A stretch of DNA of 57,949 bases, taken from positions 1-57,949 of the IMG/VR virus record IMGVR_UViG_3300010158_000078, one strand, 5' to 3'. Origin of the DNA: a virus. Its lineage: Duplodnaviria > Caudoviricetes. Positions 1 to 57,949 of this stretch are shown in pieces. Numbering within the stretch: position 1 is the stretch's first letter; every line of letters begins with the position of its first letter. Position numbers and translations under genes: made by a program. The notes under the pieces were generated by a model. That model had not been told where the DNA came from. It was given only the letters and a program-made list of their open reading frames with translations, and ran no database searches.

Positions 1-2
1 AA

Positions 3-365
3 CACTTTACTAACCTATCCAAGACAGAGAGAGAGCTTGGAGGTATACCTAACTCATCTGAGGACATTAAGCAAGCACACGCATCGGCTATTGAGACGTA
101 TATAGAGAAGCATGTAGGTCTTGACCTAGAGGGAACGTATAGAGATCCTGAGGAGATGGGATCGATGTATTTCTCAAGAACTTTAGAGGATTGGGCTAAG
201 TTCGATATTAATAATAGAACTAAATTTGATGCTGCAATTAGCTCAGGCTTAGCTATTATGGCTAATCAGAAGCACATGTACATTGCTTCTAAAAAAGAAT
301 CGAAAATAAGCATTACCTTTGCAAGATATAATAATAAAGGATCATTTAGCGAGATAATAAATTAG
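3..365 (+). CDS. terL: terminase large subunit, C-terminal part (5' end outside window)
   Basis: Frame is open from position 3 (…ELGGIPNSSEDIKQAHASAIETYIE…YFSRTLEDWAKFDINNRTKFDAAISSGLA…). This resembles the nuclease-domain end of Bacteroidota phage TerL, and it lies directly upstream of the portal. Confidence 0.75.
   Translation, partial: HFTNLSKTERELGGIPNSSEDIKQAHASAIETYIEKHVGLDLEGTYRDPEEMGSMYFSRTLEDWAKFDINNRTKFDAAISSGLAIMANQKHMYIASKKESKISITFARYNNKGSFSEIIN
314..321 (+). promoter_or_regulatory. Bacteroidota -7 promoter box (TACCTTTG) before portal
   Basis: Matches TAnnTTTG about 45 nt upstream of the portal ATG. Confidence 0.5.
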
Positions 366-2801
366 ATGGTAAAAGTAGATATAGATATTAAAAACATACC
401 GTTTCCTACTCAGTATGTTCCTGACTCTGAGAAAGAAACAAAAGAGTTTGGTCTAAAGATTGGGCAAAGCATTCAATATGAGTGGTTTAGAAAGGATGGG
501 CAACGTTCAAGATTTTATGATCAATGGACAGATTATCATAGATTAAGATTATACGCTAGAGGTGAACAGTCTGTACAAAAGTATAAGAATGAACTTGCTG
601 TTGATGGTGATTTATCTTACTTGAATTTAGACTGGACTCCAGTACCTATCATACCTAAGTTTGTAGATATTGTAGTTAACGGAATGTCTGATAGATTATT
701 TCATGTTAAGGCATACGCACAAGACGCTATGTCTGCTGCTAAGAGAAATAAATATCAGGACATGATAGAGACTGATATGGTTGCTAAACCATTACTAAGT
801 CAGATTAAAGATCAATTTGGAATTAATGCTTTTAATACTAACCCAGATGATTTACCAGAAACAGATGAAGAGCTTAACCTATATATGCAGCTTAACTATA
901 AGCCAGCTGTAGAGATAGCTGAAGAAGAAGCTATTAACACTGTTCTGGATTCTAATAAATATATGGATATTAGAAAAAGAGTTGATTACGATATTACTAC
1001 TATTGGAGTAGGAATTGTAAGGCATCAATTTCTACCAGGGCATGGAATTAAAATTGATTATGTTGATCCAGCTAGTATAGTTTATTCTTATACTGAGGAT
1101 CCATACTTTAAAGATTGTTTTTATTGGGGAGAGATTAAAACTGTCCCTATTACTGAGCTTTTAAAAATAGATCCTTCTTTAACAATAGATCAACTTGAAG
1201 AAATTTCTCTACACAGTCAGTCATGGTATAATTATTATAATGCCTCACAATACTATAATAATAGTTTATTCAATAGAGACTCTGCTACATTATTATACTA
1301 TAATTACAAGACTACTAAGAAGATTGTTTATAAGAAAAAAATAAATGATAACGGAGTAGTTAAGATGATACCTAAGGAAGATACTTTCAATCCACCTCAA
1401 GAGATGATGGAGGAAGGAAGATTCGAGATGGTAGAGAAACGTATTGATGTTTGGTACGAAGGTGTTATGGTTATGGGTACGAATTATGTACTTAAATGGG
1501 AAATGTCTAAGAACATGGTACGACCTAAGTCTGCATCTCAGTACGCTATGCCAAACTATATAGCAGTTGCACCTAGAATGTATAAAGGAAAGGTGGAGTC
1601 GTTAGTTCGTAGAATGACAACATTTGCCGATCTTATTCAGATTACACATCTTAAACTTCAACAGGTACTTGCTAAGATGGTGCCAGATGGGGTGTTTATT
1701 GATGCTGATGGACTTAACGAGGTTGATTTGGGTAATGGTCAAGCATATAATCCAGAGGACGCACTTAGATTGTACTTCCAGACTGGATCTGTTATAGGTA
1801 GGTCCTATACTCAAGACGGAGAATTTAATAATGCAAGGGTTCCAATCACAGAGCTTAACTCAAACAACGGACAAGGTAAAATAAGTGCTTTAGTTGGCAC
1901 GTATAACCATTATATGAGCATGATTAGAGACGTAACAGGTCTTAATGAGGCTCGTGATGGTAGCATGCCAGATCCAAATAGTTTGGTTGGAGTACAGAAG
2001 CTTGCAGCAGCTAACTCAAACACAGCTACAAGACATATACTAGATGCTAGTTTATATTTGACTAGAACATTATCTGAAGCTATATCATTAAGGGTAGCTG
2101 ACGTATTAGAATATTCAGACTTTAAAGAGCAGTTCGCTAACCAGATAGGTAAATACAACGTATCTATATTAGATGATATTAAGGATTTATATATCTATGA
2201 CTTTGGTATATTTATAGAGATGTCTCCAGACGAGGCTGAGAAAGCACAGCTTGAAGCTAATATTCAAATGGCACTTCAGAGAGATTCTATTGGATTAGAA
2301 GATGCTATTGACATTAGAGAGATTAAGAATCTTAAGTTAGCTAATCAATTACTTAAACTTAAGAAGAAAAAGAAACAAGACGAGACTCAAGCATACGAGC
2401 AACAGAAACAACAAGCTCAAGGTCAGATGCAAATGCAATCTCAACAGATGGCAGCACAGACAGCTATGCAGAATATACAAGCAGAGGCACAAGCTAAGAT
2501 GCAAGTTAAACAAGCAGAGACTCAGTTTGACATAGAAAAAATGAAACAAGAGGCTGAGCTTAAGTATCACCTTATGGAGGTTGAGTTCCAAATGAATATG
2601 CAGCTTAAAGGTGTGGATACTAAGAACATGGATATGAAGGATAATCTTAAAGAACAAGCAAAAGATAAAAGAGTAACGCTTCAGAATACACAACAGTCTA
2701 AATTGATTGAGCAGCGTAAGAATAATTTGCCTCCAGTTGATTTTGAATCTGAAGAAGATTCGCTTGATGGTTTTGATTTGGCTGAGTTCTCACCTCGATA
2801 A
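366..2801 (+). CDS. portal protein
   Basis: 811 aa; LNLDWTPVPIIPKFVDIVVNG motif and Q-rich coiled-coil C-terminus as in P22/crAss-type portals; follows TerL. Confidence 0.85.
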   Translation: MVKVDIDIKNIPFPTQYVPDSEKETKEFGLKIGQSIQYEWFRKDGQRSRFYDQWTDYHRLRLYARGEQSVQKYKNELAVDGDLSYLNLDWTPVPIIPKFVDIVVNGMSDRLFHVKAYAQDAMSAAKRNKYQDMIETDMVAKPLLSQIKDQFGINAFNTNPDDLPETDEELNLYMQLNYKPAVEIAEEEAINTVLDSNKYMDIRKRVDYDITTIGVGIVRHQFLPGHGIKIDYVDPASIVYSYTEDPYFKDCFYWGEIKTVPITELLKIDPSLTIDQLEEISLHSQSWYNYYNASQYYNNSLFNRDSATLLYYNYKTTKKIVYKKKINDNGVVKMIPKEDTFNPPQEMMEEGRFEMVEKRIDVWYEGVMVMGTNYVLKWEMSKNMVRPKSASQYAMPNYIAVAPRMYKGKVESLVRRMTTFADLIQITHLKLQQVLAKMVPDGVFIDADGLNEVDLGNGQAYNPEDALRLYFQTGSVIGRSYTQDGEFNNARVPITELNSNNGQGKISALVGTYNHYMSMIRDVTGLNEARDGSMPDPNSLVGVQKLAAANSNTATRHILDASLYLTRTLSEAISLRVADVLEYSDFKEQFANQIGKYNVSILDDIKDLYIYDFGIFIEMSPDEAEKAQLEANIQMALQRDSIGLEDAIDIREIKNLKLANQLLKLKKKKKQDETQAYEQQKQQAQGQMQMQSQQMAAQTAMQNIQAEAQAKMQVKQAETQFDIEKMKQEAELKYHLMEVEFQMNMQLKGVDTKNMDMKDNLKEQAKDKRVTLQNTQQSKLIEQRKNNLPPVDFESEEDSLDGFDLAEFSPR

Positions 2802-2818
2802 TATATAAAATTAATTAA

Positions 2819-2826
2819 TAACTTTG
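2819..2826 (+). promoter_or_regulatory. -7 promoter box (TAACTTTG) for scaffold/capsid operon
   Basis: TAnnTTTG in the intergenic gap, followed by an AT-rich leader without Shine-Dalgarno. Confidence 0.6.
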
Positions 2827-2889
2827 CAAAAATAATAATTATGGCATTAGGTTGGCATAAAATTAAATAAATTAAATAAATTAAATCAA

Positions 2890-3966
2890 ATGGAAAATTT
2901 TACTGTAAGAGATTTGGGAGCTGGAGAAGAAAAGTCAGTTCAACAAATCGAGCAAGAGCTTTTGGATAAGCACGAAGCTCAACAAGAGGCAATTCATCAA
3001 GAACCTTTACAACAAGAAGAGGTAATTGTAGAATCTCCTAAATTAAATGATGATGATGTTCTTTCATATATTAAGAATAGATATAACAAAGAGATAAATT
3101 CTATTGACGATCTTGTAGCAGAAAGAAATGCTCAAGAAGAGTTACCAGAAGATGTTTCTGCCTTCTTTAAATTTAAGAAGGAAACAGGTAGAGGTATAGA
3201 TGATTTTGTTAAGCTTAACAAGAATTATGAAGATACCGATCCTGATAAATTATTAGCTGAGTATTACAAACAGACCGAAGAGGATTTAGATGACGATGAT
3301 ATCGCATATACTCTTGAAGAAAAGTTCGGTTATGATGAAGATTTTGATGACGAAAAGGTTATCAAGAAAAAAGAAATCGCTAAGAAAAAAGAACTTGCTA
3401 AGGCAAAGAAATATTTCAATGATTTGAAAGAACAATATAAAGCTCCTCTTGAGTCAAGGGGTGGTTTAGTTTCAGACGAAGAAAAAGAAACATACGATGC
3501 CTACAAGAAATACGTTCAAGAATCACAAACGTACCAACAAGAAGCTGCTAGTAAATCTGAGTACTTCCAAAAGAAAACAAATGAAATATTCTCTGATGAG
3601 TTCAAAGGTTTTGAGTTCGATCTAGGAGATAAAAGATCAAAGTTTTCAGTGGGAGATGTTAACGAGATTAAATCAGCACAGTCTAATGTTAATAACTTCA
3701 TATCTAAGTTTTTAGATGAGAATGGATTGATTAAGGATGCAGTTGGTTACCATCGTGCTTTGACAGCGGCTATGAATCCAGATAAGTTAGCAAGACACTT
3801 CTATGAACAAGGGAAGTCAGACGCATTATTAGATAGTGCTCGAAACATTAAAAACATTGATATGGAAGTGAGAAATTCTCCTTCTCCTATCACTAACTCT
3901 GGGTTCCAAGTTAAGTCATTAAACGATGATGCTGGTCGAGGACTAAGAATCAAAAGTAGAAAATAA
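2890..3966 (+). CDS. putative capsid scaffolding protein
   Basis: 358 aa, acidic and helical, between portal and major capsid protein. Confidence 0.65.
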   Translation: MENFTVRDLGAGEEKSVQQIEQELLDKHEAQQEAIHQEPLQQEEVIVESPKLNDDDVLSYIKNRYNKEINSIDDLVAERNAQEELPEDVSAFFKFKKETGRGIDDFVKLNKNYEDTDPDKLLAEYYKQTEEDLDDDDIAYTLEEKFGYDEDFDDEKVIKKKEIAKKKELAKAKKYFNDLKEQYKAPLESRGGLVSDEEKETYDAYKKYVQESQTYQQEAASKSEYFQKKTNEIFSDEFKGFEFDLGDKRSKFSVGDVNEIKSAQSNVNNFISKFLDENGLIKDAVGYHRALTAAMNPDKLARHFYEQGKSDALLDSARNIKNIDMEVRNSPSPITNSGFQVKSLNDDAGRGLRIKSRK

Positions 3967-3984
3967 TTTTAAAACAAAAACAAA

Positions 3985-5400
3985 ATGGCTGGATCAGTTT
4001 TATCAACCCCTGGGTTCGAATTACAACCAAGTGCTGAGAAGAAAACCTTAGCATCAAATTACATCACTAACTTCAACTTCTTGAATCAGTATCTTCCAGA
4101 TACTTATGAGAAAGAGTTTGAACGTTACGGAAATCGTTCTATCGCTTCTTTCTTAAGAATCGTTGGAGCTGAAATGCCGTCTAACTCTGACCTTATCAAA
4201 TGGGCAGAACAAGGACGTTTACACACTAAATATGTTAACTGTTCATCTTCCGCTATTGTTGGAGACGGTACTGCTATTATCACAGTACATGATACATTAA
4301 ATCCTGCCACTACCTCTACAACTGGTATTGCTTTCAGAGTAGGTCAGACAGTTTTCTTATCATCTAATCAAACTGCTGCTAATTCTAACAAAGGTATTAT
4401 TACTGAAGTTGATTATGTTGCTGGTACTTTCCATGTATCTTATTACGAGGCTGCTGGTCAAATGTTTGGTAACGCTGGATCAGGAGCTACTATTACTGCA
4501 TTTGTTTACGGTTCTGAATTTAAAAAAGGAACTGAAGGTATGGTTGAATCATTAGAGGCTTCTGATGAGATCTTCGAAAACTCTCCAATCATCATCAAAG
4601 ATAAATATGCAGTATCTGGATCAGATATGGCACAAATCGGATGGGTTGAAGTTACTACTGAAAATAGAGCAACTGGTTACTTATGGTATATCAAGTCTGA
4701 GCACGAAACTCGTTTGAGATTTGAGGATTACTTAGAGATGGCTATGGTTGAAGGAGTTCCTGCTGAGGCTGGATCTGGAGCTATTGCTAATGCTAAAGGT
4801 ACTGAAGGTTTATTCTATGTAGTAAACAAAAGAGGTAACGTATGGTCAGGTGGTAACCCAAGCACTTTAGGTGACTTTGATACTATCATCCAACGTTTAG
4901 ACAAACAAGGAGCTATCGAAGAAAATGCTATCTTCTTGAACCGTCAGTTCTCTAACGACATCAATGACATGTTGGCTCATCAAAACTCTTATGGAGCTGG
5001 TGGTACATCTTATGGTTTATTTGATAACGATGAGCAAATGGCTTTGAACTTAGGATTTACAGGTTTCCGTAGAGGTTACGATTTCTACAAAACAGACTGG
5101 AAATACTTAAACGATGCTGCTTTAAGAGGTGGTGTTGTTGGAGGTGCTGTAAACGGAGTATTAGTTCCAGCTGGATCTACTACAGTTTACGACCAAGTTT
5201 TAGGTAAAAATGCTAAACGACCATTCTTACACGTAAGATACCGTGCTTCTGAAACTGAAGACAGACGTTACAAAACATGGATCACTGGATCTGCTGGTGG
5301 TGCTGTAACATCTTCTTTAGATGCAATGGAGGTTCACTTCTTGTCTGAAAGAGCGTTATGTACATTAGGTGCTAATAACTTCTTCTTATTTAAAGGATAA
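3985..5400 (+). CDS. major capsid protein
   Basis: 471 aa; strongly biased high-expression codons; follows the scaffold and precedes a strong terminator; QYLPDTYEKEFERYGNR-type N-terminus of Bacteroidota podophage capsid proteins. Confidence 0.85.
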   Translation: MAGSVLSTPGFELQPSAEKKTLASNYITNFNFLNQYLPDTYEKEFERYGNRSIASFLRIVGAEMPSNSDLIKWAEQGRLHTKYVNCSSSAIVGDGTAIITVHDTLNPATTSTTGIAFRVGQTVFLSSNQTAANSNKGIITEVDYVAGTFHVSYYEAAGQMFGNAGSGATITAFVYGSEFKKGTEGMVESLEASDEIFENSPIIIKDKYAVSGSDMAQIGWVEVTTENRATGYLWYIKSEHETRLRFEDYLEMAMVEGVPAEAGSGAIANAKGTEGLFYVVNKRGNVWSGGNPSTLGDFDTIIQRLDKQGAIEENAIFLNRQFSNDINDMLAHQNSYGAGGTSYGLFDNDEQMALNLGFTGFRRGYDFYKTDWKYLNDAALRGGVVGGAVNGVLVPAGSTTVYDQVLGKNAKRPFLHVRYRASETEDRRYKTWITGSAGGAVTSSLDAMEVHFLSERALCTLGANNFFLFKG

Positions 5401-5416
5401 GAATAAACAATAATAT

Positions 5417-5451
5417 GACAGAGGGACATCGATGTCCCTCTGTCTATTTTT
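5417..5451 (+). terminator. intrinsic terminator after capsid gene
   Basis: Perfect 28-bp palindrome GACAGAGGGACATC|GATGTCCCTCTGTC followed by TATTTTT. Confidence 0.85.
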
Positions 5452-5472
5452 AATAAATTAAAATTATATCAA

Positions 5473-6219
5473 ATGAAAAAAACAGAATCTCCATTAGTGG
5501 ACAAGACTTACATTTTAAAAAACGGAGTAGCTCCTCTTAGCTACATGATTGCTTCACGCAATTCAAACAGATCTCCTCTATACTATTTTGATGAGGATAA
5601 AAAACAAAACAGAGCTTTGAGATATGCAAGAAACCAACAGACTCCTTTCGAAGATGAGCAGGATGGTAACGCTATCTTAGAACCTATTACGTTTATAGAT
5701 GGTGCACTACATGTACCTAGAACAAACCCAGTATTACAGAAATTCTTGGAAATTCATCCAGAGTACGGATCAACTTTTGAAGAGGTTAATACTGAGAAGG
5801 ATGCTTTTAGCGATATGGATATTTTAAATTATTCATTAGATGCTCAGATTGCAGCAAGAGATTTACCATTAGAAATGCTTGAGTCAGTCGCTCGTGTTTT
5901 ACTTGGAGCTAAGATTGATAAGATGACTACAGTAGAGTTAAAGCGTGATGTATTAGTTTATGCCAAGAATCACCCTTCAAGCTTCTTAGAGATGCTTAAC
6001 GATCCAATGCTTGAGTTACAGAACAAGTGTGTTAAATTCTTCGATTCAGGTTTACTTGTAATGAAAAATAAAAACAAAGACGTTTACTTTAATCTTCCAC
6101 AGAACAAAAAGAAACTATTAACAGTTCCTTATGGAGAGGATTATATCTACATAGTATCATCATTTATGCAAAGTGATGAAGGTCTTGAGGTCTTAAGATT
6201 ACTTGAGAACAAGATGTAA
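5473..6219 (+). CDS. conserved hypothetical protein of the head module
   Basis: 248-aa ORF with genome-typical codon use, downstream of the capsid gene. Confidence 0.7.
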   Translation: MKKTESPLVDKTYILKNGVAPLSYMIASRNSNRSPLYYFDEDKKQNRALRYARNQQTPFEDEQDGNAILEPITFIDGALHVPRTNPVLQKFLEIHPEYGSTFEEVNTEKDAFSDMDILNYSLDAQIAARDLPLEMLESVARVLLGAKIDKMTTVELKRDVLVYAKNHPSSFLEMLNDPMLELQNKCVKFFDSGLLVMKNKNKDVYFNLPQNKKKLLTVPYGEDYIYIVSSFMQSDEGLEVLRLLENKM

Positions 6220-6224
6220 ATAAC

Positions 6225-6255
6225 AAGGGAGCTAATTAGCTCCCTTTTTTATTTT
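6225..6255. terminator. intrinsic terminator between convergent genes
   Basis: Perfect 22-bp palindrome AAGGGAGCTAA|TTAGCTCCCTT plus T-run. Confidence 0.8.
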
Positions 6256-6454
6256 AAAGTTTTCCTCCAAACTTAAACCATATATCGTTTAATTCGTAAT
6301 CAATATTAAAATTATTCTTAAGTATATTAATTGACTTTAATTTTGCTTCGTTTTCTGATAAACCATATTCACCTAAAAAAATTTCATCATCATCTATCAT
6401 AATACTGTACTCCACACCAACAAAACTTCCATTCCAATAAAAATCAATTTTCAT
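6254..6454 (-). CDS. small AT-rich hypothetical protein (moron-like)
   Basis: 66 aa, opposite strand inside the structural block, own -7 box (TATATTTG at 6473-6480). Confidence 0.55.
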   Translation of the reverse strand: MKIDFYWNGSFVGVEYSIMIDDDEIFLGEYGLSENEAKLKSINILKNNFNIDYELNDIWFKFGGKL

Positions 6455-6526
6455 AATATAATTTTATTTTGACAAATATAATATTTAAAACAATACATCA
6501 CGTAAATCGGAGTGCTTTTTTTTTGT

Positions 6527-6534
6527 TATCTTTG
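6527..6534 (+). promoter_or_regulatory. -7 promoter box (TATCTTTG) for tail operon
   Basis: TAnnTTTG 15 nt upstream of the 6550 ATG. Confidence 0.6.
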
Positions 6535-6549
6535 TAAAAAGTTTTGTAG

Positions 6550-7242
6550 ATGATAAATTCAGTGAGAAGCACCGTAATGGCTGTTGCTAACAAAAATAAC
6601 TTCGGGTATATTACACCTGAGGATTTTAATCTTTATGCCAAACAAGCACAACTTGATTTGTTTGAGGATTATATTTTCAAATATAACCTATGGATTACCA
6701 AGCAAAATGCAAGAGCATCTAATAGTGGTTATGCAGACATAGTTAAGAAATTAGACCTTATAATAGATAAGTTCTCTACTATAGCGAATTTAACTCATTT
6801 AACTAACTCTGACTTCTCAATGCCGTCTGATTATTATTACTTGAACACGGTTAGATATAATAACAAAGAGGTTGGTAAGGTATCTGGAGAAAAGGTTCTT
6901 TATCTTTTACAGTCAAATCTAACAGCTCCAAATATATACAACCCAGCTTACGTACTTAATGGACAAACTATTACAGTTTACCCTACCACTATTATAACTG
7001 GAGTATCATCTCAGTATTTAAGACTTCCTAAGGATCCAAAGTGGACCTATGTAAATATTACAGCTGGTGAGCCAGTGTTTGATCAGTCTGCTTTAGATTA
7101 TCAAGATTTCGAGTTACCTTACCAAGACGAACCATCATTGGTAAATAAAATACTTGAATACGCTGGAATGTCTATTAGAGAGCCTGAGGTTGTTAACCTT
7201 GGTGCTGGATTAGAAGCTAAAGAACAACAATTAGAAGGATAA
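6550..7242 (+). CDS. putative head-tail adaptor/ring protein
   Basis: 230 aa; ANKNNFGYITPEDFNLYAKQAQLD and YLRLPKDPKW motifs resemble crAss-type ring proteins; gene order. Confidence 0.6.
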   Translation: MINSVRSTVMAVANKNNFGYITPEDFNLYAKQAQLDLFEDYIFKYNLWITKQNARASNSGYADIVKKLDLIIDKFSTIANLTHLTNSDFSMPSDYYYLNTVRYNNKEVGKVSGEKVLYLLQSNLTAPNIYNPAYVLNGQTITVYPTTIITGVSSQYLRLPKDPKWTYVNITAGEPVFDQSALDYQDFELPYQDEPSLVNKILEYAGMSIREPEVVNLGAGLEAKEQQLEG

Positions 7243-7245
7243 GAT

Positions 7246-8163
7246 ATGGCATATTTAACTGGCTACCAATACTATAACAATAGTGATGTAGTTCCAAATG
7301 ATGAGAACTGGGGTTCTTACCAATACGTTTCATTAAATGATGTAGTTAATAACTTCATACTTATGTATGTTGGTAATGATAAGTTAATTAATAATGTAGA
7401 GAAGTATAATGTATTGTTTCATGCAAAGCGTGGAATACAAGAGATTAATTATGATGCTTTAAAAGAAATTAAAGTTCTTGAAATAAGTGTGTGTGATGAT
7501 CTTAAATTCATTCTACCTCCAGACTATGTTAATTATGTAAGAATGTCACTATACATGGATGGTGTACTTAGACCATTATCAGAGAACATTCAAGCACTTA
7601 GCAGTAACTCATATCTTCAAGATAACGATTGTAATGTTTTATTCGATCAAGAAGGAAATGTTCTGGAAGGAATGTCTATGTTGGACTATGATAGAATATT
7701 TAAACAAGGAACAAGTATTTATTTAGGTTCTGGTTTATACGCTGGAAAAGAAGGTTGGAACTTAGATAATATATGGTACTTCCAATACCCAATAGGAAAG
7801 CGATACGGGCTTAATACAGAGACAGCTAATGTAAACCCTACCTACAAGATAGATAAGGCCTCAGGAGTGATTAATTTCAGTTCTACAATGGCTGGAGAGT
7901 TATGTATATTAGAATACATATCTGATGGTATGGAGGGAGGAAACGATGCAGATGTAAAGATAAACAAACTTGCAGAAGAGTTTCTTTATTCTTATATTAA
8001 ATGGGCCATACTAAACAATAAGCTTGGAGTGCAAGAATATGTTGTTGCTAGAGCCAAAAAAGAAAAGACTGCATTATTAAGAAACGCGAAAATAAGACTT
8101 AGTAACTTACATCCAGGAAGATTATTAATGAACTTGAGAGGTAAAGACAAAATGATTAAGTAA
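7246..8163 (+). CDS. putative tail ring/tubular protein
   Basis: 305 aa; LFHAKRGIQE and LPPDYVNYVR motifs, similar to the preceding ring protein; precedes the nozzle gene. Confidence 0.6.
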   Translation: MAYLTGYQYYNNSDVVPNDENWGSYQYVSLNDVVNNFILMYVGNDKLINNVEKYNVLFHAKRGIQEINYDALKEIKVLEISVCDDLKFILPPDYVNYVRMSLYMDGVLRPLSENIQALSSNSYLQDNDCNVLFDQEGNVLEGMSMLDYDRIFKQGTSIYLGSGLYAGKEGWNLDNIWYFQYPIGKRYGLNTETANVNPTYKIDKASGVINFSSTMAGELCILEYISDGMEGGNDADVKINKLAEEFLYSYIKWAILNNKLGVQEYVVARAKKEKTALLRNAKIRLSNLHPGRLLMNLRGKDKMIK

Positions 8164-8166
8164 TTT

Positions 8167-11100
8167 ATGGATTCAAGAGTAAGTTTTGTAAAAGGTAGAA
8201 TGAATAAGTCTTATGACAAAAGATTACTTCCTGAGGGAGAGTATATCGATGCCATGAATATAAGATTAGGTTCTACTGAAGATAATAGCGTAGGAGTAAT
8301 AGAAAATACTAAAGGAAATATACTTTTAGCTCAGCTAAGATATGAAGGTAATCTATTAAGTACTAATGCATTATGTATAGGTGCTTATGAATCTGGAGAC
8401 AGAGAAACTATATTTTGGTTTGTAACAGATCCTGGAGTAGTTGACATGATTGTTTCTTATAATACTGAAACATCTCTTTTATTATACCATGTTATATCTA
8501 CTACTGTATTAAATTTTAATAGTGATTATCTTATAACTGGTATAAATCTTATTGATAAATATTTATTTTGGACTGATAATTTAAACCCTCCAAGAAAGAT
8601 AAATATAGCTAGAACTTATTATCCTCCAGTATCTGGTGTTGATATAATAACTGTTGAAGATGTTAATGTAATTGTAGCTCCTCCACTAGAGGCTCCTAAA
8701 GTTCAGATGGTTAGTATATCTGGAGGAGAGAACTTTATAGAGAATGTTTTTATTTCATTCGCGTACAGATACAAGTATAAGGATAACGAGTATAGTGCAT
8801 TATCTCAGTTTACAGATGTTGCTTTTGAGCCAGGGCAGTTTAAATTAAACTATTCTACATATGATAATTCTGGAATGGAGAATATATTTAACGCTGCCAA
8901 CGTAACGTTTAATACTGGAGACTCTAATGTTATTGGTATTGATTTATGTTTTAAATTTTCAGATGGAAATATAGTTAACATAGTAGAGAAGTACATAAAA
9001 AATGAACAGGGATGGGGTAATAACTCTACTCAAAGCATACTTTTTGACAATAAAAAAATATATACAACTCTTCCAGAGAGTGAACTATTAAGACTATACG
9101 ATAATGTTCCACATATAGCTAAATCCCAAACAACAATGGGTAATAGGATAATGTATGGAAATTATATTGATGGTTATAACATACATGATGATAATGATAA
9201 GCCTATAGCTATAAAATACAATTTAGATTTAATATCTGAAAATATAGATTATAAGAACTTATTAACAACATCAATAAATGCACCATATAATATAAGTGGA
9301 TCAACTATAAATATAGACCACACATTATATTCTATAGATTTTGGATCTAATCCTTTATTGAAACAAGGAAGCTCATTATTAATAAATTTTAACCTACAAC
9401 ATGTATCATTTCAGGGTGGTGGTTATGAAGATGCTTCAGCTCCATTAAATAATTTTAGTTATACATTATTATTTAATCTTCAGCAAGATTATCTAAACGT
9501 TGCAGATTTAGCTTCAAGTGATCAATTTAGAAAACTTATCACATCTAACCCACCGTTAGGTATGTCTCATTGTAATGATGGTTTCTCTGTTACGGATTAC
9601 TTTAACTGTTCAATGTTAGCTAAATCTGGATGGGAAAAATATAGTAGCGGTGTAAATAATTTAGGTGAAGGATTTGTAATAGAGCCAGTTACTCCAGGAA
9701 CAAATATAATTAAAATACAAATTCCAGCAGTAGTATATAGAAACATATCCGATCCATCATTACTAGCTTATGAGTATCTTGAGAATGTTTATACTCTAGC
9801 CTCTTTTAATAAGGCTGGAAATAAAAGGAGTCTACATAGTAATAGAGATTATGAGGTAGGTATTGTGTATATGGATGAATATAATAGAAGTACTACAGCA
9901 CTTGTTTGTAATACAAATACTTTATTTATACCAGAGTCAAAATCTATTACAAAGAACTTTTTAAGAGCTTCTATTCCAGCTGGTACACACCCTCCTTATT
10001 GGGCTACTAGATATAAGTGGGTTATAAAACCTTCTAAGACAGATTATCAAACAATATATACTAATCTTTATTATCCAGATCCTTCAAACGCAGCTATTTG
10101 GTTTTACTTAGAAGGAGATAATAGAAGCAAGGTAAAAGAGAACGATTTAATTATAGTTAAGACAGATAGTAACGGACCTCTAACAAGTTTAGTAAAGGCC
10201 AAGGTTTTAGGTCTTAAGTATAAGTTGTATGGTGACTTAGGAAGTGGTACAAGTCCAGAAGGATCTTATATGAAGATTAAACCCTCTAGTTTTTACGCAC
10301 TATATGATCAAGCTACATTTATTCAAAGAATAGGGGATTTTTTATATACAGCTCCTAACAATATATTTTCCCAGGTACCTAGAGTTAGTATATGTAACTT
10401 ATATACAGAAACATCAACAGTAGGTGTATATAAAGCAATACCTATAAAGGCTGGAAGTAGAGTAAGGATACGTTTATTTTGCGAAAGAGCTGGTTCTGGC
10501 CATACAGGAGGAGGAAGGATATATTTATATGATAAGACATTTGTAGCTTCAAACGATTATTATAATTTACACGAGTATGTTATTGGAGATCAGATAGATC
10601 TTACAAGTGGAATATATGATGGAACTGATGACGATGCCTTTCACATGCATACAATATTTAATAATCCTGTAGATACGTATATACCTTATATAAACTATAC
10701 TTCCGCTTTACAATTAATCTCTATTGATAAGACTAATCAGATTCAGTTCTTTCATGGAGACAATGGTGAGTTTTATATAGGTCTTGGATCTGGAACGCCT
10801 GCTGCTGGTGGTCACTCATCGGGATCAAGTATTACAGTTGAAATTCAAGAACCTAATAATATTATAGTTTTTGAGACAGAGCCGAATGATGCAGATGGAG
10901 AAAAGTTCTATGAAGGAAGCGAGAATTTCCAAATTATAAACGGTTTACATCAAGGAAGTTCATTCCCGAATACTGAAGGAGGTATTAATGTACCACACAA
11001 CCAAACCACAACAGATCCAGCAGTTTGTAATTTAGGTTTCTTTAACTGTTTTACTTTTGGAAATGGCGTTGAGAGTTATAAGATAGATGACTCATTGACA

Positions 11101-12498
11101 GGTGCTCCTATGTATTTAGGAAGCAGAGTAAATGCAGTTTCACAACAAGAATATAAGCAAACACTTAGATACGCATCTATTACCTATAGTGGAGTATACA
11201 ATGCTGAGAGCAATATAAACAAGTTAAACGAGTTTAATCTTGGATTAGCTAACTATAAGGACTTGCAAAAGTCGTTTGGGCCAATACAGGTATTGTACGC
11301 AAGAGCGACTGATATTTTAACTCTTCAAGAGGATAAGATATCTTATGTTTTACAAGGCAAGAACTTATTATCTGATGCTGCTGCTGGAGGTGCAATTACA
11401 TCTATACCAGAGGTTTTAGGTACGCAGATAGCTAGGATTGAGAATTTTGGAATAAGTCATAATCCAGAAAGCTTTGCAACATGGGGATCAGAGATGGTTT
11501 GGACAGATGCTAAGAGATCATCTATTCTTAAGCTAACAGGTAGTTCTTACACTAACGATCAACTAGATGTTCTATCTGATATAAACATGAAGGTATGGTT
11601 TAGAGATTTGTTTAAAAACTCTTTTACAACTCAAAAACTTATGGCTTATGATCCATATATGGATGAGTTTGTTTTATCTAGTAATGAAAGACCAGTAATA
11701 GTAACTCAAACTGACCAACCTTGTGGATTAATATTCTCTCAAATAGACGCTAACGATAAGGTTGAGTTTGATGTAGATTTAGGAAACACAATAGGAAATG
11801 TAGTTTTTGATTATGATTTCTCTAAGGGGTATGCTGGATTAACAGTTGATTATGGATCAAGTAGGGTTATAGATACAAGAATAAATGAATCAGGTAGTGT
11901 TTATTTTTATAAAGATAATGCATTCCCTTCAATCGCACATGTTACTATAACACCTGTGGATGCAACTTATTCATTTACCTCTAACTGCCCTGATAATTTT
12001 GAGGTTACAGTTACTAGAATAGTTATTAATAATCATTCATACGTTAATCAAACTATTCACAACTCATATAATTGGACTCTTAACTCATTTACGTCTCCTA
12101 CATTGACGGATAATATAGTTATGGAGTCAGATGGTATATCATTATTTACTTCGCAAACAGGTATGTCATCAAACGGTGCGTTCCCAGTAGATGGCTCAGA
12201 CTTAAGAATGTATTCAAGTAAATTATCTGGAGATACTTATGTATTTAATGATAATAAATTTAGATATTTAATAACAGATACATTATATACTGAAGCTCAG
12301 ATAAATGATATAATAAATAGTTCTACTATAGTTACACCAGTATTAAATCCTAGTACAGGTATGTACAATGTAGATTTCACATATTCAAATCCATTAGGTT
12401 ATCCTTATGTTTACTTAATATGGGATTATAGAAATTCAAGTTCAATCAGTCTTTGTTATAGCGATGTAAGTGCAACAGATGTTTGCTGTAACTGTTAA
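8167..12498 (+). CDS. tail stabilization/nozzle protein (P22 gp10/crAss muzzle-like), N-terminal part
   Basis: 1443 aa; MNKSYDKRLLPEGEYIDAMNIR start; LFWTDNLNPPRKINI, FAYRYKYKDNEYSALS and GISHNPESFA motifs. Confidence 0.75.
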   Translation: MDSRVSFVKGRMNKSYDKRLLPEGEYIDAMNIRLGSTEDNSVGVIENTKGNILLAQLRYEGNLLSTNALCIGAYESGDRETIFWFVTDPGVVDMIVSYNTETSLLLYHVISTTVLNFNSDYLITGINLIDKYLFWTDNLNPPRKINIARTYYPPVSGVDIITVEDVNVIVAPPLEAPKVQMVSISGGENFIENVFISFAYRYKYKDNEYSALSQFTDVAFEPGQFKLNYSTYDNSGMENIFNAANVTFNTGDSNVIGIDLCFKFSDGNIVNIVEKYIKNEQGWGNNSTQSILFDNKKIYTTLPESELLRLYDNVPHIAKSQTTMGNRIMYGNYIDGYNIHDDNDKPIAIKYNLDLISENIDYKNLLTTSINAPYNISGSTINIDHTLYSIDFGSNPLLKQGSSLLINFNLQHVSFQGGGYEDASAPLNNFSYTLLFNLQQDYLNVADLASSDQFRKLITSNPPLGMSHCNDGFSVTDYFNCSMLAKSGWEKYSSGVNNLGEGFVIEPVTPGTNIIKIQIPAVVYRNISDPSLLAYEYLENVYTLASFNKAGNKRSLHSNRDYEVGIVYMDEYNRSTTALVCNTNTLFIPESKSITKNFLRASIPAGTHPPYWATRYKWVIKPSKTDYQTIYTNLYYPDPSNAAIWFYLEGDNRSKVKENDLIIVKTDSNGPLTSLVKAKVLGLKYKLYGDLGSGTSPEGSYMKIKPSSFYALYDQATFIQRIGDFLYTAPNNIFSQVPRVSICNLYTETSTVGVYKAIPIKAGSRVRIRLFCERAGSGHTGGGRIYLYDKTFVASNDYYNLHEYVIGDQIDLTSGIYDGTDDDAFHMHTIFNNPVDTYIPYINYTSALQLISIDKTNQIQFFHGDNGEFYIGLGSGTPAAGGHSSGSSITVEIQEPNNIIVFETEPNDADGEKFYEGSENFQIINGLHQGSSFPNTEGGINVPHNQTTTDPAVCNLGFFNCFTFGNGVESYKIDDSLTGAPMYLGSRVNAVSQQEYKQTLRYASITYSGVYNAESNINKLNEFNLGLANYKDLQKSFGPIQVLYARATDILTLQEDKISYVLQGKNLLSDAAAGGAITSIPEVLGTQIARIENFGISHNPESFATWGSEMVWTDAKRSSILKLTGSSYTNDQLDVLSDINMKVWFRDLFKNSFTTQKLMAYDPYMDEFVLSSNERPVIVTQTDQPCGLIFSQIDANDKVEFDVDLGNTIGNVVFDYDFSKGYAGLTVDYGSSRVIDTRINESGSVYFYKDNAFPSIAHVTITPVDATYSFTSNCPDNFEVTVTRIVINNHSYVNQTIHNSYNWTLNSFTSPTLTDNIVMESDGISLFTSQTGMSSNGAFPVDGSDLRMYSSKLSGDTYVFNDNKFRYLITDTLYTEAQINDIINSSTIVTPVLNPSTGMYNVDFTYSNPLGYPYVYLIWDYRNSSSISLCYSDVSATDVCCNC

Positions 12499-12508
12499 AT
12501 AAAATAAT

Positions 12509-13192
12509 ATGTATTATATAGATTCACCATCATTCTCAACTGCAACAGCAGTTTATACAGACGAGTTACTAACTGTAAAGGCTCCAGACGGATTTTATAA
12601 GTTCGAGTCAGGATATAGAGAGCAGTTATCAGGATTGCTACTTAATAATATAGAGTGCACTGCATGTATAGATTGTAAGCAATTAGTATTAGTTGATGTA
12701 AAAACAGGTCAAGCATTTAGTATTAAATTTACTGATTGCTGGGGTTATGATCATACATTAAGCTTCCCTAGCGATCCTGAATATCAACAAGGTCATGTTA
12801 GAGTTATTGATTTAATTGATTATAACTTATGTGTTAAAAACGCATCTGTGTATAGTCCAAACACTGGATATTTTTATGCTGAATACGGAGAGTCTACAAG
12901 TTGTAATATATCAACAGGTCTTGTTCAATCTTCATTATGTAGTTCAGGATCCGAAACTCCAACAGGATGCGATATTGATTGCTCATTAATAGAGTCATCA
13001 TTTAATGTGTACATACCAAATATAGTATCGAATCACTTAATCAATGGAACTATAGTATATGCGTCTAATAATATAGCGGATCCAATTACTGGAGGTGATC
13101 TATACTATAAAGTGACCTATAAAAATATAATTTACGGGGTAAGAATAAGTGACACAGGAGTAATTAGCGAATTAACATATTGTAACCCATAA
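12509..13192 (+). CDS. Cys-rich virion-associated protein
   Basis: 227 aa with many Cys, beta-rich, inside the tail block. Confidence 0.55.
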   Translation: MYYIDSPSFSTATAVYTDELLTVKAPDGFYKFESGYREQLSGLLLNNIECTACIDCKQLVLVDVKTGQAFSIKFTDCWGYDHTLSFPSDPEYQQGHVRVIDLIDYNLCVKNASVYSPNTGYFYAEYGESTSCNISTGLVQSSLCSSGSETPTGCDIDCSLIESSFNVYIPNIVSNHLINGTIVYASNNIADPITGGDLYYKVTYKNIIYGVRISDTGVISELTYCNP

Positions 13193-13974
13193 TGAGTAAC
13201 TACACACTATCGCATAGCAAGTTTGTCCAAGGATGGACATCATTCTATTCCTATTATCCAGATATGATGATAGGCATGAACTCTCATCTATACTCATTTA
13301 AGGGAGGTAACTTATACCAGCATAATGAGAACCCATATAGAAATACATTCTATCAAGAATGGTGGAATCAAATGGGCCATCCAGGGGACGCATTTACTCC
13401 TTCAAGAGTTAAGAGTGTGTTTAATGATGATCCATTTACCATCAAGAACTTTAAAACGTTCTACATGGAGACTGATCATGCTTGGGATTTAACTGTTGAA
13501 ACAGATACCGCGACTGGATTTATAAACTCTTCATTCTTTCAGAGTAAAGAGAATCTATATTTTGGTTTTATTAGAAGATATGCAAATGATGACAGCATAA
13601 GACTTAGATCATGCCAAGGGATTGGAGCCGTTACAACGGTTAATTTAACAGTGCCAACAGCTGTAACTCTTACATTTACATTTAATCTAGGATCAATCAT
13701 AAGTATTGGAGATATAGCATATAAAAATAGTTCTGGAGCTGTAATAAAACTTGGAAAGATTACCAATGTTGTTAATAACATTGTTACCATAGATACAACA
13801 GTTCCAGGAGGAAGCACTCCTTCTAATGGAGATTTTATACTTTACTTGAAAAATGCAACAGCAGAATCTTATGGAGCTAGAGGATATTATATGGGATTTG
13901 AATTAACTAATGGTAATAATGATAGGGTTGAACTATTTGGTGTAGGATCAAGTCTATTTAAAAGTTATCCATAA
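13192..13974 (+). CDS. nozzle/stabilization protein C-terminal module
   Basis: Begins TLSHSKFVQGWTSFYSYYPDMMIGMNSHLYSFKGGNLYQHN, resembling the C-terminal portion of muzzle-type proteins. Confidence 0.55.
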   Translation: MSNYTLSHSKFVQGWTSFYSYYPDMMIGMNSHLYSFKGGNLYQHNENPYRNTFYQEWWNQMGHPGDAFTPSRVKSVFNDDPFTIKNFKTFYMETDHAWDLTVETDTATGFINSSFFQSKENLYFGFIRRYANDDSIRLRSCQGIGAVTTVNLTVPTAVTLTFTFNLGSIISIGDIAYKNSSGAVIKLGKITNVVNNIVTIDTTVPGGSTPSNGDFILYLKNATAESYGARGYYMGFELTNGNNDRVELFGVGSSLFKSYP

Positions 13975-13981
13975 TTTTTAC

Positions 13982-13989
13982 TATCTTTG
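13982..13989 (+). promoter_or_regulatory. -7 promoter box (TATCTTTG)
   Basis: TAnnTTTG immediately before the 13994 start. Confidence 0.5.
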
Positions 13990-13993
13990 TGGA

Positions 13994-14389
13994 ATGTTAA
14001 GATGGAGACTAGAGAACAAGGCAACATTCTATGATACACTTGTAAAGTGGTGGTCTGACTGGTATTTTCCAGTTGTAGGATATAGCTCACTTCCAGAGAG
14101 AATATTTGTTGTTAGTTATGATGATACGGATCTATATGCTATTCCTGTATATGTTGGAGATAGTGATATTTGTTGGACAGGATTTATAACTGGTAATAAG
14201 AATACAACTAAAGAACAAAGAACAGGAGCTCTTGACTATCTGTTAGATAAGATTGAGACATGTATGAAATATAATGGGTTCAAGGTTATAATAGCTATAA
14301 GTGGAACTCCATCATTAAAAAAAATATTTAAAGATAATAAATACGAAATCTCTTCTGGAGATACTAACGAATACATAAAAAGAATATGA
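13994..14389 (+). CDS. hypothetical protein, possibly GNAT-fold virion assembly protein
   Basis: 131 aa in the position of T7 gp13-like genes, ahead of the ejection proteins. Confidence 0.4.
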   Translation: MLRWRLENKATFYDTLVKWWSDWYFPVVGYSSLPERIFVVSYDDTDLYAIPVYVGDSDICWTGFITGNKNTTKEQRTGALDYLLDKIETCMKYNGFKVIIAISGTPSLKKIFKDNKYEISSGDTNEYIKRI

Positions 14390-15159
14390 GTGCAGAAGCA
14401 GCAACAGGAGCAGCAGGAGCAGCAGGAGCAGCAGCAAGTACTACCCCTTATGGTCAAATAGCAGGGCTTGGATTAGGTATAGGAATGAGTTTATACCAAG
14501 CTTCAGAACAAGCAGGGGCAGCAAGAAACTTTCAAGCAAAACAAGATCAAGCTATAGCTGAAGCTAAACGTCAGGCTGGAGCAAATTTTATGCAGAATAT
14601 ATCTGCTCCAACAGAGGCTTATCAGGCAGCTATGAGAGAAGGTACTGCACAGCAAATGCAAGCACTTCAAGCTGGAACTGAAGGAGATGTAAGAAACTTA
14701 CAAGGTATTGTTGGAAGAACAAACGAGGCAGCTACAGATTTTGACTTTGGTCAGAGAGATAAGATGGCTAAGGATTTATATGATCTACACATGGCTCAGG
14801 CTAAAGAACAGAAACAATCAGCAACTAATTTAGCTGAAATAGGTCTTGAAGAAGCTTCTGGAGCTGGTCTTGCTAAACAACAAGCAGAGAAGGCTAATGC
14901 ATTATCTAATGCTAATGCTTCAAAAGGAGTTGAAAAACTTGGGTTGCTTTGGGACAATAGTAAAAAGGCTTTTCCTGCTCAAAAAACTGGTGAACAAGGA
15001 ATAGGTGACGCTACTATTTCTGGAGGAATGGCACCATATACATCACAAAATATGGATGTTATAGGAAACAAAAATAATGGTAGTTATCAATCAACAGCTT
15101 TTAATATTGATCAAAATTTACTTCCTGGTTTAATTGGATTTAATAAAAGACCTATATAA
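14386..15159 (+). CDS. putative DNA ejection/pilot protein
   Basis: 257 aa, Ala/Gly/Gln-rich with a hydrophobic N-terminal segment. Confidence 0.55.
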   Translation: MSAEAATGAAGAAGAAASTTPYGQIAGLGLGIGMSLYQASEQAGAARNFQAKQDQAIAEAKRQAGANFMQNISAPTEAYQAAMREGTAQQMQALQAGTEGDVRNLQGIVGRTNEAATDFDFGQRDKMAKDLYDLHMAQAKEQKQSATNLAEIGLEEASGAGLAKQQAEKANALSNANASKGVEKLGLLWDNSKKAFPAQKTGEQGIGDATISGGMAPYTSQNMDVIGNKNNGSYQSTAFNIDQNLLPGLIGFNKRPI

Positions 15160-15162
15160 TTT

Positions 15163-16677
15163 ATGTCAGAATACGGAAGAAAGGATTGGAGCGAAGTAAC
15201 TGCCAACCCCATTGTTGATTGGGGAAAGCTAACTACTGATTTTTCTGAAAAACTTGAAGCTCAAGAGAAGGTTAGATCAGATTATAGACAAAAGATAGCT
15301 GATGATACGTCTAAGGCTCTTAATGATGTTCAGACCTATAGTGCTGGTAATAATCAAAATGTAAATACAGCTCTTTTTGGAGCGTCAAATGCAGCAACTT
15401 CATTATTAAAAGCTCAATATGATCTTGTTAAAAAAGGTCAAGCAGATCCTAGACAGTTTCAGATGGTACTTAAAACTACTCAAGATTCTTTTTCAAATAT
15501 AAAAAAAATAGGGGAAACATGGAATCAAAGAGCTGCTACACTTGAAGACAGAACTAATAAAGGTCTAAACTCAAAGGTTGAGATTGATTATGCTAAATTA
15601 GACTCTGGATTAGAACAATTTCAAAATTTAAAACTTATTCCAGATTCAACTGGTGTTATGTATGCATATAGAACAAAAGATGACGGTAGTATAGATACAG
15701 AATATCCACCTATAGCACCTGATGTTTTATTAAATCCAGCTAATACACAAGTAGATAAGGTAGATGTTGCTAAGGAAACTGCTCCAGTTGCTAAAACTGT
15801 AGAAGATTATATAACTAAAACAGGATCAAGATCTTTAGGGGAGTTTAAAAATGATCCTATGCAGAAAGATAGATATGATGAGTTTGCTAACGGAGCCGCT
15901 AACACTATAACAGCTACTCCTAATAGAACTATGTCTGTTCTTGTAGATGGCATGGGATACGAAACTGTATACACAGAGGAAGCTCATAAAGCAAATCCTA
16001 AGGCTGTATATATAAAAACAGTTAATGGAATAAGAACTCCTCAGATAACTGACGTTCAAAAGAAAGCAGCTCAAGAACACGTGAAAGCTACTTTAGAATC
16101 TCAGCTTAAGTTTGAAGAAAAACAACAGTACCAACCAAAGAGACCACAAATAGTGAAAGCTCCTGAAGGACCTAAAGGTGAGAAGGCTCCAGAAGTAGTT
16201 ACATTAAATGATGTAATTCCTTCTAACCCTCTTGTTAAAACAACTTCTGAAGGTAAAAAAGTAACTGGAGGATATAAGTTTATTTTAAAACAACCATTAG
16301 TTGATGAATCTACTGGTGTAAAACAATCTCTAAGAGCTATATCTATAGATCCAACAGATGGATCTTTAACTATGGATTTAGAAACTGGCGAAACTACAAA
16401 GGGAGCCAAAGGGACTGCTACAGAAAGAGTATCTACAAAATCTAAAGTTCTTCAAAAAGGAGGAAAGGTTAAGCCAGCAGAAATAGATAAGATTAATACA
16501 TTTGTTCGTAAAATATATAACCCAGAAACACAACAATATTTACAAGATTGGAATGAGTTATACGATATGTATTCTGGTAGTATATCTAAGTTAAAAGGAA
16601 CCCAGAAACCAACTAGAACAAGTGGTGGTTTTGATGCCGATGCTTACTATAAAAGTGTAATGAAAGGTAAAAAATAA
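15163..16677 (+). CDS. putative internal virion/ejection protein
   Basis: 504 aa, in the cluster of large charged proteins after the tail genes. Confidence 0.5.
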   Translation: MSEYGRKDWSEVTANPIVDWGKLTTDFSEKLEAQEKVRSDYRQKIADDTSKALNDVQTYSAGNNQNVNTALFGASNAATSLLKAQYDLVKKGQADPRQFQMVLKTTQDSFSNIKKIGETWNQRAATLEDRTNKGLNSKVEIDYAKLDSGLEQFQNLKLIPDSTGVMYAYRTKDDGSIDTEYPPIAPDVLLNPANTQVDKVDVAKETAPVAKTVEDYITKTGSRSLGEFKNDPMQKDRYDEFANGAANTITATPNRTMSVLVDGMGYETVYTEEAHKANPKAVYIKTVNGIRTPQITDVQKKAAQEHVKATLESQLKFEEKQQYQPKRPQIVKAPEGPKGEKAPEVVTLNDVIPSNPLVKTTSEGKKVTGGYKFILKQPLVDESTGVKQSLRAISIDPTDGSLTMDLETGETTKGAKGTATERVSTKSKVLQKGGKVKPAEIDKINTFVRKIYNPETQQYLQDWNELYDMYSGSISKLKGTQKPTRTSGGFDADAYYKSVMKGKK

Positions 16678-19130
16678 TGGACGAGCAATTAAGAAAACTT
16701 ATAGAAGGAGCTAAAGCACAAGGAGCTACTAACGAAGATATTAAAAGAATAATTGATATGTACGTTGCTGACTCAAAAAAAAAAAGAGTTTCAGAACCTA
16801 TTGCAGCTCAAAAACCTTTGGCTTCCAGTACACAACCCACAAAGCCAGCTACTTCGTTGGCTACAGAAGAACCAGAACAAGCACAGGCTTCGGATGGTTT
16901 AGGTGGACCAGCTAAAAATCCATTTGGACAAGAACAAAAACCTGTAGAATTAGGAGGGTTTGCTGTTAATCAGCAACCAGTGCAAGCTAAACCAGAACAA
17001 AGGGTTAGTTTAGATGAAAAGATGAATAGATTTCTGAAATCTAATACATCAAAAACTCCTATAGAAACTACTGAGGAAGAAAAACCAAATATGGAAGGCT
17101 TATGGCCTGTAAGAAAATCAGATAAAGATCATTACCATCCTGAAGAAGGAGTACTAAAGAAAGCAGGTAAATATGCTTTAGGAACTCTTGCTTCAGCAGC
17201 TATGAGTGCAAATGAATGGGGAGAAAGTCTTGTAAAATCTGCAGCAGCAGATATGAGATATGCAGGATTAGATGAATCAAAAGCACCTAAACTAAATAAA
17301 GTAGTAGATAAAAATGGAAAACCTCAATATACTATTGAATTAAACGCTCTTCATCCTGAAAATAAAGCAGGTTGGTTTGGTACAATAATGAACTCTGTTT
17401 TATCCCCTGATCAAAAAAAATCCGTTATAACTTCTTTAGATAATAAAGCTAAACAAATACAGAACTATAATGATATGTTACAAATGTATCAGAAAGATGT
17501 TCAAGGAGATAATATTCCAACGAAGATTGTAAATGGTATAGTTGGATTTGTTCCTGATTTATTAGTTGCGGCTGCAGTAGATAACCCTGAACTTGCTACG
17601 GCAAAAGCAGCTAAATGGACAGAGGCAGCTACAGCAAAAGCACTTCCGTTAATAGAAAAATATGCTCCAAAAGCATTAGGTATAGCAGAAAAATATCTTC
17701 CAAAAGCATCTAAAATAGTAGCAGAAGGAGCTAATTCATCATTAACAAAAGTAATAGCTGCTAAGGAAGGATTAAGAGAGATGGGAGAGTCAAAAAAAGG
17801 AGAGAACCCATACATGAATTTAGTAGAAGGAAGTGTTAAGGGTGGAATGGAAGGTTTATATATGCATGGCTTAGGTGCTGCTGCTGGAGGTGTAGCAAAA
17901 CCTTTATCTAAAGTAATTTCTAAATCTGGAATAAATAGTGCTATAGCAATGGCTATATCTACACCTCTTGCTAATGCGGGTGTTTTTACTGCAGCAAGAA
18001 CAATAAGAAAAGGTATAGAAGAAGGCAAATTAATAACTCCAGAAGAAGCAGCTACTGAAGCTGGAACAGGTGTAGGATTTAGTTTACTTCATCTTGGAAC
18101 TCAATATAATGATCATGAAAAATTAAATAATTATTATGATAATGTATTGCAAAATGATACAGCTGGTTCTCTTGGAAGGGTTTTAAATGAAACAAAAGAA
18201 AATCTAGATATAGCTCATAATCCAAAATTAAATGAAGAAGGGGTTAAAGAATTAGAAAGTGCTAGAGATGAATTACGCAATGCAATATTAAAAGAGCCTG
18301 ATTTAAGTAAAAAAGAAATTCTAGGTAATGAAGCTTTAACTATACAAAACCAATTAGATACTTATTCTGCTGTAAATGGCATCATAAAAAATAAAGATGC
18401 GGTTATTGATTCAATAAACTCAAACGAGCACCTAACAGAAGAGCAAAAAAGTTTTTACACTAAAAAAGCAGAAGCTATTGCAGATACTTATGATAATTCT
18501 GAATATGGTTTAAAGAAAAAAGAATTAAGTGCTAAAGTAGATGAGGCTCAAAAACAACTAGACGATGCAGCTACTAAATTTTCTAATGTAACAAAACCTT
18601 CTGATAGAGCTATAGCAAAGGCAAAAGTAGACAACAGAAGAAAAGAACTAGAAGATTTAAACGGACAGTTAGTTGATTTGGTAAGCACTAAACCAGTGAA
18701 AGAGGCTCCTGTGGCTAAGGAAGAAGTTAAACCTATAGAAGAAAATAAACCTATAGAAGAAGTAAAACTTGATTATAAACTTCCTAAAGACTCAGACGTA
18801 AACACAATGACCGTTGTTGAGAATGATGGTAAGTTTTTAATTGGAGATTATACAGAGAAAACAGAGACGAGTAATCCTGTTTTAAAACCTGTATCCGATT
18901 TAGAAAATAATCCTTTGTCTTTTGATTCTAAAGAAGAAGCACAAGCTAAATTAGATGAGATTAAAAATCCTATTGAGGAGATAGCGAAACCTACCGAAGA
19001 AAAAGTCGTACCTTTGCATGAAACTTTAGCTGGTCTGGAAGGACTTGGAAGTATAACAAAGCTAAGAGGAATAAACGAGAATATGAATAGAATAATAAAA
19101 GAATTAAAATTAGAAACTAAAAACTGTTAA
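16677..19130 (+). CDS. putative large ejection protein
   Basis: 817 aa; Gly/Ala-rich helical middle region and coiled coils. Confidence 0.5.
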   Translation: MDEQLRKLIEGAKAQGATNEDIKRIIDMYVADSKKKRVSEPIAAQKPLASSTQPTKPATSLATEEPEQAQASDGLGGPAKNPFGQEQKPVELGGFAVNQQPVQAKPEQRVSLDEKMNRFLKSNTSKTPIETTEEEKPNMEGLWPVRKSDKDHYHPEEGVLKKAGKYALGTLASAAMSANEWGESLVKSAAADMRYAGLDESKAPKLNKVVDKNGKPQYTIELNALHPENKAGWFGTIMNSVLSPDQKKSVITSLDNKAKQIQNYNDMLQMYQKDVQGDNIPTKIVNGIVGFVPDLLVAAAVDNPELATAKAAKWTEAATAKALPLIEKYAPKALGIAEKYLPKASKIVAEGANSSLTKVIAAKEGLREMGESKKGENPYMNLVEGSVKGGMEGLYMHGLGAAAGGVAKPLSKVISKSGINSAIAMAISTPLANAGVFTAARTIRKGIEEGKLITPEEAATEAGTGVGFSLLHLGTQYNDHEKLNNYYDNVLQNDTAGSLGRVLNETKENLDIAHNPKLNEEGVKELESARDELRNAILKEPDLSKKEILGNEALTIQNQLDTYSAVNGIIKNKDAVIDSINSNEHLTEEQKSFYTKKAEAIADTYDNSEYGLKKKELSAKVDEAQKQLDDAATKFSNVTKPSDRAIAKAKVDNRRKELEDLNGQLVDLVSTKPVKEAPVAKEEVKPIEENKPIEEVKLDYKLPKDSDVNTMTVVENDGKFLIGDYTEKTETSNPVLKPVSDLENNPLSFDSKEEAQAKLDEIKNPIEEIAKPTEEKVVPLHETLAGLEGLGSITKLRGINENMNRIIKELKLETKNC
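19009..19016 (+). promoter_or_regulatory. internal -7 box (TACCTTTG) upstream of ferritin
   Basis: TAnnTTTG inside the upstream CDS, about 120 nt before the ferritin ATG. Confidence 0.35.
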
Positions 19131-19133
19131 GAA

Positions 19134-19637
19134 ATGTTAAAGCCAGAAAAACTAAGTAAAGAGGTAGTAGATTTATTATTACTAAGAATAAAGGATGAAT
19201 TTACCGCGTTCTATTTTTATAGATCAGCTACTAACTGGTGTCAAGATAAAGGTTTCTTTATTGCTGCTAAGTTCTTCGCTGCTGAAAGCACTGACGAGTT
19301 GACACATGCTAAAAAACTTGAGTCTTATATAGTGGACTGGAATGTTCTTCCTGTACTTCCAACTATTCAAGCTCCTGCTATTGAATTTAAAGGTATTGCT
19401 GACGTTATCCAGAAAGCATACGAGATGGAATATAATCTTTACGAAGCATATGAGGATACTTCTATGAAGATATTCAAGACTGGAGACCTATGCGTTTTTG
19501 ATTTCTTACAATTCTATAGAACAACACAGAAAGAAGCTGTTGCTGAGTATAGCGATAAGCTTAACGTACTTGATGGTACAAATGTTGGAGATAAGTTCCA
19601 AATGTTAATGTTGGAAGAAACTTTATTTGAAGGATAA
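19134..19637 (+). CDS. ftn: ferritin-like protein
   Basis: 167 aa; E…Y, ESTDELTHA (ExxH), AYEMEY and FLQFY…Q..E ferroxidase-type pattern. Confidence 0.85.
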   Translation: MLKPEKLSKEVVDLLLLRIKDEFTAFYFYRSATNWCQDKGFFIAAKFFAAESTDELTHAKKLESYIVDWNVLPVLPTIQAPAIEFKGIADVIQKAYEMEYNLYEAYEDTSMKIFKTGDLCVFDFLQFYRTTQKEAVAEYSDKLNVLDGTNVGDKFQMLMLEETLFEG

Positions 19638-19640
19638 ATC

Positions 19641-22600
19641 ATGGCAGGACCTTGCTTAATTAAATACAAAGATAAGTGGTACGATAGAAGCGAGTTCGCC
19701 AAGCATCTTATAGATGAGGGCGGACTTACTGATGTTATATCAGAGCTTAAACCTAGAAAACCAATATCTGCGGAAGAATCATCAAACTTTGCTAACCTTA
19801 CAGAAGATAAGGATGGTAACTTTGTATTCTTCCATAAGGGTGGTAATGACTATGAAACTATCAAGAAAAGTACTGGAGGAACACTTGCTACAAGCAAAGA
19901 AGAGGCTGCTGCTTTAGGAAGAGCTGGTGGTGCAGCGATGTATTATACAGGTCCTGAAGGAGGGGAGTCTATGGTTAAAGGTAGTAGTAAGTATGCAGTT
20001 AAGGTTCCTAAGGATAAAGTATACGACTTCAACACAGATCCAGAGAATTTATTTGATAAGGCTGAGAAAATATTTAAAGAAGAGCATCCAAATATTGCTT
20101 TTTCTAAAAATGACCAGTTAGCACAAATTACAAAATTAGCTGGAGAGAGAGGTTATGATATGGTTGTGGCTGAGTGGGATGGAAAAACTAGAGCTCAAAC
20201 AACTACTGAGTTTAAACCTAATGACGTAGAGTTAAAAGAAGGAGATATAATTAAGAAACCATTCAAAGAGGATTACGTTAGCAACAAAGATAGGGGTTAC
20301 GAGTCTATTATACCAGAAACTAAAGATCAGAAACTAAAGGAGGTATACGATGCTATAAATGACGAAAGAAATAAACAAAACAAATATGATAATCTATATC
20401 ATCTTAGAGAAAATTATGTAAAAAAAGATCAAGCAGAAATCACTAAAATGATAGATGAGTCTGATATATCTCAAGAACTTAAGGACAAGTATAAGGAAGC
20501 TGTTGAATTTAAAGAAGAGAAAAGAAGAAGTGAACCACCAGCTAAATTTGTTGGTAAGTCTGTAAAAGTTGAAAACGCTCCAAACGGACATCATTTAAAT
20601 ATAGGACTAGTTGAAGGAAGAACTGATAAATTAATGTCTGCTGAGGATGTGTTGTCTAAACTTCCTAAAGATATTAAAGTTATATCTCATTCCGAGATAC
20701 AAGGCACAGAGCCTAGTATTTCTGTAGAGACATCAAGACCTCTTACTAGCTCAGAGATGGGTAAATTTTTAGAGGATACTAAACAACAAGCCATTGCCCA
20801 ACTGTCAAATGGAAGAGGTATATTATACGATACCAAAAGAGGTACGTCTGAAGGATGGGGTGAGTTTAATCCAGAGTTATTCTTTAAACAAGATGGTAAG
20901 CCTTTAAAAGAAGCAGAGGTAGTAGAAGTTAAGAAAACGTCTGAAGTAGATTACAACGGTAAGACCTACTTTAAAAATGAGAAGGGAAATTGGGTTAACT
21001 CATCCACTGGGAATGAAATAAAAGGTCTTGGACCAAAAGGTAAAGAGCTTATTAATAATTTAGAGAAAACACTTCATCCAGAAACACCAATACATAAAGA
21101 AGCTATATCTGACGTTAAGGAAATAGAAACTCTTGGTAAAATACAAGGTGGTACGGTTTCTTGGGAGAAAAGTGTTGATGACGCTATGAAGACTATGAAG
21201 TCAGAGGCTAAGCCTAATGAATCAATAGCTGATGTAGCAGAGAGAAAAATAGATGATTGGAGTTCTAGGATAGAAAAAGAAATATCTGAAACTGGTAAGT
21301 CTACATTTAACCCTACAGAGGAAGATCTAGCTACCATGAGTTATCATAGAACTAATCTTCTTGATCAGTTAAAGTCTTTAGAAAAAGACGCCATGTCTAC
21401 AGATAAGGTAACTCAAGAAAATGCACTTAAGAAAGCTGCTGAATTAAACCAGAAAATACTTGATGTAGATTATGTGTTATATGAAAGCGGAAAAGTAGCT
21501 GGTAGATCATTCTACATACGTCAAATGATAGCTAGAATGGATTCTGAAGGTGGTATGGTTATTAGAAGAATGGATATAATAAGATCTCAAGGTGGTGAGC
21601 CTTTAACAAAAGAGCAAGAAGTTCAGTTAGCTAAGATACAAGCAGAAGAAAGAGAGTTATCTAAAGATTACGATAAGATGCCTACATATTCTCAAGAAGA
21701 TTTTGATGCAGAATTAAAGAGAAGGCTTAAAAAGAAGGTTATAGAAAATAAATCTGAAAGAATAAATAAAAAACTAACAGAGTCTGGTAAAGAATTAGCT
21801 GATAAAATAAGAACAGCTAAATTGTCTAAAGGAGGATTAAGAACAGACCTATCTTTAGGTGTATATGACGCTGCTATCGAAGCCATAGCTACGCTTGTAG
21901 AGAACGGAGCTAAACTTGGAGATGCTATTAAAAATGTTTTAAAAATGTCTGAGTATAAAGACATAAATGAAAATGATTTAATAAAATCATTACTAGGTGG
22001 TATAGATAAAAAAGATATTCTAGATAATATTAAGTCAGAATCTAAAGATTCGTTATCTAAAGTATCTGTAGCTAAAGGAGATATTAGCAAACTAGTAGAT
22101 ACATATATAGAAGAAGGTTTAAGAGGTAGAGAGCTTTTTGATCAAATGAATACTGATCTTAGAGAAATCTATCCAAACATTACAGACCAACAAGTAAGAG
22201 ATGCATTCTTAAAGACTGGAGAGTTTAAGCTTGAAAGTAAAAATATTATAGATGCTACTAAAGCAGAAGCTAAAGCTGAACTTAATAGCATTGCTAAGTT
22301 AGAATCTCAGTTAGAAAATATAAAAGAAAATAAGGTAAAAGAAAAAAATCCTATTAAAAGAAGAAAGCTTACCGAAGAAGAGAATAGATTAAGAAATAAA
22401 ATTAATTCTGAATTAAAAAATAAAGGAATTGAAATTGAAAGATCTAGCTCTAAAGAAGTAGAAGTTAAAAAGGAATTAGCTAAAAGATTTAATGAAAATG
22501 TAGATTCTATACTAGAAACTATAGATAAAGAGATTGAGTCTGGAGATTTATCTGGAGAAGATATTGCACATCTTAATAAAGTAAAGAGCGATATTGAATC

Positions 22601-24539
22601 TACAAAAGTAAACGAAAAAACTTCAGAGAAAATAGATAATGCTGTTGAAAGAGGTATAAAAAAACTAGACGAAGCTAAAGTTGATGTAGCTGGAAATGAT
22701 AATATTTTAAATAAAATAGCTGAAACTAATGTTGAAAATAGATCTGACTCAGTAAATAATCATCAAGATGTTTTATTATCTAGATATAAAACAAATCTAG
22801 AAAGAAAAATAAAATCGAGTGAAGATAAAATAAATAATGGAGAGTTTGAAGAAAAACCTAGAACTCAGAGATTAAAGACTGATACTGAAGCTATTAAGCT
22901 TGAGATGAAAGCTAGAGCTATTGATACTAAGTATAGAAGAATGCGTGATATAGCTGCTCAAAAGAATATGAAGTGGTGGGAGAAAGGACTAAGCCTTGGT
23001 CAATCATTCTTAGTTAATGAACTTATCGGTGGTTTAAGTACAAGTGCAAATGTAGTTGCATCTGGTTTAGCTAAACAACCTTTAAACACATTAACTGAAT
23101 CTACTTTTGGATTGGCTGCACATACATTATTCCCAGAGCTAAGCAAACGAGCTGGTTCTGAAGGTAAGATATCATCACTTAAAGAAAAACAAAGATATAG
23201 AGCTCATTATGCTAAACTTGGTCCAGAAGGGATGAAAAAAATATGGGCTAAGACAGAAAAAAATCTTAAAACAGCTGAAGATAATTATAATTCAAATCCA
23301 ACAGATAAGAATAAAGAGAAGTTAAGAAATGCATTAGTTGCTAATCAGTCTAACTTTATATACGACTGGATAGGAAGTGATGCATGGAAAGACTCTTCTG
23401 ATGTATTTTTAAAAGGAGCTTCTACACTAGAGGAGATGACTGGAAAAGGAGAGAAGGTAGGATGGAAGAAGATGACAGGATTAGAGAAAACAGAAATGTT
23501 AATGGGTGCTATGGGAGCTTCTCATGGTTACTTTAAAAACTTCTCTGCAAGAGCTGAGTTTGCTGCTTCATTTGTTTCTAGACTTGAACAAAAATCAAAA
23601 TTAGGAGTAGACATATCTGATCCTAATGTAATAATTGAAACTATAGATGAGAGTTTAGTTAACTTTATGAGGGGTAAATACCAAGAGGACAACTACGCTA
23701 CTAGTGCTATGAAATCTATAGGTCAAGCTCTTGAGAACCCTAAGAACCCTAAATGGGAGAAATATGGAAAAGTAGCATCGTCTTTATTTAAAGCAAAATA
23801 CCCTATTGTTAGAACTGGGGTAAATATTGGTAGAGAAGCTGTTCAAGAGTATTTACTAGGAAGTATGTTTGGATCTGCTATACATGGAAAGGCAGTTGTT
23901 AAAGGTATATTTAGCGGTGTTAAAAACTCTGAACCTATAAAAGAATCTATAACTAAAGAGATTAAAAAATTACCTTCTGATAAGGTAGATCTTATATTTA
24001 GATGTTATAGAAAAGGTGGTTTAGGTCTTGTTATGGCTGGATTAGCTGCTATGGGTTATATACGTTTTGGTGGATTTACAGCTGATAAAGATAGAAAAAG
24101 AAAAGAAGGAGAGCTTGCTCAAGGAGAGCTAGAAGTTTTTGGGCATAACTTAGGTCATGAAGGATCTAAACCATTAAGTCACTTATCATTTACTTATCCA
24201 GCATTGATAATTGCTAATAACAATAGAATAATGGCTAAAGAGGGAGAGGATATGGATAAGATTCAGAAGTCTGTTACATCTAATATGTCTTCTGCATTAA
24301 GAACTATTCCAGTATTTAATGAAGGAATGAGTCCGTTATATAGCCCATCTGTTCCTTACGGAAGAGCTGCTGCTGACATATCTAAGTTGTACGATACAGA
24401 TTATGAAGGAAATTTAATTGAAAGAGATAAGAGTACTATAAAAAATAGATTCTTACAGAATGTAGGATTAAGAAAAATGACTCCTATTAAAGAAGGGAAA
24501 GAAGAAGATACTTCGTCTGGACAGAGAATTATAAGATAA
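19641..24539 (+). CDS. very large putative ejection/internal virion protein
   Basis: 1632 aa, K/E-rich coiled coils, hydrophobic Gly-rich segment near the C-terminus; last gene of the + operon. Confidence 0.5.
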   Translation: MAGPCLIKYKDKWYDRSEFAKHLIDEGGLTDVISELKPRKPISAEESSNFANLTEDKDGNFVFFHKGGNDYETIKKSTGGTLATSKEEAAALGRAGGAAMYYTGPEGGESMVKGSSKYAVKVPKDKVYDFNTDPENLFDKAEKIFKEEHPNIAFSKNDQLAQITKLAGERGYDMVVAEWDGKTRAQTTTEFKPNDVELKEGDIIKKPFKEDYVSNKDRGYESIIPETKDQKLKEVYDAINDERNKQNKYDNLYHLRENYVKKDQAEITKMIDESDISQELKDKYKEAVEFKEEKRRSEPPAKFVGKSVKVENAPNGHHLNIGLVEGRTDKLMSAEDVLSKLPKDIKVISHSEIQGTEPSISVETSRPLTSSEMGKFLEDTKQQAIAQLSNGRGILYDTKRGTSEGWGEFNPELFFKQDGKPLKEAEVVEVKKTSEVDYNGKTYFKNEKGNWVNSSTGNEIKGLGPKGKELINNLEKTLHPETPIHKEAISDVKEIETLGKIQGGTVSWEKSVDDAMKTMKSEAKPNESIADVAERKIDDWSSRIEKEISETGKSTFNPTEEDLATMSYHRTNLLDQLKSLEKDAMSTDKVTQENALKKAAELNQKILDVDYVLYESGKVAGRSFYIRQMIARMDSEGGMVIRRMDIIRSQGGEPLTKEQEVQLAKIQAEERELSKDYDKMPTYSQEDFDAELKRRLKKKVIENKSERINKKLTESGKELADKIRTAKLSKGGLRTDLSLGVYDAAIEAIATLVENGAKLGDAIKNVLKMSEYKDINENDLIKSLLGGIDKKDILDNIKSESKDSLSKVSVAKGDISKLVDTYIEEGLRGRELFDQMNTDLREIYPNITDQQVRDAFLKTGEFKLESKNIIDATKAEAKAELNSIAKLESQLENIKENKVKEKNPIKRRKLTEEENRLRNKINSELKNKGIEIERSSSKEVEVKKELAKRFNENVDSILETIDKEIESGDLSGEDIAHLNKVKSDIESTKVNEKTSEKIDNAVERGIKKLDEAKVDVAGNDNILNKIAETNVENRSDSVNNHQDVLLSRYKTNLERKIKSSEDKINNGEFEEKPRTQRLKTDTEAIKLEMKARAIDTKYRRMRDIAAQKNMKWWEKGLSLGQSFLVNELIGGLSTSANVVASGLAKQPLNTLTESTFGLAAHTLFPELSKRAGSEGKISSLKEKQRYRAHYAKLGPEGMKKIWAKTEKNLKTAEDNYNSNPTDKNKEKLRNALVANQSNFIYDWIGSDAWKDSSDVFLKGASTLEEMTGKGEKVGWKKMTGLEKTEMLMGAMGASHGYFKNFSARAEFAASFVSRLEQKSKLGVDISDPNVIIETIDESLVNFMRGKYQEDNYATSAMKSIGQALENPKNPKWEKYGKVASSLFKAKYPIVRTGVNIGREAVQEYLLGSMFGSAIHGKAVVKGIFSGVKNSEPIKESITKEIKKLPSDKVDLIFRCYRKGGLGLVMAGLAAMGYIRFGGFTADKDRKRKEGELAQGELEVFGHNLGHEGSKPLSHLSFTYPALIIANNNRIMAKEGEDMDKIQKSVTSNMSSALRTIPVFNEGMSPLYSPSVPYGRAAADISKLYDTDYEGNLIERDKSTIKNRFLQNVGLRKMTPIKEGKEEDTSSGQRIIR

Positions 24540-24544
24540 ATAAT

Positions 24545-24562
24545 AGGGGCTAATTAGCCCCT
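24545..24562. terminator. terminator between convergent late and early/middle blocks
   Basis: Perfect palindrome AGGGGCTAA|TTAGCCCCT followed by T-rich sequence. Confidence 0.75.
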
Positions 24563-24699
24563 TTCTTATTTAATATGTTTCTGTAAACATTGTTGACAGA
24601 TTCTTTACATGCTCCACGGTCCATTAGATACTTCATAACTATCTTTATCCTTTGCATTGGGTTTATTTTATGTTCTTTCATAGTTCTTTCTTTTAGCAT
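24550..24699 (-). CDS. small hypothetical protein (49 aa, not in ORF track)
   Basis: MLKERTMKEHKINPMQRIKIVMKYLMDRG…; start overlaps the upstream stop codon. Confidence 0.45.
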   Translation of the reverse strand: MLKERTMKEHKINPMQRIKIVMKYLMDRGACKESVNNVYRNILNKKGAN

Positions 24700-25235
24700 C
24701 ATAGTTTATTTTTCTTGATGTTGTTTTTTGCTGCTTCTAAATATAAAACATAATCCATAGCCTCTTGTTGAGCTTCTACAAGCCAATCATAGAGCGAAAA
24801 ATCATCTCTCTCTAGTGTTGTTCCATACTTCTTAATTCCTACCTCAGAACGGTCTCTAAATCGCTCTATAACGCTCTCGACTATTGAATCTTTAGGAGTT
24901 ATTACTTGTGGCTCATTGACAGTTATTCCGTTTACGAATTCGTCTAAGAACATACCTCCTTTTGTGCTACTACAAGGAGCCCAAGGTAGATGTTTGTTAT
25001 GATTTTTAAGTCGTTTAATAACCTTCTTCTGTTCCTTCTTAACATCAATGAAGTAGTCAAAGAAGTCTTCATCTGTTTTCATTTTATGGGTTTGGTCAAA
25101 TAAGCTAGGAAGCACGAACCATCCATCCTCACCCTCGTCCTTTAACTTCTCAGTAACATTATACGTCTCTCCAGTCTTGTAAGCTAGACGTCCGTCTTCC
25201 ATTAAATAATCTTTTATGCAAAAATATTCTTTCAT
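24699..25235 (-). CDS. protein with C-terminal all-alpha NTP-pyrophosphatase-like (MazG-like) domain
   Basis: RSEVGIKKYGTTLER…WLVEAQQEAMDYVLYLE motif. Confidence 0.5.
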   Translation of the reverse strand: MKEYFCIKDYLMEDGRLAYKTGETYNVTEKLKDEGEDGWFVLPSLFDQTHKMKTDEDFFDYFIDVKKEQKKVIKRLKNHNKHLPWAPCSSTKGGMFLDEFVNGITVNEPQVITPKDSIVESVIERFRDRSEVGIKKYGTTLERDDFSLYDWLVEAQQEAMDYVLYLEAAKNNIKKNKL

Positions 25236-25519
25236 AGTGTTGTGTATTTATTGTCTATAACATCGTAAATAATCTCAAAAATTTTAGATACAGCCATATC
25301 ATATAATTCTTTTCTACATTCATCCTTGCTTGTTCCATTTGTTACAAATTTTCTGAATGTATAAGATTGATTTTCACTAACTCCAAACTTTATTTCAAGT
25401 ACTCTAGATTTGTCTAGATCTACTATTTCTTTAAAAGTAAAATAAAATTTCTTTGGATTCATTGGATCTCTATTGATTTTATTAACTAGAGATATTAAAA
25501 TTTCTTCCGAACTAATCAT
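25232..25519 (-). CDS. hypothetical protein ending in NKYTTL
   Basis: 95 aa, ATGA-coupled on both sides. Confidence 0.55.
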   Translation of the reverse strand: MISSEEILISLVNKINRDPMNPKKFYFTFKEIVDLDKSRVLEIKFGVSENQSYTFRKFVTNGTSKDECRKELYDMAVSKIFEIIYDVIDNKYTTL

Positions 25520-26280
25520 AACGTAGTATATTTATTATTAATAATATGTATATGCTGATGCTTTCCATTTGGAAAGATATAATCTTCTAGATACATTATA
25601 TTATATTTATATATTTTTCTAATTATGTCAGCTTTCAATGTTGATCTATTAATATTAATGTCGTTAGAGGCTTCTCTTATACATTTATATATTTTTTCGT
25701 TTTTTATATTTATACATTTTTTGCTTTTTACGCTAGAACAAATACATTTTTTTATAGTCATATCTTCATTATACTTACCTAAAGGATTATTTAATTCGTC
25801 AATATATACATAAGGTGTTTTGTTTTTTATTACTCCATTTAATCTTTTTTTAGTAGAAGAATAAGATATGTTATTTATAACACAACATTCAGATAAAGAA
25901 CCAAATATTTCTTTTGTATCCATATTCATTATTCTTCTTGCCATATGAGATTTAGAGCCACTTCTATTAATTAAAGATTCTGGAGAAGGGTTAAAAACTC
26001 CTTCCCCTCCATCTGTCATATTAACTAATGTTCCAGTATTTAAATCTCTTCTTCCATATAATTTTATTAAAAAAACCTCTAATTCTTTAGCTTCTTCTTC
26101 TGATAAATTTGTAGCAACTACATCTACATAATACCCATACTTCTCTACGGTATTATGCCAATGATTATTTCTATATCTTTTAGAATGTGCTCTTTTAAGA
26201 TTTTTTTCTTTACCCATTCCAATGTAAAAAACTTCATTTGTATTTAATTTGAAATGTCTATATACATAATACTCTCTCAT
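25516..26280 (-). CDS. GIY-YIG homing endonuclease with NUMOD1-like repeats
   Basis: YYVYRH…FYIGMG…RA and LVNMTDGGEG motifs; very AT-rich. Confidence 0.8.
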   Translation of the reverse strand: MREYYVYRHFKLNTNEVFYIGMGKEKNLKRAHSKRYRNNHWHNTVEKYGYYVDVVATNLSEEEAKELEVFLIKLYGRRDLNTGTLVNMTDGGEGVFNPSPESLINRSGSKSHMARRIMNMDTKEIFGSLSECCVINNISYSSTKKRLNGVIKNKTPYVYIDELNNPLGKYNEDMTIKKCICSSVKSKKCINIKNEKIYKCIREASNDININRSTLKADIIRKIYKYNIMYLEDYIFPNGKHQHIHIINNKYTTL

Positions 26281-27857
26281 AATGTAGTATATCTATTATT
26301 TATTATATGTACATGTTGATGTTTTCCATTAGGATAGATAACTATATTAGAGTTCATCCAGCTACTCATTCCTACATTGTACCCAACTCTTAAATGAGTA
26401 AGTGTACCTACAGAGCTGTGACCGTCCTCTCTGCAAGGCGTGTGAGTATGACCAGTAATGTTCTTGGTATTCATGTTCTTGAACTGTATTACACCACCTC
26501 TTGATCCGTTGGCTCCCTTATGACCATGCATGCCACACTCTATATCTCCTATCCTATAGCTCTCGTCTATACCAAGACAGTAAACGTTATCAACATGCTG
26601 TTCGTCTAAGAATAATGGTATGATTCCCTTACCTAATGTATCATCAGACAAGCTATTAGCTAGCTTAAGATATGCATACTTGTTGTTCATTTTTCTCCAG
26701 TCAACATCATTAAGCCAACGATCTAAGAACTCATCATGGTTACTACGAACCATTACAAAATCATAATCTGAATACTTATCAAAGAACTCAACCATATCAT
26801 GTAGCTCAGTAAGTAAGTCATCTGATCCATCCTTCTCTCTGTTCATTAAGGTGAATGGCATATTACGTTCATGGTGGCTTATGCTGTGCCCGTTAAATAC
26901 ATCATGAAGGACTATCTTAGAGGATCCAAGCTTATCAGCCATATCAAATGAAACATTTAGAATATCTTGGTTGGTTTCGCCTAAGTGAAGATCTCCAAAT
27001 ATAACGGCCAAGGCTCCCATATCTGTATGATCATCAATAATACCATTGTCAATATGGAACATAAGATCATAGAATGATCCATCATCATCAGCCGTAACTT
27101 GTCTAATATGGAAAACATCTCCATCAAGCTCAACTATAACAAACCCAAGCGTGTGGTGGAACTCACCCTTCTTACCAGACTTAGTATCTGTATAGTTATC
27201 CACTGTAACTGATCCAGTTGTAACCAGTAGTTTGTGAGGATATCCATCAAGTATTGGGAGTGATTTAAGGTGAACCCTTGGATGCCCTATAATACATGAC
27301 TCAAGACCAGTAAGCCCATTAAGACCAGACAACGGGGTAGATGCTGTAGGTTGAACCTTAACATCGGAAAGGATACAAAGGTTAGGATGTATCTTGTGTC
27401 TAGCTGCATCAAGGTATGGTATGACTCTTTCATGCCAAGTATTGTATAGGTCTTTCTCCTTATCTTTTGTCTGTTTATTAGTATTTACTGTTGTAGGATT
27501 TTTATAACGACCAGCAATTATTGATATTTCAGCATCTATATGTTTGGCATAAGCTTCAATATTAGCAAGGAACTGCTCATGAACATCTGTCTCGCTCTGA
27601 GCCCAGGAAATAATAAATCTTTGCTTTGAATGATCAAGAACCCTCTTTTTAGCCTCCTTAAATGCATCAGTCTCTTCAAGCTCAGCATCCCTTGTATTGT
27701 CTGTGATACCTTCAAGTTCTAACTTTCTCGACACAATCCTTCTAGCCGAGTCTGAGTATGGTATACCATTAGACTCGCATGCTATCCGAGTACTTTTAGT
27801 TATATTATTACCCTCTTGAATGAGTTTAATAATATCTTCTATAGGATATTTTTTCAT
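26277..27857 (-). CDS. T5 A1-like calcineurin-family metallophosphoesterase/nuclease
   Basis: 526 aa; GDLH, HDVFNG, SNHD, HGHKG and GHTH metal-binding motifs; RFIISWAQ N-terminal block as in A1-like proteins. Confidence 0.7.
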   Translation of the reverse strand: MKKYPIEDIIKLIQEGNNITKSTRIACESNGIPYSDSARRIVSRKLELEGITDNTRDAELEETDAFKEAKKRVLDHSKQRFIISWAQSETDVHEQFLANIEAYAKHIDAEISIIAGRYKNPTTVNTNKQTKDKEKDLYNTWHERVIPYLDAARHKIHPNLCILSDVKVQPTASTPLSGLNGLTGLESCIIGHPRVHLKSLPILDGYPHKLLVTTGSVTVDNYTDTKSGKKGEFHHTLGFVIVELDGDVFHIRQVTADDDGSFYDLMFHIDNGIIDDHTDMGALAVIFGDLHLGETNQDILNVSFDMADKLGSSKIVLHDVFNGHSISHHERNMPFTLMNREKDGSDDLLTELHDMVEFFDKYSDYDFVMVRSNHDEFLDRWLNDVDWRKMNNKYAYLKLANSLSDDTLGKGIIPLFLDEQHVDNVYCLGIDESYRIGDIECGMHGHKGANGSRGGVIQFKNMNTKNITGHTHTPCREDGHSSVGTLTHLRVGYNVGMSSWMNSNIVIYPNGKHQHVHIINNRYTTL

Positions 27858-28012
27858 TAGATTTCTTCTTTGTGTTGAATATCTTTCAACAGGTTGATTA
27901 AAAGTGATATATTCTTATTTAATTCTTCTGTATCGTTATCCATAAGACTCTCATAAATATTGTCAGAGTAAAGATTTATGGTTTCCATTACGTGGTTTAC
28001 ATACTTTTCCAT
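27857..28012 (-). CDS. small hypothetical protein (51 aa, not in ORF track)
   Basis: MEKYVNHVMETINLYSDNIYESLMD…; preceded by -7 box TACATTTG at 28028-28035. Confidence 0.5.
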   Translation of the reverse strand: MEKYVNHVMETINLYSDNIYESLMDNDTEELNKNISLLINLLKDIQHKEEI

Positions 28013-28062
28013 TGTGTTGTTTTTTTACAAATGTAGAGATTAATCTCTATATATTGCATAAA

Positions 28063-28401
28063 TTATTCATTTATTTTACTTTCTACAATAATAAAATGAT
28101 CGTTATCACACCATTCATTAATTGCAGCGTCAATTCTTGACATAGGAAGATCCATCTTTCTTGACATATCGAGCCTGGTATTGTTAGAGTTTGACATAAA
28201 GAAGTCGATAATATTTATATTTCTCTTATGATACTTTTCCTTGAACGATACCTTATACTTGTATTTGCGTATTAGATCAGACTCAATATCTGTAAATATC
28301 CATCTATATCCAGTCTTCTCTATACCTAACGACTTAGCTCTTGCTACAATGCTTTCGTTAGTCATTCTTAATTCTTTTGCTAGGCTAACTGTTGTCTCCA
28401 T
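28063..28401 (-). CDS. hypothetical protein, possible HTH
   Basis: 112 aa; TVSLAKELRMT…IVARAKSLGI is HTH-like. Confidence 0.45.
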   Translation of the reverse strand: METTVSLAKELRMTNESIVARAKSLGIEKTGYRWIFTDIESDLIRKYKYKVSFKEKYHKRNINIIDFFMSNSNNTRLDMSRKMDLPMSRIDAAINEWCDNDHFIIVESKINE

Positions 28402-28648
28402 ATATTATACCTTTCTTGTCTTGAATACAAAATGCTTTGAATCCTTGCTTTATTAGTTCGTCTATCCTATGCTCTTGCAAAGGCTTTAGCGTATCATTAT
28501 ACTCCTTACACTCTATAAACGTAGCTACACCATCCTTAAGTGCTATAAGGTCTGGATATCCATTCTCGCTTAACTTGATAACGTTTAAAACGACATGACC
28601 AGTGGACTTGTAAGAGTTTATTATCTTGGTTTGAAACTTGCTACTCAT
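28385..28648 (-). CDS. VRR-NUC family nuclease
   Basis: GYPDLIALKDG…FIECK…LKPLQEHRI motif, next to an SF2 helicase. Confidence 0.8.
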   Translation of the reverse strand: MSSKFQTKIINSYKSTGHVVLNVIKLSENGYPDLIALKDGVATFIECKEYNDTLKPLQEHRIDELIKQGFKAFCIQDKKGIIYGDNS

Positions 28649-28863
28649 TCTACTACCTTTATAAAGTTACCATTACTATCTGTTAAAATATTAAGCTTAA
28701 ATTTACTATCAATATGAGCTAATATATTATTAAGGTCCACCATGTTAAATATCATTTTAAATGTATTTATATCTATGTGATTACTTGCGTTCTCAAGATA
28801 GTGTTTATAGAACCAATTAATATCGTATCTACCGTTGTTTCTCATTTTTATGTACTCTTCCAT
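28645..28863 (-). CDS. hypothetical protein
   Basis: 72 aa, coupled to neighbours. Confidence 0.5.
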   Translation of the reverse strand: MEEYIKMRNNGRYDINWFYKHYLENASNHIDINTFKMIFNMVDLNNILAHIDSKFKLNILTDSNGNFIKVVE

Positions 28864-30080
28864 TTCTTAAAATAATTTAGGGTGAATGATTTTTTATTTG
28901 TTACAGCCTTATATATGCTTTTATCTAAAGTGTTTTTAGCAAAAAGCCAGTAGACCTTATTATGAGTTCTATTTATAGTAGTCATACGATCAATGGCTTG
29001 AAAAAAAGTGGTAGCTGAGAAGTCGATACTAAACATTACCAGATAGTCTGCCTTGCTAAGGTTGATTCCCTCTCTTCCACTAATGTACTGAAGGGCTATC
29101 CACTTGTCTGTGTTGTTGAACTCGTCAACATCTTGTGTCAAGTTTTCTGCACCAATTACTTGACGCAACATCTCAAGCTCTGCCTTGTATTTATAAAAGA
29201 TACCAATCTTATTATCCTTAAACCTCCACTTAATATAGTCAGCCTTGGATGTGTCTATGACTTGATACGAGCCATCCTCGTGCTTGATCGTTCCAGATCC
29301 TAGCTGATGTATCTTCTGCTGCATTTTAACGGCTGTATCAGCTATTATAATGTTTCCACTGCTACCCTTAACTATCGAGTCCTTTTTAAGCCTTCTGATT
29401 ATCTCATAGGTAATTGGCTTCATGTCGATCTCGATGATCTCCTCCTCTACGGATGTGGTGAAGTTAGCCTCTGCTTGAGTGAATGTTATCATGTATGGCT
29501 CGATAGCTTGTATTATCTTGTCATACTTAGCATTGGTATAATCCTTAACCACAGAGTATCCTATGTTCTTCATAAACACATCAACATAGTCAACAGCCCA
29601 CTTATAGAACGTGGTATACTTAGAGAATGGTGATCTGTCTGAGATCTGGAACTGGTGGTATACTTGAGAATACGTTTCTGGAGAAATCGTACCTGATAGA
29701 AACATCATCGGCATCTTTCTGAACAACTTACGCACTATCTTCTGATACTTTCCTGGCTTTGGCATTGCCCCGTACTGGTGAGCTTCATCAAAAATAATGA
29801 AGTCATAGTTGGTATCCTCAAGCTTATGAACAGACTCCTTGTTGATTATCTTAAGCTCGTAAGTATACCCCATATTATCATAATCACCTTGTATGGATGA
29901 GAAGGCTTTGATCTTGGTTATAAACAAAACCCTCTTCGCTCCATACATCCTCGCAGTTTCTAGAGCCATGAGTGTCTTTCCACAACGTACGGCGACACAT
30001 AAGTATACTAAACCTTTTTCTTTCAATATAGATAAAGATCTATTTGCTATATCAATCTGGTAATCACGTAGTTGGAACAT
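28848..30080 (-). CDS. superfamily 2 (SNF2/ResIII-like) helicase
   Basis: LRDYQ, CGKT, DEAH, LSGT, GREGINL and QAIDR motifs. Confidence 0.85.
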   Translation of the reverse strand: MFQLRDYQIDIANRSLSILKEKGLVYLCVAVRCGKTLMALETARMYGAKRVLFITKIKAFSSIQGDYDNMGYTYELKIINKESVHKLEDTNYDFIIFDEAHQYGAMPKPGKYQKIVRKLFRKMPMMFLSGTISPETYSQVYHQFQISDRSPFSKYTTFYKWAVDYVDVFMKNIGYSVVKDYTNAKYDKIIQAIEPYMITFTQAEANFTTSVEEEIIEIDMKPITYEIIRRLKKDSIVKGSSGNIIIADTAVKMQQKIHQLGSGTIKHEDGSYQVIDTSKADYIKWRFKDNKIGIFYKYKAELEMLRQVIGAENLTQDVDEFNNTDKWIALQYISGREGINLSKADYLVMFSIDFSATTFFQAIDRMTTINRTHNKVYWLFAKNTLDKSIYKAVTNKKSFTLNYFKKWKST

Positions 30081-30092
30081 AGTATTTTTTAT

Positions 30093-30458
30093 TTATTTAA
30101 AGAAGTGAAAGATTGAGTTTAAAGTTATATAAGTAGACCATAAACAAAATAAAACACATGCAGTATACAATAATTTTTTTTGTTCTACGTTTTTTTTATA
30201 CATATCTTCATAATCTCTTAATTTACAATTTAAAGAATATACTTCTCCTTCTTTTTCAACAATAGTAGCACTATTGTTTTTAATTGCTTCCTTTATTTTC
30301 TGTAATGCCTCATTTGTCTTTATGACTCTAAATTCTTCTTTAGAATCATAATTATTTAAATATAATACATTTCCTTTAAGCAACTCTTCTTGAAGCATAC
30401 AAGATCTCTCTAAATCATTTATAATTCGTTTAAGCCTTTTGTTTTCTTTTTTATCCAT
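30093..30458 (-). CDS. hypothetical coiled-coil protein with C-terminal TM segment
   Basis: 121 aa with hydrophobic C-terminus. Confidence 0.5.
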   Translation of the reverse strand: MDKKENKRLKRIINDLERSCMLQEELLKGNVLYLNNYDSKEEFRVIKTNEALQKIKEAIKNNSATIVEKEGEVYSLNCKLRDYEDMYKKNVEQKKLLYTACVLFCLWSTYITLNSIFHFFK

Positions 30459-30475
30459 AATTTTATTTATTTATA

Positions 30476-30859
30476 TTAATTAAAAATTCCTATTAGTTTT
30501 TCAAAATCACGTTCTCTTTTATTCTCTTTTTCATAAAGTTTTTTGTATTTAGAAATAAAGTCTATAGCGTGTTGTTCCTCTAAAAAATATTTTACGTTTG
30601 TTGAAGGATAAGCTTCATTTGTTTTAATTAAATGAGGTTTCCATTTTCCTAATGAATATTCATCATCAGTAAAGACAACATAGTATGACCTAACATTTTC
30701 ACATACTTCCCAATACTCAGGGTAGTTATTAATGTTTTTTTCATTTATCCCATAAATAGGTTTAGAATAACAATTTCCTTCTCTTCTATAATCTGAAGTT
30801 GATAATACGCTGTTTAATCTACAACTACCTGGATATTCTTTAATTAATTTATATTTCAT
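30476..30859 (-). CDS. hypothetical protein
   Basis: 127 aa starting MKYKLIKEYPGS. Confidence 0.55.
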   Translation of the reverse strand: MKYKLIKEYPGSCRLNSVLSTSDYRREGNCYSKPIYGINEKNINNYPEYWEVCENVRSYYVVFTDDEYSLGKWKPHLIKTNEAYPSTNVKYFLEEQHAIDFISKYKKLYEKENKRERDFEKLIGIFN

Positions 30860-31079
30860 AACTTTTTAATTTGTTTTTTAATTTTTCAATTTGTCTTTTT
30901 AAAATTTCAATTTCATTTTTATAAGACTCTTTAGGTACAAATTCATTACCTACATCATCTATAAATATATTAGAACCTCCATTTTCTGTCCATATAAGAT
31001 ATTCAGATTTTTTTAAATTAGTTTTACTTAAATTAACTTGAATATCATTTTGTCTTTTCAACGCTTCAATTAAACTCAT
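30849..31079 (-). CDS. hypothetical protein
   Basis: 76 aa in a tightly packed operon. Confidence 0.5.
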   Translation of the reverse strand: MSLIEALKRQNDIQVNLSKTNLKKSEYLIWTENGGSNIFIDDVGNEFVPKESYKNEIEILKRQIEKLKNKLKSYEI

Positions 31080-31083
31080 ATAT

Positions 31084-31392
31084 TTATTCGGTTATTAAAA
31101 TTGGTTCAGCACCTTCAGATATTTCTCCTTGTCTATTTACAACATCAATTAAATCATCAATTACAGTATCAGGTCCACATTCACAATAGGTGGTGTGACC
31201 GCAGTAGCACTTTGTTTTATCATCGTACAATCCAAGTTGTTCATCAGATCTCATCATATCTATAATGTTTTCTATTTGCTTACACTTATTACAAAATAAC
31301 TCTTCAGTCTTAGGACCTGTAGATATTATAGTTCTACATCCATTGCAGAGCATAGCTCCTCTACCATTATTAAACTTATGTATTGGATTCAT
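31084..31392 (-). CDS. Cys-rich hypothetical protein (possible Zn binding)
   Basis: CNGC…CNKC and CYCGHTTYCEC motifs. Confidence 0.55.
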   Translation of the reverse strand: MNPIHKFNNGRGAMLCNGCRTIISTGPKTEELFCNKCKQIENIIDMMRSDEQLGLYDDKTKCYCGHTTYCECGPDTVIDDLIDVVNRQGEISEGAEPILITE

Positions 31393-31792
31393 CTTTATCA
31401 GTTATAATTTTATACCCAGTGTCAATCTTTTTAAAGTCCTTAACTACATATCCTTTAAATCCAAAAGAATCAAGAGCCATTCCCCTTGATATGTAGGGAC
31501 CTCCCGATGGATCTGCCATATCTATCTCGTTATCTAAAGACTTAACTAATGGAGAGTATAGCTTCGCTAGTGAGGTATAGTCGTCATCCTTATACTCATG
31601 AACCAATACTTTGAACTCTTCTAAAGATATATTACTATCTGCATGATCGTCTAGGTAAGTCTTGTAAGCTAGAGTATAGTCGTTTGGATAACCTACTCTA
31701 CAATACTCAAAGTTTCCTTCCCATAGTATGTCGTGGTTCTCGTCTTTAGTGAATGTAAATACATCACCATATCTGTTTTTATATGTTTTCAT
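31376..31792 (-). CDS. hypothetical protein
   Basis: 138 aa; YKNRYGD…DPSGGPYI. Confidence 0.55.
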   Translation of the reverse strand: MKTYKNRYGDVFTFTKDENHDILWEGNFEYCRVGYPNDYTLAYKTYLDDHADSNISLEEFKVLVHEYKDDDYTSLAKLYSPLVKSLDNEIDMADPSGGPYISRGMALDSFGFKGYVVKDFKKIDTGYKIITDKDESNT

Positions 31793-31980
31793 AGTTTCTC
31801 TACATCTAATTTCATTTGTTTATAATCCTCAATCGTGTGTCTGTTTTGCCATTGGTGTTCTTCTAATGCTTTAATAACTTCATCTATTGCTATTAGCGTA
31901 CATTGTTTGGCAGTATATTCATCAATTATTCCTTGATAACAGAATAACATTTTTTCATATAACTTTATAGTAGTTTCCAT
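31789..31980 (-). CDS. hypothetical protein
   Basis: 63 aa; AKQCTLIAIDEVI-type small phage protein. Confidence 0.5.
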   Translation of the reverse strand: METTIKLYEKMLFCYQGIIDEYTAKQCTLIAIDEVIKALEEHQWQNRHTIEDYKQMKLDVEKL

Positions 31981-32576
31981 TTATCTTTTAAAATTAAATC
32001 GTAATAATCTATAGTTTCTTTTGTACCATCTGAATGATGAGTGGTCCAAGTCTGTGATGCTTCTTTCCTACATTGAGCTATTCTTTCTGCTGTAGTGATG
32101 GATTTATCCGTCTCTCTTGTGTAATACAACCAGCTCTCCCAATAATGGTCTAGGTGTGGAGCTTCAAACACAATAGCTATCTGCCATTTAAAGAATACAA
32201 AACTAATCATTGGACTCCATTCAAATCTATAGTTATCATACTTGGTCTTCCAACCTAACGATACAAAGTCAAAACCTATCTTCTTAGGAACTGCATATAA
32301 ATAACTTTTCTTTTGCTCATAGAGTTCATCATAAGATTTTATAGTTCTTGAATAATTAGGATTAAGTTCATTATATCCTTTCTCTTTCTCTATATATTTT
32401 AAAACTGCTTCGTGAATTAATTTAGGTGTACCCTTAATCCATTTTCTAGGAAAGAAGTATGGAGTACCTAATGCTATCTTACCACAATACCACTTTAACT
32501 TCAATGGTTTAAATGGAGAGTTGTATGCTCTAAGGTAATCAAACCCTTTAATGAAATATTTTATTTTATTTTTCAT
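31965..32576 (-). CDS. hypothetical protein
   Basis: 203 aa, aromatic-rich. Confidence 0.55.
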   Translation of the reverse strand: MKNKIKYFIKGFDYLRAYNSPFKPLKLKWYCGKIALGTPYFFPRKWIKGTPKLIHEAVLKYIEKEKGYNELNPNYSRTIKSYDELYEQKKSYLYAVPKKIGFDFVSLGWKTKYDNYRFEWSPMISFVFFKWQIAIVFEAPHLDHYWESWLYYTRETDKSITTAERIAQCRKEASQTWTTHHSDGTKETIDYYDLILKDKWKLL

Positions 32577-32836
32577 CCTTGTCCTTTTTTAATTAAATAA
32601 TACCATAACCATATTAACTTCTCTCTTAGTAATTCATATAATGCTATTAATATTATATACTTCATTTCTTAAATGTTTTTACTATTCCTGGTCCTAAGGC
32701 GTATCCTATCAATATGCCTACTATAAATATAACTGTGTTTTCTATCATTTGCTTCTGTATCTAAGTTTGTATTTATTCCTTCTTCTCTTCTTTTTCTTAG
32801 GTTTAAATAACCTATTGAATAGTTCTATTAAATATC

Positions 32837-33085
32837 TCATGATACTAACTCATCTATATTAATATTGTAGTCTTCAAGTATATCAGATATACCTTCAGCG
32901 AATGATTCTATTCCATCAAAAACATTTAATGTATCATCTGTAATCATCTCAAACCTATCATCAAGTTTTTTTCTTAATTTTAATATGTCCCATATTGCTA
33001 ATGCCATATCGAGTGATTTAGTGCATCTCAAAAACTCTTGCCTATCGTCAGAGTCTGTTGTATCAAATATTAGTTTTGCTTTCAT
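32837..33085 (-). CDS. hypothetical protein
   Basis: 82 aa, ATGA-coupled. Confidence 0.55.
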   Translation of the reverse strand: MKAKLIFDTTDSDDRQEFLRCTKSLDMALAIWDILKLRKKLDDRFEMITDDTLNVFDGIESFAEGISDILEDYNINIDELVS

Positions 33086-33336
33086 AATCCTTTCTCTTTT
33101 TTATAGATTTCTAATAATTGTTCATTATCCATTGTGAATAAACCTTTAAGTTCACCATTTTTGGACCACATGGATACTTTTCTACTTGGTGGTAATGTTT
33201 CTAACCAATCGGCAAACCCAATAGCAAATTCATCTGCTATTTCTTCACATTTTTCTACTTTATCCCAGTCAATATAAAATCCTAGAATTGAAAGTGGTAC
33301 TAAAATTGTTTCAGCAAACTTTTCTTTTAATTTCAT
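33082..33336 (-). CDS. hypothetical protein, paralog of 43184-43438
   Basis: Shares LKEKF, IADEFAI and YKKEKGL blocks with the paralog. Confidence 0.6.
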   Translation of the reverse strand: MKLKEKFAETILVPLSILGFYIDWDKVEKCEEIADEFAIGFADWLETLPPSRKVSMWSKNGELKGLFTMDNEQLLEIYKKEKGL

Positions 33337-33533
33337 AACAATTCTATTTTTAATGTAAAGTTTAGTTTATCACATATCTCTTTAAGCTTATCTAGTGATA
33401 AGTCCATATTTCCCTTTAGCCATTGAGACATATTAGGTGTGTGTCCATTATAACCAAGTCTTATAAAAAACTCTTTTTGTGTACAATTACTCCTTTGAAA
33501 TATATCCCATAGTATTTCATTTGCTATGTTCAT
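33333..33533 (-). CDS. Cro/XRE-type HTH protein, paralog of 43435-43635
   Basis: TQKEFFIRLG…NMSQWLKGNMDLSLDKLKEIC HTH pattern. Confidence 0.7.
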   Translation of the reverse strand: MNIANEILWDIFQRSNCTQKEFFIRLGYNGHTPNMSQWLKGNMDLSLDKLKEICDKLNFTLKIELL

Positions 33534-33790
33534 AACATCTCCTTTTTAGTTACCACCTCGTACTTTGTATCCTTGTTAATCATTTTAAGCAGAATAAGTA
33601 ACTGCTCTGCCTCACCATAGTCAATCCTGCCCTTCTCATTAAACTTAATTACTAATCCATTACCATCATCAACCACCTTCATAGCAATTCCTTTAGGGTT
33701 GGTCCATCCACCATTGTTGGAATACCTTAGTGTGTGTACGCCATCTTGTACATCATAATCATACTCGTAAATTTCGTCTACTATTATCAT
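33530..33790 (-). CDS. hypothetical protein
   Basis: 86 aa, coupled. Confidence 0.5.
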   Translation of the reverse strand: MIIVDEIYEYDYDVQDGVHTLRYSNNGGWTNPKGIAMKVVDDGNGLVIKFNEKGRIDYGEAEQLLILLKMINKDTKYEVVTKKEML

Positions 33791-33791
33791 T

Positions 33792-34043
33792 TTATTTATC
33801 TTTTAAGTATTTATAAACCTTTGGCAATACATCCATTGCCTTCTGTATGTTCTTGTAGTAAATTGTTCCTACATTCTCCTTAGAGTAGTACTCTATACCA
33901 GTCAATCTATCGTAATGATAGTCCTTACCCAATGAGGATATACCTCCCTTGCGTATGGCGATATATGCTCCGCTACCATAGGGCTTAAGGTATACCTGCC
34001 AGTCATTCTCGATGCACCATCTAAAGTTGTCCACTGTACTCAT
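33792..34043 (-). CDS. hypothetical protein
   Basis: 83 aa. Confidence 0.5.
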   Translation of the reverse strand: MSTVDNFRWCIENDWQVYLKPYGSGAYIAIRKGGISSLGKDYHYDRLTGIEYYSKENVGTIYYKNIQKAMDVLPKVYKYLKDK

Positions 34044-34314
34044 AGCTCTCTACTTCTTTAGTCGTCTGTTCTTGTTTCCTAAACCTCCAAGTGGCGAAGC
34101 ACCCCTCCATGCTCCTATCAATAAGCTTGAAGTATCTAGAGGGATTGTGCAGCTCCTCAAGTCTAACCCCAACAACAAAGTCAGAATCAACTATATCTCT
34201 TATGGTATAGATCCTACCCTTGACCACCCAGTTTGGCATGTCGTTATTAAGCTCCTCAGCAGTGTGTGGTTGCTTGCTAGCATCGATACATACAATCTTA
34301 TTCCCTATCTCCAT
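34021..34314 (-). CDS. hypothetical SH3-like beta protein
   Basis: IGNKIVCIDAS…KGRIYTIRDI…WRFR pattern. Confidence 0.5.
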   Translation of the reverse strand: MEIGNKIVCIDASKQPHTAEELNNDMPNWVVKGRIYTIRDIVDSDFVVGVRLEELHNPSRYFKLIDRSMEGCFATWRFRKQEQTTKEVESYEYSGQL

Positions 34315-34489
34315 TCTCGTAGATTTTTAATAGTTCTTTAATTGATAAAGTTCCCATATCTTCAGTTGTCAAGGTATCTAAATATTCTCCAAATCCTATA
34401 GAAAACTCTCTCACAAACTGTTCTTGCAGATCAATCTTATCGGAGTTCCAAGTCTCTTGGTTTATATCCATTAGTCTCTCTCGTATCAT
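34298..34489 (-). CDS. hypothetical protein
   Basis: 63 aa; EFSIGFGEY…KELLKIY, distantly like 33082-33336. Confidence 0.5.
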   Translation of the reverse strand: MIRERLMDINQETWNSDKIDLQEQFVREFSIGFGEYLDTLTTEDMGTLSIKELLKIYENGDRE

Positions 34490-36888
34490 TAGAATAGCAT
34501 TTCGTTATTATTATGTGTCTCCCCGTCCTTCTCGATGAACTTGATCCATCTGCCGTTGTTATCTCTACCCTCAAGAGGTGTTACACCAGTCTTATATAAT
34601 CCAAAAGCTATAAGCCACTTGTAGAATATGGTCCTACTTATTGTCATCTTAGCCTTTGGAGCAAAGTCTGGATTGTCTTGAATAAAGTCAATATATAGGT
34701 CTTGCTTGTATATAAGCTCACCATTTCTTAGCTTGTCATTATGAGGTACTCCATCTATCATACCACACCACTCGATAAACTCATGGCATGTCTCAGCAGA
34801 TAGCTTACGGATCTTAAGGTTAACAAACTCACTCTTAACAAGTCCAGTGCTTAGGTAAGCCTTAAGGTTGTTGATCATGTAGTTGTCAAACTTACACCAC
34901 TCCTCCTCATCCCAGTCATTGAATAGCATATATCCAAACTCTATTTCAGGAGTGAACTCCTTGCTATAGAACTGCTTAAACTCCAGCTCCCACTTACGTC
35001 TCTCGAATGAGTTACCCTTACCCTTGATAGCATAGTTGGTTGTAATAACAATCTTTGGAGAACGATTAAAAGGTAATTTAATAGCGTCCTTGTTCTTTTT
35101 CTCTGTTGTTATACCTTCTGTAATAACACTGAATAACCTCTCGAAGTCAAAGTGTTTCTTTACGTCATCAAAGCAAAGTACTTGAGTACCTACGTTTACA
35201 TCAGAATAATTAAACTGTTTATCAAAAGTAAATGCCTTACCATCTATTGTTACTGCTCTTTTTATTTTACTAATAGCGTTAACAAACAGCCCCTTGCCAG
35301 TCCCACCCTCTGGGTTATCTGATATAACCTCATCATTAAGAATTATCGCTGGGCAGTAGGATGGTTTCTTGTACCCATGCATAAGAAAACCTATGGTGCT
35401 CTGCATCGACTTAACCCTCTGAGGATCATCACCTGATACATTTGATATAAATACTGAGAAGTCACAATCCATAACATCACATACTGCAAAGTCTCTATCC
35501 ACGACCTGATCCTTCCAGATGTAACCACCTAGATCGATATAGTCAATAATGTTAACGCTATCTTTTGTAACCATCACAGCACAGTTATTATAGTAAAGGT
35601 AAGCCGTATTCGCATCGTCCTCAACGAAGTAAATATCAACTGACGAAAGCAAAGATAGGAAATCTTCTTTGAAAAAACGTGTTTTATCTGCAAAATAATT
35701 ATAAACAGACAGATCCTCAGTGTTTTCAAGGTACTTAAGCACAAAATCTTTAATCTCTCCCTCCGATGTGTTGTCAATAAGGTTGTTTGTAACCTTAACA
35801 AACACAAAAGTCTTGGTGTTCTCTGGGTAGAACTTATAGAACCCATTATCCTCAAGGAACTCCTTGAACAGATAGTGAACTATATTGATCGCTCCCTTAT
35901 CACTCTTGGTCCAGAACCGTTTCACATCGCTATCGACCTGCTCTAGGACCGAGTCAATGATCGACTCGTCTATGTCAGACATTTCGTTCTTAAGCTGCTT
36001 GGCTGTCGATCCCGACTTTACCTTTTGCCTGAGCTGTGACATACGACCATTATCCTCATAGTACTTTGTTCCGAACTTATGGGTATGGCTGTATGCCGAA
36101 TTTATGGTTGTCTTAATCTCTAATAATGGGAAGTCTATAGACTCGAACTGCCCCATGATATATTCTGCCAGTGATTTATTAATTCCATAATCATTAAACG
36201 CAGCAGCAAGTATGTACACGTTGTGGTTACGCTCACCATCAATGAGTCCGTAACGCTTTGTCCACCAAGACATTAGTATGTCAACGATCTTGTTCTCATT
36301 TGTGATTGGTATTGTAGGAACCGATGTGGCTCTGTCCATCTCCTTGTACTCAGTCTTGTCAATGGTATCCCAGATCACTGAGTCATTGTTGATGTATATG
36401 TTCTTATCATAAGACTCGTAGCAAACCCTTGATATGTTCTTAGATGTCTTATCGAAGTACTCAGAATTGAAATGGTTCTGTAGTGAGTTGAAGTAGTTAA
36501 CATGGTTCTCTATATCAGCTGGAACCTTCACAAGAACCTTTAGCCCATCGCCAGATGGAGATACGAATACAGAGTAAACATACTGATCATTAGATAGATT
36601 TTTCTTCTGATCTAGCATTGCCTTCTTGCTTGGGTATCCATCAAAGTCTAGACATATAATACCACTATGCTCAGCGATAGCGTTATCGGCTCTCTTGGTG
36701 AATGTTCCAGAGAAACAGATAGCAGGAAGTTCCTTCTTGATCTCGTTACGAGAAGACTTATCCTGCTCCTGCTGGATGCGTTCAACGATTTCCTTGCTAG
36801 ATCCAGTCTGTATTCTGTTAAGCACCACATCTATATGTCTATAGAATGGTGTTGATGTGTCTCTGATATTCTTAAATATTGTTATCAT
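34489..36888 (-). CDS. primase-helicase (BT4734/VirE N-terminal-like primase + PriCT + SF3 helicase)
   Basis: KKELPAICFSGTF, CLDFD, VSPSGDGLKV, GERNHN, Walker A GGTGKGL and Walker B CFDD. Confidence 0.85.
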   Translation of the reverse strand: MITIFKNIRDTSTPFYRHIDVVLNRIQTGSSKEIVERIQQEQDKSSRNEIKKELPAICFSGTFTKRADNAIAEHSGIICLDFDGYPSKKAMLDQKKNLSNDQYVYSVFVSPSGDGLKVLVKVPADIENHVNYFNSLQNHFNSEYFDKTSKNISRVCYESYDKNIYINNDSVIWDTIDKTEYKEMDRATSVPTIPITNENKIVDILMSWWTKRYGLIDGERNHNVYILAAAFNDYGINKSLAEYIMGQFESIDFPLLEIKTTINSAYSHTHKFGTKYYEDNGRMSQLRQKVKSGSTAKQLKNEMSDIDESIIDSVLEQVDSDVKRFWTKSDKGAINIVHYLFKEFLEDNGFYKFYPENTKTFVFVKVTNNLIDNTSEGEIKDFVLKYLENTEDLSVYNYFADKTRFFKEDFLSLLSSVDIYFVEDDANTAYLYYNNCAVMVTKDSVNIIDYIDLGGYIWKDQVVDRDFAVCDVMDCDFSVFISNVSGDDPQRVKSMQSTIGFLMHGYKKPSYCPAIILNDEVISDNPEGGTGKGLFVNAISKIKRAVTIDGKAFTFDKQFNYSDVNVGTQVLCFDDVKKHFDFERLFSVITEGITTEKKNKDAIKLPFNRSPKIVITTNYAIKGKGNSFERRKWELEFKQFYSKEFTPEIEFGYMLFNDWDEEEWCKFDNYMINNLKAYLSTGLVKSEFVNLKIRKLSAETCHEFIEWCGMIDGVPHNDKLRNGELIYKQDLYIDFIQDNPDFAPKAKMTISRTIFYKWLIAFGLYKTGVTPLEGRDNNGRWIKFIEKDGETHNNNEMLF

Positions 36889-38009
36889 TTGTTTCTCATT
36901 TCGTTTATTGGTAATAATAATTCTTCATAACCACTTATGCTATCTCCAATATATTCGTGGCAGTAAGATGCTCTTTCTAATCTATTTCTTGCTGATGTAT
37001 CAGATGAACTACTTGATTTGTGTCTTATCTTATTATTCATTGCCGTTCCTCTCCAAAATTTACTTTTATTTCTATAAATACCTAGTGCTGGATTAATTGT
37101 TTTTGTAAAGCATAGTCCACCTTGATTCTTTATAATAGCACATGCAAACTCAGATAATTTAACCCCTAATCCCATTCCTTGAAAATCTGGTAATATAACA
37201 GTTCTACTTAAAGCAAATCCATTTTGGCAACCCTTTCTTGGCTGATTAATTATAGCTACTATACCAACTGGCTTATCATTCCATTCAAACAATAAAAACT
37301 TACAACTTTTATTCACATCTTCCGTTAGATAATGATGTTTTTTGAAGAAGTCCCAAGTTTCAACCTCGACTCTACTAACTTGTAATGAGATTTCTGGTCG
37401 CCTTCGATAGTCACACCTTTCGAGTGTGCCTCCCTTTTGTGGTGAACATGTCCAATCTGGCATTAACCATTCTAATATATCATAATGACAAGATGAAACT
37501 ATAATTCTTTTATTTTCTCTACGAATATATTTCTGCAATGCAAAACTCATAGCCTTTGCCACATCTCTATCTACTACAGAGGTATACTCATCAATTAAAA
37601 TAACTTCTCCATCCTTAGCTGATGAAACCAAATATGCTAATATGGCTCTATATTGTTCCCCATTACTTAGTGTATGAAATGGTCTTAACCAAGTAGGAAC
37701 AGATGATAAACCCATTGATGTAAGTACCAACGTAGCATCTTTTGGATCTAGCCAATCAAAGTTGCTTATTAATGGTTTATCTTGATCAAATTTAGGTTGT
37801 TTTAGTTCACCACATTTTTTAAGTATAGTAGTTTTTCCACTTCCAGATCCACCTAGAATAACTCCAATATTCCAATCAAAGTTTTTTGCTTCACCTAAAT
37901 TCATAGACACAGAAACACAAGTTTCTTCTTTGTTCTGAATATCAAATGCTTCATACACATACTCAGTGTACTTATCATTTATAATCTTAGATTTTAATTC
38001 AATTTCCAT
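36885..38009 (-). CDS. ABC-type ATPase fused to GNAT (Mom-like) acyltransferase
   Basis: GGSGSGKTT, LSNGE, LIDE; then KHHYL and RTVILPDFQGMGLG acyl-CoA-binding motif. Confidence 0.8.
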   Translation of the reverse strand: MEIELKSKIINDKYTEYVYEAFDIQNKEETCVSVSMNLGEAKNFDWNIGVILGGSGSGKTTILKKCGELKQPKFDQDKPLISNFDWLDPKDATLVLTSMGLSSVPTWLRPFHTLSNGEQYRAILAYLVSSAKDGEVILIDEYTSVVDRDVAKAMSFALQKYIRRENKRIIVSSCHYDILEWLMPDWTCSPQKGGTLERCDYRRRPEISLQVSRVEVETWDFFKKHHYLTEDVNKSCKFLLFEWNDKPVGIVAIINQPRKGCQNGFALSRTVILPDFQGMGLGVKLSEFACAIIKNQGGLCFTKTINPALGIYRNKSKFWRGTAMNNKIRHKSSSSSDTSARNRLERASYCHEYIGDSISGYEELLLPINEMRNK

Positions 38010-38376
38010 CTTGTATCAGTTGTTTAATACGTTGTTGTTTGTTTCTTAGAAGTATTCCTATAGCTTCCAGCACTATTGTGTCTGGCATCTTTACAGAGAA
38101 TCCTATAGTGTTAGGTTCTTTTATTGCGTATGCAAAACTAGTCATTGTTGACACCCAGTTGCTAAGATTTTCCTTCTCTGTCTCAAGTTCAATATCCACA
38201 GATACCCAAGCACCTACTTGATTGTCAAGCATATACTCAGCTATCTTATTCATGTCGTCTATATCGTCTTGAGCCTCCTTAATTTTTTGGTACCTCTCAG
38301 AGATTCTCTGCATGTCGTTTAGGTTCATACTATAGCATATATTATTGTTATTATTAGTGAGATAAAAATTGTCCAA
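37999..38376 (-). CDS. hypothetical protein
   Basis: Likely start at the downstream Met (MNLNDMQRI…). Confidence 0.45.
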   Translation of the reverse strand: MDNFYLTNNNNNICYSMNLNDMQRISERYQKIKEAQDDIDDMNKIAEYMLDNQVGAWVSVDIELETEKENLSNWVSTMTSFAYAIKEPNTIGFSVKMPDTIVLEAIGILLRNKQQRIKQLIQDGN

Positions 38377-38416
38377 GCACTTATCTCTATCATTATTCTT
38401 TCTTTTTTATATTGTT

Positions 38417-38743
38417 TCATAACTTACTTAGATCTTGTTTTAATCGTTCAATAAATGTTTCTTCTCCATCATCACCAGATAGTAGCCAATCAATTCGTTG
38501 AGCATATACATAGGCTTTCCTTAGTATCTCAACACCTTCCTTAAACTTCTCAATGATTTCGTCTGGATGCTTGTACCAGTTTAGATCTTCTGGGTATTTC
38601 TCATACCACTCGTCATTTCTCCAGCCTTCATTCTTTAGTTCTTCTCTTGTTTTAGCACGACCATTGCGTTCTATCTCTTTTTCAATCTCATCAGCGATCA
38701 TCGTGATGTTGTATTGCGTGTACTCAAATGCTCCTCCACTCAT
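38417..38743 (-). CDS. conserved phage hypothetical protein
   Basis: MSGGAFEY…RIDWLLSGDDGEE family pattern. Confidence 0.6.
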   Translation of the reverse strand: MSGGAFEYTQYNITMIADEIEKEIERNGRAKTREELKNEGWRNDEWYEKYPEDLNWYKHPDEIIEKFKEGVEILRKAYVYAQRIDWLLSGDDGEETFIERLKQDLSKL

Positions 38744-38979
38744 AATTTAATTGTGTAATTAAAGTCTAATAATAAATGTAGTATAACGAAGTATATGCCG
38801 CTTGCTATAATTGTAAATAAAGTTGATATAAGAAAAACAAATTCAAAAAAATAATCTTCATATTTATTCCATGTTTCTTTATGAACCTTATATATTCTTT
38901 TAAATATAAATATATATATTATTACTATAGGTAGTAAATAGTAAAGAAATTTTGTTAAGTCTATTGTTATTGTCTTCAT
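38740..38979 (-). CDS. small two-TM membrane protein
   Basis: 79 aa with two hydrophobic stretches. Confidence 0.45.
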   Translation of the reverse strand: MKTITIDLTKFLYYLLPIVIIYIFIFKRIYKVHKETWNKYEDYFFEFVFLISTLFTIIASGIYFVILHLLLDFNYTIKL

Positions 38980-38993
38980 AATTCTTAAGGTTT

Positions 38994-39018
38994 AAAAAGC
39001 CCCTCGTGAAAGGGGCTT
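38994..39018 (-). terminator. intrinsic terminator after SSB
   Basis: AAGCCCCT-TTCACG-AGGGGCTT followed by TTT on the - strand. Confidence 0.75.
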
Positions 39019-39026
39019 GGTTAATT

Positions 39027-39290
39027 TTAGAATGGAAGTCCGTCTTGTACCTCTTCTTGTTTAGTAGGTGCCTGAGGCTGTCCTTGTTGCTTTGGTTCAA
39101 AAGTATCAAGCTCCATGTAGTGCTTGCCTTCTTTCGAAGTTTTTACCTGCAAATTCACCCATCCGTTCTTGTCGTGCTTTCTTAAAAATGCCGATGCATC
39201 CTCCACCTTAATACTAATGTTTCCCACCACGAAGTCAGGTGCTTTCTCGCTTCTTTTAAAGATAAATCCATCTGCAAAAATTTTGTCCAT
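39027..39290 (-). CDS. ssb: putative single-stranded DNA-binding protein
   Basis: 87 aa, beta-rich, Q/P linker and acidic C-terminal DGLPF tail. Confidence 0.65.
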   Translation of the reverse strand: MDKIFADGFIFKRSEKAPDFVVGNISIKVEDASAFLRKHDKNGWVNLQVKTSKEGKHYMELDTFEPKQQGQPQAPTKQEEVQDGLPF

Positions 39291-39354
39291 AATACATTTA
39301 ATTTTAATTGTTAATAATTACTCCTCGTGTGAGGTCACTGATCAGTAGTTGTGT

Positions 39355-39435
39355 TGGTCAAGTGGTGGGTAATGCTCCCACGACCTTCAGGGTTAATTAC
39401 TTCCTAATGTTCTAACTAACTGAACTACACTTGAC
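39355..39435 (-). ncRNA. tRNA-like (cloverleaf) RNA with non-canonical loops
   Basis: GTCAAGTG TA GTTC-AGTTAGTTA-GAAC A TTAGG-AAGTAATTAAC-CCTGA AGGTC GTGGG-AGCATTA-CCCAC CACTTGACCA: all four stems pair with tRNA spacing. Confidence 0.75.
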
Positions 39436-39437
39436 TT

Positions 39438-39531
39438 ATTCCAACCTTGGTCTTTCAGGGTTACTGGTTTGTGAATACTACTATTAACCCTTTTTCGTTT
39501 TTATACATCACCTAACAGCGAGCATTGGAAT
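39438..39531 (-). ncRNA. candidate structured RNA 5' of the tRNA mimic
   Basis: Closing stem ATTCCAAT/GTTGGAAT and inner stem AGGGTTA/TAACCCT; starts just after a -7 box. Confidence 0.45.
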
Positions 39532-39539
39532 TATCTTCG

Positions 39540-39547
39540 CAAATATA
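39540..39547 (-). promoter_or_regulatory. -7 promoter box (TATATTTG) for ncRNA-tRNA-like-ssb transcript
   Basis: TAnnTTTG right after the exonuclease stop codon. Confidence 0.6.
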
Positions 39548-39552
39548 ATAAA

Positions 39553-40284
39553 TTAAAGTGTATCTTGTACAAAATAATTGTTTATTTCTTCAGTTTTATT
39601 TTTACCGAAGAACTTATTGTACACCTCACACGCTTGCTCGACCTTATTCTTACCTCCCATAACGAAGTCCTCTGAAGGTTCAAACACTCCTAATTCTTTA
39701 GTGGTACTATCTATTACATAAAAAACCAATGGTTTGTCAAACAAGTGTTGGTAAATATAACATTGACTATCATAATTATATTTCTTAGCTGACCATTTGA
39801 AATCTTTAATGCTAGACGTGGTTTTAATATCAATTAAAATTTCATCTGTAACTATATCTGCCTTACCTTTAAATGGTAAACCGAATAACTCACCAATAGC
39901 TGGCTCTTCGTATATGTTACCATTTCTATATATATTCTCGTAAAAATGAAAATTAGATTTTATAGTTTTAACCATTTCCTCGACATCATCTACCTCATTC
40001 TTTAGCAATAATATATCCTTACCGCTCTTAGAAACCGCATCTTTGTAGATATTCGTAGATCTTGTAGAAGCCTCAACAACTTCAAAATCTATTAGTTTAT
40101 GAGGTTCTAAAATAGCCGTGTGAAAATAACTTCCTCTAAGCATAGGGACTGTAGGAGTTTGTTTAATTCCAAACATTTTTGGGTTTGACAATAATACACC
40201 TACAGCACTATTAGATAGAAATTTATTACCGAAATCACCATAATAAGATTCGTCTTTTCTTAATTCTTCAATTGTATTTTTCAT
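39553..40284 (-). CDS. PD-(D/E)XK exonuclease (RecE/DUF3799-like)
   Basis: FLSNS, GSYFHTAILEP, KGKADI, IDIKTT and YNYDSQCYIY motifs. Confidence 0.8.
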   Translation of the reverse strand: MKNTIEELRKDESYYGDFGNKFLSNSAVGVLLSNPKMFGIKQTPTVPMLRGSYFHTAILEPHKLIDFEVVEASTRSTNIYKDAVSKSGKDILLLKNEVDDVEEMVKTIKSNFHFYENIYRNGNIYEEPAIGELFGLPFKGKADIVTDEILIDIKTTSSIKDFKWSAKKYNYDSQCYIYQHLFDKPLVFYVIDSTTKELGVFEPSEDFVMGGKNKVEQACEVYNKFFGKNKTEEINNYFVQDTL

Positions 40285-41066
40285 ATTTTATTTGATTTTT
40301 TAATGTTATCTATCGCCCAAAGTGGTTGAAAGTTTGTATAATGGTTTAATTTAATTAATTCATCTTCGTTTTTAGCTAAAGATACAGGGTATATATGGTC
40401 TAAATGCCATTCACCTTGATTTTCCCAAGACATTCCTTCTGTAAATTGGTTTTCTAAATGAAGTTTAAATTCTTCAAATGTGCATCCAAGGATTTGGTAT
40501 GTTTTAGATTTTTTAGAATAACCTTGTTTTTTTATTGAAATATAAATTAAATTATATGTGTTGCATTTTAATTTAAATAAAGGATCAATTAATTTTCTTT
40601 TTGCCTGATTTTTATTCCTTTTTTCTTTATTTTTTAAAGCGTAATTCTTTGTATTAAGTATAATTTTTTCTTTATTCTTTAAATAATAATCTTTTTGTTT
40701 TTGCTTTATTATTTCATTATTTTTATCTCGATATGATAGACCGTACTCTTTTATTCTATCTGTATTATTGTAATAGTATTCTTTCTTTTTTTTATTTAAA
40801 ATATCTCTATTTTTTAGAGTATATATTTTTTTATTTTCTTTTATTTTATCTGTATTTTTTGCTCTATATTCTTTTTGATTTTTACTTATTTCATCTTTAT
40901 TTTTAATACGATATATCTTTTGTTTTTCTGAAATAATATTTTTGTTTTCGTTTCTATAATCTTTTAAACATTTTTTACATTTATACTGAAGTCCTGTTTT
41001 AGGTTCATTACCTTTATTAAATTCAGTTAATTCTTTCTCTACCTTACACTTTGTACAAACTTTCAT
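40281..41066 (-). CDS. HNH homing endonuclease with N-terminal Zn ribbon
   Basis: CTKC…CKKC; ILGCTFEEFKLHLENQF…WHLDHIYP…NHYTNFQPLWAIDNIKK; probable ATG start at 41066. Confidence 0.85.
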   Translation of the reverse strand: MKVCTKCKVEKELTEFNKGNEPKTGLQYKCKKCLKDYRNENKNIISEKQKIYRIKNKDEISKNQKEYRAKNTDKIKENKKIYTLKNRDILNKKKKEYYYNNTDRIKEYGLSYRDKNNEIIKQKQKDYYLKNKEKIILNTKNYALKNKEKRNKNQAKRKLIDPLFKLKCNTYNLIYISIKKQGYSKKSKTYQILGCTFEEFKLHLENQFTEGMSWENQGEWHLDHIYPVSLAKNEDELIKLNHYTNFQPLWAIDNIKKSNKI

Positions 41067-41075
41067 ATAAAACAA

Positions 41076-41165
41076 AATCCCATCAATTCGGCAGTAATGT
41101 GAGACGTGCCTCCTTGACAGGATTGTTTAATGTTTTAGACTGTAATGCGTCTCACTTCATTACTC
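41076..41165 (-). promoter_or_regulatory. structured 5' leader of the HNH gene (pseudoknot/attenuator-like)
   Basis: GTGAGACG/CGTCTCAC helix (extended by GTAAT/ATTAC) interlocked with an AATCCTGTCAA…TTGATGGGATT hairpin; -7 box TATATTTG at 41169-41176. Confidence 0.6.
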
Positions 41166-41185
41166 CTGCAAATATACAAAAAAAA

Positions 41186-41404
41186 TCATAATCTTTTTAG
41201 TATGTTTTTAGGTTCTAGCCTATGTTTAATTAATAGATGGTCTACGGCCAAGGCCGCTTCGCGTTCCGTGTGGTAGTCCTTGATGTACTTCTTGTTGTCT
41301 ATCTGTATCCTCATACGAAACATTTCGTACCCGTTATGGGAGCAAAGATACACATGCTGGTATCTTTCGCTCCTTCCCTTGTGCTTATATTGTATTTGTG
41401 GCAT
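41186..41404 (-). CDS. AP2-like DNA-binding protein
   Basis: YQHVY…FRMRIQID…TEREAALAVD pattern. Confidence 0.5.
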   Translation of the reverse strand: MPQIQYKHKGRSERYQHVYLCSHNGYEMFRMRIQIDNKKYIKDYHTEREAALAVDHLLIKHRLEPKNILKRL

Positions 41405-41642
41405 AGCTCTTAATTACGTTTAATGTCTGTTCATACACCTTTAACATCTCATCTAGTTCGCCTATCTGTTCTTGTTTTAGCTTGGCATACTTCTGCAAGG
41501 CAAACACATAGTTTGGATAGTACCACTTGTCGATGAACTCAATCACCTCTCCGTTCTTCTTTGTCTTATGACAAGTCTTATTCAGTACAACCCCCGAATA
41601 ACTATCAGGGGTTAAATAAAAATCTTTATCTAGTTGTTTCAT
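41385..41642 (-). CDS. hypothetical protein
   Basis: 85 aa. Confidence 0.5.
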   Translation of the reverse strand: MKQLDKDFYLTPDSYSGVVLNKTCHKTKKNGEVIEFIDKWYYPNYVFALQKYAKLKQEQIGELDEMLKVYEQTLNVIKSYATNTI

Positions 41643-41646
41643 GTCT

Positions 41647-42225
41647 TTACTTTAATAGGTCACCAAGGCTTTTCTTAACACTTGTTGATAGGTTATACTT
41701 AATGCTTAGGTTCTTAACGATAGATGCTAGGTCTAGCTTTGTTTTGTTGGCTGTAACATATGCAACAACGCCAGCCCAATTGGAATCATTCACAGCCAAA
41801 TCTATCTTTGAAGTAGGGGTTTTGGCTGACTTCACCGTGTCGATTAGATCACTTCCATGCCAAAGAGAAAGCCCCAACCCGTGCATCGCAATAGCCTTAG
41901 TCATAGACCTTTGTATGGTTTTAGTAACCTCAAACGAGGTAATGTCCTCAATCTTAATTGACTTGTTATTGTAGCTCATAATTGGAAGGTAGTCGATATG
42001 CTCTATGCCATCAACTATAACGCCCACCTTTACATATGCTGTCTTGTGGTCAGTGAAATAGTTAAGACCTGTTAGGCTATCCTCGTACACAATTCTCTGT
42101 GCTGTCGGATAGTTCTGCTTTAGCATTGACCATGCGTTACTCCAGCTTAGGTAGTCTTGGTTACCTTTCTTTACAATCTTTGACTTTACGTCAACCTCTG
42201 ATAATCTTTTAAATACGTTTTCCAT
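41647..42225 (-). CDS. Sak3/DUF1071-like single-strand annealing protein
   Basis: YLSWSNAW…LPIMSYNNK…IQRSMTKAIAMHGLGL motif; near exonuclease and SSB. Confidence 0.8.
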   Translation of the reverse strand: MENVFKRLSEVDVKSKIVKKGNQDYLSWSNAWSMLKQNYPTAQRIVYEDSLTGLNYFTDHKTAYVKVGVIVDGIEHIDYLPIMSYNNKSIKIEDITSFEVTKTIQRSMTKAIAMHGLGLSLWHGSDLIDTVKSAKTPTSKIDLAVNDSNWAGVVAYVTANKTKLDLASIVKNLSIKYNLSTSVKKSLGDLLK

Positions 42226-42610
42226 TGTTTTCTATTTGTAATAATTTAAGTGTTTCTGTAAATCTGTTCATCAAATCGTTTCTAGTCTCTTTTAAGGCTT
42301 GATAATGCCTTCCGTTCTTCCTAGTGTTGATCTCTGTAATTATCTTCTTGGATAGCCTCTCTAATGACCTCCTGTAATTACTTATGGCCATCGTGTAGCA
42401 CCCAACTCTCCAACCACGAAGTAAAAACAACTCGTACTGCTCTTTTGTCAACTCCTTGTAGAAGTCGTTAGCGAACTTTGTGTTGTATATCTTTATATGT
42501 TCGTTCTTGTTCTCAATCTTTATACCCTTTCGGATGTACGATACTGACTCATTTGTAGCAAGCCGTGTACTCAACACATCATTCTGTGCCTCGTTCCATA
42601 TATTTCTCAT
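42209..42610 (-). CDS. hypothetical protein
   Basis: 133 aa. Confidence 0.55.
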   Translation of the reverse strand: MRNIWNEAQNDVLSTRLATNESVSYIRKGIKIENKNEHIKIYNTKFANDFYKELTKEQYELFLLRGWRVGCYTMAISNYRRSLERLSKKIITEINTRKNGRHYQALKETRNDLMNRFTETLKLLQIENNGKRI

Positions 42611-42745
42611 ATTGTTAAATTTAAAATTAAGCCGTTACTCTCCACGGCAAAAGTCACGCATACAATAATTTACTGACTTATGAATAACATCCACCAACCA
42701 ATATCAGCAGTGATACGACCATTATTGCGACCTACATTGTAGCGT

Positions 42746-42946
42746 TTACAAGGATTCTTTATTTGATTGGTGTTTATATGTTTTCTCTATCTCTAATGCC
42801 TCTGCAACATACTGCGATAAGTCGACGTGTGACTTGTAAGCGTTTATATACTCAATTCTTGGCTCATCAATCCATTCTCCTTCGCTGTCAGTGTATACCT
42901 CATTCTCTACAAGTATCTTATCTACCAACCATTCTACTGCTGTCAT
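42746..42946 (-). CDS. hypothetical protein (TAVEWL family)
   Basis: MTAVEWL…ALEIEK, shared with 43840-44103. Confidence 0.55.
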   Translation of the reverse strand: MTAVEWLVDKILVENEVYTDSEGEWIDEPRIEYINAYKSHVDLSQYVAEALEIEKTYKHQSNKESL

Positions 42947-42947
42947 T

Positions 42948-43187
42948 TTATTTTTTATATATTTCTCGTTTTATAATTTTACTTTGTTGCTCTTTGTTGT
43001 CATCATCTATATGATATTGCATATATTCTTCAGCTTCATTTAAAGTAGAAAAACCAACATTATGTAAACTCATTGACATATCTCTTATTTCAGCAAGATA
43101 TATCCAAAAAAAGAATAAAAATTTCTTTTGAACATAGTAACATTTTTTACCACTCACTTCTGTTTTAATAACAATTCTATATTTCAT
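42948..43187 (-). CDS. hypothetical protein
   Basis: 79 aa. Confidence 0.5.
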   Translation of the reverse strand: MKYRIVIKTEVSGKKCYYVQKKFLFFFWIYLAEIRDMSMSLHNVGFSTLNEAEEYMQYHIDDDNKEQQSKIIKREIYKK

Positions 43188-43438
43188 AATCCTTTCTCTT
43201 TTTTATAAAGTTCTAATAGTTCTTTTGTAGTATAGCTATTTTTTAAATAAACACCATCTTGCTTCCAATCACCTACCTCACTTATAAATTTATCTTTCCA
43301 CTCTGTAAATTCAATAGCAAATTCATCTGCTATTTGTTCACATGCATTAGCATTTCTTAATGCCCAATTTCTATCAGTACAATCATCTTGTAAGTCCATC
43401 CAATCTACAAATGGTAAAAACTTTTCTTTTAATGTCAT
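43184..43438 (-). CDS. hypothetical protein, paralog of 33082-33336
   Basis: LKEKF…IADEFAI…YKKEKGL. Confidence 0.6.
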   Translation of the reverse strand: MTLKEKFLPFVDWMDLQDDCTDRNWALRNANACEQIADEFAIEFTEWKDKFISEVGDWKQDGVYLKNSYTTKELLELYKKEKGL

Positions 43439-43635
43439 AACAATTCTATTTTTAATGTAAAGTTTAATGTATCACAGAACTTCTTTAATAAGTTCAAAGA
43501 TAAGTCTGTATTTCCTGAGAGCCATTGAGACATATTAGGAGTGTGTGTTCTATAGCCAAGTCTTATACAAAACTCTGTTTGTGTACAATTACTCCTTTGA
43601 AACATATCCCATAGTATTTCATTTGCTATGTTCAT
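43435..43635 (-). CDS. Cro/XRE-type HTH protein, paralog of 33333-33533
   Basis: Closely similar 66-aa HTH. Confidence 0.7.
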   Translation of the reverse strand: MNIANEILWDMFQRSNCTQTEFCIRLGYRTHTPNMSQWLSGNTDLSLNLLKKFCDTLNFTLKIELL

Positions 43636-43646
43636 CTTATTTCTTT

Positions 43647-43835
43647 TTAATTTGTTTCTTTACATTCAATTTTATCAAAATTTGTATTAAAAATTTCTGA
43701 TATTGAATCTTGTGTAAATCCTTCAATTTCTAATGCTAATATAAAAGAATTTCTAATTGCATAAGAAAAAATAACGTCTTTTAAATCAATTGTAATTTCT
43801 GGTTGTTGCTCGTTTCTTTTTACTATTATTTTCAT
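43647..43835 (-). CDS. hypothetical protein
   Basis: Probable start MKIIVKRN at 43835. Confidence 0.45.
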   Translation of the reverse strand: MKIIVKRNEQQPEITIDLKDVIFSYAIRNSFILALEIEGFTQDSISEIFNTNFDKIECKETN

Positions 43836-43839
43836 AATC

Positions 43840-44103
43840 TTATTTGTTTTTATATTGATTATACAACCATTCTTCATAAGTAGTACATCCATCATATTCA
43901 TAACAGCCACAATACATTGATGTTTGTCCTGCTTTATATGCTTCTTTTGCAGAAGTATTAGAAGATAAGAATAGTTGCTTCTTCTCTATTTCTTTGGCTT
44001 GATTAAGTATTTCATCATATAAAATACCATCTCCTTTCATTTCAAACTTTTCATAAAGTTCATTTGCTAACCATTCTACTGCTGTTGGTATACTATTCTC
44101 CAT
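43840..44103 (-). CDS. hypothetical protein (TAVEWL family)
   Basis: PTAVEWL…QAKEIEK. Confidence 0.55.
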   Translation of the reverse strand: MENSIPTAVEWLANELYEKFEMKGDGILYDEILNQAKEIEKKQLFLSSNTSAKEAYKAGQTSMYCGCYEYDGCTTYEEWLYNQYKNK

Positions 44104-44347
44104 AAGGCAATTCTGTTATTGATGTTATACGTTTGTACTGCTTGTCAAATATAAGCAATGCCTCAGCTATTGAGTCAGCCTCTACTATCGTCTCTAAGTC
44201 TACGCACTCGTCGTTATGCTCCGCGTAGTACTCTATTAAATACCTTCTCATTATGTTAGTGCATTATTATACACACGTCTGTATGCCTCGGACATTCTCT
44301 CATTGTCCGCGTAGTGTATTGTTTTTACTCTCTTTAGCATCCACTTC

Positions 44348-44605
44348 TCAAAGCGGAGCATCTCTCTTGTTGCTTTCTTCTCCATCGTATAATCGTTTTA
44401 TGTATAAGTTAGTGTTAAATGACATCATCTCTAATGCCTCATTGTTAGTATCGTAATAGTCTTTAGGGAACCATATATCTATAAGGCCGTGTCCCAACAT
44501 AAGATGCTTGAATCTTGGCACAAAGAACATATTGGTGCCGTTATATAGTGTGAAAGACTTATCTCCTATCTGACGGCTGTAAAGCATTAGCGTTAATCTC
44601 TTCAT
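44348..44605 (-). CDS. hypothetical early protein
   Basis: 85 aa. Confidence 0.45.
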   Translation of the reverse strand: MKRLTLMLYSRQIGDKSFTLYNGTNMFFVPRFKHLMLGHGLIDIWFPKDYYDTNNEALEMMSFNTNLYIKRLYDGEESNKRDAPL

Positions 44606-44677
44606 GTACTCGCTTAAGTATGTTAATAATAAATGTATTGTCAGGATGCATCACCTCCATAAAGGTAATTACTAGCT

Positions 44678-44863
44678 CTAAATCGTCATGCATAGTACTA
44701 AGTTTTTAAGTGTTAGCTCTCTCTTAAGCTCTGACTTGGATTGCACCCAACTCAAGCCGTTTTGTTCTTGTCTGTCTCTCGCTATGATACCGAATATCCT
44801 AGCATGTCTCTGCATACGCATCACCTCTGCTTGGATGCATACCTTTTTAGTTCTTGGTCTCAT
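44678..44863 (-). CDS. hypothetical early protein
   Basis: 61 aa, ATGA-coupled. Confidence 0.4.
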   Translation of the reverse strand: MRPRTKKVCIQAEVMRMQRHARIFGIIARDRQEQNGLSWVQSKSELKRELTLKNLVLCMTI

Positions 44864-45399
44864 AGTCCTAGATGTTTTTCAATTCTACTCAGCCTGTCCT
44901 CTATGGTATCCTCTAGTATTGGGGTTGCCCAAACGCCACATTTGTAAACTTTTCCGTATTTCGACCAAAGTACGTCTCTTGAATAATCGTAAACCTCCGA
45001 GAACTCACAATCTCTATACAACTTTTTACCCGACACGGAAGTAATAGGTTTGTTCCAAACCCCACGTCTTACAGCCTCAGACATTAGAAGCTTCTCTAAC
45101 TCATCATCTGTAGCTAGCCTTACAATGTCATTACTATACATTCTGTACAGGTTCTCGTTGTTATATACCTCCGTCCACTCTCCGTGATGATTAAATCCAA
45201 ACGTGTACTTCATTCCTTCTTCTTGTAAAAAAACAATAGCATCATTAAGCGATGGATTTCTTACTACATACCATCTGTGTGTCTCTAGTTGTTTAGGAAA
45301 CCAATTCTTTAAGTCTGCCAATATAAGTTGGTTTGACTCGTTTTTCGAGTTTTCAATTAATTGTAAAATCTGATCTTCTGTAATATTAAATGTTCTCAT
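44860..45399 (-). CDS. hypothetical early protein
   Basis: 179 aa. Confidence 0.55.
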   Translation of the reverse strand: MRTFNITEDQILQLIENSKNESNQLILADLKNWFPKQLETHRWYVVRNPSLNDAIVFLQEEGMKYTFGFNHHGEWTEVYNNENLYRMYSNDIVRLATDDELEKLLMSEAVRRGVWNKPITSVSGKKLYRDCEFSEVYDYSRDVLWSKYGKVYKCGVWATPILEDTIEDRLSRIEKHLGL

Positions 45400-45723
45400 A
45401 TATTATTTAGTTAAAGTTTATACGCATCTGTGTGTGTTCCAATACCTGTGCTGTCTGCTACATGCTGAGCCACAGCTTTCCATTGTTGTAACTACTAGCA
45501 GTAGCAATACAATCATTTTTACTCTATGAAGGTTAACAAAGATAACCGATAGTAAGGCAGTACAAATTATTATTATAACTGCTATAGTGTTTTTTAATCT
45601 AGTCATAAATTCCAAAGCTTAAATGGTTAGGTGTGTTTGTTATCATTCCAATCACTAACATAGCAAACCCAAATAGGAATAATGTTGTTAGTGTTATCTG
45701 TACAATCTGTTCTGTTCGTTTCA

Positions 45724-45972
45724 TTATAGTTTTATGTTTTTAGTGTATTCGTAATATTTATCATAAAGGTCATCGTGGTAAGCTATCTTGTCCTCTAGGT
45801 CGAAGTTGTTATGCCACTCATCTTGTAGTTCGTCCTTGATAAGACGCGAGTCGTGTCCGAAGATGCCCTTATAGTCTACTTGGCCAAAATGAATCTCATT
45901 CAAGGCCTCTGCAGGAAGTTCGCAATACCAATTCAATAGGTACGTCTCTAGGTTAATTGTTAAGTTTTTCAT
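45724..45972 (-). CDS. hypothetical acidic early protein
   Basis: 82 aa. Confidence 0.5.
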   Translation of the reverse strand: MKNLTINLETYLLNWYCELPAEALNEIHFGQVDYKGIFGHDSRLIKDELQDEWHNNFDLEDKIAYHDDLYDKYYEYTKNIKL

Positions 45973-46041
45973 AGTGTGTTAAGATTTTCGTTTGTTGCTA
46001 CTAGGTTAATGTGCTCGTGTGATGATTACTCTCATACTATT

Positions 46042-46425
46042 TTATATTAGTTTTAAACGTTCTACTTCAATCTCGAAAAAATCACCGTCTCCGTCCTCAA
46101 CAACTGCATTGCCACTATCACGAAAACCTACAATCACACCAACAAAACTATGATTATGAATATCACTATCATTCGGGTCGGGTACTTCGACACTCTCACC
46201 AATTGAAAATGTTTCTTTTCTATTCAATCCATTTTCTTGTGCGTGATAATTAATAGCAAACCAAATCCGCTCCATTGTAGCTTCATTGTTTAATGCACCG
46301 TCCAATACGTCCTGTGCTTCTTCTTCCGTACACTCGAAATTGTTCTGCACGTCGCTCACGTGCCAAAGGTTATCCACGAAATATCCTTCGCTTCTTAATA
46401 ATTGTTTTGCTTCTGCTATAGTCAT
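46042..46425 (-). CDS. acidic early protein
   Basis: Probable start MTIAEAKQ at 46425; LWHVSDVQ…TEEEAQDVL plus SH3-like C-terminus. Confidence 0.55.
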   Translation of the reverse strand: MTIAEAKQLLRSEGYFVDNLWHVSDVQNNFECTEEEAQDVLDGALNNEATMERIWFAINYHAQENGLNRKETFSIGESVEVPDPNDSDIHNHSFVGVIVGFRDSGNAVVEDGDGDFFEIEVERLKLI

Positions 46426-46439
46426 AATTAAATTGTTTT

Positions 46440-46630
46440 GTGTCGACATGACGTTTTTTTGTGTCATATTCTATTATATATATATTCTTTATTTATTATT
46501 ATTTTTTTTTACGTAAAAGTAGAAGAAAAATCGTCGTAACGACACTAATCTGTTTAACTAGTTGAAACCTAAAGGTTTAAACTATGACAAACTTTTTAAA
46601 AAACGACACGGCTACGACGATTATCGACAC
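46440..46630. repeat. ~190-bp origin-like element, left copy (inverted relative to 49051-49240)
   Basis: YGACR motifs (CGACAC, CGACG, TGACA) flank an A/T-only core with (TA)n; aligns block by block with the reverse complement of 49051-49240. Confidence 0.8.
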
Positions 46631-46869
46631 TAAATGCTTAAATAGTACTCTTCTAGTTCTTTCTTACTACAAGTATCAAAACCAAAATGATTAAGAAATG
46701 AATTTATGTGTCTCATAGTTGTATTCGAATACAAACCAAAAACTTCCATTTTGTTATTCAAATGGTCGTATTTCGCCACTATAGTATCATAGCTTTTTAA
46801 TAAAGATATATTATTCTCTGTCTCTATACTAGCTTTGCCGTAGAAACTTTTTTGTGTTAATGGTCTCAT
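46630..46869 (-). CDS. conserved small early phage protein
   Basis: KSFYGKA…LKSYDTIVA…YSNTTMRHINSFL. Confidence 0.6.
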   Translation of the reverse strand: MRPLTQKSFYGKASIETENNISLLKSYDTIVAKYDHLNNKMEVFGLYSNTTMRHINSFLNHFGFDTCSKKELEEYYLSI

Positions 46870-47201
46870 ATTGTTTTAAAGTATTGGTTATTAAATTTGT
46901 TTCGCGTACCCTTGTGGCTTTGGTTATATGCAAGCACGTCCATTGACTCAGTACTTACTGCAATGCACTCCTGAGTCATTACTGAGGCAAGATTTTCAAA
47001 GTCGGATAGTATCTTTGAGTCTCTGTTATACTTGTACTCAAACAAACCTACAAACGTTTCCTCAGGATGACCTTCGTACTCTGAACTGACTATTTGATAA
47101 GCCATCAAACGATAGCTTGAATCACTCGCCATTCTATCTATTACCTGCTCTGCCGTGTATGGGTTATTATTTAACCCGATGTTGATTGTTAGTGTTCTCA
47201 T
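46866..47201 (-). CDS. hypothetical early protein
   Basis: 111 aa. Confidence 0.55.
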   Translation of the reverse strand: MRTLTINIGLNNNPYTAEQVIDRMASDSSYRLMAYQIVSSEYEGHPEETFVGLFEYKYNRDSKILSDFENLASVMTQECIAVSTESMDVLAYNQSHKGTRNKFNNQYFKTI

Positions 47202-47466
47202 AATTAAAATGTGTTTTGTGTCGGTTCGACATGGTTAGTAATGTAATCGTTTAGTCTCTCTATGCTATCCGCATGGTAGGTGGTGCCCTGCACCTTTGCC
47301 GTGTACATGGTACGTGTTACTCTTGTGTAACTTGTCTGTGTGTAGGTTCTAATTTCCAAAGATATAATCTATAAGAGTTAATAATTGGCTTAGTACTATT
47401 ACTGCTATAAGCAGGAAGGTGGCCAATATACAGCCACCTTGAATTTCGTTTCGTTTCATGATATAA

Positions 47467-47519
47467 AGTGTTTCGTCGTTCTGCGACTCATCAGCATGAG
47501 TAACACACTCATGGACACT
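47467..47519 (-). ncRNA. type III hammerhead ribozyme
   Basis: AGTGTC^CATGAGT-GTGTT-ACTCATG CTGATGA GTCG-CAGAA-CGAC GAAACACT: intact CUGAUGA and GAAA core, GUC cleavage triplet, three paired stems. Confidence 0.92.
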
Positions 47520-47522
47520 GTC

Positions 47523-47630
47523 GTTAACAAAAGAATTGTAAGCACGTCACAATCGTTCTGTTAACCTGAGCCAAGCCTTCCGACCTGAAACCCGCAAACT
47601 AATGTTTTTAAACACGTCTGCCTGACTATG
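47523..47630 (-). ncRNA. candidate structured RNA between early promoter P2 and the hammerhead
   Basis: Hairpins GCAGAC…GTTTGC, CAGGTC-GGAA-GGCTTG and GTTAACAGAA…TTTTGTTAAC. Confidence 0.45.
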
Positions 47631-47643
47631 TATTTTGATGAAG

Positions 47644-47698
47644 CAAATGTATGTTGCTTTTTTCAATCTACCAAAACTTTAACAAAACTTTAACATTT
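47644..47698 (-). promoter_or_regulatory. early promoter P2
   Basis: TTTG (47672-47675), 20-nt spacer, TACATTTG (47644-47651); upstream 21-nt element identical to that of P1. Confidence 0.85.
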
Positions 47699-47706
47699 GC
47701 TAAAGA

Positions 47707-47858
47707 AAATACTAGTTGTCAATTTTAATCTTCCATAAGTTATTGTTATCATTAACGCCCTCTTCCTTTATGTGACCTTATCCGTTTCCGAGTGGGTTTC
47801 TTTAATGTTTCCAAACCTAACCTGTTTGATTTATTCTACAACTAGTATTTCAAAGAAC
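47707..47858 (-). ncRNA. candidate structured RNA with boxA-like site between P1 and P2
   Basis: Perfect 13-bp closing stem AAATACTAGTTGT/ACAACTAGTATTT, internal hairpins, GTTCTTTGA at the 5' side. Confidence 0.5.
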
Positions 47859-47878
47859 GTTGTCTCATTTTGACAGTA

Positions 47879-47933
47879 CAAACATACGACGGCTATTTGA
47901 CCTGTGCAAATTTTTAACAAAACTTTAACATTT
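47879..47933 (-). promoter_or_regulatory. early promoter P1
   Basis: TTTG (47907-47910), 20-nt spacer, TATGTTTG (47879-47886); upstream AAATGTTAAAGTTTTGTTAAA element. Confidence 0.85.
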
Positions 47934-48089
47934 CACTGGACTTAGCAGTTACTACCTTATTGACTTTGTAATAATATATGCTTACTCCTATATATAAAGA
48001 AGTTAAACGATTGTTTAATATTCGGGAAGATTATAAGGTTATAAGAATGTTGGGGAGTGTTATCCCCCGTCACAGCCCTTGAATACTCC

Positions 48090-48410
48090 TAAAACGCATT
48101 TTAAAGCCATTTCCACCACGATTATATTCTAAGACGATATAATATATCACCTCCTTCGAGTTCGTTGCTTAAACGCAAAACGCCAGTAAACATAAGGCTT
48201 TGCTTCTGCGATAAATCTATTGCTTGATAGGTTTTGTCTATCATTGTTTGTGTCTATAGTTGTCGAATATACTATATACCTATAAAACGCATTTTAAAGC
48301 GATTTAAGACACTTTTATGTCTCTGTCGTACTTAGATACCAATCCTTAGAGTTTGTTGAAAATCCAGTGGGGATAGGCTCTCGCGAGGTTTTTTACTAAC
48401 GATTGTTAGT
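48090..48410. repeat. diverged ~190-bp tandem units
   Basis: TAAAACGCATTTTAAAGC identical at 48090-48107 and 48283-48300; each followed by TCCTT(C/A)GAGTT(C/T)GTTG and CCAGT…GGCT blocks. Confidence 0.65.
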
Positions 48411-48432
48411 TTATGCCAATTTAGTATGCGTG

Positions 48433-48695
48433 CATAGTATTATACTGTCTGTTATATTATACCAATTACTTTGTTATACATAGTACTGACGGCTCGGTCA
48501 GTCACTCAAGGTTTATACCAACTACCTTGCATCGCATAGTACCGCACATCGCAATACTAACTAACGTTTGTTAGTCTCTCTCTCGCCATAGCATAGTACA
48601 TTGCATAGCATAGTAGTGGGCACGGCCAAGCCATAGCACCAAGCCATAGCCATAGCACACGCGTTCACACAGACACCGACCTAGCCACGCCATAG
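48433..48695 (+). repeat. strand-polarised CATAG repeat array (possible packaging/terminus region)
   Basis: 11 CATAG copies, all on one strand, in about 260 non-coding bp. Confidence 0.7.
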
Positions 48696-48838
48696 CTAGG
48701 CTCCCGAAAAGCCAAAAAAACTAGAGGAAATGAACGATTTTGTACCCCCCGTAGCTGATTTGAAGTCGTTTTCTTTTGGAGCCCCGTCTCGCAGAATCGC
48801 CCTATAACCCCAACACTCTACATATCTAATATATTTAT

Positions 48839-48846
48839 TACCTTTG
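48839..48846 (+). promoter_or_regulatory. -7 promoter box (TACCTTTG)
   Basis: First + strand promoter to the right of the control region. Confidence 0.6.
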
Positions 48847-48865
48847 CAGAAAATAAAATATAGCT

Positions 48866-49039
48866 ATGGAAAAGAAAAAAGATTTGAATGGGTTAAAAGT
48901 TAAGGATGGAAGACTGTTAAATTATCAACCTGATGGTGAGAATTTGATCAAGAAAATCTCTAGAATGAAAAAAGAAATTCATATCAACGAGAAGGTAAAC
49001 ACCATTTTAAGAGCAGAGCAAATTAAGAAAATGTTCTAA
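48866..49039 (+). CDS. small basic hypothetical protein (57 aa, not in ORF track)
   Basis: MEKKKDLNGLKVKDGRLLNYQPDG…, directly behind a promoter. Confidence 0.6.
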   Translation: MEKKKDLNGLKVKDGRLLNYQPDGENLIKKISRMKKEIHINEKVNTILRAEQIKKMF

Positions 49040-49050
49040 AACGCGTTTTT

Positions 49051-49240
49051 ACGACGATTATCGTCGCAGCGGTGTCGATTTTAAAAAAGTTTGTCATGGA
49101 CTTTTCTGAGGATTGATAGGGGCTAACAAGGTTTAGTGTCGCTGCGACGTTTTTTTTCCTATTTTTACATAAAAAAAAATATATAAAATAATAAATATAT
49201 ATATAGTAGAATATGGGACTTTTTTTCGTCATAACGACAC
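49051..49240. repeat. ~190-bp origin-like element, right copy (inverted)
   Basis: Reverse complement aligns with 46440-46630. Confidence 0.8.
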
Positions 49241-49254
49241 TAACTAAAAAAGAT

Positions 49255-49386
49255 ATGGAAATAGAATTAGAGATGTCACCTCAGTATTGTATGTTTGGAT
49301 TTAACTTTTTTAATAGAGATAAGATGTTTGATTATAATGAAATCAATATCTACTTCTTTATCTTTAAACTTCACATAGCTTGGTAG
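49255..49386 (+). CDS. small hypothetical protein (43 aa)
   Basis: MEIELEMSPQYCMFGFNFF…HIAW. Confidence 0.4.
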   Translation: MEIELEMSPQYCMFGFNFFNRDKMFDYNEINIYFFIFKLHIAW

Positions 49387-49459
49387 CTGTTATTGTTATT
49401 ATTGTTTTGGCATTCATACCAATTATTGAGGAGTTCAAAAAAAAATAAAACATTGGTAA

Positions 49460-49475
49460 AAATGTATTACATTTG
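49460..49475 (+). promoter_or_regulatory. groEL -7 box overlapped by a 7-1-7 palindrome
   Basis: AAATGTA-T-TACATTT palindrome overlapping TACATTTG. Confidence 0.5.
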
Positions 49476-49499
49476 CCAATAATAAATTAATCAAATCAA

Positions 49500-51104
49500 A
49501 TGGAAAACTACATGTACTCCCCTAAGGAGTTAGTCTTCGACCAAGAAGGTCGTGAGCTATTAATAAATGGTATCACTACCATTGCAAAGGCTGTTAAGAG
49601 CACGTTGGGACCAAGAGGAAACACTGTTCTTATAGAGTCAAGGAACCACACACATGGAATCACGGTTACTAAGGATGGTGTAACGGTTGCTAAGAGCATT
49701 GACCTAGTCAACCCAGTTGAGAACCTAGCGGTTAAGATGATGAAGGAGGCTGCTGATCGTACAGCATCGAGTGCTGGAGATGGTACGACCACTGCTATTG
49801 TCTTGACAGAGGCTATTGTTAGGATCGGTATGGAGCTTCTAACAGAGAGACATAACGTTACTGAGGTTATTCGATATATGAACCTTGTAACTGATGAGGT
49901 GCTTGCTGACCTTAAGAGAATGAGTCGTAAGGTAAAAGGAAACACCTTGAGAGATGTTGCTGCTATATCTGCTAATAACGACAAAGAGCTTGGAAGGATT
50001 ATCGCTGACGCGTACCAGAAGGTCGGAAGGGATGGTATTGTTACGATAGAGAACTCACAAACTGCTGACACATACTCTGAGGTGACCAACGGGATAAAGA
50101 TAGCTAGAGGATACACGAGCAAGCTGTTCGTTAATGACTTTAAGAAGGACGAGTGCATCATGGATGATGTGTATGTCTTGGTCACAGACCAGGAGATAAG
50201 CAACATACTATCGATTGAGAATATTTTGAAGCCTATCATTAATGATAATAAGAAGCTTTTGATCATTGGGCCATGCACGAGCAATGTGGTTAACACGCTT
50301 GCAGCGAATGTGGCACAGAACAATCTTAAGCTTTGTAACATCATGCCACCACAGTTTGGGTACAAGCAACAGGAGCTTATGGCTGATATTGCATTGGCTG
50401 TTGGGGCGAAGTACTTCAGCGAGCAGACTGGAGATGACTTGAGTCTAATCAAGATGGAGCACCTTGGTAAGGCGGATAGGATCATTGTGGATAGAGATAA
50501 GACCGTTATAGTTAGATCAGAGATTGCAAACGACGAAATTAAGGAGCGAGTTGAGCAGCTGTGGGTGCAACATAACCTTTCCAAGAGAAAGTCCGAGAGA
50601 GAGGCTGTAAAGGAGCGTATCGCGTCCTTAACTGGTGGTGTTGGTGTTATATATGTTGGTGGTAACTCAGACATTGAGCAGAAGGAGAGATACGATAGAG
50701 TTGATGATGCTGTGTGTGCTGTAAGATCTGCACTAGAGGAGGGCATTCTGCCAGGTGGTGGTTTGGCTCTGTTCAATATCGCAGATAAGATAAGTGCACA
50801 AACAGACGAGACGTTTGATATGCTTAGTAACAATGAGTATGTTGCACGCCAGATAATGTCAAGAGCTATTGAGACTCCATTATTGCAGATCATAACTAAT
50901 GCTGGTAAGGATGGATTCGAGATAATGGCATTGGCTGAGGGTGGTAACCATGGTTATGACGTTAAGCACGAGGTGTATGGTGACATGTTCAAGATGGGGA
51001 TCATTGATCCGCTTAAGGTTACCAATAACGCGTTAAAGAACGCGGTGAGTGTTGCCACAACTATTTTAAGTACAAACGCAATTATAACAATAGCAAGAGC
51101 ATAA
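49500..51104 (+). CDS. groEL: chaperonin GroEL (phage-encoded)
   Basis: TLGPRG, VTKDGVTVAK, AGDGTTT, EEGILPGGG and GIIDPLKV motifs; no GGM tail. Confidence 0.97.
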   Translation: MENYMYSPKELVFDQEGRELLINGITTIAKAVKSTLGPRGNTVLIESRNHTHGITVTKDGVTVAKSIDLVNPVENLAVKMMKEAADRTASSAGDGTTTAIVLTEAIVRIGMELLTERHNVTEVIRYMNLVTDEVLADLKRMSRKVKGNTLRDVAAISANNDKELGRIIADAYQKVGRDGIVTIENSQTADTYSEVTNGIKIARGYTSKLFVNDFKKDECIMDDVYVLVTDQEISNILSIENILKPIINDNKKLLIIGPCTSNVVNTLAANVAQNNLKLCNIMPPQFGYKQQELMADIALAVGAKYFSEQTGDDLSLIKMEHLGKADRIIVDRDKTVIVRSEIANDEIKERVEQLWVQHNLSKRKSEREAVKERIASLTGGVGVIYVGGNSDIEQKERYDRVDDAVCAVRSALEEGILPGGGLALFNIADKISAQTDETFDMLSNNEYVARQIMSRAIETPLLQIITNAGKDGFEIMALAEGGNHGYDVKHEVYGDMFKMGIIDPLKVTNNALKNAVSVATTILSTNAIITIARA

Positions 51105-51286
51105 TGGGAAAAATAAATGTAATAGAAGTAGACATAAATAAAGTTATAATAGAAAAGGCTAGAAATGGCTATCAAGTATATTTAAGAGAATGGAATTATA
51201 ATGGTCAAGCAACTCCAATTCCTTATGTTTTTGAAACCATGGGGGGTTTATTAGATTTTGTTAAAGAACAATTTGAAAACAATTAG
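51104..51286 (+). CDS. hypothetical protein between groEL and groES
   Basis: 60 aa, TAATG-coupled to groEL. Confidence 0.55.
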   Translation: MGKINVIEVDINKVIIEKARNGYQVYLREWNYNGQATPIPYVFETMGGLLDFVKEQFENN

Positions 51287-51288
51287 AT

Positions 51289-51546
51289 ATGAAACCAATC
51301 GCAAAATATATTCTAGTAGATCCGATAGAGGAGCAACTGAAGACAGCATCTGGATTGATGCTGTCAGGTACAGACGCAGATGATATGCGTTATAAGAAAG
51401 CAACCGTTATAAAGGTTGGAACAGATGTATCTGTTATAAATGATGGGGACGTTATATACTATGACAAAAGGTCTGGATATAGTGTTTTAATAGAGGACAG
51501 ACTCGTCACGATCATTCTTGAACGTGACGTTGTCGTTGTCTTATAG
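51289..51546 (+). CDS. groES: co-chaperonin GroES
   Basis: MKPIAKYILV…KTASGLML…ATVIKVG…GDVIYY…ERDVV. Confidence 0.9.
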   Translation: MKPIAKYILVDPIEEQLKTASGLMLSGTDADDMRYKKATVIKVGTDVSVINDGDVIYYDKRSGYSVLIEDRLVTIILERDVVVVL

Positions 51547-51997
51547 CATCATTCATTTTAATAATCATGCCTCTATACGATTTATACTGTGTAGAGGTAT
51601 TTTTTTTGAATATAGGGTTCTTGTTAGGGTTCTCTGATATTACATCATCTCCGCTAAGCTTCTTGTAGAACGCGTTCATTATACGTTTTGCCTTGAATGA
51701 TAGTGTGTAAAGATCTGACTCGGTTCTGGCATGACGTTCTCTCCATTTTATAACCCATCCATCTGTTACAAGTCCATTGAATCTCTCTATGTTCCATCCC
51801 ATTATTTTCTGATAATCGTCAAAGTCTCGTCTAGTGAATAGGTTCTCTCCGTAAAGGAATAGTAGCATCTCAAGCTCTGCGTATTTTATACCGTAGGTTT
51901 CACGAACCCAGAACCGAACAACTCTGAAATATTTCAGCCAGTCATGTTCAGGTGTTCTACGATAGTAGGTTTTAGTTATAATCTTCTTGATTTTCAT
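51512..51997 (-). CDS. putative winged-helix protein
   Basis: 161 aa; ELEMLLFLY…LVTDGWVIKWR…LYTLSFKA is MarR/wHTH-like. Confidence 0.5.
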   Translation of the reverse strand: MKIKKIITKTYYRRTPEHDWLKYFRVVRFWVRETYGIKYAELEMLLFLYGENLFTRRDFDDYQKIMGWNIERFNGLVTDGWVIKWRERHARTESDLYTLSFKAKRIMNAFYKKLSGDDVISENPNKNPIFKKNTSTQYKSYRGMIIKMNDAIRQRQRHVQE

Positions 51998-52010
51998 ATA
52001 AATTTAATTA

Positions 52011-52028
52011 TTATCTTTGCAAAGATAA
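52011..52028. promoter_or_regulatory. palindromic bidirectional -7 promoter
   Basis: TTATCTTTG|CAAAGATAA gives TATCTTTG on both strands, between divergent genes. Confidence 0.7.
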
Positions 52029-52044
52029 ATAAAAGAAAACTAAG

Positions 52045-52962
52045 ATGACAAAAATAAGTGTTTACCCTTCGATATCTTCTCCACAAGGTGATGATATATT
52101 GATTGGAACTGATATACACCATTCAGATGCTACTAAGAATTTCATGATACAAGACATGTTCGCTATTGGTCTTGAGACAAGTGTTACTAAGCTTAAGATT
52201 TACGATCCTACACTGTACGGATATGGAGAGATGACTCTTGATAATAATAGACTTGAGATAAGAGGAGCTGCTTCGCCTAATCAAAAAGTACTTATAGCAT
52301 CGAGTGCTACTGGATACATGTCATTTAAGAAAGATAATTTTGATGTTACGTTAGATGCGACAGCTAACACGGATAGCAGGACATATATTTTTCCTGACAC
52401 TAATGGTCATATTGCATTAGTAGAAACTACTACATTACAACAAGTATTGGATAATGGTCACGATTTAGTTGATGGAAATAACTTTCAAGGGACAGGTGCT
52501 GGAGAGGGTAGCACTGGTACAAATGTTAATGCTTTTGGAAATAATGCAGGAATAAACAACACTGGAAGTAGTGTTAATGCATTTGGATTACAGTCTGCTT
52601 CTTACAATACTGGCGAAAGTGTAAATGCTTTAGGATCAAAATCTGTTCAAAGTAACACTGGGTATAATATAAATGCTTTTGGAACAGAAACAGCAAAAAA
52701 CAATACAGGGAATAACATTAATGCATTTGGGGTATTTTCGGCTCAAGGTAACGCGGGAGATAATATTAATGCTTTTGGAAACAGTGCAGGTTCTGGGAAT
52801 GGAATATCAGGAGCAACAATATTTTCAAATGATACAATGCCTTCATATTTAGATTATGCTACTGCTTCTACTGCTATAACCATAGCTAACGGAGGTTCTA
52901 CAAATTGCACATACTTATACCACGATCAAACAACAAACTCAATAGGGGCTGTAAGGCTATAA
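52045..52962 (+). CDS. tail fibre/spike-like protein with 16-aa NTGxxVNAFG repeats
   Basis: MTKIS…IGTD…ATKNF N-terminus shared with the 55637 protein; TLQQVLDNG motif; six beta-roll-type repeats. Confidence 0.65.
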   Translation: MTKISVYPSISSPQGDDILIGTDIHHSDATKNFMIQDMFAIGLETSVTKLKIYDPTLYGYGEMTLDNNRLEIRGAASPNQKVLIASSATGYMSFKKDNFDVTLDATANTDSRTYIFPDTNGHIALVETTTLQQVLDNGHDLVDGNNFQGTGAGEGSTGTNVNAFGNNAGINNTGSSVNAFGLQSASYNTGESVNALGSKSVQSNTGYNINAFGTETAKNNTGNNINAFGVFSAQGNAGDNINAFGNSAGSGNGISGATIFSNDTMPSYLDYATASTAITIANGGSTNCTYLYHDQTTNSIGAVRL

Positions 52963-52964
52963 TT

Positions 52965-53141
52965 ATGTTAAAAAAAGGAAGTTCCAAGAAGGTTATATCT
53001 GAGAATATTAAGACAGAGATTAAGTCTGGCAAGCCTCAGAAGCAAGCAATTGCAATCGCACTTTCTAACGCTAAGAAGTACGAAGGAAAGTCATCCATGA
53101 ATGGTAAAATGTCTTACCTTAAAGGAAACGTAAAGAAATGA
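52965..53141 (+). CDS. small basic protein
   Basis: LKKGSSKKVISENIKTE…GKPQKQAIAIALS, a widespread phage family pattern. Confidence 0.65.
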   Translation: MLKKGSSKKVISENIKTEIKSGKPQKQAIAIALSNAKKYEGKSSMNGKMSYLKGNVKK

Positions 53142-53315
53142 AGACAGCTGCTTGGACAAGAAAAGAAGGTAAGGATGCTAAGGGTGGATTAAATGCAAAG
53201 GGAGTTGCTAGTTATAAAGATGAACACCCTGGTAATAAGATTAAACCATTATACAAATTTACAGCCATTATGGGCTTTAGATAATTTGAGTAAAGGTTTA
53301 AAAATATTAAATTAA
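53138..53315 (+). pseudogene. probably truncated AWTRKEGK-family gene fused to an HNH C-terminal remnant
   Basis: MKTAAWTRKEGKDAKGGLNAKGVASY… stops after 48 aa; overlapping frame 53238-53315 reads RLNHYTNLQPLWALDNLSKG. Confidence 0.65.
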
Positions 53316-53333
53316 ACATAAAACTAAAACAAA

Positions 53334-53501
53334 ATGAAAGAAAAAAAAGGAATGGGGTTCAAGGCTGCTGCTGTAGCTATCTCAAAGAAACAAGGAGTAC
53401 CAATGAAGAACGCGTCAGCTATATTAGCTGCTGGAGCAAGATCTGCATCACCTGCTGCAAAGAAAGCTAATCCTAACCTTAAAAAAGTAGTAAAGAAATA
53501 A
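53334..53501 (+). CDS. small basic Ala/Lys-rich protein (55 aa)
   Basis: GFKAAAVAISKKQGV…ASPAAKKANPNLKKV. Confidence 0.6.
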   Translation: MKEKKGMGFKAAAVAISKKQGVPMKNASAILAAGARSASPAAKKANPNLKKVVKK

Positions 53502-53680
53502 TGAAAAACTTTATGACCGTAATGTCTGGTGGTGGTTTAAAAACTAAATCAACCATAATGAACAAACACCTATCTATGGAGACTAAGACTGGTAAAGAAT
53601 CATCTGAGAGCCCTAAAGAGATGGCTAAAGAAAGAGCTGTATCTAACGTTAAAATGTTGATTGCTAAAAAAAGAAAATAA
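53501..53680 (+). CDS. small basic protein (59 aa)
   Basis: TAATG-coupled on both sides. Confidence 0.5.
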   Translation: MKNFMTVMSGGGLKTKSTIMNKHLSMETKTGKESSESPKEMAKERAVSNVKMLIAKKRK

Positions 53681-53835
53681 TGAAACTAGGAGATAGAATT
53701 GAGAGCGTAACTAAGGCTACAGGAATTAAAGCTGCTGTTGATTATGTTGCTAAAAAAACAGGAAAAGACTGTGGATGTTCTAAAAGAAAAGAAGCTTTGA
53801 ATAATCCAAATTTATTAATAAACAAAATATTATAA
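53680..53835 (+). CDS. small conserved protein with DCGC motif (51 aa)
   Basis: LGDRIESVTKATGIK…DCGCSKRKEALN. Confidence 0.6.
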   Translation: MKLGDRIESVTKATGIKAAVDYVAKKTGKDCGCSKRKEALNNPNLLINKIL

Positions 53836-53839
53836 AAAC

Positions 53840-54316
53840 ATGCAATATTTAAAAACGCATTACGGTAGAGCCACTCCAATTATTCAAAGCGATACTGTTA
53901 ATATGCCAAACCCTGCTAATGCAGGTCTATCAGGAGTGTCAAGTGCATCAGCTGCAAACCTATTAGTAGATAACAACAATGTATTTACTACCAACTTAAT
54001 TGGAAACACGATTATATGTGATAATACTTTAGCTACTGTGACTGGTTTTATAGATCAACATACATTAGTCTTGTCTTCTGATTTGACATCCGCAGGAGGT
54101 TTTCCATATACATTATACGTGCCAACACCTAACGAAGGGTTTTCTATTTATATTCCAGGTAATCAATTTGGTAATTTACAAATATTAACTGTTGGCGGAG
54201 ACATTGTTACGTTTTCTGCTGCTGGAGATCAAAATGCTAGCATGATACTTCCAGTTCAAGCATTAAGAGTTCTTGAGTCAGAAACTGCAATATCATATTT
54301 AATTGCTCTTTGGTAA
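53840..54316 (+). CDS. putative structural protein
   Basis: 158 aa, beta-rich, ends ILPVQALRV…IALW. Confidence 0.55.
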   Translation: MQYLKTHYGRATPIIQSDTVNMPNPANAGLSGVSSASAANLLVDNNNVFTTNLIGNTIICDNTLATVTGFIDQHTLVLSSDLTSAGGFPYTLYVPTPNEGFSIYIPGNQFGNLQILTVGGDIVTFSAAGDQNASMILPVQALRVLESETAISYLIALW

Positions 54317-54317
54317 T

Positions 54318-54479
54318 ATGACACATAACGATTTGAGATTATATTTATTAAACTCTTCAGCTTTTTTCTTATCACTTTCATCACAAGGTGAAACATTTTT
54401 AAGATTTGTACTTTTAATAGTATCGATAATATATACTGTTTGGAAACTAATAGATAGAAAAAACGGTAAGGATGATTAA
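54318..54479 (+). CDS. small membrane protein, holin candidate (53 aa, not in ORF track)
   Basis: Hydrophobic FLRFVLLIVSIIYTVW segment and charged tail; upstream of the endolysin. Confidence 0.55.
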   Translation: MTHNDLRLYLLNSSAFFLSLSSQGETFLRFVLLIVSIIYTVWKLIDRKNGKDD

Positions 54480-54666
54480 TTATTTCAAGTCATTATTAAA
54501 CTCTGAAAGCCCTGATAGTTCTAAAAGATTTATAGGGATCATTAGTAGTATATCATTAATAGTAGCCATGTTTATATTTCACACGGACATACTAATACAA
54601 GCAGTAACCGCATTGGCAGGAACGGCTTTAACCGCTACTGCATTTGAAAAAATATTTAAAAAATAA
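54472..54666 (+). CDS. holin candidate
   Basis: 64 aa, SSKR followed by two TM segments, directly before the endolysin. Confidence 0.6.
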   Translation: MINYFKSLLNSESPDSSKRFIGIISSISLIVAMFIFHTDILIQAVTALAGTALTATAFEKIFKK

Positions 54667-55184
54667 TGGCAGATATAAAATTGTTGGCACCAATAATAGC
54701 TAAGTGGGAAGGTGGTTATGTTAATGATCCAACAGACAAGGGTGGATCTACTAACATGGGGGTTACAATATCTACCTGGAAGCAGGTTGGATATGATAAA
54801 AACCATGATGGTCATATAGACGATGCAGATATAAAACTTCTAAACAGAGATGATTTTAAGTTTGTTCTGAAAAAATACTGGGATATATGGCAGGCAGACA
54901 AGATAAACAATCAATCTATAGCGGAAATATTGGTTGATTGGGTTTGGGGATCTGGCAAATGGGGTGTTGTAATACCTCAAAGATTGTTAGGATTAGAAGA
55001 TGATGGTAAGGTCGGAGCGATAACACTTAGTCATCTTAATCAAGCAAATCAAAAAGAATTATTCACAAGTTTGTTTAATGCTAGGGTTAAATTTTTAAAT
55101 GATATTGTAAAAAATAATCCAAGCCAATCAAAATTTATAAAGGGGTGGTTAAATAGACTTAATGATTTTAAATTTCATGAATAA
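54666..55184 (+). CDS. endolysin, glycoside hydrolase family 108 with peptidoglycan-binding domain
   Basis: WEGGYVNDPTDKGGSTNMGVT…DGKVG…FIKGWLNRL. Confidence 0.9.
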   Translation: MADIKLLAPIIAKWEGGYVNDPTDKGGSTNMGVTISTWKQVGYDKNHDGHIDDADIKLLNRDDFKFVLKKYWDIWQADKINNQSIAEILVDWVWGSGKWGVVIPQRLLGLEDDGKVGAITLSHLNQANQKELFTSLFNARVKFLNDIVKNNPSQSKFIKGWLNRLNDFKFHE

Positions 55185-55659
55185 ATATATACTATTATCA
55201 TTATTAATTGTTTCTTGTGGATCTAGAAAGGTTCAAAAGAGTCATATCACAGAAGACATTAAACAATTAACAGAAACAAAGACTATAGATACTTCATCTA
55301 TAGCTATAAACACAGACTCAAATACAAGGATTATAGATACGTCTACAACCTCTGAAATTGAGATAACTCCTATAGACACAACAAAACCTTTTATGTACGA
55401 TAATAAAGTATTTAAAAACGCTGTTTTAAGGATCAAAAAACATAAGAACAACATAAGTACTCAAACAACAGAGAAAGTGTCTGAAAAACGACATAACGCA
55501 GTCGTAACGACTGACAAGACTCAGTCTCAAACTCAGATAGAGGTTGCTCAGAAGGATACAGACAAAAAAGAAAGTATATTATCTTATTGGTGGATATTAT
55601 TATTAATCGCAGCATGCTATACAGCATACAGAGTATATGACAAAAATAAGTATATATAG
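55177..55659 (+). CDS. putative unimolecular spanin (lipoprotein with C-terminal TM)
   Basis: MNKYILLSLLIVSC lipobox, T-rich beta region, C-terminal WWILLLIAA TM; follows the endolysin. Confidence 0.7.
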   Translation: MNKYILLSLLIVSCGSRKVQKSHITEDIKQLTETKTIDTSSIAINTDSNTRIIDTSTTSEIEITPIDTTKPFMYDNKVFKNAVLRIKKHKNNISTQTTEKVSEKRHNAVVTTDKTQSQTQIEVAQKDTDKKESILSYWWILLLIAACYTAYRVYDKNKYI

Positions 55660-57949
55660 TCTTGATACTAATGTCAAGGGTAATGATAGATGGATAGGAT
55701 CCGACGCACAGAACTATAATGCGACAAAGAATTTTAGTCCAGATAATGTTGCTGATTATTTCAATCATAATCAGGTAATAAATTCTGGAAATTCTTTAGG
55801 ATACACATACCAGACTCTTGATCCTTTAGAGACTAGAAGACCTGGTACGATATCATTTATAACAGAGATAGGTCCACAAGTAAACTTCTCTGATATAAGC
55901 ACATTCTTGCTTAGTAATACTAGCCTTAAAGGAAATATTGTTAGTGAGTATATAAACTTCCTTAACGGATCTAAGGTTGTCATATCTAAGGGAAGCAATA
56001 CTAACTTGTTTGGATTATATAAAATAACTGGTGTTGAGGTATACCTTCCAGAGCCAAACTTTTTTAATGTTAGCCTTACATTTATAGATGGTAATGGATT
56101 CATTAAAGAAGATAATGACTATATCATATCTCTTGTACTGGATAAGTATGACCAGATTCCTACAAAAACATCAGACCTAACGAACGACGGTGAGGATGGT
56201 GTTCATCCATTTATAACGGCTCAAGATATACCGCCATCAGCAAGCACATTGCAAGATGTTGTTAATAATGGTAACGGTATATATAACTATGGAGGTTTAG
56301 GTCATGCTGATATTCAGTCAACAAACTTTTCAAACAATAGAACACTATATCTAAATAACAACTCTTATCCAACTATAAGACTTGTTGATAATGGAAATGC
56401 TTCTCATAATTTAACGATAGATCTAGATACCTTAAATCTCAACGGAACATTATATAACTGGTCAAGTATTGTTTCTGGTATGCCTCAAAACCTACAACAA
56501 GTAACTGATTTAGGTAATGCTACTACTAATAATATTGTTTTAAATAGTTATCCTGGAAAGTATACAAACTATACAGTTCAGAACACGCTTGAAGATTTAG
56601 GTTTGTTTGGAACCTTATCAAGTGATATTGATGAGGACTATAGCTCTTACTACGCTGGATATGGTTTTGGTATTAATGCATCTTTAAATACATTAAGTAA
56701 GTTCATAGGTGGCTATGAGAGTACGTTTAATTTATATTCACAAGATACTGCAAACAGTAACTATACTGGTGGTATAACATTAGACGCTACTGATGGTGCT
56801 GGATCTGGTTTTATAGAAATACAAAATAATTTACCAAGAAGTGGTAAATTAAAGGTTACAAAACTAAATAACAATATAACTCTTCAGTTTCCAAATAAAC
56901 CAACTGGTGAGTATATAATAGCTACTACAGAAGATGTAGGGGTTATACCTACACTACAGCAGGTAACAGATGTAGGTAACACAACCACAACAGCTATAAT
57001 ACTAACAAGCGTTGATACTCAAGGTTATTTAGATTCGTATGATTTTGAATGGTCTACCAATGATGGTACTCCCTACAATTATCAACTATTTTACTATACA
57101 CCGTATGTTGGACTAACTTATGAAATGTATAGTAATGATGACAATTATGGATATAATATTGGATTACGCAGTGATGGGAGTATTTTTACTTCAGATGTTT
57201 TGAATGGGTATCAAAGCTATTTATACCCTGGGCTATTAACGTTAAACTCACCAATTTCCAACGTAAATTTAGATACTCAATCCTTATCGTTTTTTAATGG
57301 ATCAAATCAATCTGAATTAACATGGGAAAAACTACGTATTAATAAAGGGACTTTAAAAACAGATTTATTAACAAATGATATAACTTTAGAGTTCCCCAAT
57401 AAAACAGCAGGAACTTATACTATTGCTACTACTTCTGATATACCATCATTTACACCAGCAGCTTTAACAAAAACAAATGATACAAATGTAACTCTTACTT
57501 TAGGAGGTACTCCAAGCACAGCATTGCTTCAAGGTGTATCATTAACGCTAGGATGGACTGGAACATTAGCAGATTCAAGAATAGCTAGTGCTGCTACTTG
57601 GAATGCCAAACAAAATGCGATTACTACTGGAACTACATCACAATATTTTAGAGGAGATCTTTCTTTAGCAACTTTCCCTACTATACCTACTGTTGGAACA
57701 TGGGGAGCATTAAACTACCCAACATGGACCACTGGAACACCATTTGTAAAAATGACCGCTGCTGGAACATTTGCTTTAGATACTAATACATACCTTACAG
57801 GCATAACCAGTAGTCAAGTTACTACAGCTTTAGGATATACACCAGTAACAAACGCAAGAACATTAACTATTAATGGTGTTGGTTATGATCTTACAGCAGA
57901 TAGAAGTTGGACTATACCTACATTTACATCTCCTCTTACAACTAAAGGA
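55637..57949 (+). CDS. long tail fibre protein (runs off window; not in ORF track)
   Basis: Frame from MTKISIYSLDT…; repeated LQQVTDxGN, FPNKxxGxYxIATT, IPTKTSDLTNDG and VTTALGYTP fibre motifs. Confidence 0.8.
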   Translation, partial: MTKISIYSLDTNVKGNDRWIGSDAQNYNATKNFSPDNVADYFNHNQVINSGNSLGYTYQTLDPLETRRPGTISFITEIGPQVNFSDISTFLLSNTSLKGNIVSEYINFLNGSKVVISKGSNTNLFGLYKITGVEVYLPEPNFFNVSLTFIDGNGFIKEDNDYIISLVLDKYDQIPTKTSDLTNDGEDGVHPFITAQDIPPSASTLQDVVNNGNGIYNYGGLGHADIQSTNFSNNRTLYLNNNSYPTIRLVDNGNASHNLTIDLDTLNLNGTLYNWSSIVSGMPQNLQQVTDLGNATTNNIVLNSYPGKYTNYTVQNTLEDLGLFGTLSSDIDEDYSSYYAGYGFGINASLNTLSKFIGGYESTFNLYSQDTANSNYTGGITLDATDGAGSGFIEIQNNLPRSGKLKVTKLNNNITLQFPNKPTGEYIIATTEDVGVIPTLQQVTDVGNTTTTAIILTSVDTQGYLDSYDFEWSTNDGTPYNYQLFYYTPYVGLTYEMYSNDDNYGYNIGLRSDGSIFTSDVLNGYQSYLYPGLLTLNSPISNVNLDTQSLSFFNGSNQSELTWEKLRINKGTLKTDLLTNDITLEFPNKTAGTYTIATTSDIPSFTPAALTKTNDTNVTLTLGGTPSTALLQGVSLTLGWTGTLADSRIASAATWNAKQNAITTGTTSQYFRGDLSLATFPTIPTVGTWGALNYPTWTTGTPFVKMTAAGTFALDTNTYLTGITSSQVTTALGYTPVTNARTLTINGVGYDLTADRSWTIPTFTSPLTTKG

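What the first reader, a model, noticed from the sequence alone, without database searches (positions are those of the whole stretch)
39355..39435. tRNA mimic with intact stems but rewritten loops
Seen: a cloverleaf with acceptor (G)TCAAGTG/CACTTGA(C), T8-A9, D stem GTTC/GAAC, anticodon stem TTAGG/CCTGA, variable AGGTC, T stem GTGGG/CCCAC and CCA directly after the acceptor strand. The D loop lacks GG, the T loop is AGCATTA instead of TTCRANY, and the anticodon loop is 11 nt. Stems conserved with loops altered argues for selection on shape rather than decoding. Inference: a decoy for tRNA-targeting defence nucleases, or an RNase P/3'-processing tag that cuts the ncRNA-ssb transcript.
Basis: partly seen in the sequence, partly recalled or inferred. 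Interest (0 to 1): 0.7.

Follow-up and report, generated by a model that had tools for sequence, protein, structure and literature searches.

The report
Non-decoding tRNA-shaped phage RNA element
A freshwater phage carries a tRNA-derived cloverleaf that keeps every helix but has lost the nucleotides a working tRNA needs; it most likely marks where cell enzymes cut the transcript, and does not read codons.

Summary
The cloverleaf is real. ARAGORN finds it only at a relaxed threshold, and Rfam does not find it.

It derives from a class I (Asp/His-type) phage tRNA. Of 30 columns conserved in 20 canonical phage tRNAs it keeps 23. Four of the seven changes are in the T loop (T54, T55, A58, T60) and one is G18. 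The anticodon loop has 11 nt and no U33. This pattern does not fit random decay.

One base upstream ends a 94-nt pseudoknotted RNA motif that Rfam lacks. The motif is sometimes circularly permuted, recurs in 45 distinct phage or metagenome sequences, and mostly sits in tRNA clusters. Upstream of the same SSB-like gene, 26 of 59 related phage contigs carry non-decoding tRNA-like elements with closely related acceptor ends.

Best reading (0.4): a phage counterpart of plant-mitochondrial "t-elements", a handle cut by RNase P and RNase Z. A recent relic (0.25) and a trans-acting decoy (0.12) remain open. No RNA data exist. The scan had noted similar pseudoknot plus tRNA-like pairs in other genomes.

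The parts
39355..39436 (-). tRNA-derived cloverleaf, 82 nt. Acceptor 39435-39428 / 39364-39357 (8 bp including G-1:C73); D arm 39425-39409; anticodon arm 39407-39387 (11-nt loop 39402-39392); variable loop 39386-39382; T arm 39381-39365 (loop AGCATTA, 39376-39370); tail CA 39356-39355.
   Evidence: Sequence read. The MFE fold is the cloverleaf. ARAGORN calls it at -ps90. A single-sequence CM hits canonical tRNAs at 26-50 bits. Column comparison.
39438..39531 (-). Upstream 94-nt pseudoknotted RNA motif. It is closed by the helix ATTCCAAT/GTTGGAAT and ends 1 nt before the cloverleaf. It is a member of a widespread phage motif associated with tRNA clusters.
   Evidence: Similar sequence (79-83% identity) in the tRNA clusters of phages PM2, PL1 and Stubb. 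45 distinct instances. The closing helix covaries. The inner helix covaries and is permuted in about half of instances. Not in Rfam.
39540..39547 (-). Promoter-like box TATATTTG just upstream of the motif. It fits the TAnnTTTG '-7' consensus of Bacteroidota promoters, which I recall from memory.
   Evidence: Sequence. The sigma-70 scan also places a weak -10-like hexamer here. No experimental support.
39291..39354 (-). 64-nt A/T-rich spacer between the cloverleaf and the start codon. No terminator is predicted in it.
   Evidence: No minus-strand terminator-like site lies between 39355 and 39291.
39027..39290 (-). Downstream 87-aa SSB-like gene. Conserved N-terminal domain, low-complexity linker, acidic tail ending DGLPF.
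   Evidence: Alignment of 22 homologues ends in DD(L/I)PF. The low-confidence AF2 model has strand-strand-strand-helix-strand-strand order. No Pfam or PHROG hit.
39553..40284 (-). Upstream PD-(D/E)XK-like exonuclease gene (DUF3799), given as context.
   Evidence: Pfam PF12684, E = 4.6e-20.

Best explanation
The element is an exapted tRNA. It has a class I (Asp/His-type) tRNA body that keeps all four helices. The nucleotides that build the tRNA elbow (G18, T54, T55, A58) and the 7-nt anticodon loop have been rewritten, so it cannot decode.

It is transcribed from the promoter at about 39547-39540 as one RNA together with the upstream 94-nt pseudoknotted motif and the downstream SSB-like gene.

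Inferred, not shown: host tRNA-processing enzymes still recognise the acceptor/T-stem stack. RNase P would cut at its 5' side (about 39436/39435), giving the motif RNA a defined 3' end. RNase Z or another nuclease would cut at its 3' side, giving the ssb mRNA a defined 5' end. That would make it a phage counterpart of the plant-mitochondrial 't-elements' or of the MALAT1 mascRNA.

It is a very derived representative of a set of optional, non-decoding tRNA-like elements that relatives carry at the same locus.
For: 1. tRNA origin. A CM built from this one sequence hits canonical phage tRNAs at 26-50 bits. The variable loop plus T stem differ at 1 of 15 positions from three of them (L171 tRNA-Asp, L135:4035, L158:5516).
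2. Non-random change. 30 columns are >=90% conserved in 20 canonical tRNAs. The element differs at 7: 4 of the 5 conserved T-loop columns, G18, and 2 at the acceptor ends. By contrast 22 of the 25 non-T-loop columns are kept (Fisher p = 0.0058). All 22 pairs stand.
3. Tight packing. The motif's 8-bp closing helix ends 1 nt before the element. In 6 of 45 motif instances a canonical tRNA follows the motif directly. In L006 and L066 an ARAGORN-negative tRNA-like follows it.
4. Same locus in relatives. 26 of 59 contigs that encode the SSB-like protein have tRNA-like elements upstream of it. Their acceptor and T stems covary (8 of 12 pairs change on both sides, 0 of 500 shuffles reach this). Their anticodon arms are replaced by tetraloops, 9-nt loops or long inserts. 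What they conserve is the part RNase P and RNase Z read (established knowledge, recalled).
5. L082's element at this locus starts with the same 10 bases and shares the CTTGAC 3' strand.
6. Precedent. t-elements are tRNA-like, non-canonical cloverleaves whose ends coincide with mRNA ends (PMC1920247, passages read).
Against: - There is no RNA evidence at all.
- The element has lost the elbow (G18, T54, T55, A58) that RNase P, RNase Z and the CCA-adding enzyme use (recalled). The t-elements and the relatives' elements keep GGTTCRANYCC.
- The family CM scores it only 12.1 bits, through the acceptor alone, and the opposite strand scores 11.3.
- The tRNA-like is optional at this locus. At least 9 relatives have the conserved 5'-UTR pseudoknot without it. 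The five closest protein relatives that I read (L068, L069, L072, L074, L075) lack it. It is therefore not needed for ssb expression.
- Two overlapping contig ends in one metagenome run hint at a strain with the cloverleaf directly behind a promoter and no motif. If real, the element is not merely the motif's handle.
- An alternative fold competes with the cloverleaf.
Confidence: 0.4

Rival explanations
1. Recent relic. The element is a tRNA gene acquired together with the tRNA-associated motif. A few events inactivated it (a multi-base change in the T loop, G18>A, a 4-nt gain in the anticodon loop). It is too young for its stems to have decayed, and it has no function.
For: - The phage has no other tRNA.
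- The body is still almost identical to canonical tRNAs outside the loops, so little time need have passed.
- No second copy of this variant was found: 0 exact matches to a 28-mer in viral contigs, and none of 29 loci that share the D arm has A at position 18.
- The tRNA-like is optional at this locus.
- L066 shows a similar degenerate version of L018's tRNA-Leu.
Against: - The changes hit 4 of 5 conserved T-loop columns but only 3 of 25 other conserved columns (p = 0.0058).
- None of the 22 pairs is broken.
- Both partners of two tertiary pairs (18/55 and 54/58; the pairing is recalled) changed together.
- One contig from a mixed population carries it with 2 differences in 115 nt, while a co-occurring contig of the adjacent gene differs at 38 positions plus 5 gaps in 278 window positions. 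It is not shown that the two contigs come from the same strain.
Confidence: 0.25
2. Trans-acting tRNA look-alike. It is cut out and acts on its own as a sponge or decoy for a host factor that binds tRNA helices, such as a defence nuclease or a modifying enzyme. Alternatively it is a scaffold that carries a variable RNA insert.
For: - Related elements share nearly invariant acceptor ends (pairs 2:71 to 6:67 are identical in 26-28 of 28) around bodies that vary greatly.
- They are patchy, multi-copy accessory elements, as anti-defence genes often are.
- They occur in many genomic contexts: 20 matches in 18 MAG contigs, none of them a canonical tRNA.
Against: - The anticodon loop mimics no tRNA, so the known anticodon nucleases are unlikely targets.
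- The window's copy has also lost the T loop.
- No defence or tRNA-enzyme gene was recognised among the 35 window ORFs scanned.
Confidence: 0.12
3. Cis-acting 5'-UTR structure of the ssb mRNA. It is not cut off. It protects the 5' end or tunes translation.
For: - No terminator lies between the element and the start codon.
- In the hinted motif-less strain the promoter box lies 3 nt before it, so it would be the 5' end of the mRNA.
- Relatives carry a conserved pseudoknot in the same UTR.
Against: - In the window it is internal to the transcript, behind the motif.
- The closest ssb relatives do without it.
Confidence: 0.1
4. Working tRNA of unusual build, for example a suppressor or frameshifting tRNA with an expanded loop (ARAGORN -i reads anticodon TTA), or a chargeable non-decoding tRNA.
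For: - ARAGORN with introns allowed reads anticodon TTA with a 4-nt insert.
- The G-1:C73 pair is the tRNA-His mark (recalled).
- Earlier scan notes describe rewired phage tRNAs.
Against: - No U33.
- T54, T55, A58 and G18 are all lost.
- I did not test the window's reading frames for interrupted genes.
Confidence: 0.05

Closest known systems
Plant-mitochondrial t-elements (Forner et al. 2007, PMC1920247; passages read)
   Same: tRNA-derived, non-canonical cloverleaves that do not decode. They sit directly beside the ends of other RNAs and are proposed or shown to direct RNase P and RNase Z cuts.
   Different: t-elements keep the GGTTCRANYCC T arm; this element does not. t-elements are organellar and this one is in a phage. 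Cleavage is untested here.
MALAT1 mascRNA / MEN-beta tRNA-like elements and the MHV68 tRNA-miRNA units (recalled, no paper read)
   Same: A tRNA-like fold placed right after another non-coding RNA, so that RNase P or RNase Z cutting defines that RNA's end.
   Different: Eukaryotic or herpesviral, with no sequence relation. Those tRNA-likes keep a T-loop-like elbow (recalled).
Canonical phage class I tRNAs, e.g. tRNA-Asp(GTC) in L171 and the His-type element in L135 4035-4108
   Same: The D arm is identical except G18>A. The variable loop AGGTC and the T stem GTGGG/CCCA(C/T) are shared. The connectors have the same geometry.
   Different: T loop AGCATTA instead of TTCGAGT; 11-nt anticodon loop without U33; different acceptor; not detected by ARAGORN at default or by Rfam.
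tRNA-like elements with AGTCAGG/CCTGACT ends in related freshwater phage contigs
   Same: Same locus (upstream of the SSB-like gene), related acceptor ends (L082: AGTCAAG/CTTGACT), non-decoding middle.
   Different: Those keep a canonical T arm, and most have a class II-like D arm. The family CM barely scores the window's copy.
Mitochondrial tRNAs lacking the D-loop/T-loop interaction (recalled)
   Same: Cloverleaf without G18/G19-T55/C56 contacts.
   Different: Those have 7-nt anticodon loops and decode with dedicated factors.

Membership tests
Canonical tRNA (Rfam RF00005 / ARAGORN) | Cloverleaf with 7-bp acceptor, 2-nt and 1-nt connectors, 5-nt variable loop, and T stem abutting the acceptor | tested here: met
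   The acceptor is 8 bp if G-1:C73 is counted.
Canonical tRNA (Rfam RF00005 / ARAGORN) | T loop T54-T55-C56-R57-A58 | tested here: not met
   The loop is AGCATTA. 4 of the 5 columns conserved in 20 tRNAs differ.
Canonical tRNA (Rfam RF00005 / ARAGORN) | G18 G19 in the D loop | tested here: not met
   A18 G19.
Canonical tRNA (Rfam RF00005 / ARAGORN) | 7-nt anticodon loop with U33 | tested here: not met
   11-nt loop AAGTAATTAAC.
Canonical tRNA (Rfam RF00005 / ARAGORN) | Passes the detectors' thresholds | tested here: not met
   ARAGORN at default: 0 calls. Rfam: no tRNA match at E <= 10.
Canonical tRNA (Rfam RF00005 / ARAGORN) | Aminoacylation and decoding | not testable with these tools
   Needs bench work.
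   The window has AGTCAAG...CTTGACC. L082 has AGTCAAG...CTTGACT at the same locus.
   No hit at E <= 10 in 339 kb. 12.1 bits in the 262-nt gap alone, versus 11.3 bits on the opposite strand.
t-element / mascRNA-type processing signal | tRNA-like fold directly abutting the end of another RNA | tested here: met
   A 1-nt linker to the motif's closing helix.
t-element / mascRNA-type processing signal | Cut by RNase P and/or RNase Z; CCA added | not testable with these tools
   No RNA run holds the phage.
tRNA pseudogene | Descent from a tRNA gene | tested here: met
tRNA pseudogene | Changes spread at random, stems decaying | tested here: not met
   22 of 22 pairs are intact. Changes cluster in the T loop, p = 0.0058.
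tmRNA, YrlA and other Rfam tRNA-like families | Match to the family model | tested here: not met

The most novel reading that the evidence does not exclude
The cloverleaf is a deliberately 'de-tRNA-ed' tRNA. The phage kept the helices so that RNase P and RNase Z still excise it, which frees the upstream permuted-pseudoknot RNA and the ssb mRNA. It rewrote exactly the elbow and the anticodon loop so that translation and tRNA-directed defences ignore it. It would be one face of an undescribed system in freshwater Bacteroidota phages: constant acceptor ends (AGUCARG/CYUGACU) carry interchangeable RNA bodies, and they travel with a new, circularly permuted pseudoknot RNA that also lives in the tRNA clusters of T4-like and T5-like phages.
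Probability: 0.2. Interest if true: 0.8.

Novelty: new variant of a known kind. Interest (0 to 1): 0.6.

Why it matters
If the element is cut by RNase P and RNase Z, phages would use 'tRNA punctuation' with dedicated non-decoding tRNA look-alikes. That device is known from organelles and from a few eukaryotic and herpesviral RNAs. My five literature searches did not find it described for phages. The supplements of the csRNA catalogue (PMC10690425) may list these RNAs, and I could not see them.

It would also explain why standard finders leave gaps in phage tRNA regions. It ties the element to two larger unexplored RNA families that can be tested at the bench: the permuted pseudoknot motif and the AGTCAGG tRNA-likes.

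If it is only a relic, it still shows how a phage tRNA is disabled first at its tertiary-contact nucleotides.

Tried and rejected
- **T4 rnaC/rnaD.** I fetched the T4 tRNA region. By eye neither stable RNA resembles the upstream motif.
- **Rfam.** Nothing was found for the element or the motif: whole window at gathering, the gap at E <= 10, and 10 motif loci.
- **Orthologous copies.**
  - An exact 28-mer of the T arm has 0 matches in viral contigs.
  - Eight relatives found through the exonuclease, plus MW202828, have neither motif nor cloverleaf at the junction.
- **Shared 10-mer TAACCCTGAA** (motif and anticodon arm). 38 of 2000 dinucleotide shuffles also reach a 10-mer, so it is only marginal. 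I dropped the 'switch' reading.
- **L082/L114 sequence upstream of their tRNA-likes versus the motif.** Local alignment scores were 20-22 and unconvincing.
- **Expression.** No RNA holder is listed among 8 runs.
- **Cover.** No contig covered 39489-39519 in any of the four runs, and none covered 39520-39550 in X2-X4 (X5 has depth 1.16 there); X3 also had no cover at 39458-39488. I draw nothing from these gaps.
- **Hinted motif-less strain.** It rests on two overlapping loose ends (27 and about 35 letters) at 80% likeness. No single contig has 31 letters on both sides. I treat it as a hint only. The table was cut, so the positions of its 2 differences inside 39323-39437 were not shown.
- **AF2 model of the SSB-like protein.** Mean pLDDT was 53.6, too low for a fold search, so none was run.
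- **Integrase or tRNA-enzyme genes.** None was seen among the 35 ORFs scanned. Not all ORFs were scanned.
- **Strand.** The family CM cannot tell the strands apart. I chose minus because of the tRNA connector geometry, the ARAGORN call, the orientation of the motif relative to tRNAs in PM2 and PL1, and the promoter and gene direction.

Full report
**1. The observation**

The window is a whole, about 96% complete virus record of 57,949 bases. The element lies on the minus strand, inside a 262-nt gap (39291-39552). The gap separates a PD-(D/E)XK-like exonuclease gene (39553-40284, Pfam DUF3799) from an 87-aa gene (39027-39290).

RNAfold returns the cloverleaf as the minimum-energy structure (-22.4 kcal/mol, z = -2.52, 2 of 200 shuffles as good). 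The ensemble is split, however. The centroid pairs the D loop with the anticodon loop instead.

- ARAGORN at default finds no tRNA in the whole phage. At a 90% threshold it makes a single call, this element, read as 'Thr(agt)', or as 'Stop(tta)' with a 4-nt insert when introns are allowed.
- Shuffled windows give 0.35 such calls per 57.9 kb (7 calls in 20 shuffles). The call alone is therefore weak, and the case rests on what follows.
- Rfam gives no tRNA match even at E <= 10.
- The 'CCA' is present but out of register, because no discriminator base precedes it.

**2. It is a tRNA by descent**

I built a covariance model from this one sequence and its cloverleaf. It hits canonical class I phage tRNAs at 26-50 bits.

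A 22-nt pattern from its D arm, with position 18 left open as R, occurs in 29 viral loci. These give 15 distinct sequences, all with G at that position. ARAGORN of the 15 as canonical tRNAs: Asp 9, Ile 2, Met 2.

In the model-guided alignment of the element with 20 such tRNAs, 30 columns are at least 90% conserved among the 20. The element keeps 23. The seven differences are:
- T54>A, T55>G, A58>T and T60>A, which is 4 of the 5 conserved T-loop columns
- G18>A
- two at the outer acceptor

This gives 4 of 5 against 3 of 25, Fisher p = 0.0058.

Against its three nearest relatives (L171 tRNA-Asp, a His-type element at L135 4035-4108, and L158:5516), the variable loop plus T stem differ at 1 of 15 positions and the T loop at 6 of 7, p = 0.0006. 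That p-value is the best of 20 comparisons. D-arm identity in L145-L173 was forced by the search pattern; in L135 it was not.

Positions 18/55 and 54/58 form the two tertiary pairs of the tRNA elbow (recalled knowledge), and both partners of each pair changed. The anticodon loop has 11 nt and no U33. The 8-bp acceptor with G-1:C73 is the tRNA-His mark (recalled).

Uniform decay does not explain it.

**3. What lies beside it**

One base upstream (39438) ends a 94-nt RNA closed by an 8-bp helix.

- *Occurrence.* Its core recurs at 79-83% identity in unannotated gaps of the tRNA clusters of T4-like Pectobacterium phage PM2 and T5-like Proteus phages PL1 and Stubb. An exact pattern for the core found 15 viral and 39 metagenome loci, which reduce to 45 distinct instances. 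Two of them (L032, L059) look like chance hits inside coding sequence. Ten of the 12 viral loci I scanned hold tRNA clusters.
- *Structure.* The closing helix differs in sequence in nearly every clean case. An inner helix next to the conserved GCTNTTA box is found by a permissive script in 43 of 45. In roughly half, that box and strand lie downstream of the core rather than upstream, which is a circular permutation. The inner helix crosses the invariant GGGTTA/TAACCC pairing, so the motif is a pseudoknot (read by eye).
- *Databases.* Rfam has no such family. T4's rnaC and rnaD are unrelated by eye.
- *Link to tRNAs.* A canonical tRNA follows the motif directly in 6 of 45 instances. In L010 the motif directly follows a tRNA. 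In L042 and L044 a T-arm-like hairpin sits inside the motif. In L006 and L066 an ARAGORN-negative tRNA-like follows it. L066's is a rewritten version of L018's tRNA-Leu.

**4. The locus in relatives**

The 87-aa protein has 59 relatives in viral contigs. The family ends in an acidic tail plus DD(L/I)PF, the mark of bacterial SSB tails (recalled).

- *How many carry an element.* Upstream of the gene, 26 of the 59 contigs carry one or more tRNA-like elements, 28 distinct in all.
- *What is conserved.* They have nearly invariant acceptor ends AGTCAGG/CCTGACT, discriminator A in 22 of 28, and a canonical T arm.
- *What varies.* The middle varies greatly and cannot decode: GNRA tetraloops, 4- or 9-nt loops, or inserts that take the element to 158 nt.
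- *Covariation.* Acceptor and T stems covary: 8 of 12 pairs change on both sides and 0 of 500 shuffles reach this. The rows had been chosen for pairing, so only the covariation counts as evidence, not the pairing rate.
- *Detectors.* ARAGORN at default tRNAs in these 59 upstream regions; relaxed, it makes 18 calls in 17 loci with inconsistent anticodons. Rfam's tRNA model scores many of the elements at 33-44 bits, with large insertions.
- *Beyond this locus.* The family's 3' 22-mer occurs 20 times in 18 MAG contigs, mostly freshwater Bacteroidota. All are long tRNA-likes and none is a canonical tRNA. Nine of the 20 are followed within 25 nt by an ORF.
- *How the window's copy relates.*
  - It shares its first 10 bases and the CTTGAC 3' strand with L082's element at the same locus.
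  - Its body, however, is class I.
  - The family model scores it only 12.1 bits, through the acceptor alone, and the other strand scores 11.3.
  - By eye, its helix reads as the family's acceptor ends plus the inner three pairs of an Asp-type acceptor. That would explain the extra length. This is inference.
- *Optional presence.* At least 9 relatives have the conserved 5'-UTR pseudoknot without a tRNA-like. The five closest protein relatives that I read (L068, L069, L072, L074, L075) have none.

**5. Natural variation**

Eight DNA runs hold parts of the phage. Seven are labelled freshwater, lake or pond metagenomes, one is labelled only 'metagenome', and none is RNA.

In run X3 one contig matches 39323-39437 with 2 differences and then runs into 27 letters unlike the window. 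These letters overlap a second contig's loose end, and that second contig joins at 39569. Read together, they place a promoter-like box 3 nt before the cloverleaf, with no motif between. Neither contig has 31 letters on both sides, so this is only a hint. If real, the cloverleaf exists without the motif, and the break in similarity falls at its 5' end.

**6. Mechanism**

Shown:
- tRNA descent
- intact helices
- targeted loss of the elbow and the decoding nucleotides
- one-base spacing from a closed structured RNA
- no predicted terminator before the SSB-like gene

Inferred: co-transcription from the box at 39547-39540, and cutting by RNase P at the 5' side and by RNase Z or another nuclease at the 3' side. 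This is how plant-mitochondrial t-elements work (PMC1920247, passages read).

Against this reading:
- the elbow those enzymes use is gone here
- the element is optional in relatives
- no RNA data exist

I put this reading at 0.4. A young relic is at 0.25, a trans-acting look-alike or scaffold at 0.12, a cis 5'-UTR structure at 0.1, and a working odd tRNA at 0.05. The remainder is left for chance or something else.

**7. Novelty**

tRNA-like processing signals are known in organelles and eukaryotes. Five full-text searches found no description of such elements, of the AGTCAGG family, or of the motif in phages.

A catalogue of 10,006 candidate viral RNAs (PMC10690425, passages read) mentions tRNA-like candidates and structures upstream of gp32-type SSB genes. 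Its tables are supplements that I could not open, so these RNAs may be listed there.

Earlier notes of this scan record similar 'pseudoknot plus tRNA-like, 3 nt apart' pairs in other genomes. I did not check them.

Noticed in passing
window 39438-39531 (-); also L001, L002, L005-L019, L029-L067: A widespread phage RNA motif of about 95-110 nt, not in Rfam. Its invariant core is AAGGGTTAATAGTAG...AGTAACCC. It has a covarying closing helix and a covarying inner helix that forms a pseudoknot, and it is circularly permuted in about half of 45 instances. Most instances lie inside tRNA clusters, including those of T4-like PM2 and T5-like Proteus phages. It is a candidate ribozyme or protein-binding RNA.
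   Followed up: partly
L076-L119, about 30-90 nt upstream of the SSB-like gene (e.g. L077 1413-1490): A conserved H-type pseudoknot in the 5' UTR of the SSB-like gene. The crossing pair covaries: GCCTCAG/CTGAGGC, GTCCCAA/TTGGGAC, GCCTTAG/CTAAGGC. A strict regex finds it in at least 32 of 59 relatives. It recalls the T4 gene 32 autoregulatory pseudoknot. It is absent from the window.
   Followed up: partly
window 39027-39290 (-): An 87-aa protein with no Pfam or PHROG match. Its family ends in an acidic tail plus DD(L/I)PF, like bacterial SSB. The predicted strand/helix order fits an OB fold, but the model confidence is low.
   Followed up: partly
L082 884-1246: A related phage contig carries a full tmRNA gene (Rfam 97.7 bits) and a long tRNA just upstream of the same exonuclease-ssb junction. 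This junction collects tRNA-type genes.
   Followed up: no
L042 and L044, about 20-130 nt after the motif core: In these permuted motif copies a T-arm-like hairpin (TGGTTCGACTCCA type) sits inside the insert that closes the motif's outer helix. A tRNA-like piece is nested in the motif.
   Followed up: no
L066 2988-3078 versus L018 11175-11247: Two near-identical motif copies are followed by a canonical tRNA-Leu(TAG) in one contig. In the other they are followed by a rewritten version of it: a hairpin inserted in the D loop, a changed anticodon arm, and the acceptor and T arm kept.
   Followed up: partly
L127-L144 (MAG contigs, mostly freshwater Bacteroidota): Long tRNA-like elements, AGTCAGGTGGCGGAAT...ACAGGTTCGAATCCTGTCCTGACTA, with middles of about 50-100 nt that vary greatly. 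There are up to 3 copies per contig, and they are often 15-25 nt in front of an ORF. No canonical tRNA in 185,579 species genomes carries this 22-mer.
   Followed up: partly
run X3 laid on window 39323-39645: Two overlapping contig ends hint at a co-occurring strain in which the 94-nt motif is absent and a promoter-like box lies directly before the cloverleaf.
   Followed up: partly
23 of 59 relatives, just after the exonuclease stop (e.g. L077, L100): A conserved perfect hairpin GTGTCTTCAAAGACAC precedes the tRNA-like or the pseudoknot. It could be an operator, a terminator or a processing site.
   Followed up: no
window 36885-38009 (-): A 374-aa ORF that combines a P-loop NTPase region with a GNAT acetyltransferase domain (phrog_11143, function unknown). 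It is absent from the relative MW202828.
   Followed up: no
window 49500-51104 (+): A phage-encoded GroEL-type chaperonin (Cpn60_TCP1, E = 1.3e-63).
   Followed up: no
L005 and L013, about 20-130 nt after the motif: T5-like contigs share a second conserved non-coding stretch right after the motif (aatttgcact...ggctgtgcaaaagccagc). It is unannotated.
   Followed up: no
L021 about 3330-3900: The closest exonuclease relative (70% identity) has an ORF-bearing, Cys-rich insert at the exonuclease-ssb junction instead of RNA elements. It may be a homing-endonuclease-type gene. I did not test this.
   Followed up: no

What the first reader, a model, noticed from the sequence alone, without database searches (positions are those of the whole stretch)
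47459..47519. Canonical type III hammerhead ribozyme at the head of the early transcript
Seen: stem III AGTGT/ACACT, GUC cleavage site (cut between 47514 and 47513), stem I CATGAGT/ACTCATG, CUGAUGA, stem II GTCG/CGAC and GAAA. It lies downstream of both early promoters and 7 nt before the first early ATG (47459). Known: cleavage leaves a 2',3'-cyclic phosphate upstream and a 5'-OH downstream; hammerheads occur in phages but their roles are mostly unknown. Inference: transcripts from P1 and P2 get one uniform, hairpin-protected 5'-OH end, and the upstream leaders are released as free RNAs.
Basis: partly seen in the sequence, partly recalled or inferred. Interest (0 to 1): 0.8.

Follow-up and report, generated by a model that had tools for sequence, protein, structure and literature searches.

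The report
Hammerhead ribozyme heading phage early genes
A genuine-looking self-cutting hammerhead RNA sits just before the first early gene of this uncultured freshwater phage and of dozens of relatives, including cultured Flavobacterium phages; this kind of element is already known in phages, and its cutting and purpose remain untested.

Summary
On the minus strand, 47519-47467 carries every core nucleotide and all three helices of a type III hammerhead. The GTC cleavage site lies between 47514 and 47513, and the stem III 3' arm ends 7 nt before the ATG at 47459. It is not chance: a loose descriptor hits once in the window and 0 times in 300 shuffles. A covariance model built only from 46 other viral contigs scores it 69.2 bits, against 12.1 for the next match. 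Across 50 distinct homologues the helices covary strongly. Rfam misses it (27.6 bits, gathering score 48.5).

It is a single-copy, syntenic module in GroEL-encoding phages of Flavobacterium type. It stands once in each of 8 whole IMG/VR relatives and is unannotated in 68 cultured Flavobacterium phage records. The ribozyme-to-ATG spacing is tight (15-20 nt in 53 of 61).

Best reading: co-transcriptional self-cleavage removes interchangeable structured leaders and gives the early mRNA a fixed, hairpin-capped 5'-OH end, like the synthetic insulator RiboJ. Cleavage and effect are inferred; no RNA data were available. Haloviruses HF1/HF2 (Perreault 2011) are a published precedent, so this is a new member of a known kind. 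This scan has noted hammerheads heading phage early operons on other DNA. Their one-to-many layout is absent here.

The parts
47467..47519 (-). Complete type III hammerhead ribozyme motif
   Evidence: Sequence read. One hit with the loose descriptor against 0 in 300 shuffles. Leave-one-out model R2 gives 69.2 bits.
47515..47519 (-). Stem III 5' arm (AGTGT), ending in U16.1
   Evidence: The stem III columns covary in homologues.
47513..47514 (-). Predicted cleavage site: C17 is 47514 and the scissile bond lies between 47514 and 47513. The 3' product would begin at 47513.
   Evidence: Position relative to the conserved core. H17 is A, C or T in all 66 parsed homologues and never G. Cleavage itself is not tested.
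47495..47513 (-). Stem I hairpin: 7 bp CATGAGT/ACTCATG with loop GTGTT
   Evidence: The five core-proximal pairs are 100% paired and all covary in 46 homologues.
47488..47494 (-). Catalytic core strand CTGATGA (C3 to A9)
   Evidence: It was fixed by the search pattern in the IMG/VR homologues. The Flavobacterium phage copy, found by the model, has CTGAAGA, a change at the tolerated position 7.
47475..47487 (-). Stem II hairpin: 4 bp GTCG/CGAC with loop CAGAA
   Evidence: Stem II is paired in 100% of homologues and 3 of its 4 pairs covary, although the search pattern left those bases free.
47467..47474 (-). Core GAA (G12 to A14) plus the stem III 3' arm ACACT, beginning with A15.1
47457..47466 (-). 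7-nt A/T-rich spacer and the ATG of the first ORF
   Evidence: In homologues the distance from A15.1 to the ATG is 15-20 nt in 53 of 61; here it is 11.
47349..47459 (-). First ORF of the leftward block: 36 aa with a hydrophobic segment
   Evidence: Its 5' part (47406-47462) recurs in another metagenome contig behind a different upstream sequence (run X4).
47514..47640 (-). Putative P2 leader RNA that cleavage would release (its start is a guess from the -7 box). It includes a long hairpin at about 47523-47565.
   Evidence: MFE -39.3 kcal/mol against -24.9 +/- 2.9 for shuffles, z = -5.0. In co-occurring relatives this stretch is replaced by 150 other letters.
47644..47675 (-). Promoter-like site P2 (TTTG, 20 nt, TACATTTG)
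   Evidence: The 27-nt upstream element is shared with P1 (D7). It is a conserved island in metagenome contigs.
47879..47910 (-). Promoter-like site P1 (TTTG, 20 nt, TATGTTTG)
   Evidence: D7 (47907-47933 is 93% identical to 47672-47698).

Best explanation
47519-47467 (minus strand) encodes an active type III hammerhead ribozyme. It is a single-copy, conserved module at the head of the early gene block in a lineage of GroEL-encoding phages of Flavobacterium type.

Proposed mechanism:
1. Transcripts start at P2, about 125 nt upstream, and probably also at P1, about 360 nt upstream.
2. They fold the ribozyme as it is made and cut themselves between 47514 and 47513.
3. The short 5-bp stem III then falls apart.
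4. The structured leader leaves with a 2',3'-cyclic phosphate.
5. The early polycistronic mRNA keeps a fixed 5'-OH end that is buried in the stem I hairpin. Behind it come stem II and about 15 unpaired A/U-rich bases leading to the first AUG.

The ribozyme therefore works like a natural RiboJ-type insulator. Whichever leader lies upstream and whichever gene lies downstream, the message starts in the same way.

Shown: the motif, its homology, covariation, single copy, synteny and spacing.
Inferred: cleavage, product release, and the effect on stability or translation.

My odds: real self-cleaving hammerhead about 0.9. Main role is defining the mRNA 5' end about 0.55.
For: Motif and chance:
- Complete core and helices. 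One descriptor hit in the window against 0 in 300 shuffles.

Homologues:
- A pattern that fixes only the core and loop 2 found 66 viral contigs. With the window that makes 67 matches, and 66 of 67 parse as full type III hammerheads.
- On a MAFFT alignment of 50 distinct copies, 90.2% of cells are paired, against 25-43% when the partners are slid. There are 228 double-change cells against 58 in shuffles (0 of 500 shuffles reach it). Stem II is 100% paired. Without the window the figure is 91.7%.
- The leave-one-out model scores the window copy 69.2 bits.

Synteny:
- 20 of the loci carry a GroEL homologue; 19 are 62.9-73% identical and L003 is 38.6%. 16 loci carry a homologue of the 111-aa early ORF.
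- The ribozyme occurs exactly once in the window and once in each of 8 whole IMG/VR relatives, 7 of them rated 100% complete. It also occurs once in Flavobacterium phage vB_FspP_elemoB_14-3B, 15 nt before the gp62 ATG.
- 68 Flavobacterium phage records hold the segment, unannotated.

Link to the downstream message:
- The first ATG after A15.1 opens an ORF of at least 30 aa in 59 of 62 distinct contexts. The spacing is 15-20 nt in 53 of 61, although the encoded proteins differ.
- In 44 of the 49 loci with a scorable upstream ORF, at least 232 nt upstream are free of ORFs of 70 aa or more.

Modularity:
- Metagenome contigs share 47466-47519 and the promoter boxes but diverge exactly at the ribozyme's two edges. 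In one form the leader 47519-47634 is replaced by 150 other letters.

Predicted 3' product:
- Two 5' hairpins, then an unpaired stretch across the AUG.

Precedents:
- HF1/HF2 hammerhead 13 nt before the first early ORF, with the transcript 5' end mapped within 3 nt of the cleavage site (PMC3088659, passages).
- RiboJ raised protein abundance 2-10 fold and transcript abundance about 2 fold in E. coli (PMC6206723, abstract).
Against: - No RNA evidence of any kind. Cleavage is not demonstrated.
- Rfam Hammerhead_3 scores only 27.6 bits against a gathering score of 48.5. Of the 10 homologous loci tested, only 1 reached the gathering score for this ribozyme.
- The nearest-neighbour energy model prefers a non-native fold by 1.8 kcal/mol. 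In that fold part of the core pairs with stem I. In a full-length fold stem III does not form.
- A crude accessibility calculation on 58 homologues does not show that cleavage frees the start region. Mean unpaired probability over -15 to +5 is 0.575 uncleaved and 0.604 cleaved. The cleaved form is higher in 30 of 58 (Wilcoxon p = 0.20).
- In the window the spacer is shorter than the family mode: 11 nt from A15.1 to the ATG against 18.
- The closest GenBank relative by GroEL (MW202828, 56.5%) has no match to the model.
- A 5'-OH end is not protective in itself. As I recall, the glmS ribozyme's 5'-OH product is degraded by RNase J1 in Bacillus.
- Loop 2 and the core were fixed by my search patterns, so their conservation in the IMG/VR set is not independent evidence.
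Confidence: 0.6

Rival explanations
1. The ribozyme exists mainly to make the upstream RNA. It sets a precise 3' end with a cyclic phosphate, backed by a hairpin, on one or two structured leader RNAs. These then act on their own, for example as decoys, regulators or partners of RNA polymerase. The effect on the mRNA is secondary.
For: - The putative P2 leader is far more structured than shuffles (z = -5.0).
- A hairpin lies directly before the ribozyme here and in the relatives. By eye, it shows compensatory changes between variants in the listing.
- In the predicted fold of the released leader, its 3' end pairs back into the leader.
- Most loci have a long ORF-poor stretch upstream.
Against: - The leader is the variable part. 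At least three or four unrelated-looking variants sit before the same ribozyme, and a 150-letter replacement occurs in co-occurring relatives.
- The spacing to the downstream ATG is tightly kept: 53 of 61 at 15-20 nt. A pure leader-release role does not require that.
- In five high-GC phages the ribozyme sits 6-92 nt after an upstream same-strand ORF, with no room for a leader RNA.
- No Rfam family matches the leader.
Confidence: 0.2
2. Cleavage is a translational switch. Stem III covers bases just upstream of the start codon (-12 to -8 here), so only cut molecules, whose stem III has melted, can load ribosomes. The host group largely lacks Shine-Dalgarno pairing and needs an unstructured A/U-rich start region.
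For: - The stem III 3' arm ends 7 nt before the ATG here and about 8-14 nt before it in most homologues.
- The spacers are A/U-rich in the low-GC group and carry Shine-Dalgarno-like purine runs in the high-GC group.
- The predicted 3' product leaves the AUG region unpaired.
Against: - The accessibility calculation gives no systematic gain on cleavage: 0.575 against 0.604, higher in 30 of 58, p = 0.20. For the window the values are 0.602 against 0.628.
- A 5-bp helix is a weak barrier to a ribosome.
- The thermodynamic model cannot represent the tertiary fold, so this test is weak in both directions.
Confidence: 0.12
3. Cleavage down-regulates or times the early genes. Removing the triphosphate end and the leader exposes the message to 5'-end-dependent decay, as with glmS, or separates it from an antitermination leader.
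For: - The glmS precedent, which is recalled.
- The review PMC6765202 (passages) says bacterial hammerheads may give transcripts of different stability or translation efficiency and that their purpose is undefined.
Against: - The 3' product begins inside a 7-bp hairpin with no single-stranded 5' tail. By established knowledge of 5'-terminal stem-loops, this hinders 5'-end-dependent RNases.
- A constitutive canonical ribozyme with no evident ligand pocket offers no obvious control point.
Confidence: 0.06
4. The motif is an inactive relic, a chance match or a DNA-level palindrome.
For: - It falls below the Rfam gathering score.
- The MFE z-score is not significant.
Against: - 0 hits in 300 shuffles; 69.2 bits with an independent model.
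- Strong compensatory covariation in three helices.
- An asymmetric core that always has the orientation of the downstream ORF.
- Near-identical conservation as an island between divergent flanks.
Confidence: 0.02

Closest known systems
Type III hammerhead ribozymes (Rfam RF00008 Hammerhead_3, clan CL00010)
   Same: All core nucleotides, the G10.1-C11.1 pair, capped stems I and II, an open stem III and a GUC site. One close homologue (L003) passes the Rfam gathering score at 49.6 bits against 48.5.
   Different: The window copy and most of its relatives fall below the gathering score: 27.6 bits here, and only 1 of the 10 homologous loci tested passes. This subgroup has a short 4-6 bp stem III, loop 1 GTGTT paired with loop 2 CAGAA (20 of the 25 type III copies found through loop 1) and a DNA-phage context, not a viroid or satellite one.
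HHphage of haloviruses HF1/HF2 (Perreault et al. 2011, PMC3088659; passages read)
   Same: A hammerhead a few bases before the start codon of the first ORF of an early polycistronic unit (13 nt there, 7 nt after stem III here). There the transcript 5' end was mapped within 3 nt of the cleavage site.
   Different: That ribozyme is a structural variant discussed as salt-dependent, in an archaeal virus, and precedes a helicase gene. This one has a canonical core, lies in a bacterial phage lineage of Flavobacterium type, and precedes a variable small ORF.
Clustered hammerheads flanking single genes in prophages (Perreault et al. 2011), and the one-ribozyme, many-sites layouts noted by this scan on other phages
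   Same: Phage setting, and presumed processing of early or polycistronic RNA.
   Different: There is exactly one copy per genome here. There are no extra substrate-like sites: 15 matches with up to 3 mismatches against 15.07 expected. With stem I capped, the cut ribozyme has no free arm pair for cutting in trans.
RiboJ synthetic ribozyme insulator (PMC6206723, abstract read; original design recalled)
   Same: A hammerhead placed between the promoter and the ribosome-binding region. It removes a variable leader, so the message always starts the same way, and most of the ribozyme stays on the mRNA.
   Different: RiboJ is engineered from a plant satellite ribozyme with an added hairpin and was tested in E. 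coli. This element is natural and untested, and its host group uses a different style of translation initiation.
glmS ribozyme (recalled)
   Same: A ribozyme in a bacterial 5' leader whose cut leaves a 5'-OH on the coding part.
   Different: glmS is ligand-dependent and its cut destabilises the mRNA. No ligand pocket is evident here, and the new 5' end is base-paired.

Membership tests
Hammerhead ribozyme, type III (Rfam RF00008) | Conserved catalytic core: C3 U4 G5 A6 N7 G8 A9, G12 A13 A14, the A15.1-U16.1 pair, and H17 not G (numbering recalled from the standard nomenclature) | tested here: met
   CTGATGA 47494-47488, GAA 47474-47472, A 47471 pairing with T 47515, C 47514. The descriptor hit is unique.
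Hammerhead ribozyme, type III (Rfam RF00008) | Three helices around the core, with stems I and II capped by loops and stem III open | tested here: met
   Stem I 7 bp, stem II 4 bp, stem III 5 bp. The model alignment is full length, positions 1-55.
Hammerhead ribozyme, type III (Rfam RF00008) | G10.1-C11.1 pair at the base of stem II | tested here: met
   G 47487 pairs with C 47475. The pair is GC in all 50 homologues, but those two bases were fixed by the search pattern.
Hammerhead ribozyme, type III (Rfam RF00008) | Helices supported by compensatory changes in homologues | tested here: met
   14 of 17 pairs show double changes. 90.2% and 91.7% of cells are paired, against 25-43% when the partners are slid. 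0 of 500 shuffles reach the covariation score. The alignment was made by MAFFT and not fitted to the structure.
Hammerhead ribozyme, type III (Rfam RF00008) | Score at or above Rfam's curated gathering score (an operational threshold, not a biological feature) | tested here: not met
   27.6 bits against 48.5, with a mis-registered alignment that uses the second AGTGT at 47509-47505. The homologue L003 passes with 49.6.
Hammerhead ribozyme, type III (Rfam RF00008) | Tertiary contact between loop 1 and loop 2, needed for fast cleavage at cellular magnesium levels | tested here: inconclusive
   Loop 1 TGTGTTA co-occurs with loop 2 CAGAA in 20 of 27 loci found through loop 1 alone. I saw no Watson-Crick complementarity between the loops. 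The geometry cannot be tested with these tools.
Hammerhead ribozyme, type III (Rfam RF00008) | Site-specific self-cleavage giving a 2',3'-cyclic phosphate and a 5'-OH | not testable with these tools
   No RNA run was listed. This needs in vitro transcription or end-specific RNA-seq.
Hammerhead at the head of a viral early operon (HF1/HF2 type arrangement) | Ribozyme within about 20 nt upstream of the start codon of the first ORF of the early polycistronic unit | tested here: met
   7 nt from the end of stem III to the ATG. Downstream come small ORFs of unknown function, then Sak-like annealing protein, exonuclease and primase/helicase genes on the same strand. 'Early' is inferred from gene content.
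Hammerhead at the head of a viral early operon (HF1/HF2 type arrangement) | Transcript 5' end maps at the cleavage site in vivo | not testable with these tools
   No RNA holder listed.
Multi-hammerhead or one-to-many operon punctuation | Several ribozymes, or several substrate-like sites, along one operon | tested here: not met
   One model hit in the window; the next best scores are 11.5 and 12.1 bits. Substrate-like sites number 15 against 15.07 expected. There is one hit per whole genome in 8 of 8 relatives.
RiboJ-like 5' leader insulator (a functional class, not a homology family) | Self-cleaving ribozyme between the promoter(s) and the translation start, so that different leaders give the same mRNA 5' end | tested here: inconclusive
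   The layout is met: promoter-like sites lie 125 and 360 nt upstream, and leaders and first genes are interchangeable around an invariant ribozyme. The effect on expression is not testable here.

The most novel reading that the evidence does not exclude
The ribozyme is the fixed joint of a modular early-control region. In this phage lineage, promoter-leader cassettes on its 5' side and first early genes on its 3' side are exchanged by recombination at the ribozyme's own edges. Self-cleavage makes those swaps harmless, because the message always begins with the same hairpin-capped 5'-OH and the same roughly 18-nt run-up to the AUG. That would make it a natural, evolutionarily used counterpart of the synthetic RiboJ insulator. 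The released leaders would be free to evolve as separate small RNAs.
Probability: 0.3. Interest if true: 0.65.

Novelty: new member of a known kind. Interest (0 to 1): 0.42.

Why it matters
Thousands of hammerheads are known in phages and bacteria, but a 2019 review still calls their purpose undefined (PMC6765202, passages). This copy adds no new chemistry. Its family does offer a clean test case.
- There is one ribozyme per genome, always at the head of the early block.
- The spacing to the start codon is fixed, while the leaders and the first genes vary.
- The same element is present, unannotated, in 68 cultured Flavobacterium phage genomes with a known laboratory host.

A core-dead mutant, end-specific RNA-seq and a reporter could therefore show directly what a phage hammerhead is for. 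The result also shows that Rfam's gathering score misses most of this subgroup: only 1 of the 10 homologous loci tested passed.

Tried and rejected
- RNA evidence: the look-up of sequencing runs listed 9 DNA runs and no RNA holder, so expression and cleavage could not be examined.
- Reads: read laying on contigs of four DNA runs cannot show RNA ends. I used it only to see which parts are shared between co-occurring relatives.
- Sequence similarity to deposited phages: blastn of 46800-48300 and of the 66-nt ribozyme stretch against the 50,697 phage records gave no match. The Flavobacterium phage copies were found only with the covariance model and with a relative's ribozyme as the query.
- A weak blastn match of that relative's ribozyme inside a Bacillus SPbeta-type phage gene is not a hammerhead. 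The model finds nothing in that locus.
- One ribozyme with many remote cleavage sites, a lead from earlier notes of this scan: rejected for this window.
- Further ribozyme copies in the window: none.
- Unmasking of the start codon by cleavage: the accessibility calculation gave no support.
- Thermodynamic stability of the ribozyme as evidence: rejected (z = -0.42; the native fold is not the MFE).
- Rfam families in the leaders (47440-48000, E up to 1): none besides the hammerhead.
- Bacterial genomes: the loop-2 pattern hit only 11 contigs in the collection of 185,579 species' genomes. Four are good type III copies in Firmicutes or Oscillospiraceae MAGs, two look like type I, and five lack a stem II and are chance matches. 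The class is therefore essentially viral.
- Literature: searches for hammerhead with Flavobacterium phage (4 papers, none relevant by title) and for hammerhead, bacteriophage, early genes and ribozyme from 2012 on (0 papers) found no description of this lineage's ribozyme. Subscription journals and supplementary files were not searchable. The supplementary hammerhead lists of Perreault 2011 may already contain members of this subgroup.
- Not used: protein searches of the large databases, structure prediction and complex prediction. None bears on an RNA motif.
Full report
**1. Observation.**
- stem III AGTGT (47519-47515) pairs with ACACT (47471-47467);
- C17 is at 47514, so the predicted cut lies between 47514 and 47513;
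- stem I CATGAGT/ACTCATG (47513-47507 and 47501-47495) with loop GTGTT;
- core CTGATGA (47494-47488);
- stem II GTCG/CGAC with loop CAGAA (47487-47475);
- GAAA (47474-47471);
- a 7-nt spacer, then the ATG at 47459, which opens a 36-aa ORF.

**2. Chance.**
A loose descriptor of my own (stems of at least 4, 3 and 3 bp, core position 7 free) finds this one site and no other on either strand. It finds none in 300 dinucleotide-preserving shuffles of the window.

**3. Database and energy results that go against it.**
- Rfam at gathering thresholds reports nothing in the window.
- With relaxed thresholds Hammerhead_3 reaches 27.6 bits against a gathering score of 48.5. The alignment is mis-registered. 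It uses a second AGTGT inside stem I (47509-47505) as stem III and loses stem I.
- The minimum-free-energy fold of the 71-nt stretch is no better than shuffles (z = -0.42).
- The native secondary structure (-13.4 kcal/mol) is 1.8 kcal/mol worse than an alternative in which part of the core pairs with stem I.
- These models ignore tertiary contacts, so they do not refute activity. They do not support it either.

**4. Homologues.**
- A pattern fixing the core, stem II and the first stem III bases found four viral contigs. Two distinct ones have the same architecture with compensatory changes in stem I.
- A pattern fixing only CTGATGAG, loop 2 CAGAA and CGAAAC found 66 viral contigs. With the window that makes 67 matches, and 66 parse as complete type III hammerheads with U16.1, a non-G H17 and all three helices. 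The exception is cut off by a contig end.
- I aligned the 50 distinct sequences with MAFFT. Three rows (L012, L016, L020) were shifted by two columns.
- On that alignment 90.2% of cells form standard pairs, against 25-43% when the 3' partners are slid by 1-3 columns. There are 228 cells with changes on both sides, against 58 +/- 9 in shuffles. 0 of 500 shuffles reach the covariation score. Stem II, whose three inner pairs the pattern left free, is 100% paired and those three pairs all covary.
- Leaving out the window and the three shifted rows gives 91.7% paired, with stem I 100% paired.
- A covariance model built from those 46 sequences scores the window copy 69.2 bits (E about 1e-18, rough calibration). 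The next match scores 12.1 bits.
- Caveat: the core and loop 2 were fixed by my patterns, so their conservation in this set is not evidence.
- A search anchored on loop 1 instead gave 27 loci. Twenty carry CAGAA, five are type III with another loop 2, and two are type I. The pairing of loop 1 with loop 2 is therefore real.
- In the collection of one genome for each of 185,579 species, the loop-2 pattern hits only 11 contigs. Five of these lack a stem II and are chance matches.

**5. Which phages.**
- tblastn of the window's ORFs against the fetched loci shows that 20 loci carry a homologue of the window's GroEL gene (49500-51104). Nineteen are 62.9-73% identical. Sixteen loci carry a homologue of the 111-aa ORF just downstream of the ribozyme.
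- In these loci, as in the window, GroEL is divergently oriented about 1-2 kb from the ribozyme.
- The nearest deposited genomes by GroEL are an uncultured podovirus (MW202828, 56.5%) and the Flavobacterium phages vB_FspP_elemo (38.8%).
- Searching whole records with the model gives exactly one hit in each of eight IMG/VR relatives, seven of them rated 100% complete. It gives one hit (67.9 bits) in Flavobacterium phage vB_FspP_elemoB_14-3B and none in MW202828.
- The cultured phage's copy was not in the training set. It has CTGAAGA, a change at the tolerated core position 7. It lies between divergent genes, 15 nt before the ATG of gp62, and is not annotated.
- With a relative's ribozyme as the blastn query, 68 Flavobacterium phage records hold the segment at 92% over 51 nt, with no feature annotated under it.
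- Of the 10 homologous loci scanned with Rfam at gathering thresholds, only one ribozyme of this class passed (L003, 49.6 bits).

**6. Context.**
- The first ATG after A15.1 opens an ORF of at least 30 aa in 59 of 62 distinct contexts. The distance from A15.1 to the ATG is 15-20 nt in 53 of 61 (median 18, and 11 in the window). The encoded N-termini fall into many unrelated groups.
- Low-GC members have A/U-rich spacers. High-GC members place a purine-rich Shine-Dalgarno-like run there.
- Of the 59 distinct contexts, 49 have a scorable upstream ORF of at least 70 aa. In 44 of those 49, at least 232 nt before the ribozyme are ORF-free. In the five exceptions, all high-GC, the ribozyme sits 6-92 nt after an upstream same-strand ORF.
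- In the window the ribozyme follows a region of about 2 kb with few ORFs.
- Two sites match TTTG-N20-TAnnTTTG, the Bacteroidota promoter form (recalled): 47675-47644 and 47910-47879. Each is preceded by the same 27-nt element (93% identical).
- A similar element and -7 box precede the ribozyme of the cultured Flavobacterium phage by about 185 nt.
- Window-wide the promoter pattern is only weakly enriched: 6 hits against 2.31 expected, and 5 of 100 shuffles reach 6.
- The leftward block runs from small ORFs of unknown function into a Sak-like annealing protein, an exonuclease, a primase/helicase and a helicase. This fits an early-to-middle transcription unit. The timing is inferred.

**7. Modularity.**
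- Contigs of four freshwater DNA runs laid on 47200-48000 share 47466-47519 and the two promoter boxes at 95-100% identity but depart at the ribozyme's edges.
- Several contigs run on with unlike sequence exactly below 47466; that is, a different first gene follows.
- In two runs a contig joins 47519 to 47634 through 150 other letters; that is, a different leader precedes.
- Logan contigs break at sequence shared between strains, so the break points themselves partly reflect assembly. Even so, they show the ribozyme as an invariant island between variable flanks.
- This matches the three or four unrelated-looking hairpin-bearing leader variants seen before near-identical ribozymes in the IMG/VR loci.

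**8. Mechanism.**
- Here the 5' fragment would be the leader. From the guessed P2 start it is about 127 nt and is predicted to be strongly structured (MFE -39.3 against -24.9 +/- 2.9, z = -5.0).
- The 3' fragment would begin at 47513, inside the 7-bp stem I. Stem II follows, and then an unpaired stretch across the AUG.
- With only 5 bp in stem III, the products should separate.
- The tight and gene-independent ribozyme-to-ATG spacing argues that the element serves the downstream message and not only the leader.
- The layout is that of the synthetic insulator RiboJ. In E. coli RiboJ raised protein abundance 2-10 fold and transcript abundance about 2 fold (PMC6206723, abstract).
- I tested one specific version, that cleavage frees the start region from stem III, with partition-function accessibilities on 58 homologues. 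It found no support: 0.575 against 0.604, higher in 30 of 58, p = 0.20.
- I therefore commit only to 5'-end definition and leader removal as the primary role (about 0.55, given activity of about 0.9). The leader-release and translational-switch versions are kept as rivals.

**9. What is known.**
- Perreault et al. 2011 (PMC3088659; passages read) report thousands of hammerheads, many in phage and prophage contexts.
- They showed tandem ribozymes flanking genes to be active in vitro and in E. coli.
- They describe a hammerhead variant in haloviruses HF1/HF2 13 nt upstream of the start codon of the first ORF of an early polycistronic transcript. That transcript's 5' end had been mapped within three nucleotides of the cleavage site.
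- A 2019 review (PMC6765202, passages) says the purpose of bacterial and phage hammerheads remains to be defined.
- A 2026 paper reports ribozymes a few bases before ORF start codons in RNA viruses of fungi and plants, linked to translation (PMC13725137, passages).
- My searches found no description of a hammerhead in Flavobacterium phages.

**10. Earlier notes of this scan.**
- Notes on this genome describe the two promoters, the leaders and this ribozyme as one cascade. I checked parts of that.
- Notes on other genomes describe hammerheads heading phage early operons with many remote substrate sites. I tested that lead here and it fails: 15 sites with up to 3 mismatches against 15.07 expected, and one ribozyme per genome.

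**11. Verdict.**
The element is a new member of a known kind: a canonical type III hammerhead in a phage, in an arrangement with a published precedent. Its value lies in the family picture (single copy, syntenic, fixed spacing, variable flanks, missed by Rfam) and in the fact that cultured Flavobacterium phages carry it, which makes its function directly testable. Interest 0.42.

Noticed in passing
window 48440-48700: Dense short direct repeats built on CTATGG- and ACTATGC-like units (families D1 and D6), inside the roughly 2-kb ORF-poor region between the divergent GroEL block and the early block. They may be iterons or protein-binding arrays.
   Followed up: no
window 48083-48125, 48276-48318 and 49036-49049: A 43-nt direct repeat (77% identical) with the core AAAACGCATTTTAAAGC, and a third partial copy nearer the GroEL gene (D2 and D5).
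   Followed up: no
window 47514-47640 (minus strand): The putative P2 leader is predicted to be unusually structured (z = -5.0). It includes a hairpin of about 18 bp ending a few bases before the ribozyme. Co-occurring relatives carry a different 150-letter leader in this slot. No Rfam family matches it.
   Followed up: partly
window 47420-47640 (minus strand): In a full-length fold, the stem III 5' arm pairs with ACAT near the leader's 5' end. The core's TGATG pairs with CATCA at the guessed transcript start, so stem III does not form. This may be a leader-dependent brake on ribozyme folding, or an artefact of the guessed start.
   Followed up: no
NC_062741.1 19025-19079 (locus L072 about 1500-1555, minus strand) and 67 further Flavobacterium phage elemo records: An unannotated hammerhead of the same class, with core CTGAAGA, lies 15 nt before the gp62 ATG and about 185 nt downstream of a TTTG...TATATTTG promoter-like site with a similar upstream element.
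   Followed up: partly
L014 6181-6249; L077 3317-3369, 4183-4236 and 5994-6046; L086 2777-2832 and 3183-3238: Other, unrelated viral or MAG contigs carry several hammerheads close together. These include a type II copy that passes Rfam's gathering score (46.9 against 37), about 800 nt after the type III one in L014.
   Followed up: no
window 49500-51104 (plus strand): The phage encodes a GroEL chaperonin. Homologues 62.9-73% identical are present in 19 of the ribozyme-bearing contigs, and it is 38.8% identical to the GroEL of Flavobacterium elemo phages.
   Followed up: partly
window 47505-47509 and 47515-47519 (minus strand): AGTGT occurs twice, once as the stem III arm and once inside stem I. 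This explains Rfam's mis-registered 27.6-bit alignment and offers an alternative partner for the stem III 3' arm.
   Followed up: partly

What the first reader, a model, noticed from the sequence alone, without database searches (positions are those of the whole stretch)
47467..47933. Candidate new system: promoter-ncRNA-promoter-ncRNA-ribozyme cascade releasing early small RNAs
Seen, in transcription order: P1, boxA-like GTTCTTTGA, a ~145-nt RNA closed by a 13-bp stem, P2, a ~110-nt multi-hairpin RNA, the hammerhead, then early ORFs. P1 and P2 share an identical 21-nt upstream element. The same logic (promoter, structured RNA, processing device, gene) recurs at 39547-39290 with a tRNA mimic as the device. 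Inference: the phage devotes its best-consensus, probably first-transcribed promoters to discrete structured RNAs (about 125 nt from P2, up to about 360 nt from P1) freed by self-cleavage. These could be anti-defence decoys, antitoxin mimics or antitermination RNAs.
Basis: inference. Interest (0 to 1): 0.8.

Follow-up and report, generated by a model that had tools for sequence, protein, structure and literature searches.

The report
Phage early leader ending in hammerhead
A freshwater Flavobacteria-type phage starts its early genes from two strong promoters, a ribosomal-RNA-style anti-termination signal, a folded leader RNA and a self-cutting hammerhead just before the first gene, a layout shared by related phages that may help explain why phages carry such ribozymes.

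Summary
On the minus strand there are two perfect Bacteroidetes-type promoters, P1 at 47910-47879 and P2 at 47675-47644. Each is preceded by the same 21-mer. A boxA-like site follows P1. A perfect 13-bp inverted repeat, a well-folded P2 leader and a canonical type III hammerhead follow, with cleavage between 47514 and 47513, 54 nt before the first early ATG.

- **Hammerhead:** it recurs in 29 other viral or metagenome contigs, with compensatory changes in stems I and III. An ATG lies 7-17 nt behind it in 26 of 26 non-redundant cases.
- **boxA:** a matrix built from Flavobacteriales rRNA-leader sites ranks it 2nd of 115,864 window positions.
- **P2 leader:** it holds a two-hairpin module shared with 7 other phage contigs, with strong covariation and no Rfam match.
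- **P1-P2 RNA:** this stretch (boxA plus the 13-bp-stem domain) is missing from close relatives' contigs and folds no better than shuffles.

My reading is an rRNA-operon-like early control region whose swappable leader cassettes are cut off by the ribozyme. I class it as a new variant of a known kind: a hammerhead before the first early gene was described for haloviruses HF1 and HF2.

The parts
47913..47933 (-). Upstream 21-mer, copy 1. It is A/T-rich with phased GTTAAA units, directly upstream of the P1 -33 box, and looks like an UP element or a factor site.
   Evidence: Exact repeat, 0 expected. Related GTTAAAGTTTTG elements lie upstream of promoters in L006, L013, L260 and L014.
47879..47910 (-). 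P1, a Bacteroidetes-type promoter (TTTG, 20 nt, TATGTTTG). The likely start is near 47872.
   Evidence: The -7 box and the first ~25 transcribed letters are conserved in L003, L004, L013 and L271.
47843..47860 (-). rRNA-type boxA (core GTTCTTTGA at 47857-47849).
   Evidence: A matrix from 9 Flavobacteriales rrn-leader sites scores it 18.8 bits, rank 2 of 115,864 positions. It matches 10 of 11 letters of GYTCTTTAANA (PMC5725501, passage seen).
47699..47857 (-). Dispensable cassette: boxA core plus a domain closed by the 13-bp inverted repeat (arms 47850-47838 and 47719-47707).
   Evidence: Inverted repeat. The segment is replaced by 12-13 letters in contigs of runs X3 (depth 13.8) and X5 (record 17, 620 nt). 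Fold z -1.52.
47678..47698 (-). Upstream 21-mer, copy 2, in front of P2.
47644..47675 (-). P2, a Bacteroidetes-type promoter (TTTG, 20 nt, TACATTTG). The likely start is near 47636.
   Evidence: Relatives' contigs stop matching at 47633/47634. Similar promoters lie 154-161 nt before the cleavage site in L010 and L011.
47568..47621 (-). Two abutting hairpins of the P2 leader (the 'R1 module'): H1 at 47621-47594 with an A-rich loop, and H2 at 47593-47568 with a GNRA loop.
   Evidence: 8 sequences, 96.5% of cells paired, 12 of 18 pairs changed on both sides, 0 of 500 shuffles reach this, slid controls give 3 or fewer. The model scores the window 66.8 bits. No Rfam match at E<=10.
47523..47565 (-). 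H3, a long hairpin found only in this phage's leader, with no U-tract behind it.
   Evidence: It is absent from the other 7 module-bearing leaders.
47467..47519 (-). Type III hammerhead ribozyme, cutting after GTC between 47514 and 47513.
   Evidence: In 24 distinct homologues, 11 of 18 pairs changed on both sides and 0 of 500 shuffles reach the covariation score. Relatives score up to 49.6 bits.
47349..47459 (-). First early ORF (36 aa, hydrophobic). Its ATG lies 7 nt after hammerhead stem III.
   Evidence: No Pfam family. The ORF is swapped in relatives exactly at the ribozyme's 3' end.

Best explanation
This is the main early control region of an uncultivated freshwater podophage of Flavobacteriales-type hosts. 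It is laid out like the host's rRNA operon control region.

- Two tandem consensus promoters, each with a phased A/T-rich upstream element, fire leftward.
- P1 transcripts carry an rRNA-type boxA about 20 nt after the -7 box. I infer that it loads host Nus factors, so that the long untranslated leader and the early operon are read without premature termination.
- P2 transcripts carry a conserved two-hairpin RNA module.
- A type III hammerhead then cuts both transcripts at one place. Every early mRNA therefore begins with the same 54-nt ribozyme fold and a 5'-OH, 7 nt before the first AUG, whatever leader cassette lies upstream.
- The leader (about 122 nt from P2, about 358 nt from P1) is released with a 2',3'-cyclic phosphate end.

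Shown: the sequence elements, their conservation, covariation, and the cassette-like exchange at the promoter and ribozyme borders. Inferred: promoter activity, Nus loading, cleavage in vivo, and what the released leader does.
For: Host and virus type:
- The primase is closest to Flavobacterium, Cellulophaga and Polaribacter phages.
- A 59.7-kb related contig sits in a Flavobacteriales MAG, with GroEL 62% and primase 66% identical.

Promoters:
-.

boxA:
- 9 of 12 rrn leaders from 8 of 10 Flavobacteriales genomes hold the motif within 300 nt of the 16S gene. The shuffle mean is 1.1 and the maximum 5.
- The matrix ranks the P1 site 2nd of 115,864 positions.
- 5 of 28 P1-type start contexts score 10 bits or more, against 0.23% of 3000 random 80-nt windows. 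MW202828 scores 20.0 bits.

Hammerhead:
- The exact 25-mer occurs in 12 IMG/VR contigs and 17 metagenome contigs.
- The next ATG lies 7-17 nt after stem III in 26 of 26 non-redundant cases, and the ORF has 36 or more codons in 25 of 26.
- Covariation is shown.

Leader module:
-.

Cassette borders:
- Relatives' contigs break similarity at 47633/47634, 47519/47508, 47466 and 47698/47858.

Precedent:
- In HF1/HF2 a hammerhead lies 13 nt before the first early ORF, and the mapped 5' end is within 3 nt of the cut (PMC3088659, passages seen).
Against: - No transcript data of any kind exist, so starts, cleavage and read-through are unproven.
- The boxA cassette is absent from close relatives and from about half of the P1-type leaders, so it is not essential.
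- The loose boxA pattern alone occurs 70 times in the window.
- The best matrix hit lies inside the primase gene at 36291, not in a leader.
- Full-consensus promoters were found within 600 nt upstream in only 12 of 26 loci.
- In minimum-energy folds of the uncut P2 transcript, the 5-bp stem III is replaced by other pairings, so efficient cleavage is not assured.
- Rfam scores the window's ribozyme below its gathering score.
- Cutting the RNA between boxA and the polymerase might undo a Nus tether. From recall, the rRNA leader is also cut, by RNase III.
Confidence: 0.55

Rival explanations
1. One reading: the leaders are the product. The ribozyme gives them a defined 3' end, and they act in trans early in infection as decoys for defence systems, antitoxin mimics or regulators. 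The mRNA trimming is secondary.
For: - The two-hairpin module is under selection as RNA.
- It lies upstream of a type III hammerhead in 7 of 8 cases.
- Leaders are exchanged as cassettes between conserved promoter and ribozyme borders, a turnover typical of accessory loci.
- In the predicted fold, the 5' and 3' ends of the cut P2 leader pair with each other.
Against: - There is no RNA evidence.
- There is no resemblance to any known decoy, repeat or antitoxin RNA: Rfam gives no match at E<=10.
- The P1-specific RNA is dispensable and unstructured.
- A cis role explains the fixed promoter-proximal position equally well.
Confidence: 0.2
2. The two-hairpin module is a cis-acting, polymerase-modifying antiterminator RNA of the HK022 put kind. 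Each early promoter would then have its own anti-termination device: boxA after P1 and the module after P2.
For: - Two directly abutting hairpins of about 54 nt begin about 15 nt after the P2 start.
- In L013 the same split is seen, with boxA after the first promoter and the module after the second.
- The put comparison is recalled, not tested.
Against: - There is no sequence or model comparison with put RNA.
- A ribozyme cutting 50-110 nt downstream would sever the tether to the polymerase.
- Only weak terminator candidates exist on the minus strand of the early operon: 3 of the 8 sites found, against 3.2 expected.
Confidence: 0.1
3. Much of the pattern works at the DNA level. The 21-mers and the ACTAGT-centred 13-bp arms would be binding sites for a phage or host regulator, or the ends of a small inserted element. 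The leader RNA between them would have no function of its own.
For: - Each arm contains the palindrome ACTAGT.
- The arm-bounded segment is an insertion or deletion relative to close relatives, flanked by a GACAAC direct repeat.
- The interior has no significant fold.
Against: - It does not explain the covariation in the P2 leader or in the ribozyme.
- There is no other copy of the arm in the window.
- The interior found no similar sequence in the 132 loci held.
Confidence: 0.1
4. The leader is a sensor that gates the ribozyme. Alternative pairing of the leader with the stem III strand would decide whether the early mRNA is cut, as in an allosteric ribozyme.
For: In the folds, the 5' strand of stem III pairs elsewhere. 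Stem III has only 5 pairs.
Against: - The competing pairings are not conserved. Stem III letters differ among relatives, while the leader's conserved ATAG block does not covary with them.
- The predicted fold has an ensemble frequency of 0.02.
Confidence: 0.05

Closest known systems
HHphage hammerhead of haloarchaeal viruses HF1 and HF2 (Perreault et al. 2011, PMC3088659; passages seen)
   Same: The ribozyme lies a few nucleotides (13 there, 7 here) before the start codon of the first ORF of an early polycistronic transcript. There, the transcript's 5' end was mapped to the cleavage site.
   Different: That is an archaeal virus with a variant hammerhead. No tandem promoters, boxA or conserved upstream leader RNA were described in the passages I saw.
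Bacterial rRNA operon control region (tandem promoters, upstream A/T elements, leader boxA, leader removed by processing)
   Same: Two tandem strong promoters about 235 nt apart, compared with about 165 nt in the Flavobacteriales MAG's rrn. There is a boxA of the same sequence family soon after a promoter, and the leader is cut away from the product.
   Different: It drives phage protein genes, not rRNA. The cut is made by a ribozyme, not (from recall) by RNase III. Only P1 has boxA, and that boxA is dispensable in relatives.
Lambdoid nut sites and the HK022 put RNAs (recalled)
   Same: These are early-leader RNA signals that make the host polymerase resistant to termination. Lambda nut also contains a boxA.
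   Different: I looked for neither a boxB hairpin nor an N-like gene. The boxA here resembles the host rRNA type, and put similarity is only architectural.
Hammerhead arrays between genes of prophage-like regions, and RAGATH motifs found near such ribozymes (PMC3088659 and PMC6765202, passages seen; RAGATH papers seen as a search listing only)
   Same: Ribozymes that process phage polycistronic RNAs, with conserved unexplained RNA motifs nearby. Relatives of this phage show further hammerhead candidates between early ORFs.
   Different: Here there is a single ribozyme at the head of the operon. The neighbouring motif matches no Rfam family, RAGATH included. The 25-mer is absent from 185,579 species genomes.
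RiboJ-type synthetic ribozyme insulators (recalled, not looked up)
   Same: A self-cleaving ribozyme between promoter and coding region removes a variable 5' leader, so that expression is independent of the upstream context.
   Different: Those are engineered parts. This would be a natural counterpart with functional-looking cargo in the discarded leader.

Membership tests
Hammerhead ribozyme, type III | Conserved core CTGANGA and GAAA, and a cleavage triplet NTH (not G) after the 16.1-15.1 pair | tested here: met
   CTGATGA at 47494-47488, GAAA at 47474-47471, GTC at 47516-47514. Relatives have GTA in 17 and GTC in 9 of 26.
Hammerhead ribozyme, type III | Three helices with stems I and II closed by loops and stem III open, supported by covariation | tested here: met
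   folds all three. Across 24 rows, stem I has 6 of 7 pairs and stem III 5 of 7 pairs changed on both sides. Stem II is invariant by how the set was selected, but it differs while still pairing in L102 and L257.
Hammerhead ribozyme, type III | Rfam RF00008 score at or above the gathering score (48.5 bits) | tested here: not met
   The window scores 27.6 bits with a misaligned stem I. Relatives score 32.9-49.6 bits. Six of the 9 loci searched gave a hit at E<=1, and one (L008) is above the cut-off.
Hammerhead ribozyme, type III | Self-cleavage activity | not testable with these tools
   This needs in vitro transcription. No RNA run is listed.
Bacteroidetes primary-sigma promoter (consensus recalled: -33 TTTG, -7 TAnnTTTG, about 19-21 nt apart) | Both boxes at the right spacing | tested here: met
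   P1 and P2 have N20. The same pattern lies upstream of 16S genes in the Flavobacteriales MAG.
Bacteroidetes primary-sigma promoter | Transcription starts a few nt downstream of the -7 box | not testable with these tools
   There are no RNA data. The only indirect hint is that similarity to relatives ends at 47633/47634.
boxA (NusB-NusE site of rRNA-type antitermination) | Sequence of the boxA family, as used by the host lineage's rRNA leaders | tested here: met
   Matrix rank 2 of 115,864 at 18.8 bits. It matches 10 of 11 letters of GYTCTTTAANA.
boxA (NusB-NusE site of rRNA-type antitermination) | Promoter-proximal position in the transcript, conserved among relatives | tested here: inconclusive
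   It is present in 5 of 28 start contexts at 10 bits or more, and in MW202828. It is absent from the closest relatives' contigs.
boxA (NusB-NusE site of rRNA-type antitermination) | Binds NusB-NusE and confers terminator read-through | not testable with these tools
   This needs binding and read-through assays.
Trans-acting phage small RNA released by processing | A discrete, stable RNA species with conserved structure | tested here: inconclusive
   Structure is conserved for the P2 leader core but not for the P1-P2 RNA. Stability is unknown.
tRNA or tRNA-like element (second locus, 39432-39352) | Cloverleaf recognised by tRNA models | tested here: not met
   ARAGORN calls no genes. Rfam gives no hit at E<=10. 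The minimum-energy fold is not a cloverleaf.

The most novel reading that the evidence does not exclude
Bacteroidota phages may keep a 'ribozyme-delimited leader cassette' at the head of their early operon. This would be a fixed strong promoter and a fixed hammerhead framing an exchangeable slot. Different structured RNAs would be loaded into that slot: the two-hairpin module here, and a ~190-nt RNA in many relatives. These RNAs would be made in large amounts in the first minutes of infection and released as free RNAs with cyclic-phosphate ends, acting on the host's polymerase, defence or repair systems. In this reading the hammerhead's biological role is to manufacture early non-coding RNAs and to uncouple them from the mRNA.
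Probability: 0.2. Interest if true: 0.85.

Novelty: new variant of a known kind. Interest (0 to 1): 0.6.

Why it matters
The biological roles of genomic self-cleaving ribozymes in bacteria and phages are called 'largely elusive' in the 2019 review (PMC6765202, passage seen). This locus and its 25 non-redundant relatives give a uniform and testable context. The ribozyme is always 7-17 nt before the first early start codon. It lies behind a consensus promoter and a structured leader, and it sits at the border of recombination cassettes.

The region also gives the first sequence-level case I know of for a phage of Bacteroidota copying the host's rRNA-leader boxA. My two literature searches on this found nothing on it, but subscription journals are not covered. 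It also adds a new covarying RNA motif that is absent from Rfam 15. Together these could open up early-transcription control in a phage group where promoters, translation signals and anti-termination are barely studied.

Tried and rejected
- **Direct similarity:** blastn of 47300-48100 against 50,697 phage records found no match.
- **Rfam:** at gathering scores there are no hits in the whole window. At E<=1 over the window, only the hammerhead appears.
- **MW202828:** its orthologous region has a promoter and a boxA-like site, but no hammerhead by Rfam.
- **Close relatives by protein:** the 111-aa early ORF found only one IMG/VR locus, L003. It has a P1-like promoter and boxA but no hammerhead.
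- **Degenerate pattern scans:** of 137 pattern matches, my simple parser accepted 35 as closed-stem type III ribozymes. The rest were not examined further. The TAGGAA pattern and the reverse pattern together added only L257 to the leader-module set. Most hits looked like chance.
- **Model R1:** it found no member beyond its 8 training sequences in 198 sources. One further hit, L106, had E 0.4. L199-L257 were searched only with nhmmer, not with the model.
- **Sequencing runs:** no RNA holder is listed, so nothing can be said about expression. Table 3 left 31 differences unshown, so I could not test covariation within the population.
- **G001:C65:** the contig ends break in the control region, so that relative gave no leader.
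- **The ~190-nt leader RNA of other contigs:** RNAalifold found compensatory changes in only 7 of 24 pairs, and the covariation term was about 0. L096 was dropped from that alignment because it shares only the first part.
- **Mobile-element idea for the 13-bp-arm segment:** there is no other copy in the window and no similarity in 132 loci.
- **Early ORFs:** none of the 7 has a Pfam family.
- **Papers:** supplements were not opened. Figures S2-S7 of PMC3088659 may list phage hammerheads that bear on novelty.

Full report
**What the window is.** The window is a near-complete IMG/VR virus record: 57,949 bp, linear, 96% complete. Its primase-helicase is closest to Flavobacterium, Cellulophaga, Polaribacter and Nonlabens phages, and to the 60.8-kb podovirus MW202828.1 at 62% identity. 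A 59.7-kb related contig sits in a Flavobacteriales MAG, with GroEL 62% and primase 66% identical. DNA runs that hold the stretch are labelled freshwater. The finding lies in a 2-kb stretch with no ORF above 69 aa. That stretch separates leftward small early ORFs (none of the 7 I searched has a Pfam family) from a rightward GroEL gene. Everything below is on the minus strand.

**The observation.**
- The 21-mer occurs exactly twice, at 47933-47913 and 47698-47678, with none expected by chance.
- Each copy abuts a promoter of the Bacteroidetes type (consensus recalled: -33 TTTG, -7 TAnnTTTG). P1 is at 47910-47879 and P2 at 47675-47644, both with a 20-nt spacer.
- Only seven full matches exist in the window, all on the minus strand.
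- A sigma-70 scan is at chance level, which fits the host assignment.
- The 13-bp inverted repeat is perfect.
- The P2 leader folds far better than shuffles, with z -4.40. The P1-P2 RNA does not, with z -1.52.

**The hammerhead.** Rfam gives only 27.6 bits because it misaligns stem I. Read directly, the element is canonical:
- stem III is AGTGT/ACACT;
- the cut follows GTC, between 47514 and 47513;
- stem I is a 7-8-bp hairpin;
- the cores are CTGATGA and GAAA;
- stem II is a 4-bp hairpin.

The 25-letter core plus stem II occurs in 12 IMG/VR contigs and 17 metagenome contigs, but in none of 185,579 species genomes. With the window this makes 30 instances, 26 of them non-redundant. They show 12 stem I and 14 stem III variants. 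The cleavage triplet is GTA in 17 and GTC in 9. The next ATG lies 7-17 nt after stem III in 26 of 26, and the ORF has 36 or more codons in 25 of 26. On 24 distinct rows, 11 of 18 pairs change on both sides, and 0 of 500 shuffles reach the covariation score. One misaligned row, L258, was kept. In the 9 relatives searched with Rfam, 6 gave RF00008 hits at E<=1, scoring 32.9-49.6 bits, and one was above the cut-off. The ribozyme is real, and its place just before the first early start codon is a family trait.

**The boxA-like site.** I took a Flavobacteriales MAG (G001) and 25 more genomes of its order. Thirteen of the 26 had a 16S hit. Of 12 distinct leaders with upstream sequence, from 10 genomes, 9 leaders (8 genomes) hold G[AT]TC.T[TA].A within 300 nt of the 16S gene. 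The shuffle mean is 1.1 and the maximum 5 of 12. These sites often lie 25-50 nt after a TAnnTTTG box.

A matrix from nine such sites ranks 47860-47843 second of 115,864 window positions, at 18.8 bits with the third at 12.6. The same kind of site follows P1-type starts in L004 (21.7 bits), L003, L265 and L013, which is 5 of 28 contexts at 10 bits or more against 0.23% of random windows. MW202828 scores 20.0 bits. The core matches 10 of 11 letters of the gamma-proteobacterial consensus GYTCTTTAANA (PMC5725501, passage seen). Nus-factor binding remains inferred.

**The leaders.** The P2 leader shares a core with leaders in L010, L011, L012, L013, L102, L257 and L096. The core is two abutting hairpins, H1 at 47621-47594 and H2 at 47593-47568, the second with a GNRA loop.
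- 96.5% of cells pair, against 76% in shuffles.
- 12 of 18 pairs change on both sides.
- 0 of 500 shuffles reach any measure.
- Slid controls give at most 3 such pairs.

The eight sequences represent about six lineages, since L010/L257 and L012/L102 are close pairs. Seven of the eight lie upstream of a type III hammerhead. No Rfam family matches. H3 (47565-47523) is private to this phage.

The P1-P2 RNA behaves differently. Contigs from two runs (X3 at depth 13.8, and X5 record 17, a single 620-nt contig) join 47698 to 47858 with only 12-13 letters between them. Close relatives therefore lack boxA and the whole stem-closed domain. A short GACAAC direct repeat flanks the difference. Other joints fall at 47633/47634, 47519/47508 and 47466. 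These are the P2 start, the ribozyme's 5' edge and the ribozyme's 3' edge, so leaders and first ORFs are exchanged as cassettes between conserved borders. Because these are metagenome contigs laid at 80% likeness or more, some may come from more distant phages.

**Context in relatives.** Other contigs carry different leaders behind the same conserved start region. One example is a ~190-nt RNA in L007, L261, L263, L266, L271, L273 and L274. It is not in Rfam, and its covariation is weak. L006 and L013 repeat the two-promoter layout with a related upstream element. In L003 the leader ends not with a hammerhead but with what looks by eye like a tRNA acceptor/T-arm minihelix just before the ATG. 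ARAGORN does not call it. The window's own 'tRNA mimic' at 39432-39352 fails ARAGORN and Rfam. The idea of interchangeable processing devices therefore stays a lead.

**Mechanism.** I commit to an rRNA-operon-like early control region, at confidence 0.55.
- Tandem strong promoters with phased A/T upstream elements fire leftward.
- boxA protects long untranslated P1 transcripts.
- The ribozyme trims all transcripts to one 5' end: 5'-OH, the 54-nt ribozyme fold, a 7-nt A/U-rich linker, then AUG.
- Expression of the early genes thus becomes independent of whichever leader cassette is present.

The released leader with its covarying module must do something as RNA. It could act in cis on the polymerase, put-like (0.1). 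Data that could separate these do not exist. DNA-level readings (0.1) and a gated ribozyme (0.05) explain less.

**Comparison and novelty.** A hammerhead 13 nt before the first early ORF, with the transcript's 5' end mapped to the cut, is in print for haloviruses HF1 and HF2 (PMC3088659, passages seen). Processing of phage polycistronic RNAs by ribozymes has been proposed, and function is still called elusive (PMC6765202, passages seen). What is new here:
- the bacterial (Bacteroidota-phage) family of such sites;
- the rRNA-type boxA and the tandem-promoter mimicry;
- the Rfam-absent two-hairpin motif;
- the cassette borders.

Searches for prior descriptions found none, within an open-access library only. 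Verdict: real, conserved, a new variant of a known kind, interest 0.6.

Noticed in passing
window 36291-36274 (-): The best match in the whole window to the Flavobacteriales rrn boxA matrix (19.2 bits) lies inside the primase-helicase gene, on the transcribed strand. It may be a second, internal boxA or a chance match.
   Followed up: no
L007, L261, L263, L266, L267, L271, L273, L274 (about 180 nt upstream of their hammerheads): A conserved ~190-nt leader RNA containing a CGAGACC...GGCGG hairpin lies between the conserved start region and the hammerhead in many related contigs. It has no Rfam match and only weak covariation, with 7 of 24 pairs.
   Followed up: partly
L003 2860-2912: In the one IMG/VR relative found through the 111-aa early ORF, the ~390-nt leader ends just before the first ATG. 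The ending is not a hammerhead but a stretch that by eye forms a tRNA acceptor/T-arm minihelix with a canonical-looking T loop. ARAGORN calls nothing.
   Followed up: partly
window 39290-39573 (-): A full-consensus promoter (N22) is followed by a ~250-nt leader before the ATG at 39289. The drawn cloverleaf at 39432-39352 ends in CCA but is not recognised by ARAGORN or Rfam.
   Followed up: partly
L006, L007, L009, L011, L013 (250-900 nt downstream of the first hammerhead): Relatives show further sub-threshold hammerhead candidates (type I, HH9, RAGATH-1-like) between small early ORFs. The window has none at E<=1.
   Followed up: no
window 48083-48318 and 48457-48700: Upstream of P1 there are two 43-nt direct repeats (77% alike) and several short tandem-like repeat families. 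Relatives' contigs pile up at 48081-48221 with many differences, so this block is widely shared among related phages.
   Followed up: no
whole window: All 7 full-consensus Bacteroidetes promoters are on the minus strand, and none is on the plus strand that carries the structural genes. Late transcription probably uses another promoter type.
   Followed up: no
L096 899-1010 and about 1320-1400: This contig has the two-hairpin module without a type III hammerhead behind it. The letters after its GTC are the same 14 as those that follow the cut of a type I hammerhead 400 nt downstream. This suggests a duplicated 5'-UTR head.
   Followed up: no
G001:C65 (L275, L281-L283): A 59.7-kb contig binned in a Flavobacteriales MAG is a relative of this phage (GroEL 62%, primase 66%). 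The host link rests on binning only, and the contig breaks inside the control region.
   Followed up: partly
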